From: Selaginella moellendorffii
Taxonomy: Eukaryota > Plantae > Lycopodiophyta
Assembly: GCF_000143415.4 (NCBI RefSeq)
Contig: NW_003314293.1
Location: 1,260,431 to 1,324,430, forward strand
Length of the DNA: 64,000 nt
Direction: 5' to 3'
Position 1 is the first letter of the stretch; each line of letters starts with the position of its first letter. Below are positions 1-64,000 of the stretch, piece by piece. Below the pieces are notes generated by a model. The model saw only the letters and a program-made list of their open reading frames with translations. It did not search any database and was not told where the DNA came from. Both the position numbers and the translations under genes were made by a program.

Positions 1-1
1 T

Positions 2-3000
2 GCAAAAGGGACCCTTGTGTCTATGGATCGGAACTTTGTTATACACTGTCAAAGGCTTGGGGAAGGCAATGCTGCTGTATCAGTAGAGACTGTCTTCGAT
101 GGGAATGTGGTCGCTATTGAACGAGGAGAGATGGTCGTCGGGGTAAATGTTGTTGTTGCCTTGAAAAATCTTCAGAAGAAAGCAGATGTTGGGGACAACG
201 CAAGTGCGACGCATGTTCCCTCCGTGGATCTTAAGAACCGTGCTACATGGATTCAGGCAAAAGTGTTTCTAAACAACCCCGAGGGGGAGGTGGTAGCTGA
301 GGGCTTAGCCACAGTTGTCGATCCAAGAGATGCGGTTGCTAATCAAGAATTGGGCTGGGATGATATTGGAGTTGCGATTTTAGAGGTTGTTGACACAGAA
401 GAAAACAATCTGACTATTGGAAGCATTGTGCGGTGGAAATTGAGGCACTTAGTGTTTGAGAATGTGAAGGATTCACAATCAAACACCACTACAACTGATG
501 ACAGAACATCTCTTCATGGGAAAAGAAAGTACACCTTCCTAAAGCGCAGCCAAAGGGATCTGAGCAACGAACCGAAAAGGCAGAAAATGGCGATGGAGGT
601 TCGAATGGTCTCGACAGTTGCTTGTTGCAAGAGGAGGTGCTGTCAACATGCTGATTGGGATGCTATTGAAGAGGAGAGAGCAAGATACAAGACATTGTCC
701 TGGAAGGCAGCTCGCAATTTTGTGTATGAGGCATTACGGTCATCTGTTGATGCTTCAGAACATCAGGTGGGGGGCATGGTCTTCCAGAGGGGTTTGGTCT
801 GCATGAAGGCATGGAGAATCATTTATGGAGTCCCTCAAACCACATTCTACAGAATCAAAACTGAGTTCGAGGAACAAAGGGTTCAACAGGCAGTCCATGG
901 GAACGACGGTACGCACAAAACCAGGGGTCATGTTGTTGTTGTATATGGAGAGGCAATCTTCAAGATGTTTGTCGAGACATGTAGCGAGCAGCAACCACAT
1001 AAAACCCGCCTCTTGGAAGATGGAACACGAGACACCCAACGAGTTCTCCCTTCCATGTATACCAAGGGGGCCATATTGGAAGATGTGAATCGGGAACTCC
1101 AGAGTAATGGCTACAGGAAGTTGAGCCAATCTAGATTTAGTAGATTGTGGAGCAACAGGTTCAGGGATGTGAGTATAGGAAAGTACTCCAGCTTTTCAAA
1201 GTGTGACGAGTGCACTGCTATCAAAATGGCTTTGTCGAAGAATTCTTGCAGCGCTCAAGAGCGAGAGACGTTGGTTAGAAGGCGGCTCGACCACAACATC
1301 GAGCAGAGAAGCTGCAGGACTGCATATTATCATAACAGGATTCTCTCCATGGAGAGACCTGACTCTTACCTCTGCATCATCCACGACAAAATGGACCAGA
1401 AAAAGACGTGCTTACCTCGACTCAATCCTGCCCCCAAGGCAATCTCTTCATCCATGCAGCTGCCTGTGTCTCTGTTTGGCATAATCGCTCATGGGCATGG
1501 TGCCCAGAACTATGGGAACTTCTTTGTACCTCTATGGGGTGGCGGGGGTGCAAACATGATGATTGCGTCCCTAGCAAAACACTTAAGGTCTCTGCAAAAT
1601 GCGCAGACTGAGCTGAACGGCCAACCCTTGCATAAGGCCCTTGTCGATCGAACCCCATACAGGGTTCAGCTGGAGGAGGAGCAAAGGCTTGCAGTATCGC
1701 GTGGGGCCCCATGCCATCCCAGTGAATATGTTGGCCGTCAGATTGTAGGGTTATCACGTGAGGCCTCATGCCATTCCGACGAGGCTGGTTGCCCGGTGAA
1801 TGCACAGCCTCATCCAAACGAAGCAGAATCTCAAGGAAGTTCTTGCGGCCGATGTGGCCTTCCACCCCATCTTCTGCTCCAAACAGACAATGCTGGCAGT
1901 GAGAACAAAAACATGTACGTCTTCGCGTACTTGGCGATGCTTGTTGCCAAAGGCATATTTGAAACGGTTACACTTGGCTTTCTCATGGTTGGGCACACTC
2001 ATGAAGACGTCGATGCCATGTTCAGTCACCTGGTAGAGTCCCTCCGGCGATCCAATGTCCTCACCCTCCCACAACTCTACGATGAATTCCAAAATTGCAT
2101 CAAAGGCATTGTTGAAGCTGCACTTCTGACAGAGGTTCCAGACTTTAAGGGGTTTGTAAGAGGCTACATCAGGGACGGATCCGAAACGCTGATTGGCCAC
2201 TCCAAGCCTCTTCAGTTTCATTTCAGCATGTGTGACGGTGCTCCAGTGATGAGGTACAAGATGAGAGAATGGGACACAGTGTGGCTGCCAGTGGACGGCA
2301 TTGAACTCTTCAAGAGAGATCCCATAACTGGGGAACCTATGATTCCTCAGGGTTCCCCACGGCCGATGCACCCGGATGGACTCAAAGACCAGGAAAGTAT
2401 AGTGGCCGGGATTAGACAACATATTGCCTTTTGGAAGAGGGGGTTGGTGTTTAGTGGAGAATCCTATTTTCAGAGGTGCAAGCCTTTGCTCGAATACTGG
2501 GAGAAGATTATATCTGCTATCCAGAATGGGCCGGTTGTATATGAAGAATTGGAAGAGTCCTTTTGGCCAGAACCCAGAGCACCAGATAGTAGCGGAACAA
2601 TGTCCTCTGGAAATGCAGTGACAGATAACGATGTTGAGGATCACTATTGTGGGCCGAGGAACAAGAAGCCGGATTCAGCATTCAATCCAGTACAGGTCTG
2701 CAAAGGAATGGTCGTGCTTGTCAGACCCAGTAATAAAAAACAAATGATATGGGTGGGGCACTGCATCACTGATGCAGAGGAGGACGCGGAAACTAACTCC
2801 TTCAATGTAACTGTGGAGTGGTTCAAGCCAAGTTCCGGATATACGAACGATTGCCTAGAAAAGAGATGGGTGCTGAATCCAAGGGATCCCAGCATGAGCA
2901 TATCGGTGGATAATGTTGTGCATGGTTGGATGCGGAAGCAGAGTGCCACCATCACCTTGCCAGACCATGCAAGAGATGCAGCAAGAGCATTCATAACCCG

Positions 3001-3095
3001 GGTTCAAGGTGAGATTCATTAATATTCCTTTACTAAGTTTCTAATGTATTTTATTTCAAGGTGAACAATCCGAATCTGAATCAGAGGAGGCGTGA
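2..3095 (+). CDS. Large DDD-type DNA transposase (Sola-like/DUF7869-like), with an N-terminal TNP1/EnSpm-like module and a C-terminal beta-barrel; probable terminal micro-exon 3061-3095
   Basis: Uninterrupted ~1000-codon ORF, open from position 2 (first ATG at 23). Motifs CCKRRCC, KCDEC..H, IIHDKMDQ, LQTDNAGSENKN and FLMVGHTHEDVDAMFS give a putative D-D-D triad. A GT..AG intron at 3009-3060 joins in frame to GEQSESESEEA*. Confidence 0.8.
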
Positions 3096-4425
3096 TGGCA
3101 TGTGGCTTTACGCCATTCCTAGGTGAGATGATACAAATAACAAGTATAAATTCTTAGTTGTTCTAGCAAATCTTACTTAAAGTTCAAGGTGAACAAGCCG
3201 AATATGAATTCATCGGATTGTTATAACAAATTGCGAGGTGATGGCATGAGGCGATACGCCATTTGAGAGTGGTAGCCATTCCTATATGAGGTGAGTGAAG
3301 TATTTATTAGAAATACCTCATTCAATTGTGCACTTCTAAGTCTTGGTCCACTTAGTACTGTTTGCATGTTTCTATTTTAATTCTTTCTCTAAAATGTTAT
3401 TTAGCATGTGGCTTCATGCCATTGCTCTCCACAATCATGCATTGAATTTCTATCCTTGCATAATACTTCTCCATATATATAGCATGTGCGCACATGTGAT
3501 ATGGTTCATTAGGCCTGATATAGTGTGTGAGGTAAAACAAAGATGATGTGACATATGCATTTACCAATCACACGTGCATAAATCTAATAATATGGCGTGT
3601 GGCCCATATTAATGGCACATAAACCCATATTGTGGGCTTACGTGCTTTATGTACCATCATTCCCTTGCAGCGTGTGTGTTGGTTTTTTTTTATAACACAA
3701 CGAACTCCATATTTTAGGGTGAAGAGCGTTCTCATGGCAAGCACAAAATCTGTAAGTGAGGCAGAAAAGGAGACGGAGAAGGAGATAGGTGAAGATGTAG
3801 AATATATAAGTCTTCCAAACTCCCCGTACTATACTCCAGGTGATCATTTTTCTGAACAAACGGCAACATTAACAACTATCGAGAACGCCCCAGTAACGTC
3901 AGAGACAACAATCCAAAGCAAAACAACTGACCCGGAGAAGGATGATAGTACCGCTGAGAGTACCAAAAAGGAGGTGTCCACTAGCGCTTAGGCTTATAAT
4001 GGCGTGTGCCCTCATGCCATTTACTTGATCACCAAATACCTTTTTCCCTTTGCACTAGTATATCTTAATACCGGTCTGAGAAATAGAATGGCATGTGCCC
4101 TCAGGCCTTTTACTAAATCACCTTTGAAAGAAATGCAAGCCTCTATGTCGTAAAAAAAAGGTACTAGAGAAATTCCTTAATAATATGAATGTTATTTAGT
4201 TTCATGAAAATACACTAAGGGTCAAATGAGTTAAATGACTTCTCCAGACTAGCAATGCCTCTTGCTACACCTTCACAATTAGATTCGTTAGAAAAAGATA
4301 ACATTGAATAATATCTAAATGTTTTCACCATTAAGTTATATGTCTGGCTAATAGGAATGATGTTCATCTTGGAAAGCTCACCACACGCTCAATGAACAAA
4401 CAAATAGTGTGTGCGCGCATGCCAT
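3095..4425. repeat. Seven dispersed 22-bp imperfect palindromes, consensus ATGGCRTG-N6-YAYGCCAT (3095, 3241, ~3401, 3592, 3999, 4088, 4404), plus an inverted repeat 3056-3102 / 4418-4464
   Basis: Read directly, e.g. atggcatgtggctttacgccat, atggcatgaggcgatacgccat, atggcgtgtgccctcatgccat. The motif tcaaggtgaacaa(t/g)ccgaatctgaa occurs at 3056 and, with one further change, at 3184, and inverted ending at 4464. Confidence 0.75.
3734..3991 (+). CDS. Small acidic, Thr-rich 85-aa ORF within the transposon 3' region (unknown function)
   Basis: ATG-initiated ORF MASTKSVSEAEKETE... with hydrophilic composition in otherwise AT-rich DNA; no recognisable motif. Confidence 0.25.
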   Translation: MASTKSVSEAEKETEKEIGEDVEYISLPNSPYYTPGDHFSEQTATLTTIENAPVTSETTIQSKTTDPEKDDSTAESTKKEVSTSA

Positions 4426-4650
4426 CGCTCTTCTTTAGCTTCAGATTCGGCTTGTTCACCTTGACAATGAGATTTATTATACAACTAGATGGACTCAGTC
4501 TGGACATAAGGTCACCGCGCTAGTCACCATGCCCCAGATATGTCTAGCCCCTGGACAAAAAACATATAATTTCACGTCATTTTCAAATACTTGAAAATTT
4601 GTACCTAGTCCCATTTTACTGAATAAATCCCACTTTAACGAAATAGAGCA

Positions 4651-5504
4651 TATCTTCCGTTGGTGCAGTTTGCTTACAACAATAGCCAACACAGTGGAAC
4701 CAAGCTAAGTCTTTATTTTGCCATGTTTGGAAGGCATCCTCGAAAAACGGTGGAGTTGGGTTTGCATTTGAGTAAGGACATTCAAGATAAGCTTGATTCC
4801 GAGGCGACTGATTTGGCCACAGAACTTGATGAGATTTTGGTGGTGTGCAAACGGAATTTGCAAGCAGCTCAGGATAGAGCGGAGAAGTTTGCCAATGAGC
4901 ATCGCCAATTCCGGGAATATAAAGTGGGTGATCTCATCTTTGTGCGAGTGATCTTTCTGTCAAGTGAGCGGCGGAACACCTTGGTGCCTTTACGGACAGG
5001 GAAGAGTGATAAACTTTCCCGTCGATATGCTGGTCCATATGAAGTACTGGAGCGCATTGGTAAAGTGGCTTATCAGGTGCGGCTGCCAGCTGGGGTGAAA
5101 ATTCATCCGGTATTTTATGTCAGCCAGTTGAAAGGTGTACTATCTCGGAGTGATGGGCCCAATGCCTCCTTGATGTATACAGCTGTGGAAGATGGACCAG
5201 GAGCTTGAGTAGGGTTCCCCAGAAAGGGTGGTCACCGGTACAACTCGTCCTTGGGACAAGGACTTTGTTGGGGGGGAAGAATTGTTAGGTGCCAGTTTTG
5301 ACTACGTGGTCAACGTCGGTCAAAGGGAGGCTCAAGGGTATATTAAGGCATGTTAGGGTAAGGGACTTAACCTACCCTAGGGCTCACAGTGGAGTGGCAG
5401 CACAGTGGAGCTTTTGAGGTGGTTGGGTGGTGAGGAACCTCAAGAGGTGGCGTAGCATAGTCTAGGGTGACTAGATCTCTGTCTTTTTGCACCGGATCAT
5501 AACA
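4651..5504 (+). mobile_element. 3' end of Ty3/gypsy retrotransposon (family A copy 1): integrase C-terminus, PPT and 3' LTR 5283-5504
   Basis: LVQFAYNNSQH...KLSRRYAGPYEVLERIGKVAYQVRLP...IHPVFYVSQLK (GPY/F module); PPT ggggggaagaa; LTR TGTT...AACA nearly identical to 8739-8970. Confidence 0.9.
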
Positions 5505-8270
5505 TAGGGGGAGAAGACAAAGGTAACATGTGAACTTAAGAAAAATTTATATACTGTCATGTGGCGTGTGGTAGATGTAAGTTCCTCCAGATCCTCTTCT
5601 TGGGCACCAAGATGAGCTGGAATGAAGTTACTCCTGACATATTTTTTGCAACCATTTTGAGGAACTAAGAATAACAGAGAATTAAGAGAAATATACCTCG
5701 AGAAGTTCCTCAGTTATGGGCATGTCTTGGATGATCATCATCACTATTGACTAATTCCTCCAGATGTGGATTTGCACGCTTTCGTTGAGATAGAACTTCT
5801 TGTACGTATTGGTTCTCTTGCTCCACTTTGTCCTAAGGAATTTCTTGCAACTCGTTCTCACCGCTATCTTCACTCTCCTCGCGATTGGCACCAACAGTGT
5901 CGACATTCTCATGGCCATTATCTTCGTCATCCAGCACATCTTTATTGTTGCCTCTGGCCCCTCTCGGCAGGTTGGTGCCTAATCTGGCATCTCCAATTCC
6001 TAAGGACAAGCGCGCTTTATTGCTGCTGGAAACTTCATTGTTGTCGGGTACATGCCTCCATCTCTCACACCATGCCTTAGGAGTCATTTGCATACTGGTG
6101 TTTCAAGAGGAACGCCTCTGTATTGGAGATACCTATAATAGAATATAAACAAATTAAGTATAGTTGAGAAATTATATGTTACCTGAAAGCTGCTTGCTAC
6201 ATGAAGTAAGGTTGGCCAAGTTGTTTATCAAATGGAGTCATGCTTGTGGCCTTCTTTGGCAGCCAGTCCTCTTTGAGTTTTGTAAGCTCAGTGGTGATGA
6301 AGTCTTTGAATGGAAGTTGCTTAGGATCATCACCTATGAAAGGCATTAAAAACATTTCCCCTTCATATATAGTTTGTGAAATGTAAACAGTCCTCCTTAT
6401 CATAGTCTCCATCATATTGTCCAAACCTTTTTCTCCTTCCTTGAGTCTACTATTGAGGTCATTTAGAATATGTATCTGTTCTTTATATGTAAGCTTTGAC
6501 TTTGAGATGTTATAAATAATCTCATCTGGGGTCTTGCCCACTAAGAAATAACTTTTGTGAGTAACCTTCATGTAAACGCAAACAATACTTACTTTCATGA
6601 CAAGCAATTTTTGTTATAATATCAAACCACTCCTTTGGGCGTCAAGGGTCAGCCACACTAAGTAATTTCTTTACCTTTGTCTTCTTTGTGATGTTTATTT
6701 TCTTGTCAATTGCAGCTAAATGCTTCAAGAGTTCTTGATCATTTTCAACTCGATGTGATTGTGTATATGCATCTTGGCTAACTTCATGAAGACAATACAA
6801 ACATTCTATGATAAGAAGTATACTTGGAAGAACATACCTTACTCCACACGGCTGTTATAAAAGCCACTGGATTCTTGTACCATCTGTTGGCATCTTGACA
6901 ACCTCATTGATGTTGAATAAGTGATGCTAAATCATCACCATAATGGCTGTGGATTGCATCCTTGTCGAGATTGGCAAGAAACCAGATCTACTCGATATCA
7001 TGTACTATAGCGCATGTGATCATGGGATGAAATATAAATATACTGTCACTGTGGATCCTTGGAACTTTGGGGGATAAATGGGGATAAAATAGCCATTAAG
7101 GGCTCTCTCATCAAGCAATTGCCCCTTTTCTAGTTGGCTTAAGGGGAGAGAAATAAGGTGTGCTACAATGTGCTAGGCTTTATTTCTGCATTGCAAACTG
7201 TCCCAGCCTGCAAAACACAAATTGTTAAAAGTGATTGAAGAGGGAGAGGTACTTATGTATTAATTTTGTGGCAAGCTATCACAAGCCTTGCCATATCTAG
7301 AGCTCCTCTCGAGTGTACATGTCCAACCGGAACATTGATGTGATAGACAGGATCGTCTCAGAAGCATTCATTGATGCACTTCATCCACGTACACTAGCGA
7401 GATTCCTGTTGATAATGTAGAACATTTTCCCCACAAACTATTGAGTTTTAGGATGGCTCATAAGTATGTTGTCAAATTCGCGGGACTTCATTTTCCAAAT
7501 GTCATCCCAAACCGTCTTGATTTCTGGTGACACCAAGAGGGTATTTGTCATTCTTAGCTTGAAGACTGAAACAAGGAACATACCTATATTTGTCCCAAGG
7601 CCATTCTATTTGTACAGACTATAGATATCCATGTTGATGAAGTGAGGTGAAGCAGACTGAATAATGCTTGTTTGAGTGAATCGACATAGTGGGATTTTTC
7701 AAATCATGTCTCTTGAGCCTTCCCACTTGAGAGACTCTAGAGTTGTGTGAATGGCCTTCTCTTTGGTTCTCAAAACTGTCTCTTGAAAGCGCTTGTCTAC
7801 AATGTGTTCAGGTAACTCCACTTTTCTTTCAACTTCAGCTACACCTCCAGCAGCACCATTATCAGATCTAGCCCCCAACTCGGGCTCAACATCCCCGTCA
7901 GGCGCAACTGGGCACTGCTTTGTATCTGCCATATTTTGCGAATATGTTAAGAGTAATGGCATTTGTGGTTGTGGCAACAATGGTAGTGATGACAATGGTT
8001 GCAATGGCACTACTGGTGGTGATGACGGTGGCGGTGGTGGTGGTAATGGCGATGATAAGGGTGGTGGTAATGGTGGTGATGAAGGTAGAGGTGGCAATGG
8101 CGGTGAAGGTGGTGGCGGCGGTAATGGTGGTGGTGGCATCGATGGCAGAGGTGGAAAAAATGGGGGTGCATGTGGACTGGAGGTATCTGGTTGCCAAGAC
8201 AGCAGAGTTGTCACTATGGAAACCTCTATCTGAAGGTTAAGTTGATTGTCATCCTAGATCTCATCTTCCT
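5505..8270 (-). pseudogene. Decayed multi-exon gene encoding a Pro-rich N-terminus, a ParB/Srx-like domain and an acidic low-complexity C-terminal part
   Basis: Manual translation of 7740-7260: LKWEGSRDMI*KIPLCRF...GMFLVSV...WDDIWKMKSREFDNILMSHPKTQ*FVGKMFYIINRN/fs/R*CTWMKCINECF*DDPVYHINV. INRNxR looks like a decayed IDGNHR. Stops are consistent with single transitions (CGA>TGA, CAG>TAG, TGG>TAG). Further exon-like blocks run to ~5520. Confidence 0.55.
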
Positions 8271-8468
8271 CATGTCTTGTTCTCTTTGATCCAACATCCT
8301 TATCCTTTTGTAGTTGTTTTCATTTCTGAAAATAAAAAAAACTCATTATAAAATAAAAATGCATGAAAAGTGATTGCATGGTGGTCCACTAGTACACTAG
8401 CATACCAGCTACGGGAGGCAACGCCCAAGCCCACTTGATGCATGGGCTAACCCAGCCCACAGCCTAGC

Positions 8469-8738
8469 CGAGGCCGTGCGGGGCGGTTTGCTGGCATACC
8501 AGTTCGCCCCGCATTGCCATGGCTGGCTTGCGGAGTGCCTGCTGAGTGCCTGGCCTAGGAACTTGGTGCGGGCGAGGCTGTGGGGGGAGGTTCGCCGGTG
8601 TGCCGGCCCGCCCCCAACGGCCATGGCCTCGCCTGTGCGGAGTGCCCAACTGAGTGCCCGGCCTGGGCACTTGGCATAGGCGAGGCCGTGGGGGCCAGTT
8701 CACTGGTGTACTGGCCGCCCCAACGGCCATGGCCTCAC
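8469..8738. repeat. GC-rich tandem repeat, ~104-108 bp unit, ~2.5 copies, cut by an LTR
   Basis: cgaggc(c/t)gtg...ccatggc...gcggagtgcc...cttgg recurs at 8469, 8573 and 8681. Confidence 0.75.
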
Positions 8739-11072
8739 TGTTAGGCGCCAGCTTTGACTACATGGTCAATGTCAGTCAAAGGGAGGCTCAAGGGTATATT
8801 AAGGCATGTTAGGGTAAGGGACTAACCTACCCTAGGGCTCACAGTGGAGCAGCAGCACAGTGGAGCTTTTGAGGTAGCTCGGGGGTGGTTGGGTGGTGAG
8901 GAACCTCAAGAGGTGGCGTAGCATAGTCTAGGGCAACTAGATCTCTGTCTTTTTGCGCCGGATTATAACATTGGTATCAAAGGAGTTGATTGCGATGGCC
9001 GACCAAGCTGAACGCTGGAATCCTATTGTCGATGGTGGTGCCGACAATGGTGCTGACGAAGCTGCGGAGATTTGGACCATTCAAGATGTGGTTTATGAGC
9101 TGCAAGCCCTTAACTGAAATTAGCAAGAGATGCAAGACGAGATGCATGGTATGATGGATACCATGCGTGGGCGTGTTGAGGCACTCGAGGCTGGACGGGG
9201 TAGTGCTCCAAGTAAGCCTTCTTTGGTAGATCGACTCAGGATTCCAACTTTTTCCGGTGATGGTGGTGTGGACGAGTGTCTCGCTTGGCTAGCTAATGTG
9301 AAGAAGTTCTTGGCTGCTAGGGGAACTCCAGATGCAGAGGCTTTAGTGGCTATTCCGATGGTTTTGCGTGATGCAGGTCTTCAATGGTGGAATTGGCTTG
9401 AGGAGTCCCGTATTGTGGATAAGAAACCACCAGTGTCTACTATGGATGAATTTGAGGCTGCTTTCCGTTTACATTTTGCCCCTCATTACGACGTGGAGAA
9501 TGCTCGTACAGAATTTCAACATTTCCAGCAAGGGAAAATGACGCTTGGGGACTATATTGAGAAGCTTACTCGCTGGATTAGTCGTGTTCCAACGAAGGAT
9601 CCAAATCAGAATAAGTCCTACTTCATTGATGGCCTACATAGTGAGAGCATGCGGCAACACTTGCGTCATTCTCAGCCTACAAAGAGTTTGGAGGAGCTCT
9701 TTGATGCGACTTGTCGACTTGACAATGATAAGCACAAGTCTCGCAAGCGTTCGTGGAGTCCTTCTATCGAGAATCGTTGTGATGATCACCGTGGACACAA
9801 GGATGGAACAAGCATCACAATTTGACGTCGGTGGTGACTACTTCGGATGCAAAGGGGTCCAAGAAGCAGAAGTTCTTTGTGAAGAATTATAAACAGGGTT
9901 GTCATCATTGCGGTGAACTTGGACACTACAAGGCTGATTGTCCGCAGTTGAAGAACAAGCAGCAGGACAAGAAGAATGGCCAATCTTCTTCTCACGGTAA
10001 GTCAGATACTAAAAAGTTGCAAACTTTGCAGTGTGAGGATGAGGAGAACGACCATTCCGGTCGGAGGAAGCGACTTTCTATCGTTGTTCGTCAGCTCAAC
10101 TATGTGTGGAACAAGATGGAGCTCGAGGATACGCGTGAATCAGCTTTAATGCTGGAGGGCGTGTTCCGTGGCGATCCAGTGCGGATTTTACTAGATAGTG
10201 GGAGTGATGACAACTTTGTTTTGGCAAAGTTTGTTGCAGAGTATGGCTTGGTCACACATGGAGTTCTTCCATACATAGTGGAAGGTGCAGCTACCTCTGC
10301 TCAGCATTTCGATGCTTGTGTTGAGGGGCTAGAAGTGTTGGTTGGCAAAACCACACTTGTGAAGACTTTTTATCTCGCGGATATCCATCGTGTGGATCTC
10401 ATCCTTGGGATGCCATGGTTGGTGAAGGTGGATCCAGAGATAAAGTGGAGTATTAAGCATATCTCGCAGGAGTATGGTGGCGTAAAAAATGTGTGGTTTG
10501 GCGAGGGCATTCAACCCCTAGTTGTTATGCTCTCTGCTACATCTTTGAAGCAGGCTTGTCGTAATAGAAAAGCACTTTCTAGTTACTTGCTATTTGTTCG
10601 TGACTTGGGGGACCAAGGCACTTGTGGGGGAGAAGCAGCAGTACGGGATGTACTAGACGAGTTTTCTGATGTTTTTCCACATGAACTTCCTCATGGGTTG
10701 CCTCTGTTACGAGGTGTGGAGCATGGGATTACATTGGAGCCGGGGACGCGGCCAATTTACCGGCGTCCATTTTGGTTAAGTTATGCGGAGGAGCAAGAAG
10801 TTCAATGACAAGTCAAGGAGTTACTTGAGTTTGGATTCATTCAGCCAAGTAAGTCTCCATTTGGTGCTCCAGTCTTGCTTGTGAAGAAGAAGGACGGTTC
10901 AATGCGGATATGTATTGACTACCGCGCTTTGAACAAGAAGACAGTGAAGGATAAGATGCCGATGCCATGTGTGGATGATATCCTAGACAAGCTTAGTGAA
11001 GCACAAGTGTTTACCAAGATTGATCTAAGGAGTGGATATCATCAGATTGCAATGGATGATGCATCTATCTAA
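8739..11072 (+). mobile_element. Ty3/gypsy retrotransposon (family A copy 2), 5' part: LTR 8739-8970, tRNA-iMet-type PBS, gag, protease, truncated RT; pseudogenised
   Basis: LTR followed by TGGTATCA; gag (IPTFSG...FQQGKMTLGDYIEK), zinc knuckle CHHCGELGHYKADC, protease [27 protein letters not shown]...[11 protein letters not shown]; contains stops and a frameshift. Confidence 0.92.
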
Positions 11073-11964
11073 GTTATGCCAGGAATACTAATGTGTTGGG
11101 GGCTAACGAATTGTGGAAAGGCAAGGTGTTCCCAAGGATGGATTCCCAATTTCTCCGATTTGACGAAAGTGGAAGCTCCAAGGGAGGGAGCGGTAAGGTA
11201 GCCAAATGATAGGGCCATGGACGGCCCTAACACAAATTATGATAACTGGAACTTAGTGCCCAAAGAGTCACGAAATAGAAGAGAGGATGATGGTGCCCTC
11301 GAGTAGAGAACTTCCTAGGATAGGGAAGTGGACTTGCATAATATGTGCAATGCAAGATGTCAAAGACACCTATGAAATTAACTTCAAAAAGTCAAAAGTA
11401 AACGTTCCAAAGTGCAAAGGTTATGTCGATGGAAATTGAGACTACTCGAGAAGTAGTGGGATTGAGATATAGACGGTATCTCTAATAGGTTTAGCGAGAA
11501 CTAAACTAATAAAAGGAGAGAACCACTACAAGTGGTCCAATCAATCTCTAAGTTAGAGAGACTATCCTCCTTAGAGGTTGGGTAAGGCATGGTGAGCCTT
11601 CGGTATCAAACCATTGACGAATATTGGCAAAGTGCCAAGAATGGAAAGTGTAATACATGTTGGTATTACTTTATAAAATAGTTTATCATTCGATGAGGAC
11701 ATCAAACTTCGTCTATGGGTGGTGGAGTTGTGAGACACAAAATCCCTAGGCCCCAAAGTGGAGCCGGAAAGGGTGCCACGTGGTAGTGGCCGAAGCAAAA
11801 GCCAAACGAGCATAACACATTTGGACTAAAAGCTCCAACTTGAAGGTCGAGAGCGGGAGTGGAACTATCAACAAAGTGCTTGAGGAGCGAGCACGAGGCA
11901 AGCAATAACCAAGGCTCCAAAAAGGGACCCAAAAAGAACCAACACATGACACATGGAAGAGTCA

Positions 11965-12502
11965 GAGATGGACCCGAGATGGAGTCCGAGATGGAGTCCG
12001 AGATGGAGTCCGAGTTGGAGTCCGAGGTGGACCCGAGGTGGAGTCCGAGATGGAGTCCAAGGTGGACCCAAGGTGGAGTCCGAGTTGGAGTCCAAGATGG
12101 AGTCCGAGTTGGAGCCTGAGGTGGACCCAAGGTGGACTCCGAGATGGAGTTTGAGGTGGACCCGAGGTGGAGTCCGAGATGAACCTGAGTTGGATCCCGA
12201 GGTGGACCCGAGGTGGAGTCCAAGATGGAGTCCAAGATGGAGTCCGAGATGGAGTCCGAGATGGACCCGAGATGGAGTCCGAGATGGAGTCCAAGATGGA
12301 GTCCGAGATGGAATCCAAGATGGACCCGAGATGGAGTCCGAGATGGAACCGAGACCGAGACCGAGACCAAGTCCGAGTCCGAGTCCGAGTCCGAGTCCGA
12401 GTCCGAGTCCGAGTCCGAGTCCGAGTCCGAGTCCGAGTCCGAGTCCGAGTCCGAGTTCGAGTCCGAAACCGGAACCGAGACCGAGTCCGAGTCCGAGTCC
12501 GA
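11965..12502. repeat. Hexamer-based satellite (GAGTCC/GAGATG/GACCCG) with a pure (GAGTCC)n tract near 12371-12455
   Basis: Directly visible; produces the spurious ES/SP/VR repeat ORFs. Confidence 0.95.
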
Positions 12503-12605
12503 ATACTAATACAGGCAGTTGGGTGAAAGCCCAAAGCGATCATCCCCCCTGCGGGGGATTCCAAAAGTATAGTAGGGAGAGTGTGGGGGTTGGAGCCCAG
12601 TGGAG

Positions 12606-12686
12606 CCAGTTTGGCCAGGAAAGTCTAGTTTGGCCCAGGAAAGGCCAATTTGGCCTAGGAAAGGCCAGTTTGGCCCAAGAAGGCCA
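12606..12686. repeat. ~4 copies of a 19-20 bp minisatellite CCAGTTTGGCCCAGGAAAGG
   Basis: Directly visible tandem units. Confidence 0.8.
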
Positions 12687-12980
12687 TACCCAATGTTGGG
12701 TGATGAACTGACCACTGGGAAGTCCAAGACTAGAGTGAATACGGACCAACAAGCGGGGTAGCTTGATGAAGTGCTCAAGAGCCGGCTCTAGTTCCCTCGG
12801 GAGATCGACTGGTTGATGCTCCCAGTCCAAGTGTGGGTGGCACTACCTACTTGGATACCTGGCATGGCTCAATGGAACCTTGCTCTAAGCCCATGGCTAG
12901 AGCACCCAAAGGTGGAAGGCGGGGAGAGTACCTATAAGGCTCACGTAGGGCCACAGTGTTCCGAAATGTCATCCCAACAC

Positions 12981-13930
12981 AGTGAGAATAATAGGACCTC
13001 TTGTTATAAAAACGAGCTTGGAAAGTAAACATTGGATAAACTGGTGCCGAGTGAACCCTTTGATGATACTCCCGAAAGAAAGATGGATGGGTCACTGTAT
13101 TTGCATAAGATGCTTCTATTACTTATGCAACTCTTCATTTCCCGGATACATCTCGGTGTTTAAACCTTCCACTGCATCAACACCAACAGAATGTTGTTGA
13201 CGCCAAGGTCTCCACACAAGAAATGGAGGCCGCCAATCCAGAAGATGCCAACAATGCTGATAAGTGTGACTAATTTCATCACAAGCCCAACAATGAATAT
13301 CACGGCTATGAGCACGTCCTCACCTTTGTCTTTGAACTCAAGCAACAATAGCATCAACCTCCATTAGAACAATACCATCTCCCCCATCTCTCACAAGAAG
13401 TGGAGCTGAAAGATATGCAACAAAAAGTGGAAAAGGCCATATCTCATAATATTGTGCCAAGTGACGAGCATCATCAAGGGTGGATCAGGTAAGTGCATGC
13501 ATATATCCTACCAAATCTTAATGAAATGCTGGCCATAACATTCCAAACTTGATCTGCTTCGACATATTTGGCTTTGTACAAAGTAAAAGGCTTCGAAAAC
13601 AAATGCAAAATTGCATCACTAACTCAGATGGCCCTTGATGACGACAATGCAATTGTTGTAAGGCATCATCACAATTGTCAGCATATCCAAATCCTTATTT
13701 GAAAATGTTTGGGAGAATACTCCAATCCCCACGAGTGGTTGTGTTTAAACCATTATAGCATTGCAGTGCTGTCCCTTGGAGACACGTGGGAAACTCATGC
13801 AAATGTTAAACATCATCCCAAGAATGATATATGGTAATCACCATGAAGTGATTAAACCAATGATACACATCATCCTTAGGATTCCCAAGAAAAAACTTTG
13901 GCCGAATACAAAGATTGGCACCATTGTTCA
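12981..13930 (-). mobile_element. Decayed gypsy gag/protease fragment (family B copy 1)
   Basis: Collinear with 20125-21060 and with the reverse complement of ~14990-15920. Confidence 0.75.
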
Positions 13931-14540
13931 TAGCTTTTGTTGTTTTTCTCCTTTTAACCCTAGTTATACTCTAGCCTAAAAGGTAATTTAAAGAAGCTAA
14001 CGTTGGCAATCTGCTCAAGGAGATGAAGCCGTCCAATTATCATCAAGATAAACTTGCATAACAAAGACAAGGCAAAGCTAGTGACAAACCCAAACCAGGA
14101 CAAGTAGTGCAGCAAATCTGATCCAAAAGTTGACCAAAGTGGCACTTGGAATGTTGAATGCTAGACTACCAGGTAAAGAAGGAGAACTCAAGAGCATGAG
14201 AATCCACACTCAAAAACATTGTTCTCATTTTATCAAAAGGAGGTATCAATCCTCTAACCTATGGCTTATGGGACCAATTTGAATTTACTTGAAGCACAAG
14301 CAAGATAAACCTGATAGGCTTCTTGAGGAGAATCTTGTCCTCCTTCCCAATTCAAGACAGAACTAGCTAAAAACCATAGAGAAGAAAGATAGAAAAAGCT
14401 ATGTTAGAGTTTTCTTCCAAAATCTCTTCCCAAAAATAGATTGCAATTGAGTCAGCTCAACAATAAGTTCACACTAATACTACTGATAAATACGGACTTT
14501 ATTGATATAAATAAAACCTTTTGAGGGACATTTTAAGATA

Positions 14541-17500
14541 TGTGAGGTTCATGATGCCATATCTAATATTAGTATAATAAGATTTTGGTAGCCATTAGAT
14601 TAGTTTCAATTTGGACCACTCACTCTTATATATAAGCTAGGGTTTTTAGGTTAATTGATATGCACATTCCTTGTATTCTCTTTCCATATTTCATGCACTC
14701 ACATTGGTGGAGGTGAAGGGTAACTTTAATTATCTATAAGGAGTTTTAAAATTTAACTTTTTCATTGTCTAAATATTTCTTTTTTCTTATTGTTTTTCTC
14801 AACTTCTTCTCTTTTGCTCTTTCCTTTTCATTCATCTTCATAGTAGAGCAGTAGCCTTTTTCTCCTTTGACTCTAGAGCAGTAATTAATGCAATTGCTCA
14901 ATGCTATACAGTTGCAATTGAAAAATCATACTCAATTGATGGCAACATTCACGATGCAGGGTACAACTCCTCCTGCTCTTGCTACCAATCCTTGCGTCTG
15001 GCCGGAGTTCTTTCATGGGAATCCTGGGGATGATCTATACCATTGGTTCAATCACTTCATGGTGATTGCCCTATATCATTCTTGGGATGATGCTCGATGT
15101 TGGGTGAGTTTCTCATGTGTCTTCAAGGGACGGCACTACAATGGTATAATGGTTTGAGCACAACCACTCGTGGGGATTGGAGTATTCTCCTAGATGTTTT
15201 CAAATGAGCATTTGGACATGCCAACAATTGTGATGATGCCTTCCAACAATTGCATTGTCTTCATCAAGGGCCATCTGAGTTAGTGATGCAATTTTGCATT
15301 TGTTTTCAAAGCCTTTTACTTTGTACAGAGCTAAATATGTCAAAGCAAATCAAGCTTGGAATGTTGTGGCCAGCATTTCATCAAGATTTGGTAGGACATG
15401 TGCATGCACTTACTCGATCCACCCTTGATGATGCCCTTCACTTAGCATAACGTTATGAGACATGGCCTCTTCCACTTCTTGTTGCATGTCCTTCAACTCT
15501 ACTTCCTATGAAAGATGGTTCTATGGAAGATGGTACTGTTCCAATGAAGGTTGATGCTATGCTGCTCAAGTTCAAGGACAAGGGCAAGGATGTGATCATG
15601 GCCGTGATATTCGCTGTTAGGTATGTGATGAAGTTGGTCACACTTATCGATGTTGTTGGCATTTTCTGGATTGGCAGCTTCCATTTCTTGTGTGGAGACT
15701 TTAGCGTTAATAATGTTCTATTAGTGTTGTTGTAGTGGAAGGTCTGAACACTAAGATGCATCTAGGAAACAAGGAGTTGCGCAAGTAATGGAGGGATCTT
15801 ATGTAAATAAGTTAGTGACCCCTTTATCTTTCTTTTGAGAGTAACATTAAAGGGTTCACTCAACACCAGTTCATCTAGTGTTTACTTTCGAAACTCATTT
15901 TTATAATAAAAGGTCTTCTATTATTTTCTTTGTGTTAGTTGATACAAGCTTGAGTTTATCTTCTATTGCTTGGCCTATTGCCACATATTGCCATCTACAT
16001 TTGTGTTAAACAGCAAAGCTAATTTTCATTATTTATGACAATAGTTGTATATATGCATGTGTATAGGATGAGGTGGACCTAGTTATGCATGTAGGCAATC
16101 TCAAGCTTGAGTTGTAGTCATTACAAATGGTGCCGAGTCAAACTTTTGACCTTATCCTTGGTATGGATTGTTTGCGGCACAATCACACCAAGTATGACTT
16201 TGAGGTTTTTCCCCCTTTGTCTCATACTTTTTGATATTTTTTCCATTCTTCTCACTTCTGTACTTCTTTATCCCTTTGCTTTTACCTCTACTTCCATCAC
16301 TTTTATCTTCCTATTACTTCCTCCTAAGATGAGGATTCCGTGCCATTGGTGGTTGCTATACTTGATGTTCAATGTCCACAAGGTGTAAAGCAAAATTTAC
16401 CTTCTCATGACGAGATTTATGTGGCTCAAAAGATTGAGCCATAAATTTGAAGGCTTTGCAATGGGTTTGAGAATCTTGTATCACTTGCCATTTTGGCATT
16501 TACATTCTCAATATCACCTTAAAGACAATCTTCTTTATTTTCTAGGGATGGATCCTAATGATCATTTACAGCTGGTGGTGCCTTCAATCTTTATTCCATG
16601 CTTTCTCTATGCCTACCATAATTCTTTTATTTTATGTGGGCATATGGGACATCATCGTATGACCGAGAAATTGCACAAGTCATTTTATTGACCGGAGATA
16701 CAACGTGATCTTATCCGGTATATGTGTAACTATGTTTTATGCTATACTCATAATATGTGTTGTGAAAGGATTGTTAAAGTCAATTACAATTTCCTGTCTG
16801 TTTGAGTTTGTGGCATTTGATTTGATGGGACCTTTTCCACGCTCAATTGTTGGCAATGAGTATGTCTAGTGTATCCTCAATTGAGATGTCAAAATGTTAA
16901 ATGCCTCAACCATAAATGTGAGACCATTATCTAAAAGAATCCGCTTTGGACAGGAATGCTGGAACACCACTCGATTGAGCAAAAAGTATCCAACAATAAT
17001 TGCAAACATGCTAGTAAGAGCACCAATTTCCACCTAGCGAATCAAGTAATCAGAGGCAATAATCACTTCAAGAGTGTTTATCATTCACAATTAGACGGTT
17101 TGGTGGAACAGCTTATTCAGACCTTCAAAAGGATGATCATGCAGTATGTACACTTTGAGCATTCGGATTAAGATGGTTATTTCCTATCTCTTCGATATAC
17201 GTATGTTACAGAGGTGTAAAGTTCTATTGATGCTTCACCATATAAGCTCCTATAAAATCATAATCAAATACTGCTAATGGAGTTAAGTTTACCTTTGCAA
17301 TTGCTACGAGCTGTTGATGCTAGGTTATAGGATCAATATTTAATGAGCATTCTTCCACTTATCAAAGTAAAGTATAGCAAACACCTAGGCCATGTACAAG
17401 TGGGATAACAATGGTGCTACAACTCCCATCATCGTCCACATGTGAAATACAAAGTGGATAACTTGGTGTTAGTCTATTTTCCCCATCTTACAATACATGA

Positions 17501-17912
17501 TTTATCTAAAAGGCTCTTTTCTTAGTAAAAAGGTCTATATCAAATGTTGTGGCAAGTTGGATCGCAAGTTTATGAGGTTTTGCATGACATCTAGAAATTA
17601 TGCATATGTAACAACTAAAACACTTTGTACAAAGGGATTAGAAACAATTAGCACCATCTATAGATCCATCGATGCCTCCTCCTAATGTTCCTTTAGATCC
17701 TGGCCCATTAACAAAATAACCCTAACAATCTTCCATCATTTCGAAATGAGGGCATGATGTGAGGTCCAAATATATAGCTACAATGTTGTATACTAATATT
17801 AGCATGAATTGGTTTTAATTCGGACCACTCGCTCCTTTATACAAACTGGGGTTTTTGGACTAATTGATATGCACATTTCTTGTATTCTCTTTCTATATTC
17901 CATACATTCACA
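14541..17912 (+). mobile_element. Internally deleted Ty3/gypsy element (family B copy 2): LTRs 14541-14703 and 17758-17912, PBS TGGTGGAG, gag, protease and integrase remnants, no RT/RNase H
   Basis: Similar short TG...CA LTRs; PEFFHGNPGDD gag, LVDT protease, YH...GHMGH integrase zinc-binding, DLMGPF, YHSQLDGLVE; many stops. Confidence 0.8.
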
Positions 17913-18199
17913 AATATAAATTATTAATTTCTATTAATAAAATCTTATCTACAGTGATCAAATATATGACTTATTATTAAGAGATATTTAACTATTACTG
18001 ATATAAGTATAAACAAATATAGAAACTTCATCATTAATTAATGAAACATATTTTTTCTTATCCAATAGAATATTTTAAAATACTATCTTCAAAAACTTAT
18101 CTTATTAAATTTTACTAGTTAGTATAAACCCTTCTATAAATATATAAACTTTCATCATTATCTTTAGTTGGAATCTTTTTACATATTAACTTAACAGTT

Positions 18200-21100
18200 C
18201 CTTTCAAATCAATAAATAAGTTGATTGAGGTAGATCTTGCTCTACACCTTGTGGACACAAAACGTCAAATACAACAATTACCGACGGCACAGAATCTTCA
18301 TCTAGAAAATCCACAGGTGCTGAAACAACAAGCTCGTCAGAAACATGATAAGAGAGTGGAGAAAGAAGAGGAGCTCGAGAAAAGGCATCAGCATCAGCCA
18401 TAGAACTCCCTAGACGATGAACAACATCAAAATTATATATCTAAAGCTTCAAAGCCCACCGAACAATACAACCAACTAAGTTCTTCCGCTTCAATAATGA
18501 AGTAATAGCAGCATGGTCACCTTCAAGTAATGTCTGAGAACTATGTAGATATGCATGAAGTTTCTCAAAACCCCAGAAGACTGCTAAACACTCCTTCTCT
18601 GTCGTGGAGTAGTTCATCTCTGTTGGTTGTAATGTATGGCTTATATACGCAATAGGATGGCACTGACCAGGCACACTTAAACTCTCTTGCATCAACACAC
18701 CTCCAAGACCAATGTCAAAAGCATCCACGCGCAAAATAAAAGGTTGAGTGTAGTTAGGATATGCCAAAACTAAAGGAGTCATCAATAGCTATTTAAGATC
18801 CACAAATGCTCACTCACAATCCAAAGATCAAATGAAAGACAAGATTGATGACTTCAGTAACGCTCTGCAGTGCGATCAGAAAGATGATCCACAAAACAAC
18901 CAAGATATTGCACCTTGCCCAAGAAGCACAGCCAATCATTCACACACTTCGGAGTAGGGAACTTTAGAACAGCCATAAGTTTGTCAGGATCAATTTGCAA
19001 ACCCTCACGAGAAATACAATACCCAAGATAAGTTGTGTCCTTGGACCAAACATGCACTTCGACCGCTTCAATTTTAAACTAATGTCCTGTAGCTGATCCA
19101 ACACTTTACAAACATTATGCACGTGCTCCTCCCATATCCCCTCTGAGTGGATCAAGACATCATCAATGAAGTTAGCAGTCACCTCTAGCATATCGCAAAG
19201 TACCTCGAGAACTTGTACAAACCAAATGGTGTACGAAAAGCAATCTTAGGAATATCTTCTTCGGCCATCGGTACTTGCCAGTACCCAGAAACAAGATCTA
19301 GCTTGGTGAACTAACAACTTCACCCCAAATGATCCAAGAGATCAGCAGTGTGAGGAAGAGGATACACATCTAGGATTGTCACTTCGTTTAACGAACGATA
19401 GTTGATATAGAAACGAATACTCCCATCAGGCTTTGTCATAAGATGAGGTTTACATGCCCAAGGATTCTGCGACTTTTGAATAACACCCTTCTCCAAGATT
19501 TCCTTGATGTTTGCACGTAAATCTTGATCTCCTTGGTGACCGATGATGAACAGGAACCTTGATTGGACGAGCATCCCCAGTTGGAATCGGATGACGTGTG
19601 GCAATCTTGGCTCTAGACGATAGGTCAAATTCAAAGAGATCAGAATACTCCTTTATGAGCGGATCAACTACCGCAACACAAAGATTGTCAGAGGGATCGA
19701 AAAAAGGAAGAGCAAAACAAAACAGAAACATATGAGGAAATAGTGGGGGAACAAAAGTAATGGAAGCAGAAGTAGAAGTAAAGGGACGAAGAGGTATAGA
19801 AATGAGAAGAATGGATGAAACATAAGGAAATATGAGACAAGGGGAAGAAGCCTCAAAGTCATGGCATGATTGTGCTACAACCAATCCATACCAAGGATGA
19901 GGTCAAAAGTTTGACTCGGCACTACCTGCAATGACTGCAACTCAAGCTCGAAATCGCCCACACACACAACCAAATCTGCCTCATCCCGTGCACATGCATG
20001 TGTACAGCCGTTGCTATAAAGAATGAAAATTGGTTCTACCACACGACGCAAGTGTAGACGGCAACGTTTGGCAACAGGTCGAGCAATAGAAGATAAACTC
20101 AAACCTGTATCAACCAACATGAAGAGAATAATAGGAGACCTCTTGTTATAAAAACGAGCTTGAAAAGTAAACATTGGATGAATCGGTGCTGAGTGAACCC
20201 CTTGATAATACTCCCGAAAGAAAGATGAAGGGGTCACTAACTTATTCGCACAAGGTCCCTCCATTACTCATGTGACTCCTCGTTTCCCGGATGCATCTCA
20301 ATGTCTACACCTTCCATTGCAACAGCACCAATAAGATGTTGCTGACACTAAGGTCTCCACCTAGGAAACGAAAGTCACCAATTCAGAAAATGCCGACAAT
20401 GCTAATAAGTATGACCAACTTCATCACACACTTAGCAGCAAACATCGCGGCCATGACCACGTCCTCGCCCTTATCCTTAAACTCAAGCAGCAGTAGCATT
20501 AACCTCCATTGGAATAGAACCATCACCCATAGGAAGTGGAACTGAAGGACGTGCAGCGAAAAGTGGAAGAGGTGATGTCTCATAATGTTGTGCCAAGCGA
20601 AGAGCATCATCAAGGGTGGCTAAAGTAAGTGCATGCACAAGTCCAACAAGATCTTGATGAAGTGCTAGCCACAACATTCCTAGCTTGATCCGCTCCGACA
20701 TATTTGGCTCTACACGAAACAAAAGACTTCATAAACGAACGCTAAATTGCATCACCGACTCAAATGGCCCTTGGCGAAAACGATGCAATTGTTGGAAGGC
20801 ATCATGACAATCGTTGGCATGTCCGAAGGTGCGTTTGAAGACATCCGTGAGAACACTCTAATCCCCACGAGTGGCTGCGCTCAAACCATTGTACCATTGC
20901 AACGCTATCCCTTGTAAACATGTGGGAAACTCACACAAACGTCAAGTATCATCCCAAGAATGATATATGGCAATCATTATGAAGTGATCGAACCAATAGT
21001 ATACATCATCCCTAGGATTCCCACGAAAGAACTCCAGCCGAACGCAAAGATTGGCACCAAAAGTAGGAGGAGTTGTACCATATGCCATGAACGCCGCTAT

Positions 21101-21606
21101 CAATTGAGTTTAGTTGTTCAATTGCAAATGCATAGCATTAAGCAATTGTACCAACTGCTACTCCAAAGTCAAAGGAAGAGATTGCTAATCTGCCATGAAG
21201 ATGAACGAAAAAAAAAAAGCAAAAGAAGAGAAATAACAAAAAAGCTAGAAGGAAATGGTAGATCTAGACAATGCAAAAAGCTAAATCTAAACCAAAATTT
21301 TAAAAGGAAAGAACAAAAGAAAGGAAATAGAAAAAGCTAGATATAGACGATGCAAAAGCTAGATCTAAATTAAAATCCCAAATCCAAGCACTCTTCAAAG
21401 ACAATCAAAGGTGCCCTTCGTCTCCACCAATGTGAATGCTTGGAATATGGAAAGGGAATATAAAAAATGTGCATATCAATTAGCCTAAAAACTTTAGTTT
21501 ATATACAGAAGCGAATGGTCCAAATTAAAACTAATCTGACGGCTACCAAAAATTCACTACATTAATATTAATATATAATATTGTAACTGTACACTTGGCC
21601 ATCACA
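18200..21606 (-). mobile_element. Decayed Ty3/gypsy element (family B copy 3): 5' LTR 21431-21606, PBS, gag, protease, RT, RNase H; 3'-truncated
   Basis: PLVLAYPNYTQPFILRVDAFDIGLGGVL...NYSTTEKECLAV (RNase H), FIDDVLI, KPDGSIRFYINYRSLN, LVDTG; LTR homologous to 14541-14703. Confidence 0.88.
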
Positions 21607-21613
21607 ACCTGAA

Positions 21614-21616
<3 letters not shown>

Positions 21617-21652
<36 letters not shown>
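21617..21652. repeat. (TA)n microsatellite
   Basis: Directly visible. Confidence 0.95.
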
Positions 21653-21655
<3 letters not shown>

Positions 21656-21725
21656 GGGGCTTGAGGGTTTAGGGTTTTTGCTCTTTTAGGTTTTTAGATG
21701 GTTGTGTCAGAAACGTTTTGGGGCG

Positions 21726-23407
21726 ATGCCAGCTGTGGTTGTGCTGCGCAAGGGGCAGCTGCTCCAAACCTATTCGGATCAAGGCCTGACAGTGGGTGAC
21801 GTACTTGATGATTTGCGCGAGTCGGGGTTTGTGGGGCATCTGGAGGACGAGCACGGCAAGCTCCTCCGCAGGTACGTTCTTGTTGGAGGCTCTACGTACA
21901 ACTTCGTAGAGGTGATGCTGGGAAATGGGATTGATTGATTTTCTAATGCATTGAAAATCCGCAGAAGCAAGGGGCAACCTGGTTTGATTTGCATCTACGA
22001 GTACCCTCACCTTCCGCTTTCGCTGCAGACCCTGAAGCTATGATGCGGTATCTGGGCGGTGACGATCCGATATACGATCTCGGTCGGACATCAGCAGCCA
22101 TTCCGCTGCCGCTCACAGTTGAGGCGTTCGCACTGTACGTCCAAGGCCTTAAGTTCCGTGTTCTCGACGCATTGGACTGGAGCTTCGTGTCCAAGGTTAT
22201 GGGCATGAGTAGATTCTTCGAGAATGAGACGCAGCGGCAGAGTGCATTTCTGGAGTGTACTGAGGATTATCTCAGGGCAACATGTGCTGGTGTGCAGTTG
22301 AGGTTTACGGAGTCTGTCAAACGGAAAGGCATGCCGGATATCAAGATCGAGGCCTTGGTCCTGGGAGAGTGGATAACTATCTGCATGATAGAGGTGAAGG
22401 TAGAGATTGGGGGAGGGGAGCCTTGTGTCGAGCTGGTGAAGTACTACGCCGACTACACAACGCAGCTGTGGCAGAGAAACGATTGGTTGTATCAAAACTC
22501 CTGCTGTCCAGTGCTGCTGATTGAGGTTGTTGGTCCGCATGTCCGAGTTGGGGGTGCGGTCAGGTACGTGGACAAGCCTGCTTATCAGCCATTCACCCCG
22601 CTTCTTCACGTTTTCAAGTTCGTCCAGGATGCAGACCACCTGAGTATCCTGTCCAGAGCTCTTGGCTCCATTGGTGATGCGGTGAAGTCTTTGGTGGCGT
22701 TTTACGCTGGGGTGACGCGTTCCCTTCCGCCTGTAAGGGCAGCTGAAGTGGAGTGGCCTTACGCGATCACACGTCTGCAGCAGCAAGGGGCGGTAATTGT
22801 TCAGACCACGCTTTCACGGAGCTTCCTCCGTGCAATGAACAAGCAACTCCTGTTTGGCGTGGAATTGAAGGGAAACCGCCGCATCGTCAAGTTCTGCCAA
22901 CGTTACGGAACTGCGATCCATCAGCAGTGGGCTGCTGAAGGCTTTGCTCCTTCCTTCACGTGGCGCACCCTTGCTGGTGGCTGGTTGATGATCGACATGG
23001 AGCTGTGCTCACAGGACGATGGCTGGGTATCACTTATGGCCTTGGATCCCAACAGTTGGAGTGTAGGAGACAACGCAGCTAATGAGTATCGTCTGCAGCC
23101 AGAGGAGTGGGAAGTTTGCAAACAGAAGGTGGTAGAGGGATACAGGACTCTGCGGCTCAAGTTTCCAGGGGTTGTGCACGGAGATCTGCGAAAGGCCAAC
23201 ATTATGTACAATGTCTCAAGCAAGCACGTAGCTTTTCTGGACTTCGACTGGGCAGGGATCGAAGGACAGGAGAAGTACCCGCTGCTGATTAACACCCTCA
23301 TGCAATGGCCTGAGGGCGTTGGTCCGTGTAAACCCATGAAAGCGGAACACGACCGGCAATTGCTTGCTACTGAGCTGGGGGTGAAGCCTGACGACATTGT
23401 CGCCTAA
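21726..23407 (+). CDS. Crinkler (CR)-like protein: ~62-aa header + PD-(D/E)xK restriction-endonuclease-like domain + atypical protein kinase; exons 21726-21911 and 21965-23407
   Basis: In-frame 53-nt GT..AG intron. Nuclease motif PDIKIE...IEVKVEIG; kinase motifs IVKF, GFAP, VHGDLRKANIM, FLDFDWAG, KYP. No stops. Confidence 0.75.
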
Positions 23408-24299
23408 GAGACTGCCTGTGCTCGCGACACGCGACCTTTTGTTTTTTTCTATTTTCTTTTCTTTTGTTTTTTTTCAGCTTGAAGTTTTCAAGCTCAAGAA
23501 CAAATGCAGAATGGGATGAGAGCTCCAGTTGTCGGATAGGAACTGGACGCTTTGAGCCCCCAACATGCAGAGAAAAATCAACAGAAGTCGTTGTGCAAAA
23601 TCCATTCTACTGGGGCATAATTCGAAATGCTTTTATATGAATTCGTCTTTACAATGGGTATTTGCAACTAGACATTGTCTACATTGCTCTGATTTGTTGC
23701 ACCAGGGTTGAAATAGTCCATCATCTTTTAGAGATATATTAACTATAGTACGCTGCTCTGCTGTGGCATAAATGAATCGTGTGCTCAAAAGCCTAGGCGG
23801 AGCTTGTAACACTGTTCAACAGCACTGGAGTTCGCCGACCTGGTAGTGATCTTGTATCTCTGCTAGACGATCCGAAGCACATTGGCAACAGGCTAGCTGG
23901 TGCGCTGTCTCCCAAGTTCCATTAGAACACACAATTGTTTCTTTCTTTTTTGTTTTTTTGTTTGTTTGTTTTTGTGTTTCTTTTTTTCAGGGGCTGCTGT
24001 GTAGCCGGTCTGTCAGGCTTAAAAACCTTAGGATAAACATCCCCTCACCATAAGAAGTTTGAAAAGAGGCAATGATTATACAGTGTAAGTGGGTACACAA
24101 ATTTAAGTATAAAAAGTTAGGTGAAGGTTAGGTTTATTACACCCATAGCTAAATAGATAAACAAATTTCTAAATGGCAATTGAAAGAGCTAGTACACATG
24201 CATTAGCCTCCTGAGTTCAAAGTGCATGGAAAATAATGCAAACTTTGGCAGTTTATTTATGGACTCAAATAATCCTTAATGATATGGTATAAACATCTT

Positions 24300-26230
24300 G
24301 AATAAATTCTTTTTAACACTTGATTTCAACCATGTATGAGCAGACTAAAAAACTTTACTATTGTATTTGAGAGTCAACAATTATACTCATATGTGTTTAT
24401 ATTGATGATCTCATCATGGTTGGGATGATATTGAATTTATGATGGCTAAAAGAGCAACTCGCTAGATAGTCTAAGATGACAGATCTGGGTAAAAATTTAT
24501 TCTGTCTTAGCTTACAAGTTTCTCACAACAGGGAACACTGCATCTTAAGGATTCATTAGCGGAAGTATATGTCCAATCTCATCAAAGCATATGGCAAATT
24601 CTTTACTATGCACATTGCCCTAACTCCAGCACTACAACTCCACAAACTTTCCAAAGCTGACAAACCACGTTCTGAGGGGGAAAAGAAATAGATAATGCAA
24701 TTACCATATCAAAACGTGGTTGGTTCTTTGATATACCTTGTGACAGCAAGTCAACAAAACATAACAACAGCCATTTCTCGCATATGCCAATTCATGTAGA
24801 ATCAGGGAAGAGACATTGGTATGTGGTGGAGCAAATCTTTAACTACATTGTGCAAATCTTGACACTCTACCTCAAATTTAAAGGTAGCATGTCACTAGAA
24901 GTACATTAGGAAAGGAGTTAGTCATCAACTTAATTAGTTCCATATGGGATGGACCTTGATGACCACAGATCAACAACCGAATATGTATTCAAATTCTCCA
25001 ATGCTGTTGTATCTTGGTAGAGTTAGAAATAATGAATGGTGGTATTATCAACAACTGAGGCCAAGTAAAATGTAGTCACTCTAGATTCATTGACTACTAC
25101 GAGACATTAGATTCAAGATGCAAACATCAATGAATGTATACAATAATAAAACAGCATGTGTACAGTCTATTACGAATCACAGGACCAAAATTGTAGCTGA
25201 CCTCTTGACAAGACAACAGTAGCTGTTCAACAATTTGAACAATTGTGTAGCCGCTTCCTATTGGAAGCTGAGATCTGATTTACGATCTGAAAAGATTGTC
25301 AGATATAGGGGGAGTGTTGGAGAAGTAAGAATCAAGGTCACAATGAGACAGGGATCTACAGCAAGAATCTCAGAGAGATTTAAGGATATGAACATATATA
25401 TAAACCTCTACTTCTAAAGCATTCATACAGTTGAATTTTTCCTGTTCATTCTTTCCATCAGTCCCTGTTAGCCAAAACGGCCTGAACAGTTTGTAGTCTT
25501 CAGCCAGCACCTTCCTTGTCGGATCTGTTGCCTCTGATGTCACAGTGAGATCCGATAACCGCCGATTGGTACCAAGAACTAGAGCCCACAGACCATGATG
25601 TGCTCTGCCTAGAACTCGCCTGAGAAGCGTAAATCCCGTATCCCTCGTATCCTCGTTGGGCAGTTCCAAATCTACCAGCGTATTAGCATCGTCAAAGCGA
25701 AACAGCACTTTGAGGGTACCCTCCAAAGGCAACCCTTGGATAGCAGTCGTTAAAGCCTCTCTAAGCATGCGACTCCCAGCGTCGCTGAAACGTCCTGAGC
25801 GTAGTAGGATGCTCAGCCTCTTTAGCGGTTGCAGCTGCTTCAAGATGCGCTCTCCAGTGAGAAAGTCGACTGGCTATCTTCCGTGCTACAGGGAAAGCCA
25901 CGGCTGAGATCCATTTGGACGAGTATCCATGCTTCCAACACCTCACAGGCTCTTGCCACTGTTTGAAACTAGGCTTTTTTAATGCGATCCTTTCAGATAT
26001 TACCATCCTCCCCAGTAATCCAGTAGCAACCTCAAATCTCTATAAATTTGCAAGTTTAGGGTTGTCATTTTAGAATGGGGCGCAAGGCAAAACATAAATG
26101 ACGTACAAGCCCTTTTGGTAGGGCTCACACGCCAGCCTCGACTTGCCCTAGCCGCTACTCTGCACAACAGCGAATAACGGTGCCACGAATTTGTTGCTAG
26201 ATAACTAAATTGCATAAATCCTTCTTAATA
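24300..26230 (+). mobile_element. Decayed Ty1/copia 3' end: RT/RNase H remnants, PPT, and 3' LTR starting at 25315 (end approximate)
   Basis: ICVYIDDLI, KMTDLG, PYQNVVGSLIYL, DLDDHRSTT, VLSTTEAK; PPT aggggag followed by TGTTGG. Confidence 0.75.
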
Positions 26231-26340
26231 TTGTGACTCCCTCGTCTTGAAGAGCATACTCCAAGAATGCTTTCGCGGAATCATCTAAACCCTAATTTTA
26301 AACAAAAGTTTATTAGTCAATGCTTTTTAGGGTAGGAGCG

Positions 26341-27484
26341 ATGGCGCCAGCGTCTCCCTTCGTGGGCGACGTTCTCGACGGCGATGTGGCGCTCGTCACG
26401 GGCGGTGGATCTGGTATTGGCTTCGAGATTGCGCTGCAGCTGGGCCTTCACGGCGCGCGATTGCTCCTCCTCGGCCGCCGCCTTCCCGTGCTCGAGGCGG
26501 CCAAGAAGAGTCTCTCCGCCCGCGGAATCCAGGTTTGCTATAGCTCTTCGATTCGGGATTGCCCGATCGCTCCTCGTTACAGGTCGAGTACGCGCATGGA
26601 GACGTGAGATCGCCCGACGACGCCGCCAAAGCCGTGAATCTGGCCGTGGAGCGATTTGGGAAGCTCAGCATTCTCGTCAACAGTGCCGCTGGGAATTTCT
26701 TGGCGCCGGCCGAGTTGCTCACTTCCAAGGGGTTTAAAACTGGTGCGTGTTCTTCCCGTCTAGATGATAGATGAGATTCTTTCTTTCTTTCTTTTAGTTT
26801 CATCAAGAGCATCGTCTAGGCAGTTCTCGAGATTGATACACTGGGGACTTTCAACATGTGCCACGCTGCATTCCCAGCGCTCAAGCGAAGCTCGAGCGAG
26901 AAGAGTGTTATCATCAACATTAGCGCGACTTTGCACTATGGAGCTACTTGGTATCAATCGCATGCCGCGGCTGCCAAGGTTCTCAACTTCTCCAAGGTTC
27001 TTTCTATAAAACTTGTCTCTGGTTCTTTTCAGGCTGCCATAGACAGCTTAACTCGAAGCTTGTCCCTCGAATGGGGTCCTATTCGTGTTAATGGCATTGC
27101 TCCAGGGCCGATCGCCGATACCGCTGGCTGGGAGAAGCTCTCTGTCGGAGTTGACTCTGCTGCGAGCGTCCGTTCCCGGGAAGAGATTGTGGAAAAAACT
27201 CCAGCAGGACGCGTCGGAACAACGTGGGACATCGCGATGGCCGCTGTGTTTCTAGCTGTAAGTTTTCTTTCCCTTCGTCGCTTTGCTTCGAGGCTAAGAG
27301 TTTTTCTCGTGCATTTTTTTAGTCGAGCGCTGGAAGCTGGATAACCGGCGAGACGATTGTTGTAGACGGTGGAAACTGGCTGTATTATCCTCCAGCTCTT
27401 CCAGCTGATGCCGTCGCCGAGGCTTCCAGAGCTGTGGAAGCATCGAGCAGACGAGTGGGCGTTCCTGAAAGAAGCAAGCTTTGA
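26341..27484 (+). CDS. DECR: Peroxisomal 2,4-dienoyl-CoA reductase (SDR family), 5 exons, C-terminal SKL
   Basis: VALVTGGGSGIG, LVNSAAGNF, INISATLHYGATWYQSHAAAAK, IRVNGIAPGPI, WITGETIVVDGG, ERSKL* (PTS1). Confidence 0.92.
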
Positions 27485-27665
27485 CGAAACTTTTGCGATA
27501 CTCTGACACGACATACTTGATCGAAAAACATTCTTATTAAAGTGGTGAACAAAACAAGATATTGGTTATGGAAGTGGAACTACAAAAAACCAAGTAACGA
27601 AGTAGTGATCAATCGAAGTTAAACTACAAAAGAATGGCAACCAGAAGGAAAGAGGAACTTGACCA

Positions 27666-28325
27666 TCATACCGCGGGAACGAGCAACCAGACGAGATTGA
27701 GCAGCAAGAGGAAGGCCCTGCTGCTGTGAAGCATGAGAGCTGGCGACGGGAGAGGAGCTGGAGCGGCGGGACAAGGCAGGCCCTCTGGGCCGGCGACGCA
27801 GAGATTGGCAAAGAGGCCACCCGGGTAAGCCCCGGCATTGTTGAGGTACGCAAACATCTCGTCCGCGCAAGTGGTGTTTTGATCGTTGAAATAAGTGATG
27901 TACCTACAGGTGAGTGCGATGAAAGAGTCGCAGCAGGGCTTTTGCGGGTATGGCGACTTGCATACGCTCGTGATACTGGTATAGTTGACGGTCCCGAAAT
28001 CAAATGGGCAAGCTGCAAAGAAAGTTTCAGCAGCACGGTCGGTGAAAGCAACGAGAATGGAAGCACAGATCGAATGAGGGTCCAGGAGACCCATAGGAAA
28101 GAAGAGCCTCCAAGTAAGGTGGAAAGCCATCGAAGGGATCGAAGCAAGAGACCAAGACAGAAGAACTTACGAGCTTTAACTTGGGAGAGTCTCCTCATCG
28201 GCCCCTGCGATCCTGCATTGACGGCGAGTATGAAACTCTGCGAGGAATGGGATGATGATACCTGAGGCTTGGCAGCACAGCAAGAAGCAGCAAAGGGCCA
28301 AGCAAGCTCCTGTCCACAAACCCAT
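27666..28325 (-). CDS. LLG: LORELEI-like GPI-anchored protein
   Basis: Signal peptide MGLWTGACLALCCFLL; CPFDF..NYTSITSVCKSPYPQKPCC...CADEMFAYLNNAGAYPGGLFANLC..PEGLPC; hydrophobic GPI tail. Confidence 0.88.
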
Positions 28326-29499
28326 CTCCAATCGATTCTCGGATGAATGGTAGCCGCGTGGATCGAGTGCGAGCAAAACCCCAGGCAAGAGTCTACTCGT
28401 TACTTCTGATTAACGTGTTGGTTTATTAGTTTCTTTCTAGCTGATTAATTACGCAAGTTCCCACTACAATCTAGGCGGTCAATTCCCCGTCGGTTTCATG
28501 TGATTCTATCAACGCGGCATGCCAGCGCATCTATAATAAAATAATAAAAACCTCCCGCAGCCGTTGGATATCAGGTTCGGGTAGCGTTGTATGGACTGGA
28601 TGTGTTGGCAGCCGATGGTGACGGAGGGAAACAGGGACAAGCTTTCATCTAGGGCTCCATTGCTCGCTCTTTCTTGCCACGGGGTAGGTAATTGTATCAC
28701 AAAACGTTACATCCAATTCAGTTTACACTGTACATTGCTGCATTTGCCAAGCTCCAAGTGGAGATCACGTTGTATGCTAACAATTCAAAGAGGTTCTCTA
28801 ATTTTTTTTCCCAAAAAAAAGAAAACAAGCAGTTGCCGCCAATGGGGCTGCTGCTACTCATGGCCACCACCACATGCTAGGGACACAACAACCCCACGAT
28901 GGAAAATTCTTACCCCATTGGATTCACATTTTGACATATGAGTGTTCTTTAATTCCAGGTCTTTGCTCAATCTCTGCCTCAAAATCCACCAAGCGCTGCT
29001 GCTGAGATCCGCCAGGTACAAGACCATCTTCTTTTGAATAAAGTCTTCTCTCATTCTAGCTCCTTTTTCAGAGTCAAACTAAGGACCCCACTCAGTCTCA
29101 AAAATTAAATCTCTGAGATTATATTCAAGATAATCTCTACATTCAATAAATATATTTATTTAAACACTTTTTATAAATAGCTAATGGGACCAATACATGG
29201 GGTGAGAATATTTGACATACATGGTAAGCAATCATATAACAATATTGAGGGACTAGTGTTTAATATACAAAAGTTTTTTGGCATTACTTAGTGCAAGACA
29301 CAATAAAAAAGAAACTCCTTATTCAGCTAAAGATGTTTAATTAATAGCATATAGGAATTCCATCCTTATGCTTGTTTAATCTAAGTATAATTGAAATGTC
29401 CAACTAACACAAGAAGGGTCCAAAAATACTAATCTTTTATTATTATGGTAGTAAAAAAAGAATATATGAAAAAACTTGCTAATAAGTAATTTTCAATAC

Positions 29500-31860
29500 C
29501 CACAATCACAATAAATATAATACATCTAAATCTTACTTATCATATACTACCTTGAGACAATGTTTAACTGCAAGGTGTCAAGTAGCGTCTTGCCTGTATT
29601 CATCCAATGCCAAAGCCTCCCAAGCTCTTATCTACTGCTTCTCATTGAATTGAAGATTTACTACATGTTGTAGAGTAAGCTGCAATGATGAGACTTGGAT
29701 GGCGATAGGAAGGACAGCCTCTGTGCTAGAGAGAAGTGAGAAAGGTGTTGCTGCAATAGATGTTTTGACATGGTTTTAAACATCCACAAAGGCATGAACA
29801 AGTGCTCATGCGAATAGATTGTCAACCAGCTTCAAGATAATTGTCTTCAAAATTTTGTTAGAAGACTTGGCTTGTCTATTTGATTATGGATATCTACTAT
29901 TGCTTAAAATGTGAGTTTCACCAAGGTATGCAACTACTATGCTGATGAAAGAACTGCCAAGATTGGACACCAAAACTGCTAGGAGTCTAAAGTGATAAAT
30001 GATGTGCTCGTAGAGAAACTTCACTATGGAGATCTAATCTGCAATTCAAAACGAGATGGCCTCAGGCCACTTAGTGAAGTAATCTATGGCAACAAAAACT
30101 ATGAACTTGGTGGAGAAATCCAGCCAATGAAGTCAAGTCCCACTTGAAGGACCTAGCTGCGACCACGAACTGGAAAGGAAGGTGAAATGTAGTTCTTCGA
30201 GTTGCATTGTTGGCAAAGAAGGCACTCTTTGGCATAGGTTGCTGTGTCTTGATGAATGGTCAGCCAAAAGAGCCCATGTTGCAAAATTTGCTGTGCTGTC
30301 ACCCTTGCTAAGAAGTGTCCAAAACAAATGTGGAAAGAGCAAAGAATCCCTGGGATCTCATGCTCTACAACACATCAAAGAAGGTGTTGTGTCAATAAAG
30401 AGCCCCTCCAAGCAAACAATTATCCTGAGCCTTATGAGTTATTGATCGCTGTTGCTCCCATGAGAAAGATGGTGGATACTACCCAGTATAAAGATACCTT
30501 GCAATACGATGGAGAGAAGCAGAAACACTAAAGGTATCCACCAATGCGATCAGAGCTTGGCTAGGGTTATGGACTTGTTGCTTCCTTGCAATGAACTCTA
30601 GCTCAAAATCCTGGATCATGAGCGACAACAATAAAGTACGTGATCGCTGATTGTTTTTCTGTAAAAGGAAAGTCAGTAGATTGCAAGAGACATGGATGTG
30701 GATACGGGCTTCAAGTAAAAGGTGGCAGAAATGTCGTAATATGTATACTACTGCCACAGCTTCTCACTGCTCTGAATCCTTAAGTGAATGTGAGACAAAG
30801 TAGACAGCGTGGAGGGGGTTTTGTGGCTCCTTTCATTGACACAAACAGCAATCACCCATCCTTTCTAGCATCTCCTCAAGATGGTCACACCTTTCCAGTG
30901 GCAACAGCAAGCTTTTGAGGTGATCTAACCCCTTCTTCGACAACCGCCAATTCCTGGAGACTGTTTTGAGATTTTCATCACCACTGGAGCTGAAGCTTTT
31001 GGAGCTAGCAAACTTTGGAAACAAACTAGCCTGGTGTAGCATCTTAAGTGATGTTGGAGGTGGACTCTGGAGCATAGGGAGTGATGCCTTGAGATGAGAT
31101 ATCAAAATTGAGCAGCCTCTCTTGTGTAACTCTGAAATTGCATTTTCGGTGTTGAGTGAAAACCAGGCAATGCTAGAAAACTTGCTCCAAGGTCAATTAG
31201 ATGATCTTTAAAAGAGCAAGATGCTGAGCAAAAGGTCGTCCATCTAAACTCGAAGAGAGGAGCCGAGAAGGTCATGAAAAACATACTTGGAGAAATGCAG
31301 CTCCTACATTATATAAACCAAATGGAAGTACTTTATATGCGAAGACACTCCATGGCGTGCAGAAACCTGTCTTTTTTCGATTATGAGGATGAATCTAGAG
31401 CTGGTTGTGGCCAGCTAACTCATCGAGGATCTCATTTTGAAAAGGAGTTGCAAAGCGATCCTTGAGTGTCATGTCATTGAGGCTGACACATAACATATAG
31501 TCAGGGATGGAGTGACTCCCAAGTGTACAGCCCAGGGAGTGGAGGGATAGGAGTCAGCAGTGGTGTCTCACAGCAGTGAGGATTTGGCTTTAAGCAAAGA
31601 CAAAAATGGAATGACTTCCACCTTGAAAACCGGCTGGATGTCTTCTAGAGCATCTTGCATGTCTCGTGTGAAAGCTTTTGTCCGCCCACATTTGTGAACC
31701 CAAAAGTTGTCACCACGGAGGACATTGTGAATGTGATGAAATGAAAGTGTTGTCTAAAATCCATTCTCTTCAAGTTAAAGCTCTCTGGTGATAGAAAAGT
31801 TCTTTCAAACTCTGCTGGGCAATTTCTAGTTATTGAGAAAGATTAGCTATGGAAACTTTG
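29500..31860 (-). mobile_element. Heavily decayed Ty3/gypsy pol (RT, RNase H, integrase)
   Basis: Minus-strand remnants AVYFVSHSL, LQDFELEFI, GPSSGT..FIVFVAIDYFTKWPEA; many stops and frameshifts; ends approximate. Confidence 0.6.
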
Positions 31861-31901
31861 GTACGATGGAAACTTAATACAAAGAAGATACTTTGGTACC
31901 T

Positions 31902-34320
31902 TCAGCATGAGATGGACAAGAAGGGACTCTCCATGGCTCTGGGCCTGGGCGGGCAAGTGAAAGACATAGCTCGGGCACCGCGAGTGGAGCTAGAGCCAGT
32001 GTTCTTCCTCGGAGTTCCTTCCTTCGATCCCGCAGCCGATACTGGAACCGACACCGAGACCGAGGCGCAGCGCTGGTGCTGGAGCCTGTGCTGGAACTCC
32101 GTCTCACTGATCGTCATCATGCTTCTACCCAGTCGATCATCCAAGCCGGAGCTCTCCCTCTCCTGATCTTCTTCCCTGTACACCGCCTTGTACTGGTACC
32201 ACCGAGCGCAAGTGAGGAAGAGGAAGAAGTTCGCGGTGCTGAGGCAAGTGAGCAGCAAGTAGAAGCGATGGAGATGGGCCCTATTTAAGTTGTTCCCGAT
32301 CCAGCTCCCGCCCGAGCCCCGGCTCGTCACCTTCACCACCACGCTGAGGAGCAAGCTGCTGATGAAGCTACCCACGGCCACGGTGCTGAGGTAGAGAGCT
32401 GCCCCCACACTGCGCATCGAGTCGGGTGCCTGGTTGTAGAAAAACTCAAGCATCCCAACGGAAATGAAAACTTCACACGTACCGATCAACATGTACTGTG
32501 GAAGTAGCCAGAAGATGGTCATTGGCAGCGGAGTGTGGGGCTCGTCGAGCAGCCCGTGCTGTCTCGCCACCCGGAGACGCCTCATCTCCACCAGCGCCGC
32601 GGAGGCGATGGCGATGGTGGAGATCACCTGTCCGATGCCGATTCTTTGGAGGGAAGTCAGGCCCCTCTCCTCCCCTGTCAGCTTACGGACGAACGGGACG
32701 AAGTATGTGTCGTAGAGCGGCAGGAGGATGCAAATGGTGAGCGTGATGAAGAGCGGGAACGAGGCCGCCGGGATCATGAAGTGCGGTCCCATTCGTCGGT
32801 CGAGAGTCCGGCCCTGGCTCAAGAACATCGTCCCGACTTGAGCGAAGACCGCCGAGAACATGAGGTTGGTCATCCAGATCGGTAAAGTCCGGATCAGCAG
32901 CTTCACTTCCTCAACTTGCGTGACGGGACACAGCCGCCACGGATTCGGCTCCCTTCCTCGAGACTTGTAGAGAGCTATTTCTTCCTTCGAGATGGCAGCC
33001 TTGTCGAGAAACCTGCCGAGAGAACAATCGAAACTGTCAAAAACAAGAAAGACTTTTAACGACCAGAAACTAGAACTTACTCCTTATAAGTGTTGTTGTT
33101 TCCCAAGCGCATTACGACCACTTACACAAATCCGGAGCTGTGAGGGAGCTTGCGATGCCTCGGAGAGTGAGGCCCTTCTGGATCTTCCAGCTCGTACAAG
33201 AGCTCTAAGTCGGGAACCTGTAACTTCCACTTTCGTGTCGCTGCTACGAGAACTTGCGCAATGCGTGTCAGTGGACTTCCTGCCGGTAGCTGATGCCTGT
33301 ACTTGGCTGAGCCCAGGAGAAAGAGTGTCGTAGCAATGCACGTAACACTCGTCGCAGCACCATACCCCCAAGCCCATCCTACATTATCCTGGACGTATAC
33401 CAAAATACTAACCGAGAGCATGGTGCCAAAACTTATGCTCACAAACCACCAGTTCAGAAACGAGAGCTTCCTCTTGCTTTCTACCGGATCATTCTCGTCG
33501 AACTGGTCCCCTGCGAAGGCCGAGACGTTGGACTTGATACCACCGGCGCCGAAAGCCATCAAGTAAAGAGCGAAGTAGAAAAACCCGACCTGTAAACCCG
33601 AGGCTTTGGGACACACCCGTCCCGACGGAGTGCTGAGACAGTTTGGTGGCTTCAAGGATGGCACGGAGACTGCCAAGGTGACACAAACCATTGCCTGAAA
33701 GAGAACAAAGTAAACAAACGTAAAACTAAGTATCAAAGGCTTACCAAAACATAGCTGCAACAAAACGCTGTGAGGGTCCAGTATCGGCCTAGAAACGCAT
33801 CCGCAACAAAAGCACCTAGCAAAGGTGTTAAAAAAGTCGTGCCGGCCCAATTCATGACGTTCTTCGCGGATTGGGCTATATCCTCGTGAAGCTCGCTGGT
33901 GAGATACTTTAGAAGATTGGAAGAGATAGCATAGAACGCTACACGCTCGCAAACTTCGCATCCTATCAACAAGTTGACAGTCAGTAAGAAATCACGAAAA
34001 CTTACTGAGAAGAAAAGGAAGAAAGAACTAAGAACACACAACTTACCAAAAATCAACCAGCAAGCACTCCAGTTCCCACTCTTGGACTTGATCGCTGGAT
34101 TGCCATGAAGATCCACAGCACCATTCTCGACGACGTCTTTCACTCGTAGTTCCTCGCCATCGGAGTCGACAAGAGTGCCAGTAGTGGCCGATCCTTTGTC
34201 ACTGCCTTCGTCGGTAGCCAAAGAGGTGAGCTGGATTTCCTTGATCTCGCCGCCTTCGCTGGGAACTGGAGTGACCACCACGACTGGAGCGATCACAGCA
34301 TCCTCCTCCTTTTCTATCAT
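31902..34320 (-). CDS. NPF: NRT1/PTR (NPF) family transporter, 4 exons
   Basis: EVCERVAFY (ExxER), PLLGAFVADAFLGRY, GAGGIKSNVSAFAGDQFDE, GSPLTRIAQVLVAA, LEFFYNQAPDSMRS. Confidence 0.95.
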
Positions 34321-34995
34321 CTTGGATTCGAATCGCCTGCATTGGTCGATCAGCTCAGAAGATTTCTACCTACATTCTTTCTTGGAGAAAACCTAGATCG
34401 AGATTTCTTACCTCCACGAGGAGAAGCCAGGCGCGATTCATCAAAACGCGCGATCGCTCATCCAGCAAGGCAGATTTTGTAGGAGAGATGAGATTTCGCT
34501 CGCAAGAACACCACAGCATAGCTGTGGCGATGGAGGTACCATCGCCAGCGCCAAGGGCAAAGAGAAGAAGCCCTTGGCTGTCGAAAGGACGCTACTCTTC
34601 TCGATCGCACGGCGTACACCGCACGATGGCCGGCATTCCGCGCCAGAATGCCTGGCCACACGGACGGCCCGGATTTGCCTTCTTTTAGGTCAACAAAAGA
34701 TAACGTTAAAACAGGGGATTTGGGCTAGGGCTTGGTTCTCGTCGGTGCTCGAGCGTGCTCGGTCGAGATCTTCATTCCAAGTTCACGCACGCGTGACCTT
34801 TTCGCGATGACGCACTCCTCATAGCTTTAATATTTGGAGCGCGCGCTTTTCGATTCTCGAATTGCTGGAGCTTCTTGAGCCCCTCGCGCCGGGCAGCGAG
34901 CAAGGTATGGGCATCCCTTGCTCCCTCGATTCATCCTAGGATTTTAGGGTAGGGCAAGTCTGATCGATAGATTCTTTCCTGGGGTTGGGGAGTAG

Positions 34996-36816
34996 ATGGC
35001 TCTCGTGGAGTACATGGACGACGAGTTTGATGCGGTGGATTTTGATGACGATGAGGAGCTTCTTTTTGGACGCGATAGGGGTGGCTTGGATTCGGACTCC
35101 GAGAACGATGATGATATGGTAAGCTGCGAGTTTCTTTTGTTTAGTCTGCGAATTTCTTTTCTAAGCTCATGAGTTTTGTGTGCTCTAGGAGAGCAAAGAG
35201 AAGGATACTACCGCTGCTCAAGCTAGAAACGGTAAGGACATTCAAGGAATACCATGGGGATTACAATTTACAAGGGAGAAGTATCGGGAGGCAAGGCTGC
35301 AGCAGTACAAGAATTACGAGAATCTGGAGCATTCTCGTGAGGATTTAGATAAGGTCGGTGCTACATTTCTTTCTAGTTTTCATCGTACAAATCTTTGGAG
35401 CAGGAATGCAGGGAATTTCAGAAAGGAAGGCGATTTTACGACTTTCGTCTCAACAAGAGGTCTTTGAAGTCGACGATAGTTCACTTTCAGGTACTGAAAC
35501 TCACCACACACGCTTTTACTTACTTTGATCTCTTGTGCTGCTTGCAGCTACGGAATTTAATATGGGCAACCAGCAAACATGATGTTTATCTTATGCAAAA
35601 CTTTTGTGTGCTTCATTGGTCTCCGGTTTCTCAAAAGGTTTCTCAGGTTCTGAATGTTAATTCTCCTCCGCCTCCTGAGGTGCGTTCTGTGTTTTTGGGA
35701 TTTCTATCGAAAGAAAAAGTGTTTCTAATCGGGTGATTTGCAGAGGACGTCATTTGCGTCTTCGTATTCTCAAGGTATAGGCCGAGTGCAGATTAGCACG
35801 ATGTGCGTGAAGGAGAATCTGCTTGTTGCCGGTGGCTTTCAGGGTGAAATGGTGTGCAAGGTACGTAAGTACGGTCCCCAGTATCCCCAGCAAATCCCTT
35901 TTCTCTTAATTTTACTGTTCTTTTTGTGAAGAATCTCGACCAACCTGGAGTATCATATTGTGCAAAGATCACGCATGACGAAAACGCCATCACGAATGCC
36001 ATCGAGATCTACAATTCTCCGAGGTACGCTTTGAATTGTTTCTTTCTTTTTTTGTCCCATTCCTTAAGACTTCTAAAAACAGCGGCCCAACTCGCCTGAT
36101 GACCTCGAACAACGATGCAGTAGTTCGAGTTTTTGACGCAGAAACTTTTGCTGTCCTTGGTCGCTTCTGTTATTGCTGGCCTGTTAACGTAAGTATGTCG
36201 ATTTTTGCTCCCTCGTTCCCAAGCTTGTTTATTTGTCCCATTTGTACAGCACACGTCCGTCAGCCCGGATTGTCGAAGTATTGTTGTCGTTGGTGATAAC
36301 ACGGAAGGCCTACTTGCCGACGCTTCAAGTGGAAAGGTATATTTTTTTTCCCATCCCACGACTTCCAAAGTGCTTACACAGCATTTACTTTCGTTGTTCC
36401 AGGTGATAGCAACGCTCAAAGGCCATCTTGATTACTCTTTTGCTTCGGCCTGGCATCCAGACGGCCGAATCTTCGCGACTGGAAACCAGGACACGACTTG
36501 CCGGCTGTGGGACGTAAGAAATCTAAGCTCCTCGTTGGCCATCCTCAAGGGACGGCTGGGAGCGATACGCTCCCTCCGCTTCACAGAGGACGGACGTTTC
36601 ATGGCCATGGCCGAGCCGGCGGACTTTGTCCACGTCTTTGACACAAGGCAGGACTTTATGCAAAGCCAGGAGATCGATCTGTTTGGGGAAATCGCAGGGA
36701 TTTCCTTCAGCCCGGACACGGAAGCTCTCTACATCGGTGTGGCCGATCGGATCTACGGGAGCTTGCTCGAGTACAACCGATGCCGCGAGAACTGGTACCT
36801 TGACTCCTTCGTGTAA
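34996..36816 (+). CDS. WD40-repeat protein (DUF2415/C2A9.03-like), multi-exon
   Basis: ARNGKDIQGIPW, STIVHFQLRNLIWATSKHDVY, GHLDYSFASAWHPDG..FATGNQDTTCRLWDVR, AEPADFVH. Confidence 0.92.
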
Positions 36817-39800
36817 GTGTAGAGGACGGAGTAATCTGGCTGGAGTTTTCTATAAAGTTTGGAGGTGGTCGCTCGGTCGCTCGCAATTAAATGTTTGTGT
36901 GCTTGTTGTGTATATATGTAAGTTGCGCTTCGCGGCTTTTTCAAATAAGCGCATCTTGGGCGAATATCCGGACCAGTTTAAATACTTAAAAGAGGGAGGC
37001 TTGTCTGGCATTTTTGTGTATACATTGTATCCGTCCCAATTCTGAGAGCTTAGAAAAATCTATGGCTGCTCCAGTGTGTTGGACATTCACCTGGTAAGGC
37101 CCACGAAATTTTAGTATAATTTTAACAAACTCGAGAGATTCTAGACAATCAAAAATGTTTGATGGTAGGCATGTTATGGTTGAGGATTTTTATGGAAGCC
37201 TATTTATATATAAAGCGGAGGCAACTTTAAGCCCTCGGGGCAAAACAAAGAAGAACACGCCACCTTTTTAATTTCAAGGCTAATGTCATCTCCTCGGTAA
37301 GACCTTAAATTCAAAGCTGGGCATCCTCTCCTATTTGCTCGTACCGACTCGATCGAAGCTCTTTCATTATGAATCTAATATTTAAACGTAGTCGCAACCC
37401 GCAGAGTGCACAGAGAAAGAGCTGTACTGAGCACTGCAACTGTGATTTTGGAGAAAGCATCAACCCAGCGAGATCGATCGATTGCCGGGCTTGACTTCAG
37501 AATCCGTTTGCTGGAAAGCAAGCAGTGAATAATACGAGCCGCAAAAGAAGGTTACAGAGATGATCAAAGTCCACATTATTGACGGACTATGTGTGGACAA
37601 ACAAACAATAGACTAGTAGCGCGCGAGGCGTTTGTGTCTTCGAAACCCACAACATCCTGGGACCTTGTAAACAAAGAAATTGCGTTTGGTTTGTGCAATA
37701 ATAGGAGGGTCCCAAGGGCTTTTGTTTTTTGTCCTCCAAAGTCTAGCCACACTCAATCATGCAAATGCTGGTCCCTGCGCCCTTGCGCTAAACCCTCGCG
37801 CTAAACAAAGGGTTTAAGGATTCGCCAAGCATGCGGTTTAGGAATTTGTTTGATTCCCCGCAAATAATCACCTGGACACGTGGCAGTCAAAGTTTAGTCC
37901 CTGGTAAAAAAGGGTAAAAGCAGCCACCTCTCTGCCATTGAGTGTATGTGAGTGTGGTCACTTTGGTGGACTTTTGACTCCATTCTCGCCAGTTCTTTAC
38001 TATATTAAAACCCCCTGCCATCTTTTTTTACAGGATCTTGGAAAACTCCGGAAGTTACCTCCCAGGAAAAAAGATGTGGTCATTCGACAGGTGTCGGTGT
38101 ACGTAACTGGAACAGGTGTCGCTCGACGACGGCGCAGGTACGTTTGGCCCAGACCTAGCCGCCGAGGCAATTTATGTGGACTGGCTGGTGCTGGTGGCAG
38201 CAGCAGCGACGTGACGTCCACGCCGCAGGGAAGAAGGCATTGCCCGTCAACTCAAGAAATTTAAGACATGGAAATCTAGGGCTACATTCTTTCCCTTCTT
38301 TAACGGCGGCTAGGCTTACGTGTGGCCTGACACTGACGGCCGGACGGCCTGGGGTGAAGTTTACCTGACTGACTGACGCACCGGCCTTGAGGGGCGTGCC
38401 CGTCAGGTGGGCTGAAACGTGTCCCCCGGGGCCGGGGTAGGTCCGGACTCTGAATAGCAGGTCCGGCAGGAGAATATCCCCACGGTTGCATGATTGGGGT
38501 TGGGGATATTCCAGTTCTCCTGTGACACTCAAAATTCTTTGTTGTTGCTTTTTTTTTTTTTGTGAGGAAGGACTTGTGTGTGTGTGGCGTGGGGGTAAAA
38601 AACAAAACGAGCGACTCGCCACCTGCTAGATCGACACTCGTCCTCGTCAAAGCGAGGGCGTTTTTTCCTTTTTTTCCTGGGATTGTATGGTTGCCATTTG
38701 GTTTCCGTGGGGTATTTGGAGAGAATGAACCTTAAAAAGCCGAAGGTGTAGAAATCCGATTTCCCAGAAAGAAAGAAAGAAAGCTTGTGCCAAAGGTGGC
38801 GGAGGTGGGGCCTTTACCCTAATAGATCGAGGAGAGTGCAGCAGTAACGAAGCTTTCAACCCATCCCCAATAATGCACGTAGCTTGTGTGGGCTCGCAAG
38901 CAACACTGGATGGATATATCATTGTCTCGGCAATTGTTGTGTGGCCTACAAAGTCGAGGACTTTGGGGGGTGTATGAGTGCTTGGAAAATCTTGGCACCC
39001 TAACGTCCCCATCGCATGCATTATTGATAGAGTGAGTCCTCCCGGCATTATGGACGATTTTAGCCCTAATTTCTCCATCTTTTTCATCGAAAACTTGAGT
39101 GGTCCGTCCAACCCCCAGGCCCCGCGATCAATCGTTGCTTGTCTCGTTCCTCTCTTGGATCAATCCTTGTCCTCGCTGCCACGAGATCTCTCGAAATCTC
39201 TCTAGTCATTGAATGGTGGCGAGGAAAAGGAGCAACGAGAAACTATATTATTGTCACTCGAAATCTTTGGGAATGTGGACGAGGCCCATTCAGACTTTAA
39301 AGGCATGAGAGAATTGAAATGCTTGCCTTTTTTCTTTTGCAGAAGAATACGCTTTGTGGAGATACATGAATAAAGCCCAGTCCATACAAAATGTGCCAGC
39401 GATAACTACGCGATCGTCACTAGGGTGACAAGCAACCTCAGCACGCAAAAGGCCACTGTGTCTAGGGCCTTGTATCTCACGAAAAAGAATAGAAAACATT
39501 ATAGCAGAAATCCCCAACGAAAAAGGAAAAGCAAGGAGAGGACGCGTAAGTGCACGGAGAAAAAAAGGAGGAAAAGCGCTAAATCATTTTTAAAAAAATT
39601 GAGTATGGATCGTATGGTTCGTGAAATTCGACACCCGGCCAAAATTCAAACGCAAGAATATGCCAGAACTATTCTCCGCGTGGCAACCGTTGGATGTGTC
39701 ACATCCCACGGTGCCTTGCCCGCCACGTTGCAGGCCCTCGTTATTTTAAGTCGGTTGTGTGTGTGGGTGTGCGTGTAAGACCCTGTCCTTGGAGTGGTCA

Positions 39801-40239
39801 GTGTAAAGCCAACACGAGAGGTCCGTTGTTCCGGAACGGGGGTGGAAGAGAGGAAGTTCTCCACAGTGGCGGCTTGAGAGGCTTGAAAGCGGGTGAAAAT
39901 AGGCTAGAAAATTCGCAATCTACTGTGGCTTTGAGTGGAAGAAGCGCTCCTCTAGGGTTTCTTTTCCTTATTTTTTTTCTCGGCTGCCCGTTGTTCTTCG
40001 TGCCAGGCGCCGTTTGCGAGGCGATCGAGCGCTGCCGGACGAAGTATTGCATCATCGCAACAGCAAACCGCTCCAGGCATCGCCGATCGAGTGAAAAAGA
40101 AGCATCGCGAGGGCGTAATATCTGTTTTCTCCTCCCTCGTCCTCTTCTGCCCTGTTGCCGTGTGATTCTCGGTGGGAGCGGCTCAGTGGGGGAAATTTTC
40201 CTTTTCTCCAGTGTCTCGATCCCAGTGCCGCCGCTTGTT

Positions 40240-41052
40240 CTATAAATCCGAGGGCCGATCCCTTCTCTGGGCATTGCCGGTGCTGATCGATCGCCGCCGC
40301 CTCATGCAGCAGAGGTAAGGCGATTTCCCTCCCTTGCCTTTTCTTTGTTCTTGCGGGTCAATCAATGTGTGCGTGGAGCTGGATTGGCTTGGCTGACCTG
40401 CATTTGTGGCATTCGATTGATTCCCTGCTGCTTGCGCCGTGAATTTTGGGGGCTGCGCTGCGTGTGTCGACTCCTCCCTTCTCTGGCATTTCGAGCGCGT
40501 CGATAGATCCAATGGAATGTATCTTGTTCTTATTTTTCTTCCATAATCTCCGGGGGGCTGTGTGTGGTCGCCTACTGCGATTCGATTGTTTCTTTCGTCT
40601 CTCCTAACCGGATGCCTGGAAAATTCTTTGTGTAGGCCGACGGAGTGCAAGGACCCCGCGAGCTCGTGAAATTGTGTCGCCAAGAAAAGGTCTACGCTCT
40701 CTCCCTCCTCTATTCTCTGTGTAGTTGTCAAGGGATCACTGTTCTATCACTTTTCTGTTCCTGATATATTGCAATGCTGTGAGTGAGTGAGCTCTCTGCA
40801 AATTCCTGCGTCGGGTCGTGCGCGTGGTCATGGCTTTTGTTTGTGGATTGAAACCTTTTTTTTTCTTGGCGGGAGAGCAAAGGTGCGAGCATAATTAGCT
40901 AGCGCATTAATGTTTGCAAAAGAGTCGCTTCTTTGGCGATGTGTTCGAGAGCGAGAGAGACACAGAGAGAGAGAGAGAGAGAGAGGAGGGGGGAGGAAGC
41001 TCCATTTTTACAATGTTATAGCTATTGACTTTGGGTTGATCGATTTTTGCAG
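40240..41052 (+). promoter_or_regulatory. Putative TATA box (TATAAAT at ~40241), leader exon and long 5'-UTR intron (40315-41052) of TPP
   Basis: TATAAAT, then AG|GTAAGG donor at 40315 and TTTTTGCAG acceptor at 41052. Confidence 0.5.
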
Positions 41053-41275
41053 CACAGCGGCAGCAGCTGGAACTTAGCTAAGGCGGGGCAGGCAGGCCGA
41101 ATTTGACTAAAACTCTTTTTTTACTCGGCGCTTCGTATCGCTCCTCCCCGTATCTCGAGTCTTCACGTGCTGCATCAAAGGGGGGCTCGTGGAAAGAGCC
41201 GTTCTAGAAACTTTGGTGATCGCTTTGGCTTGCAACTTGCAAGGCTTTGGACCAACCAGAGAGGATCTCATCCTG

Positions 41276-43463
41276 ATGGCCGTCAGCTCCAAGCGCAGCA
41301 ACGCAATGCTCGCGGATCCCGGTGCGGCCTTCACCTCCAAGTTCTCGGACATGCCAGACTCGTCGCTCTCGCTACTGGGTTCCAGCTCCAGCCTCTTCCC
41401 GTATTGCAGCAGCTCGGCTCCCTTCGCGGCCGCGCAGCAGAGAATTGGTGGATGCCGGTACGAGAACGGGAGGATCAGCAGCTGGATCGAAGCGATGCGT
41501 GCGTCCTCGCCTTCTCGAGGCGCGCCGGTCAAGGATGAGCAGAGCAACAACGTCAATAGCAGCAGCAACAGCAGCAGCAGCAGCAGCAGCAACATCAGCA
41601 GCAGCAATCACTTGAAGCACGTCACCGCCGAGAGCCCATACGCCGAGTGGCTGGTTAGTAGACTAACGAGTGCAAGTCTTTGCGTCTTTTTCCATATTTC
41701 TTGTGTTTATGGGGGGATACATACACAGTGCATTGACATTGAATTTGTTTGTATTCCAGGAAGGCCATCCCTCCGCCCTGGACTCTTTTGGCAACATGAT
41801 GGAGGGAGCAAAAAAGAAAAAGGTTGCTATTTTCTTGGATTACGACGGTACACTGTCTCCAATCGTTGAGAATCCGGAGCAGGCGTTCATGTCGGACGAG
41901 GTGAATATTTTTTGGTGGTGTTGGGAGACTGACTTTGCTCCCTACTTGATACGCAGATGCGAGCGGCTGTGAAGCAGGTTGCGCTGCGCTTTCCAACTGC
42001 AATAATAAGCGGAAGGGGAAGAGACAAGGTAGCTTTTGCTCTTGCTTGGCGTGGTGGTGTGTTCTTCCCAGCTTGATTTTTCCCCCTTGTTTCTTTTGGT
42101 TTTTTTTTTTTCTTCTTCTTAGTTCTTTTTTTTTCCTCACTGATTTTCGGGACACAAATACGTGCAGGTTAAAAATTTTGTGCAACTCTCTGAGCTCTAT
42201 TATGCAGGTAGTCATGGCATGGACATTATGGGTCCAGCCGATGCCTGCGATGGAGTCACAGTTGAGGGAACGCGAGGCAAAGATGAGAATGTTTGTACCT
42301 CCATACTCTTCACTATTTTGTTCTCGCTTCGACTTTGCTCTCGGGTGTGTAATGTGGCTTTTCTTTTGTCCGTGTTACAGGGGAATGATGTCGTTTTGTT
42401 TCAACCCGCGGCCGAGTTCCTGCCGATGATGAACGAGGTATACTCCCTGCTTCCAAAAACTTGACTCCTGTGCTGTTTTGCGTTGCCACGACTTTTATGT
42501 ACTGAGCTCATAAGTACTGTGCCAAAAAAAAAAGACCTTTGAATGTTCGGACTCGACTGATGAACTGTTTGTTCGCCTGTCTCAGGTGTTTGGCCTCTTG
42601 TTGGAGAGGACACAAGCAATTCAAGGGGCAAGCGTGGAGAACAACACCTTCTGCATTACAATTCACTTCCGGAGAGTCGAAGAAAAGGTACCATATTTTT
42701 TTAAAAATTATTTTCCTGTTTGGGGTTTCGAGTGTTGACCGTGCCTGTGGAAGCAGAGCTGGCACCTGTTGGCAGAGAAAGTGCAGGATGTCTTGAAAGA
42801 CTACCCAAAGCTGCGGCTGACTCAGGGCCGTAAGGTATGTGGCTTTGCCGTCGTTGACCCGTCGCCTCATTGTACGCTCGCTGTGATGCAGGTGCTAGAG
42901 GTTCGGCCTTGCGTAGAGTGGGACAAGGGCAAGGCGGTCGAATATCTGCTTCGCTTGTTAGGTACTCCATTTTGTTTGCAAGGCGGAGATTTTTGTACTG
43001 ACCGGAGGCTAATCTCTGCTTGTGCCTTCCGGCTCACAGGACTCGAGGACTCTGATTCTTTACCAATATACGTTGGCGATGATACGACTGATGAAGACGC
43101 GTTTAATGTGAGCCTTCCTTCTTTCTCTCCCTCCACCACAAGTTTTTTGCGTCAAACCTTGTGAAGTTCCTTCCCAAGAGCTGTGTAAGGACTAACGTCG
43201 CTCTCTTTGTCTGTTTGGCGCGTGTGAAGGTTTTTAAGAACCGTAAGATTGGATGTGGTGTGCTAGTCACCCGCGGGCCAAAGGCTACGAGCGCGTCGTA
43301 TTCGCTTCGTGATCCACCCGAGGTAAGACTTTCTGGTGAAAGTGAAGACTCCTCCTGACTCTGGCGGTGTTATTTTTCTTCGCAGGTGATGAAGTTCCTC
43401 CATGCTCTGGTTAATTGGAGCTCATCTCCATCTACTACTACTACTACTTCTACGACCCAGTAA
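41276..43463 (+). CDS. TPP: Trehalose-6-phosphate phosphatase (HAD family), ~11 exons
   Basis: [82 protein letters not shown]. Confidence 0.95.
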
Positions 43464-44089
43464 CGAGGGGGGGAGAGGAGCTCCAGTGTCTCTTGCTCGC
43501 GCGAGCGCCGCATCAAAGTCGTCGTAGCATCGCATCGAATCGGATCGATGATGCTCTCTCTCCTTACGGATCGTTCCAGGTACTGCTCTTAAGAACCGGT
43601 TTAGTGTCACCACCATAACGCGACGAGACGAAACAAGCTGTACAGTGAGTAATTGTCAAGCCAGCAGCGGAGAAAGGATTCTTTTCCTTCTTGTTCGACG
43701 AGTGAGGAGATTTTATGGGCCGAGAAATCGAAGATGGTCCCATTTTCAGAGATGAAAAAAAAAAAAAAGAAGAAAAGAACTGCTGCTTAAATTTGTCTTG
43801 GAATTAATGCAATCGTTGAGAATGAGATTGTCTTGGAAGTTTTTTGTTGATAAGAGGAGGCTGTCTTAAACTTGCTATATTTAAAATATAACAAAAAAAA
43901 ATTGGTTTGTTCTACCATATATGCAATAAGACTAATCTTGTGTTTATAATTATAAATTTCTAATTGATCAATTGGATTAATAATGCTATTATTAAGCATT
44001 GCTGGGAGTTTTTATACAATGCCAATCGTTTGACAAGGTCTGTGATTGTCCACGAGAAAAAGCAAAGGAACTTTGTGTGGTTTCTCGAG

Positions 44090-44938
44090 TTATATGTAAC
44101 AAGCCAGCCTCTCTTTCACTCTCTTGACCACGCCCTTGGGCTCGTACTCTTCCGGAAGCTCGCCAATGACGATCATGTTTTGGACGCGATCCACGATCTC
44201 GGCGAGCCTTCGCTTCTTGTCCTCCTCGATCTCGGCCTTCACCTATGGAAGAAGAAGAAGAAGACGCGATCAAATCGAAGAAAAACCAGACCAATCTTGT
44301 GACCTAGTATCGAGTTCTTAAAATCTAACGGGAGTATAAGCTTACCCGTTCGGCTCTGGTAAGAGCGTCGGCGATGGCTTTCTCCGTTTGCTCGTGCGCG
44401 TGTGATCTAATCTTGTGCGAGTCCTGGCGCGCCCTGGCGAGAAGCTTGTCCGCGCGGACCTGATCGATCCATCGTTAGAACTTAAAACTCCACGTAAACT
44501 TTACAAAAATGGTGAGGTAGCAAGAACAAGAAACCACGGCCATGGCGGAATCCAAGATCCAGCAAGAAAGCGAGCAGAATTCCACAAAGATCGCGCGCGC
44601 GCGCGGCGAAAGAATCGAAAGCCTCGGCCTACCTCGGCGGCGTGGACGACGTGATCCGCGCGCTGCTCCTCGCGCTTGCGACCCTCGAGGGCGCGCTGCT
44701 CCTCCTGCATCCGCTGCCGCTCCGCCTTGTCCTGCATCCTCTGCGCCCTGGCCTCGACCTTCCTGGTGGCGGCATCCAGATACGCTTGCGCCTCCGCCTC
44801 CACGCGGCCCCGGTGCGCCTCCGCGATGGCCTCGGCCCTCTGATTCACCGCCTTGGTGAGCGATGCCGCCGCCGGGCTAGCGCTGCCGCCATTCTGGAGG
44901 ATGAGCTGCCCGCCCGGGGGCGCGGCCGTGGGAGCCAT
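44090..44938 (-). CDS. Remorin-like coiled-coil protein, 3 exons
   Basis: Exons 44938-44632, 44459-44346 and 44243-44090 splice in frame; A/E/R/K-rich coiled coil ending IGELPEEYEPKGVVKRVKERLACYI*. Confidence 0.6.
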
Positions 44939-47064
44939 CGCCAGGATCTTCTTGTTCCCCCCCAAGGGTTTAAAGAAACGGATATTCTTTAATATCCGAC
45001 CGCCAAAATCTTTCAAATCAAACCTAAGGTTTTAAAGCATATGGCTTGCTAAGCATAGATTTGTTAGAAACAAATGGATAATTGAGAAATCTTTGATAGA
45101 ATTGACCCACGAACAGCACTAGATTTGGTCGACTTTGAAAAAAAGCGCAAAATAAAAGGCTCACTTTGACATCTTTCGGAGAGAAATCGCTGCCTTCTTT
45201 CAGGCACAAAGTCGTTATGTCAAACATAATTAAAGCCTTTGGATCGTATCAGAGCTCTCGCTTGTCAAAGTCTCAACTCCCAGTTGAGCCCCGGGAAAAA
45301 GAGAGCCATTCCAGGTACCGATTTCTCTCCATACCCGTATGAAATCCCTGGAGCAAGTGAAATTCTTCATCTCCACTGGAGAATCATTTACAAAACCCAA
45401 GATGGTACGCCCACAGTTTGATTCCACACCGAAAGAAAAAGGTTCTCATCAAAAGAACTTGGCTGGTTTTTGACATATTCGCTGTAATCTCCTTGTCCTG
45501 GATGGAGAATACACCGCTGTGAATCTGGAATCTGGATGGGTTTCCAAAACAATCATTGACATATTCCGATCTCCGGTTCTCCTTTTGATCCAGAAGAAGA
45601 TCAGAACTTCCAGTCCCGCGACTCAAACTTTGGTGGTGGTGATTGAGCTTTGGTGGTGGTGATTGATGTTGTATGCCTCTCGAAAAGATTGCAAGACAAA
45701 TGATAGAGCTTGCTTGCTCGCTCGTTTGATTCTATTCGCAACACTTCCTTTTTTCTCCTCACGCAAGTTGTTTCATAGCTGGTGAACATTAAATTGTGAA
45801 GAAAACATGCCGGCCAGACAGAGCGAAAGCTAAAAAGCCACATTGTTCTTCCCCCGTGCAAATCTTCCAATCCCAACAAATTGGTGTCGCAAGATCGCCA
45901 AAGAAACGATCACGATCGATGAAGCGGGTTATACCACCACCTTACGGCGGCATCTTTTCCGTGCCCTGCCTGCCACTGGGGGCTTCGATATCGTACTCGT
46001 GATCTCGCGGGTACGGGAAAGAACTCCACCCATATGCAACCGCGATCAATCAGTTCTGGAACACTTCCATAAAACTTAAGCTTGAGTTTAGCTATGGAGA
46101 TAGATTATCTCGAAGTTTTCTCACGCCACGAAAGCTTCCAGGTTTCCAGAGAGGTAATTTCTCCCGACAACTGGGAACCTGCCCGGAAGCCTTTTGATCG
46201 TGTCTTGGCTTGTTTTTATCAGAGCAAACTTTGATAACTCGCTCGCTCACGCTCGCGACACACACTGATCCACGAATAAACAAGTCGTTTCTTTAAACAA
46301 GTCTTCTTTCTCTCTCGGGCCCTCTTTGCGGCCCAACAGCCGCTACAACGATCCAGCAACCATATACATATCTCGAGATTATTCTTTATATTCCCTCGAG
46401 GAATAATCTTCTCGGCTCCCTGACGAAACAACCAGTGACGCGTTGTTTACAACTGCCTGTGACGCTTGGGCCATTTGCCTCGATCGTTTTCTATGGTTTT
46501 GGCTTTTGTTGGTATACGAGTTGATCGACGTATCGATCGCCCAAATGCGAAGATCATCCATTCCTTCCATCCAGATAGAGATGGCGGCTTTGAAAAATCC
46601 AAGTCAATTAGCCGAAACCCAGGACGTGGAGTTAACATCACGTAGGATCTTTGGGACCTTTTGGAAACATCGGCTTTGGTTTTGGCGTGGTTTTCTTCTT
46701 CGCTCCAAAGTCAGAGTCTGTGCCAAGATATTCGTACGGATGGCGCGTGTGTACGGATAACTGTTATTCCCCTGCGTTGGATCCGGCCAGCCGACGGTCC
46801 AGATGCGTCGCCCCGGGCTTGAAAAGCTCTCCCGGTTTGGCTGGAGCGCTGGCATTGATAGAGCTTTGATCGAATCGAGCAATCGCTCCTCTTTTATCTT
46901 TTTCTTAATTTTTTTCTTCTTCTCCCGATCAAGTCGCCGCGGATCATTTTCCCTGACCAGTTCGCTCGCTCCGCCCCGGGAAAATGTGACCAACAGGAGG
47001 AAGAAGAAGAAAAAGAGATTGATTAGGTCTGTAGCGCCGCGATCGCCGATCGATCGACTAGGAA

Positions 47065-49590
47065 ATGTCCCAAGAGGATGAAGCCCAATGTGACAGTTTG
47101 AAACGATCGCCGCCACGGCCACCACCACCACCGCTAGCGCCACTGCCAGAGAATTCCTCCAGCGCCACCACCACCACCACCGCGCACGGCTACCCAATTG
47201 ACCAATTCCTCCAGCAGCACGAGATTGTCCGATCGAGCGCCACCACTCCCCTGCGATTGCTACTCTCGCGACTCCGGTGGGGGATCATCAGGCCACCATT
47301 CCCCGCCAGCGCCTTCTCGATCGATGGCGATGAGGAGGAGAGGATCAAGAGGAGCAGTAGCAAGGAGAGAGGAAGATCATACGTGCTGCTGCCACGGTGG
47401 ATTTCCAGCCGCCTCACCTTCTACCGCCTCCACCTCGCGTACTTCGTCACCATCGCCTGGGTCGCATCGATCTGCCTGTGGCTTTTCCCCAAGAGCGATC
47501 GCGCCGGGGCGGACAAGCTGGCCTTCATCGACTGCGTCTACAATGCCGTGTCCTCGGTGTGTACCACGGGCCTCATCAGCGTCCGGATGACCAGCTTCTC
47601 GCTGCCGGACAACATCCTCATCATGATCCTCTTCACGCTGGGCAGCCCGATCTTCACGTCGGTGCTGCCGCTCTACATCCGCCTCTTCCAGTTCCGCAAG
47701 AACATCGTGGAGATCGAGCACCACCTCGGGCAGCCCGAGGTGGCGGCGGCAGCGGAGCTGGAGTCCGAGGGCGAGCCCGAAGCCAAGTCCGAGATCGAGT
47801 CCGTGGTGTCCGAGATGGAGGCCGAGGTGGTGCCCGAGGTGGTCGGGCACCGGATCATCACGCGGCGGCGCTCCGCCAAGAACATCCACGCCGCCAACGC
47901 CGTGACCAAGCTCCGTGACGCGCTGGCCACCATGCGGCTGGAGCACGACGCGCTCGTCTCGCTCAATTGGGTCGTCTCGATCTACTTCGTGGTGTGGACG
48001 ATCCTGGGCTTCCTGGTGCTCGAGATCCTGCTCCAGTGCTCCGCTAAGGACATGGCGGTGCTGGAGCAAAGGTCTGTCAACCATCTCTTCTTCTCGCTCT
48101 TCGCATCAATCTCCACCTTCACGAACTCGGGGATATTGCCGCTCGACGATAGTATAGCCGCGTTCCGGGAGAACAACGGGATCCTTCTCTGGCTCTCGAT
48201 CTTGATCCTGGTCGGGAACACCCTCTTCGCGCCCTGCCTCCGCACCACCATCTGGTGCCTCAAATCGCTCAGCGCCACCCCGGCCAGGAGAGCGATCTAC
48301 GACTATCTTCTCAAGAATCCTCGGCGCTGCTTCACTCATCTCTTCCCCAGGAATCAAACCATCTGGCTCGTCGTCACCGTCATGGGATTCAATGCCTTCG
48401 AGAGCGCCTTCTTCTACATTCTCAGCTGGCGGTCGCAAGCGCTCGATGGCTTGACCACGCCGCAGAAGCTCGTCAACGGGATCTTCCAGTCCATCACAAC
48501 GCGCAGCGCCGGCGAGAACGTCGTCTCCATCTCCGCGCTCTCGCCATCCATGCTAGTCCTTTACATTGCCATGATGTGAGTGGAACTCTCTCCATTTCCC
48601 CTTTGTTTTGTTCCTTGCAGCAAATGCCCAAGGGTGGCATTTTTTTTTGTCTTTTGGGTCTTTTTTAACGCGACGCTTCTGGCTTTGCAGGTACATTGCG
48701 GTGTATCCCGTCTATCTCTCTCGCCAAAACTCGCAAGCCCAAGACGAGAGCGTGGAGAAAACTAGCAAAAAGATCCAAGACCACGGCAAAAAAAAGAAGA
48801 AGAAGAAGAAGGGTGATTTCTCCATAGCCAGCCAGTCCAAGCGGCTGATAGCTACCGACACGGCCTATCTCTTCATCTCGATCTTCGTGCTGTGCATCAT
48901 CGAGAACCGAAAGATCAACGATGATCCACTCAACTTTTCCATCTTCAACATCATCTTCGAGGTCATAAGGTGGGTAAAAAATTTAAAAAAACTTTTGGCA
49001 AACAAAGTTCGTGACTTCCTCTCTCACGGGAATTGGGAGCTCCACGGGCTTTGTTCTCTAGTGGCCACGCCTATTGAAAGCTCTGGTTCTCTATCTAACT
49101 CCTTTATCCTTTGTTTTTTCTCTTTTTTTCTCTGTGCAGTGCTTATGGCAACGTCGGTTTGTCACTGGGCTACAGTTGCTCGCTGTTGCGAAAGCTGACT
49201 TCGTTTAGCTCCGACACATCGTGTGAAGATGTGCCTTACAGTTTCTCTGGCACCTGGAGCGTCCCGGGCAAGCTCCTCATGATCGTCATCATGTTTCTCG
49301 GCAGGCACCGTGGGCTACCCGATAACATGGACTCTGCCTTGCAAATCCCAAAGAGTTTCTTCACCACCACCAAGCGCGACCAAAACTATCAGCACCACCA
49401 CGAAAATGGTATCAGCTTGGACCATCAACCCGTGGAGATCCACCCCGAGTACGTGGTGGAGATTCCGGCAGCCGTGGATTTCTCGGTCGTGGAGATTGAT
49501 GGCGATCAAGCTCGTCAGCAATGCTCTTGCGGGCCGGATCATCCCGACCGGTTGGAGCTTCAAAAGCTGGACCGGTTTCCAGTCGTGTGA
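47065..49590 (+). CDS. HKT: HKT/Trk-family cation transporter; exons 47065-48575, 48691-48969, 49140-49590
   Basis: Four pore loops [34 protein letters not shown]; [14 protein letters not shown]; [10 protein letters not shown]. Confidence 0.93.
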
Positions 49591-49885
49591 GGACTGCGAT
49601 GCGCCTCAATAATGGACACGACCGGCTGTTTGTGGATTTGAGGAGGTGAGGAGGACTCAACCAAGGGAGAAAGATGGCGACCAGGAAGGAAAGAAAGAAA
49701 AAAACAATTTTGCTTCGAAAGGATGGATGCTGTTCTTCCGGGACGCTTTCCTCGACTCCACAGCCCGTTGACGGCGACTTCCAACACTTGCAAGAAACTC
49801 TGCAGTGATAAGAAAGCCGGGACAAGTTGACGACTTTGAAGAGATGGTCAGTCGTAATAGTTTCTCTCGCTCACTTATATAAGCA

Positions 49886-49887
<2 letters not shown>

Positions 49888-49920
<33 letters not shown>
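49888..49920. repeat. (GA)n microsatellite
   Basis: Directly visible; another (GA)n at ~40963-40985. Confidence 0.9.
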
Positions 49921-49924
<4 letters not shown>

Positions 49925-51130
49925 TACAATTTGGGACAAGGGATCGAGAAAACTTCCTTCTTTTTTGGGCGCTTCTGGCCTGGCCTGCGTCTCTCGACAA
50001 AGACGTGTGCGTAACATGGCAGCAGGGCCCTTCCTTTCTATCTTTTCGGTGGCTCCAGTGGGATGGAGACGATGACTCGAAAGTGGACGAGTCACGACGT
50101 TGTCAAAATGTCTTGACAACGAAAAAAAGGACTTTTTTATAGATTTTTTACGTTTCTGGTTGCTACTGCTGCTCTACTGCTGCTACTGCTGCCGGAATCA
50201 CTAGAAATGCGTTTTGTGGTCTCGAAAACTCAAGAAAGCTTGGTGCCAGGAGAGTTATAGCCAGGTTGAGCGAGTACGGGAGAGACACCGAGGAACGTCC
50301 TAATCTATCGGGGGTCCCTTTGTTGACCACCGTCCAGAGCCGAAAAATCTCTAGTAGACATTGAAAAAAATAAAAAAATTCGTGAAGAAGCTTCACACAC
50401 AGAGACCACCTTCCATTTGGCTTGGAGCCTGGAAGTAGGACGTAGACACGAAAGGAAGAAGGTTGAGAGTGGAGCAGCGAGACGAGAACACGCAAATGCG
50501 AAGGAAGAAACAAACACATATCAGCGTGTACGGGCCGCACGAATTTCTTATGCTTGCCAAATGGATGGATTGGAAACAGGCACTATTTACACGCGGCTCT
50601 CCGCGCTACCTGAAAGTTCCTCCACAAAAAGGGAGAAAATTATAAAGCAGTAATTCAACTCCAACTTTGCCTCCAATGGCGGCTGTGCGTGGAAGTCAGT
50701 GCTCCAGGCTTTACGCAAGAGCAAACACCACGAACTCAACGTGTTTGAAGAACAAAATGATCGAATCGTTTTGTGCACGAGAGAAGAGTAAGAGCTATAT
50801 GGGAGCCTCAAGAGTTTAGACTTGAACACCCAAGTTGGAGGCTTTTGATCTTTCCGTTCTTCCACTGCTCACAAAGACAGTTGCAAAAAAAGTAGATCAC
50901 GTTTAAATTTTATTAAATAGAATTTTCCTTCTTTTATCTGCAAAAAGTCAAATTAAAAACAAAAATAGCAGTTTGACTGAAACCAGGTGCAAAACCAACA
51001 TTGGCCCAGATGGATTTTAGCTTGGGAGGGCTGCTGTTTCCCAAAGGTTGGTTTCTTCGCCACCTTTCGCAAGTTTGACATAGAGCAGTAGCGAGGGCGC
51101 GAAGAACCCTAGGTAAGTTTTTTGGTTTTC

Positions 51131-52616
51131 ATGGAGCCGGGGCAAGCGTGGGCTCTAGAGGTCGAGTGTCGCGCGGCCAAGGCTGGCAAGGACGCGCTCA
51201 AGCGTCTGGGATGGCTGGATTCAGGGCGCCGGAGCCAGCTGACCTGCGATGGGTCCAAGGTAGCGTTTCCAGTGACAATGCAGGGCGCCCAGGCGCTACT
51301 CTCGATTTTTGGAGGAGAGAGAGGCCAAGATCAGTGCGAGCAGCTTGTTGGTTCTCCCGGAGCAAGCCTTGTTTCGTTGGAGCTGCCGGGAAATCGAAGA
51401 AGTAGCATCGCTCCCCAGCAAAGATTGAGTAAAGAGGTGTTGCTGTTGCTCCAGGAGCGGGACCTTGACGAGGCGCTCGTGGAAGAGCTTCCAACGAAGT
51501 AAGTCATTGTTCTCGTGGTAAAGTGCTAAGTCTCAGGAGACTTTCCAGGTGGGAAAGAATCGGTGATCTCGTAATTCTTCCGGGGAGCTCACTGCGGAGC
51601 GAGCTCTGGAAATCTCTAGGATCTCCGCTGTGGAAAATCATAGCAGAGTGCCTTGGTGTAACCAAAGTAGCACGTCAAGTAAGTAGAGATTGCTTTCTCT
51701 TTGATTATTCTATAGATACAATAGATGTTTCCAGGGCCCGGTTGCCTCGACTGGAACGAGAGACAGTGGAGTGGAAATGCTGCTGGGCGAGGATGGCTGG
51801 GTTGAGCACCGAGAAAACGCTATTCTCTATTGCTTCGATGCCACCAAGTGCATGTTTTCTTCTGGAAACGTGACTGAGCGCTCGAGGATGGGAGAACTTA
51901 ACTGTGACAACGATGTGATTGTGGATCTCTTTGCCGGTATTGGCTACTTTGTGTTGCCATTCCTCGTGAGGTAGTTGATCGAGCAGCTTTTCTCTTACGC
52001 TGACAAATGTTTCTCTCCTTCCTTTTGGTTTTCACAAGGGCCAGAGCGAAGCACGTCTATGCATGCGAATGGAATCCACACGCTCTCTACGCTTTGCGCC
52101 GGAACTTGCGTGCCAGTGCTGTCGAGAAACGGTGTACCGTCATTGAAGGTGACAATCGGCTCACTGCTCCTCGGGTAAATGCGTTAAGCTTGGAGAAAAG
52201 ATTTACAAGGCTTTACTTGGCAGGAAGTTGCTGATAGAGTGTGCTTGGGACTTCTCCCCTCGAGCGAAGGAAGCTGGGCTGTGGCAGTGAGAGCTCTAAA
52301 GTAACCGTGATTTCTTTCATTTGCGTACAAGTTTCCTCACTTCTTCTTTCAGGTCAGGCGGTGGAATTCTTCACGTTCACGAAAACATCAAGGACGTCGA
52401 AGAGGAGGACTGGATTGAGTACCTCACTAAGTCCCTCCAGACACTTGCAAACGCACAGGGTTCGTGATCGCTCTTCTTTTACTTATTTGGATCACGTTGA
52501 TGATAGGAAGAAGCTGGGAGATCCGTGTGAACCACATCGAGCACGTCAAGTGGTATGCTCCACACGTACGTCACATTGTAGCAGACGTATGGTGCAGTTC
52601 ATTCAAAGAAACGTGA
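51131..52616 (+). CDS. TYW2: tRNA wybutosine-synthesizing protein 2 (Trm5/Met10+-like SAM-dependent transferase), ~7 exons
   Basis: LPT/WERIGDLVIL, HRENAILYCFDATKCMFSSGNVTER, VDLFAGIGYF, VYACEWNPHA, ADRVCLGLLPSSE, GGILHVHEN, VKWYAPHVRHIVADV. Confidence 0.9.
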
Positions 52617-53044
52617 TAGGTATAGAAGCTCTCCAACTCTTTTTGCTCCAAAGAACCTTTTTCGTAGGAAAAACTAATATAATATTGGTTTAATGCAATC
52701 CAATGGTAGCTGAGGAAAGCAGAGGCTTCGTCATTGAAATCAGCTTTAAAGGTGAAGATTTTCAACAATGCTTTTGATAGTTTGGCGAGCACTGCTTCTC
52801 GGAGTTCCACAATGAAGAAATCTTGATGGCGATTCACAGACCGCTGGTTTGAACTAGTAGTTATGGTATTCCCGCGGAAATAGTAAATACCACCAAAATG
52901 TATTAAGGCTCTCACACTCTCTCACTATGTTGTCTCTTCTCTCTCTACTTTGTGTCAACAGTAATTTCATTAGTGATATATTTATATTTAGTGATCATTA
53001 TTTAATGACATAACCAAATTATAATAATTAACTTAACAAAAGGA

Positions 53045-53530
53045 GTGGAACAGTTGGAGCCGTTGACTAAGGCGAGATGGTCGTTGACCCGCGTGAAATT
53101 GGCGTTGACAGGAGCCACTGCTGAATTGGCGGATCCTCCCTCCGCTGCGTCTCAGTTTGGAGACTCCAACCTATTTCCCTCCAGCAGCGTCAATCCCAGA
53201 GGCTCCCTGCCGCCAACCAGGGACGTGCCAAAAAGGGCGGGATTGGCGATGACGGGCGCCACTGCTGGATCTTTGGCACGTCCCTGGTTGGCGGCAGGGA
53301 GCCTCTGGGATCGACGCTGCTGGAGGGAAATAGATTGGAGTCTCCAAACTGAGACGCAGCGGAGGGTTTGGACGGAGACCTCCGGGAGGTACTCGTTGAG
53401 CAGCGATTATTGGCTCGTGAGGCGAAGTGTGGAGTAAGAAGACGAGCAGCTATGGCCTGACGTATACGGATGGGCTGGCTATGGAAGACAGTGGCCACGT
53501 GGGGGTGTACATAACACGCATATGGTCCAG
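53045..53530 (+). pseudogene. Rearranged fragment of the bulb-lectin gene containing a 95-bp inverted duplication
   Basis: Homologous to the reverse complement of 54815-55240, with deletions. Confidence 0.8.
53138..53366. repeat. Long hairpin: arms 53138-53232 and 53272-53366 (95 bp, ~2 mismatches), 39-nt loop
   Basis: Arm 1 ccctccgctgcgtctcagtttgg...gacgtgccaaa is the reverse complement of arm 2 tttggcacgtc...gagacgcagcggaggg. Confidence 0.9.
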
Positions 53531-54106
53531 CTACCCTTGATTGTCTTAAACACCTTAGACTCTTCTCTGAGGAAACAGCAGAAATTGGAGGCCCTGGTGA
53601 TCGTTGACGAGGATGATGACCTTGAGTTTGAAAGCCGGTATTATTTGCGAGTTGGTTCTTAGTTGTATACTCGGCATCCAAAAAATATGCCTCGACTCAA
53701 GTTTGATGACTACTCATCACCATCACGTGTTATTACACCAAGCTGCTTGTCTTGTTTAATCACTGATTCGTGCAAAACCGTGACACAACATCACACTGGG
53801 GCATCCAGGAACATGTCTCGACCCCGAGCAAAGTCTGAAGGCTCCTTCGCTGCAGCAGTGGCGGTGATCATCGAATTCATGGTGACTATATCCCAGGTAC
53901 ATCGAAGAATTCCCTGCAAGCGATAATGCTCGCATGGTAGCGGCTCCAGTGACATTGCATGGCGACGATCGTTTTAGAGGAAGGTCAAGATCAGTCGAGC
54001 TGCCATGAACTGCCCAGCAAAGATGCTTCAGCAGTGAGGTCTTCACGTGTGGAAGAGTTTCCAATAAATGTACAGTAGGAGATTTTAAGGCTCACCAGCC
54101 AGTTTT

Positions 54107-54570
54107 AGAAATCTCTAGGATCTCCGCTGTGGAAAATGGTGTGATGAAAGTAGCACATCATGAAGTAGCTCTTTGACTGTTCTATAGATACCATCGATGT
54201 TTCCAGACCCGGTTGCCTCGACTGGAACGAGAGACATTGGAGTAGAATTGCTGCTTGGCGAGGATGGCCGGGCTGAGCGCTATTCTTTCGATGCCACTAA
54301 GTGCATGTTTTCTTCTGTAAGCGCTCGGGGATGGGAGAACTTCGTACGATATGGTTGTGGATCTAGGTATGGCTACTTTGTATTGCCTTGTCTTGCCTTT
54401 TGATATGCATGCGATGGAATCAGGTCCCACCGTGAATCCCCATGCTCGCCAGCATCGAGAGTTCTTCCTTGCAGCTCCAAGGCCATTGCTTGTGGCGTCC
54501 TTGGCTCATCCACTCATTCTTATCTTATGCGTGAACCACGTCAGCAACGTCCGTCACATTGTACCGGAGT
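54107..54570 (+). pseudogene. Partial decayed duplicate of TYW2 that retains intron sequence
   Basis: gaaatctctaggatctccgctgtggaaaat, ccggttgcctcgactggaacgagagac and tcgatgccactaagtgcatgttttcttctg match 51610-51870; deletions and frameshifts. Confidence 0.8.
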
Positions 54571-54805
54571 GCACATATCACAAGCTCATCAGTTGCATTA
54601 GCTAGTTACGAGCTCGTAACTAGCTAAAAAAAAATTTCATAGCTCGTACTCTTTCTAAGGAGAGGACTTTAGCAGTCATTCAACGGCGGGTGATCCATTG
54701 GAGAACACGTAAGAACTTACTAAATGCTATATTAGAAACTCGATTCCAAACAGATAGCTTCTCACAAACTCATCCCCAGCTCTGTATAAGCACATGCCTT
54801 ACAAT

Positions 54806-55813
54806 CTATGGACTTGACCATATGCGTGTTCCAGAGTCCGTGATGTAAACACCCGCATGGCCACTGTTTTCCATAGCCAGCCCATATGTATACTTCAGCC
54901 CATAGCTGCTCGTCTTCTTACTCCACACTTCGCCTCGCGAGCCAATAATCGCCAAAACTCCATACTCGTTGAGATGCAGGTAACATCCCGAGTCCCTCCC
55001 GGAGGTCTCCGTGCCCCACACCCTCCGGTGCGTCTCCCTCACACTCACCACCAGCGCGCAGTCAGTCTCCATGGTGAGCACGAACAGCAAGTTTGGAGAC
55101 TCCAATCTATTTCCCTCCAACAGCGTCGATCCCAGATGTTCCCTGCCGCCAACCAGGGACGTGCCAAAGATCCAGCAGTGGCGCCCGTCAACGTCAATCC
55201 CGCGCGGGTCAATGACCGTCTCGCCCGCATCAGCGGCTCCATCATCCAAGATTTTAGACTGTGGAAGATAAAGAAGTGTAAGATCAAGGGTGCCGCTGCC
55301 ACTACCGGTACCTGGCTCTTCCTCAAAAGGAGTGTCTCGCAGCTCATACTCGATTCCAAAATAGCGGAGAACCAGGTTGACGTGGCCGTACCACATGTTG
55401 ACAATTGGATCCAAGTCCTGGATCGTGTCACGGATCTCCTCCAACATCGTCGTGATGCTCTGGATGAGCTCGCGGCCCCCGGCGCTGGTGCGGCTGGGCG
55501 CCACTGTGCAGATGTCACTGTTCTCCATGAAAGCTCGGTTGTACAGCCACAGCCTCACCCGCACAAACGCATTTTGGGTGTATTCCACGACGAAGGACAT
55601 GCTCCGCCCTGTGCCGTAGCCAGCGTCAGGGTTCAGGGACCTCAGGTACTCTTCGATGCGGCTTATGAGATCCAGGACGTGGGTGATAGCAAGCTGGCCA
55701 AATCGCAGCCTGAACCTGAAGATTCCACGGAATGGAATCCCCGGAGGTGGCTGTGCAATGCAGGGACAAGCAAGTGACATGAGTAGAGCAAGTGACACAA
55801 GGCTGGTTCTCAT
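54806..55813 (-). CDS. Intronless secreted protein: signal peptide + ~190-aa unrecognised domain + C-terminal bulb-type (GNA/B-) lectin domain
   Basis: MRTSLVSLALLMSLACPCIA signal; STLLEGNRLESPN..FVLTMETDCALVV..RVWGTETSG..CYLHLNEYGVLAI...LAMENSGHAGVY...IWSSP. Confidence 0.75.
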   Translation of the reverse strand: MRTSLVSLALLMSLACPCIAQPPPGIPFRGIFRFRLRFGQLAITHVLDLISRIEEYLRSLNPDAGYGTGRSMSFVVEYTQNAFVRVRLWLYNRAFMENSDICTVAPSRTSAGGRELIQSITTMLEEIRDTIQDLDPIVNMWYGHVNLVLRYFGIEYELRDTPFEEEPGTGSGSGTLDLTLLYLPQSKILDDGAADAGETVIDPRGIDVDGRHCWIFGTSLVGGREHLGSTLLEGNRLESPNLLFVLTMETDCALVVSVRETHRRVWGTETSGRDSGCYLHLNEYGVLAIIGSRGEVWSKKTSSYGLKYTYGLAMENSGHAGVYITDSGTRIWSSP

Positions 55814-56159
55814 GATTGGCCTCAACAATTTTCCACATCAACTTAATTGAGCACAAATAATTGTTTTTATATGTTTTAATTATTTCATATCCATCTATGT
55901 ATGTGTGTTGGCTCTAGCGCATATGCTTGAACGCTCAACAACTATCCCAGGAATTTGCGCGCTTAACAAAGCCAGGAAAGCAGTGGTTTCTGGCAACATT
56001 CTGAGAATATCCCTTCACTATTTAAAGTCTATCATCCGGACTATATGTAAAGGCATGCCCATCGTTGTGAGCGCCCTTGGATCCTTACAAGGCATGTCCC
56101 TTGTCCCATGCTCTGTGCTGGAACTTGAGCGCAAGTGAAGTTCAAGGAACAGTATATTG

Positions 56160-56310
56160 TCAATTAGCTCACTGCTCCTGGGGTGAATGCATTTATTCTT
56201 GGAGAAAAGATTTACAAAGGGTTTGCATTCTTTGCAGAAAGTGCTGATAGAGTATGCCCGGGTGAAGGAAGATGGGCTATGGCAATGAGAGCTCTAAAGA
56301 AACAGCTATT
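56160..56310 (+). pseudogene. Second TYW2 fragment
   Basis: gctcactgctcct..ttggagaaaagatttacaa..gctgatagagt..gagagctctaaag matches 52158-52302. Confidence 0.7.
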
Positions 56311-56649
56311 TTCTTTTATTTGGTTTTCATAAGATCTTTATCAATGAGTTTAAATTTGTAAGGGAAACAAATTAAAGGGAAAGGGCCTAAAATGAATAAA
56401 ACTGCAATTTAGTATTAAACAATAGACTAGAGTACTATATCTGTGACCGCTCTATGGAAGAAACTAGACGCATATGAGGTACCAGGAGTCATGAAATCTT
56501 GCTCAAAGCTGGCACAAGTGACACTACAAAGCTTTGGAAGTGGTTTGTTGATGAATACAACCAACATTTGGACATGGAGGTGATGAGAATTCATTCTTAG
56601 ATCACGTATACATGACAAGGACATTCAAGCACACACATAAATGTTGAAC

Positions 56650-58560
56650 AAGCTCTTCTCAGATCTCGGGAAACGAGCATGAAGTCCCTGAATCCATGAA
56701 GAAGATCCAGCTTTAAAAGTCATTGCCAAGAGAGTGGGATGGGATGATGAGAGAGGGCAACTTCACCTTTGATGGGGTTATAGTGAAAGCTTATCAACTT
56801 TTCATTGTTGCAAGGAAGGAAAGATCAAACCACCAGCCAGGCTATATATGCCAAAAAAGCGCCAATGAAGGCTATGGTTGAAGGAATGGAAGGTAAGGAT
56901 GCTGAGAATGCCACAACTAGAGATGAGCATTGTGCATATGACTACCTCAATAATGTTTTGGAAAATTTGATAAGAGGAACCATGTGATAAGATTGAGGAA
57001 GAAAGTCAAGGTCTAGAGTGGTCTTAGGCAATGATACTCAGTTTAGGATCCATGTTCCATGTTTTTGAACTTTTCAAGAGTTCACCAAATCTAGTATTAC
57101 TCAAACCAAAAAATGTATAATTTTATGTATTGCAAAACCCTTAACCATTTGGAAAAGCCATTTTTTAAGTCGTTCTTTTTGGTTTTTTTAAAAAATATTT
57201 ACAACAAAAATAACAATATCAATTGATAATAATGTATTCTTTATGGAAAAAACTAGCTCTGCATATTTGGGAAGAAGCTATTGTATGGATGACATCAAAG
57301 TAATCTTTAAGCAATAGGTAACAAATGTCAAATAAATGATAAATAACAGAAGCTCATATTTCTATAAAGCCTTGCACAAGCTGAAGGACATCATAGTAGG
57401 ATTGGATCTTAGGAGCAAGGTTAGACAAAACTTTTGTGAGTCTTGTATGCTGGAAAACCATCATTATCAAAACTTTACTTCATTAAAACATCAGAGTAGT
57501 TAGCCATTTGAGCTCCTTCACTTGAACTTAAGTGACTTTGGCACAAAGCACTTCATTACTTTTGTTGACAATTTTACTTGCCAGCAATGCTCAATCAAAT
57601 TTCTGCCCTAAAGACTTGCATTTTCTTTTTCTATAAGGAAAGAATGAAGTTATGGAAGCATTCAAGCACTATTAAGGCTTTCATCGAGATGAAGCTAGAA
57701 CAAAAGATTAAGGTATTGAGGACTGATGGGGAAAAAAGTATTGTAATAATGCCTTTTGAGATTTTTTGCTATGTAAATGGGATCTAGCATCAAATCAGTA
57801 GAAGTTAACATAGTGATATAGGAATTCAAGGCCATATTGTTAACTTTTATATCATCTTTCCTAAAGATGACTGCATGCAAAAGGTGGTGAAAGCAACATG
57901 CATAAGCTTCATGAATTCTAGTGCTAGCTATTCCTTTTGGGTTCTTAAGCTACAATATGATGGGACAAGTTATATTAAGAATGATCCATGCACAATACTA
58001 AAGTAATATGCCACTAGCATATTGTCTTAGAGGCATGCTTGATCCTGTGGAAATCCTCATTGGGCATCACAATATAAACTAGCTTTAAAAGTGTTGGAAG
58101 ATGCTATGTCTCTATCTTTCATTGATGAGAATATTCTTTCAACATTTGAGGAAGCTATATATAGTCTAGACTTTGGTTGTGGGTCTTCTTAAACACTCAT
58201 TTGAAGTTCATAAGCTTGTGATTATTTAGAGTAACACATTTGATCCTTGAAAAGGGACTCCATCTCATCTTGGATGTGGGAGGTATAGACTAGAATGAGA
58301 CATGTTTTTTAGTGGAGAAGATGATGAGATATAAACAATCTTAGCCATCACAAAATGCCAAAGAATTGTAGAGTCCACTAAATGAATGTGAAGACTTTAA
58401 CAAATGATGGTATATAGTCTAAAGAAATCTTCACATATATGGTACCAAAAGTTTGACAAGGCACTACTTAGATAAGGATTTCACCCTATTGCTGCTAAAA
58501 ACCCTCTCTTTACAACCTTTAGTGGGGTTTAGATTTCATTTCCTCAAAAGGTATGTAGCT
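56650..58560 (+). mobile_element. Heavily decayed Ty1/copia internal region
   Basis: FCESCML..H, HFITFVDNF, KIKVLRTDG integrase remnants, RT remnant VYSLKKSSHIWYQKF; ends approximate. Confidence 0.6.
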
Positions 58561-59049
58561 ATATCCTAAAAAGGCATGTGGCCCCTAAACCCTTAACCCA
58601 AAACTTGTCCATTTAGCCAGAAAGATTCCTTAGGCATTTTTGGAATTAATGTATTTTGTCTCATTAACTATTCTCTATAATTTAGGAGCATATGTTTTAA
58701 AAATAATTATTTATCAGTAAATGAAATTGCTCAATAAAACCTCTCTTTGAGTGTACAAGAAGAACAATATATAATCAATGTTCAAAAGTAAAAAAATCAT
58801 ATAATCAATATAGAAAATATTTTTTATTTATAGTATTAGCAAGAAAAAACATAAATGCATTTGAATTAACTTATGGATATTAAAATTAGAAAACATTTAA
58901 AGAAACAGGAAAAAAATTTAGATTCAGAAAAATAAGGCAAAATAGTTATAGAAGTTTTAGATAATAAGAAGGTATAATAATTCAAAAAGATAGTATATAT
59001 ACAGAATATATAAAATTATAATTAACAAACTAAATTCAAAAATTAAGAA

Positions 59050-61243
59050 TAAAATAAAATAGAAATTGTGAGTGTTTAAAATATAAAAATAAGTATATTT
59101 TTTGAGGTTTAGACCCCTGCTTATATATAAGAATGGATGGATCAAATTCAATTCCAAGATAGTCTATATATTATAGTACTATAATTAATGTATTACCTAG
59201 CCAAGGTAATACATATATATACATGCACCATACTCACCTTCAAATAATGAAAAGGTAATGACAATAAGTCATAGAACTTTTACTAAGTAATTATAAATTA
59301 CTATAAAAATATAAAGCTCTTACAAAACCACTAACAAAGTTGTTGACAACCATGACCAATTGTATACAGAGTTGCAACTAATTTATTAGGATTTTGTAGT
59401 TAACTTATGCTTGTGTAATAGCTTTGGATTTTGTTTAATCAAATACTTAAACCAATGATAAAGTCATGACTTTGAACCAAAACAAAGGATTGCAAGAAAT
59501 ATAATAATCAATAAAGCACTATTACAACAAATAACACATCCCATCTCTAAATTTACCTGTCAACAATTCTCCAAGACCACCATTAACTCATGTTTATAAC
59601 TATGAATATAATTTACCTTTGGGCCTTCCCTTTGGTAAACAACTGAGACCCATGTTAATTTAGACTTACAAATATCGTCCTTGTCCAATACCACACATAG
59701 GAGGTTAGACTCACTTAATTTGTATTCTACATCCTTTTTATCCTCTTTTTGAAGGAAAAAATTGTTTTGAAGCATAGGTTTTATTTGGATTTGCTACGTT
59801 TATTCTCATTCTACTATTTATGTTTAGCTTCACTTCACTATCACATTTGTTCGGCCTCACTATGTCAAAGTCGAATGTTTTGTTCAAACTTGTTTTATTC
59901 ATCCTCACTCTACAATCTATGTTGTTCATCTTTACTCCAATATCATATTTTCTTGTCCTCACTAGAGGAAGAAACATTGTGGAAGAAGAAAAAATTCAAT
60001 AATTGTCAAATTAGAAATGGAAAGAGAAGGAAATATATTCAAAGTCTAGAAAACAAAGAATTTGCTATAATAAAATATTTTGGCTAGTATAAAATAAGTA
60101 AGAGATTACATTGTTCAACCTTCTTAACACGCAATTCAACATTTGAGATAGGAAAATCAATAAAAAAAGTCTACACTCTCAAGAGAATATATAAACTCTT
60201 TAGTAGCAATGATGAAACAGAGGTTTTTAATGGCACTCATAATTGGGGATATGTATTCAATCTGAAACTCTGGCTAAAGTGACTCAAACCCTTGGAATAG
60301 AGGAATATTTAATATTAGAATTGATCAAAAACTCCACCAAAGAAACAAAAATAAGATTCTCAGCTTAATGTATATGCTCAATATTCAGATTAGTATAAGA
60401 AGGATAGAAAACACTCAATTTAACACTAGACTAAGAATGAGAATTATAAAAGTAAAAAATGATTAAAGTGCCAAGAGAAGGAAATATCGCGAAATTTCCA
60501 ACTCCTAATCTATATTATAAGCTATCTCCATAATAATCAAGTTCCCTATTATAATCCAAAATCTATTTGAACTTGTAAATATTGTTTCCTCATAAACTCA
60601 ATCCTCAAATATTCTTTAAAAACTAGATTGTATCATCTATAGTTCGTTAATTGATGTTATAATCACACTCCATAATGACAGAAGATGACAAAACACCAAG
60701 AATAACACAAACTATATAATCACATCCCACAGAAATTAGAGATAGTATCACACCCAAGATAGGTGCAACACCAATATAATCACACCACACAACACCAAAG
60801 GTTCAATTCAACAAAGTAGCAATAACAACCTTAAATAACATACTCCTTAATCGATGATAGTGTGGCATGGTAGAAGAAGATTAGCAATAAAGATCAAAAG
60901 AAAGAGTAAATCTAAACATAACAATAGCTAGAATTCTAGAATTTGCAAAAAGTTAATATAAATCTAAATTTAAAAGAAAATAAAGAAATAAAAACAAAAA
61001 ATACAATCCTGAATATTAAAGCAAAACAGTGCCAAAAAACTTTGCCCTTCAAGGACAAATTGCAATGCTTCTCATATTTACTAATATAAGTGCTCACGAT
61101 ATAAGAATAGGTATATTAATTGGGGTTTAGACCCTTGCTTATATATAAGAATGGATATACCAGATTCAATCCGAAATAGAGAGTCCATATGCTATAGTAA
61201 TATATAGTAATATAATTAATGTATTACCTAGCCAGAGTAATAC
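59050..61243 (-). mobile_element. Decayed non-autonomous LTR-like element with direct repeats ~59105-59213 and ~61123-61243
   Basis: ggtttagaccc..gcttatatataagaatggat...taattaatgtattacctagcca..gtaatac occurs twice; weak gag/protease-like remnants between. Confidence 0.5.
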
Positions 61244-61343
61244 GTGTGTGTATATATATATATATATGTATGTATGTATGTATATATATATCTATGTGTA
61301 TATGTGTATGTATATATATGTATGTCTATATATGTGTGTGTGT
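61244..61343. repeat. Compound (TA)/(TG)/(TATG) microsatellite
   Basis: Directly visible. Confidence 0.9.
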
Positions 61344-61704
61344 CTTTACAAATATGAAATACTAAAAAGATTTACCTAATTTTTTACAGGTTAATTTTCG
61401 AAGATATAAATATAAAATTATTTTTATTCTTAATATTATTAAATTTTTAAATGCATATTTGTATAATATTTCTGTATGGATACTATATATAATGTGGTTA
61501 GAAAATACAAGAAACAAAAATACATAAACAAGATACCTCACGCCAGATGGAATTCCACAAGAACCCTAGAAATTCCCGATTTGCACTCGTGGACTCGACA
61601 CTAGAATTGCGAGATTTAAAACTGTACTGTCTACGCACTCTTCATTTTTACCTCATCATTAAACCACTTTTCTGTTCCCTAAACTCCGAGTTGTAAATGA
61701 ACCC

Positions 61705-62150
61705 ATGGGCTTACACTTGCGAAGAACCGAGAGCAGTAGCATCTGCTCGGTAGCTCCAGGGGTAGCGAGCTCATCCAGAGCGTCAGGACGATTGGAGGCG
61801 ATCCGTGAGGAGCTCGAGGGTCTACCGGGACATGCGGTTGGTTCTCCGCTTCTTCAAGGACGAGCCAGGTGCCTTGATCTTAAACTTCTCGACCTTGCAA
61901 TCTATAATCTTGAATGATCGAGTCGCTGACCCGGGTGAGATGGTCGTTCACCCGCACCAGACTAGCGCCACTGCTGGATCTTTGGCAAGGAGCTCGACGC
62001 TGCCGGAGGGACAGATTTGAGTCTCCAAACAAGGTGTCGTGCTTATCATGGAGAGTAACTGTGTGCTGGTGGTGCGTGTGAGGGAGACGCACCGGAAGGT
62101 TTGGCTGGCTATGGAAGACAGTGGCTTCGAGCATGCATATGGTCAAGCTC
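61705..62150 (+). pseudogene. Decayed paralog of the lectin-domain gene (opposite orientation)
   Basis: RLEAIREELE, LVLRFF, LQSIILNDRVADPGEMVVHP, cgccactgctggatctttggca, MESNCVLVVRVRETHRKVW, LAMEDSG; frameshifts and deletions. Confidence 0.75.
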
Positions 62151-62336
62151 ATATATCCAGTTTGGAATCGAGCTCGAGTCGGGTTGCAAATGGCCGAGAG
62201 TGCTTCGCGACAATCGACCATTTTCTCCAGGCAATGGATCGCGATCGCGAGCGTGATCCTATTAACACACCTCTCTTCTTAAATGCTACCTAGGAAAAGA
62301 GTACGACTTTGCAAGTTATCAGGGTTTTTCTTTCGC

Positions 62337-63945
62337 ATGGAACAAGAGGAGAACAAGCGGCCATTGCTCGCGGCGTCCTTCGCTCCAGGTATGGAATGGC
62401 TCCACACCGTCCTGTATTTTCCAAGCCATCGTTTTCTTCGATCAAGCAGGCCACGAGCCGCGAGTTCCAGTGTGGACGGGAGAATTCCCATGCTCGGAAT
62501 TGGAAGCCCAAGTCACCGGATCTGAGATACGAGCCGCCGCAGCGCACGATCCATATCCGGCTTGGATCAATGCTTGTGTGGTCACTCCGGATAGCTCCAT
62601 CCAAGGCGCTCACGATCCTGGCTATGGAGGCAAGTGGACTCTTTCTCCATGAGATTTTTTGCTCACTTCTAGTTGCAGACGAACAAGCAGCTTCTTCTAC
62701 CCACGAGAACTCGAGGTTGGATGTGGAATTAGCTTGTTGGTTTCTAACTCTTCCCCTCGATCTCCAGTGTCCAGAGCTTGCAAGAGGATGAGATTCGCGA
62801 CTTACTCATCGATCACGTCCACCACCATTGCTGCTGGGGGAAGCGGCCAGCGTGGTCGTGGAAGATCAGCAAGGTGGAAGACTGTAATGCCTACGTTGGA
62901 ACTCTGGAAACTTTCATCGAGGAGAGAGACCTAGTGGAGGAGTGTGTTCCATACGACGGTCGAATCATAGACGAGGGTGGCCGAGCTCCCGGACCTTGGG
63001 AACTCGACACTCGTTCACACTTTCCACCACTCTTCGTGAGCTCCAAAGAGGCTTTGATCAAGGTGCCACACTCGGAAAGTGTGGAGCAATGCACAGGTTC
63101 TCTTGGAGCTCAAAACTTTTTTTTTTCTTTTCGAGAGATTTTTGCTGAGTTTCTTTGGCCAGGTTGCTTCGGACAGGGAGATATCGCTTGTCATGTTTGC
63201 ACGATATACGATGATTCCGGAAATCTCCAGCAAAGGAAAAAGTTTACGTGCTCGGGATGCAATGGCCGTGGCCTCATTGCTCACTTGGATGGCTCCGACA
63301 GCAGGTTTTTCTAGATTGATCTTCGAGTCTTTCACTTATCCTGCCAGAGCTCTCTCTTTTCAGCTGCAAGGAATGCAAGGGAAGCGGCAAAGTTTACTGC
63401 CCGAGATGCCACTCTCGCGGTTTGCTGGCATGCGAGCACTGCAAGTCAGCCGGATCATTCGTCTCATCCATGAGCGTTCGCGTTAAATGGTTAGTGCTTC
63501 TCCCAAGCTTTTACAAGCTGCCAGTGGCGATTGATCTTAAGAGTCCATCTTTCCTTTTACTCCCAGGAGGACACTGCTGAGCAGGAAAGTGATCGCGTCC
63601 AGCCACGCCGCCTCCGTCCCGGACGACGTTTTCCAGCGAGCCAAAGGCGTGGAGCTCTACTGCCACGAATCACAGCAATGCCAGGCAGCAGATTTCCAGG
63701 ACTCGGCACTGCTCAGCCGCTTCTCGAAGGAGATCATCCGGGAGCGAGCTCCAGTCCCCCCGGCGGCGCGAGTCGTGAGCGAGAGGCACCGCATCACGGT
63801 GGTTCCCGTGACCAGAGTGTTGATGAGCGACGGCAAGAGAAGGTGGTTTAAGTTCTATATCGTCGGGCTCAAGAAGGAGGTCTATCTCAAGAACTATCCA
63901 CAAAAGTGCTGCTGCCAGTGTTGCCATAGCTGCACAATCATGTAG
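62337..63945 (+). CDS. SSUH2: SSUH2-like protein (DnaJ-type CxxCxGxG zinc-finger), multi-exon
   Basis: EIRDLLIDHVHHHCCWGKRPA, YVGTLETFIEER, APGPWELD, KVPHSESVEQC, CSGCNGRG, VPDDVFQRAKGVEL, RHRITVVPVTRV, KNYPQKCCCQC. Confidence 0.85.
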
Positions 63946-64000
63946 GTAATTTGTCTCTTGATAAACTCATTGTCGTTATGCTATAGAACTTGGCAATGAC

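Follow-up and report, generated by a model that had tools for sequence, protein, structure and literature searches.

A 229-nt fold-back in the genome of the spikemoss Selaginella moellendorffii, a lycophyte, reads as a real inverted duplication of recent date, which arose within a defunct copy of the adjacent lectin-like gene that has lost its 5' part. Its two arms (53138-53232 and 53272-53366; 95 nt each) are 98% complementary, with two mismatches, and enclose a spacer of 39 nt; the intact gene, which encodes a secreted lectin-like protein, is 1.4 kb away. In the window, by which we mean the whole 64-kb stretch of DNA that was analysed, it is the sole inverted repeat of 40 nt or longer with a spacer below 1 kb. 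We lean towards interpreting it as a young by-product of rearrangement in a decaying pseudogene, with a latent capacity to give rise to hairpin siRNAs. This reading is favoured by the setting of the hairpin, a promoterless, 5'-truncated pseudogene with four deletions that lies in a patchwork of duplicated fragments. New here are the placement of the right arm within a longer inverted pseudogene, the older fragment upstream of the hairpin, the secondary nature of the left arm, the duplicated block around them, and the match of the arms to a single gene in the window. The features on which the argument draws are these:

51771-52616, + strand: 3' exons of a TRM5/TYW2-type methyltransferase gene (PF02475, E 8e-15 and 6e-7)
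53052-53137, + strand (sense): older lectin-derived piece, called U below; 53052-53125 is 78% identical to parent 55244-55171
53138-53232, + strand: left arm, the secondary inverted copy, antisense to the lectin mRNA on the + strand; both arm-specific substitutions lie here
53233-53271, + strand: spacer (loop); after 4 nt of filler (53233-53236) its sequence is lectin-sense and runs straight into the right arm
53272-53366, + strand: right arm, the segment from which the other was copied; it reads lectin-sense on the + strand, and the pseudogene continues colinearly past both of its ends
53237-53558, + strand: younger lectin pseudogene, ~320 bp, 92% identical to the parent over aligned blocks, 3' part of the gene only
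54806-55813, - strand: intact parent gene, 335 aa, an annotated S. moellendorffii protein
55090-55168, - strand: potential siRNA target site in the parent mRNA, matched by the arms and encoding part of the lectin domain
61823-62178, + strand: third lectin copy, older and broken, ~82% identical in DNA, with many deletions

Geometry and history of the fold-back

Either strand of the hairpin folds near-perfectly. As RNA, the + strand reaches -231.8 kcal/mol (z -28.5) and the - strand -233.8 kcal/mol (z -25.9); no fold as stable came out of 200 shuffles. On the - strand, both mismatches turn into G:U wobbles and the stem is paired throughout; the + strand keeps its two mismatches. These results agree with the original prediction, whose coordinates, arm length, mismatches and loop size for the inverted repeat were all reproduced. 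The folding of both strands, for which it had called, gave a near-perfect hairpin each way, and its claim that the mismatches would wobble on the minus strand is borne out. As a signal of strand-specific selection, the G:U pattern was rejected: because each one-arm transition wobbles on either strand with equal chance, both wobbles fall on one strand with a probability of 1/2. The near-perfect stem is a sign of youth, not of constraint.

Library and assembly errors can create palindromes with short spacers, and the hairpin could in principle be a false palindrome derived from a chimeric or fold-back read. We regard such an origin as very improbable. From a fold-back artefact one would expect a flawless palindrome with all sequence past the breakpoint inverted; the arms instead differ at two positions, and their context is asymmetric, comprising a unique spacer of 39 nt, the 4-nt filler and, to the left, a separate fragment of greater age.

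The arms themselves record where they came from. The inner 79 nt of the left arm share 74 identities with parent 55090-55168 (94%) and those of the right arm share 76 (96%), as expected from the ~80-nt match to the lectin gene that had been noticed in each arm. Over a longer distance, 53237-53350 aligns with parent 55203-55090 at 96%. In a correction to the first description, the right arm is no lone gene fragment but part of the ~320-bp pseudogene. Common to both arms are the junction of a 53-bp deletion (parent 55037-55089 is missing) and three substitutions relative to the parent. The derivation of the hairpin from the lectin gene, and the argument that a deletion junction shared by both arms dates the inversion after the deletion, are upheld by these matches. 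Arm sequence also recurs in the third lectin copy (~61965-62030), in one 23-nt block with 100% identity and one 39-nt block with 87%, and the weak match reported near 61970-62030 is therefore real.

The left arm is bounded by non-homologous junctions (53137/53138 and 53232/53237), whereas colinearity with the parent extends to either side of the loop and right arm; this identifies the left arm as the secondary inverted copy. At the two sites where the arms differ, the left arm is changed and the right arm carries the parental base; both differences therefore arose on the left arm. One of them, a single site, changed a CpG by transition (lectin-sense TCGA became TTGA). Read from the sequence, the pseudogene formed first, acquired the 53-bp deletion and the three substitutions, underwent the inverted duplication and finally gained the two further substitutions. 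An arm divergence of 2 in 95 implies that the inverted duplication is recent; by comparison, two annotated near-identical lectin-like proteins, which probably represent the two haplotypes, differ at 4% of their residues.

A 95-bp stretch of the pseudogene, already bearing the 53-bp deletion and the three substitutions, was copied in reverse 39 bp upstream, and the inverted copy borders the 4-nt filler at one end and the older lectin fragment at the other. The event may have been DNA repair or a replication template switch of the fold-back type, and it would be one of several rearrangements in a locally duplicated block of TRM5/TYW2-like and lectin sequence. Inverted duplications by fold-back or template switching form at DNA breaks or stalled forks. 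Like them, the hairpin has an inverted copy across a short spacer, filler at one junction and a possible 4-nt microhomology ('ccct') at the other, although these junctions are not diagnostic and piece U does not fit a single-event model. U overlaps the loop region in content, yet it is only ~75% identical to the loop copy, and by its sequence the locus contains lectin fragments of at least two ages. One template-switch event cannot explain the whole locus. A single model with two template switches (duplication, inverted copy, duplication) was likewise rejected: the sense copies of parent 55203-55155 are ~75% alike and the arms 98%.

The parent gene and its decaying surroundings

The younger pseudogene corresponds to the parent from position 55203 down to ~54780 and is inverted relative to it, the parent lying on the minus strand, another correction to the first description. 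Compared with the parent, it has suffered deletions of 53 bp (frameshifting), 3 bp and 12 bp as well as a gapped stretch of net -29 bp. Also missing are the 5' two-thirds of the gene, with the N-terminal domain and the signal peptide, and the sequence upstream of it, including the promoter. Homology to a functional parent thus coincides at 53237-53558 with disabling lesions, the combination that defines a duplicated (non-processed) pseudogene. Pfam returned no match for any ORF at the hairpin locus, and an exact look-up in the protein collection found none of the five ORFs that span the hairpin or the third lectin copy. Taken by its lesions, the host of the hairpin is a dead, decaying pseudogene. 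As an outgroup for the substitutions that separate pseudogene and parent, the third copy has lost too much sequence to serve in a test for CpG decay or relaxed constraint and leaves most sites unpolarised.

The parent protein has a probable N-terminal signal peptide, and its layout comprises an unnamed N-terminal domain and a C-terminal domain of the GNA/bulb-type lectin fold. The C-terminal 144 residues match solved bulb-type lectins, with 1dlp at E 7e-13, gastrodianin (1xd5 and 1xd6) at E 1e-7 and 2e-7, and snowdrop agglutinin (1jpc) at E 1.8e-5, placing the domain close to the GNA/bulb-type (beta-prism II) proteins. Pfam assigned no family to the parent protein at E up to 0.1, B_lectin included. 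In the aligned subdomain the mannose-binding motif QxDxNxVxY is degenerate, reading ETDCALVVS where 1dlp has QSDCNLVLF, with changes at the Q, the N and the last aromatic position. A lectin fold is likely for this domain, and binding of mannose or another sugar by the protein is doubtful.

A second entry, SELMODRAFT_420245, is 96% identical to the parent protein and probably represents the other haplotype (allele) in the assembly; parent and allele each lie on one contig. SELMODRAFT_404400 is a paralogue with 47% identity. Besides the parent, these two are the only such proteins among 5.8 billion clustered proteins, and UniRef names both of them 'Bulb-type lectin domain-containing protein'. 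About 180 nt past the stop codon of the lectin gene lies a perfect 26-nt palindrome (54600-54625; agctagttacgag/ctcgtaactagct), followed by nine A.

On the other side of the hairpin, the PF02475 exons of the TRM5/TYW2-type gene occupy 51771-52231 on the + strand. Its apparent stop, read by eye from the ORFs, falls near 52616, with the hairpin following 520 nt downstream on this strand, and the gene is apparently intact. Degraded TRM5/TYW2-like fragments (54097-54387, 54531-54568 and 56158-56322) flank the intact lectin gene. This arrangement suggests that a block of TRM5/TYW2-like and lectin sequence was duplicated, inverted and eroded, and the hairpin seems to lie inside it. Far from this block, the window holds a 419-nt inverted repeat (13384-13802 and 15100-15518) whose arms are 88% complementary and 1.3 kb apart. 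It encloses a nested pair (13811-13923 and 14980-15092) and is probably a transposon or a rearranged duplicate.

Targeting capacity and routes to transcription

siRNAs with matches to the parent mRNA could come from either arm. Perfect matches are found for 19 of the 75 right-arm 21-mers and for 9 of the 75 from the left arm; within two mismatches, the right-arm count rises to 59 of 75. No other target of an arm 21-mer lies within two mismatches anywhere in the 64-kb window, the third lectin copy included. A lectin family had been envisaged as the target; in this window only the parent gene comes within two mismatches, and the potential target would be that one gene and presumably its allele.

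To make such siRNAs, the hairpin would have to be transcribed. It appears to have no promoter of its own, and transcription would depend on read-through, for which the candidate sources are the TYW2-like gene (+ strand, 0.5 kb upstream) and the lectin gene (- strand, whose stop codon lies 1.44 kb upstream). When a minus-strand read-through RNA of 2.26 kb was modelled, the hairpin still formed locally (104 pairs), and the remaining pseudogene sequence paired with the coding region of the lectin gene through 234 pairs, the longest perfect helix being 37 bp. Once transcribed, either RNA would form a 95-bp duplex that Dicer-like cutting would convert into mixed siRNAs, many of them perfectly complementary to the parent mRNA. 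Orthologues of DCL1, DCL3 and DCL4 occur in all land plants examined, S. moellendorffii included (You et al. 2017, PMC5569507). The S. moellendorffii genome gave no DCL2, and in this species the same study saw neither an obvious 24-nt peak nor phased siRNAs (PMC5569507).

These properties raise the possibility that the hairpin is transcribed and diced in the manner of an endoIR-siRNA or young MIRNA locus and that its siRNAs lower the mRNA of the neighbouring lectin gene in trans. If the precursor were the lectin gene's own read-through transcript, the result could be negative feedback. Such a role would draw on the 95-bp near-perfect stem on both strands, on the many 21-mers that match the parent perfectly and no other target in the window, and on the dicing machinery of the species (PMC5569507). 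The parent gene also lies upstream on the strand whose hairpin is fully paired, with the hairpin preserved in the modelled read-through RNA, and loci of this kind are documented in Arabidopsis and rice (PMC3237417, PMC2708354, PMC10827316). However, there is no dedicated promoter, the matches in Rfam are generic and sub-threshold, the host pseudogene is decaying, and the G:U pattern would arise by chance half the time. In addition, perfect inverted-repeat DNA in plants tends to become methylated and to silence itself transcriptionally (PMC9263138). We therefore view silencing of the parent in trans as possible, if rather doubtful.

The same tendency would underlie a possible effect at the level of DNA or chromatin, in which the inverted repeat would attract methylation or heterochromatin, with or without 24-nt siRNAs, silence the pseudogene in cis and perhaps dampen the flanking genes. 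In hpRNA transgenes, the inverted-repeat DNA is methylated without exception (PMC9263138), and rice pseudogene small RNAs are mostly 24 nt, for which action in cis has been suggested (PMC2708354). The CpG transition in the left arm is what deamination of a methylated cytosine would give, yet one transition at a single site is not evidence, and the lack of an obvious 24-nt peak in S. moellendorffii (PMC5569507) speaks against such an effect. We consider it unlikely.

The most specific scenario would make the hairpin a proto-MIRNA at the moment of its birth in a lycophyte. Without DCL2, the hairpin on read-through lectin transcripts would be processed into 21-nt siRNAs, and these would direct cleavage of the same gene's mRNA at 55090-55168, so that a secreted, rapidly duplicating lectin-like defence gene would limit its own expression by feedback. 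We think this very unlikely.

Our preferred reading, a rearrangement by-product with latent siRNA capacity, has to accommodate several of the same observations. Near-perfect inverted repeats in plants are often sources of small RNAs, and a target-derived hairpin beside its parent is what the inverted-duplication model predicts (PMC3237417). The fully paired minus-strand form, with the parent gene upstream on that strand, and the survival of the hairpin in the modelled read-through RNA likewise count against a mere by-product. Judging from its context, the hairpin would not be maintained by selection. Our assessment tips towards a latent or incidental source of hairpin siRNAs, from which a proto-MIRNA could be built, and away from a regulator already in place.

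Kinship with known small-RNA loci

The inverted-duplication model of MIRNA birth was reportedly put forward by Allen et al. in 2004 for Arabidopsis MIR161 and MIR163. In an updated version of the model, target-derived hairpins are predicted beside the parent gene, and a miRNA gene has been described that overlaps two adjacent inverted paralogous pseudogenes whose parent is its target (PMC3237417). The spikemoss hairpin has the anatomy of such a proto-MIRNA, with adjacent inverted arms that share extended similarity with one protein-coding gene. As in young MIRNA genes born by inverted duplication, adjacent segments in opposite orientation derive from one gene, the similarity extends far beyond 21 nt, and the parent is the predicted target. 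Unlike them, the hairpin is known from DNA alone, and its host is a lycophyte. By the criteria of Axtell & Meyers 2018 (as cited in PMC10827316), a plant MIRNA precursor is a hairpin shorter than ~300 nt with few mismatches and no large internal loops, and at 229 nt with a 95-bp stem the spikemoss hairpin falls within this description. Since only 2 of the 95 stem positions are mismatched as yet, any product would be an siRNA population, not one miRNA/miRNA* pair.

Searches of both strands against Rfam gave no match to a curated miRNA family above threshold. The best scores were 37.2 bits for mir-4526 (gathering score 100) and 36.5 bits for mir-5366 (gathering score 73), and membership in these families was rejected, the matches being those of a generic hairpin. 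Elsewhere in the window, a low-complexity TA/CA-rich tract (61240-61354) drew sub-threshold Rfam matches to mir-297, mir-3149 and mir-1277, which look like chance hits to simple sequence.

Mouse oocytes are said to produce endo-siRNAs from inverted gene-pseudogene pairs. In rice, pseudogene-derived siRNAs that act on the parent genes are documented, and most pseudogene small RNAs there are 24 nt long and have been suggested to act in cis (PMC2708354). The spikemoss locus resembles both systems in that a pseudogene, inverted with respect to a nearby parent and carrying an internal inverted duplication, could give rise to dsRNA complementary to the parent mRNA; in rice and mouse the small RNAs were sequenced, whereas here the likeness lies in the arrangement of the DNA. 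Another class, the endoIR-siRNA loci, includes Arabidopsis IR71 and IR2039 (PMC10827316). The hairpin shares with them a long near-perfect fold-back that DCL enzymes would turn into a population of siRNAs. IR71 and IR2039, however, are much longer, and their transcription by Pol II has been shown, whereas the spikemoss hairpin has 95 bp per arm and no evident promoter and is known as DNA; DCL2, moreover, was not found in S. moellendorffii. The hairpin is of a kind already known, that of inverted-duplication proto-MIRNA and endoIR-siRNA loci, and at the level of sequence it has every property that such a locus requires.

If the hairpin is silent, it is an ordinary scar of rearrangement and mainly marks how quickly the lectin-like family of the spikemoss duplicates and decays. 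If it makes siRNAs against its parent, it would represent a dated and anatomically clear first step on the inverted-duplication route to new plant microRNAs. Such a case would come from a lineage whose small-RNA pathways are unlike those of flowering plants, with no DCL2, 24-nt peak or phased siRNAs reported (PMC5569507).
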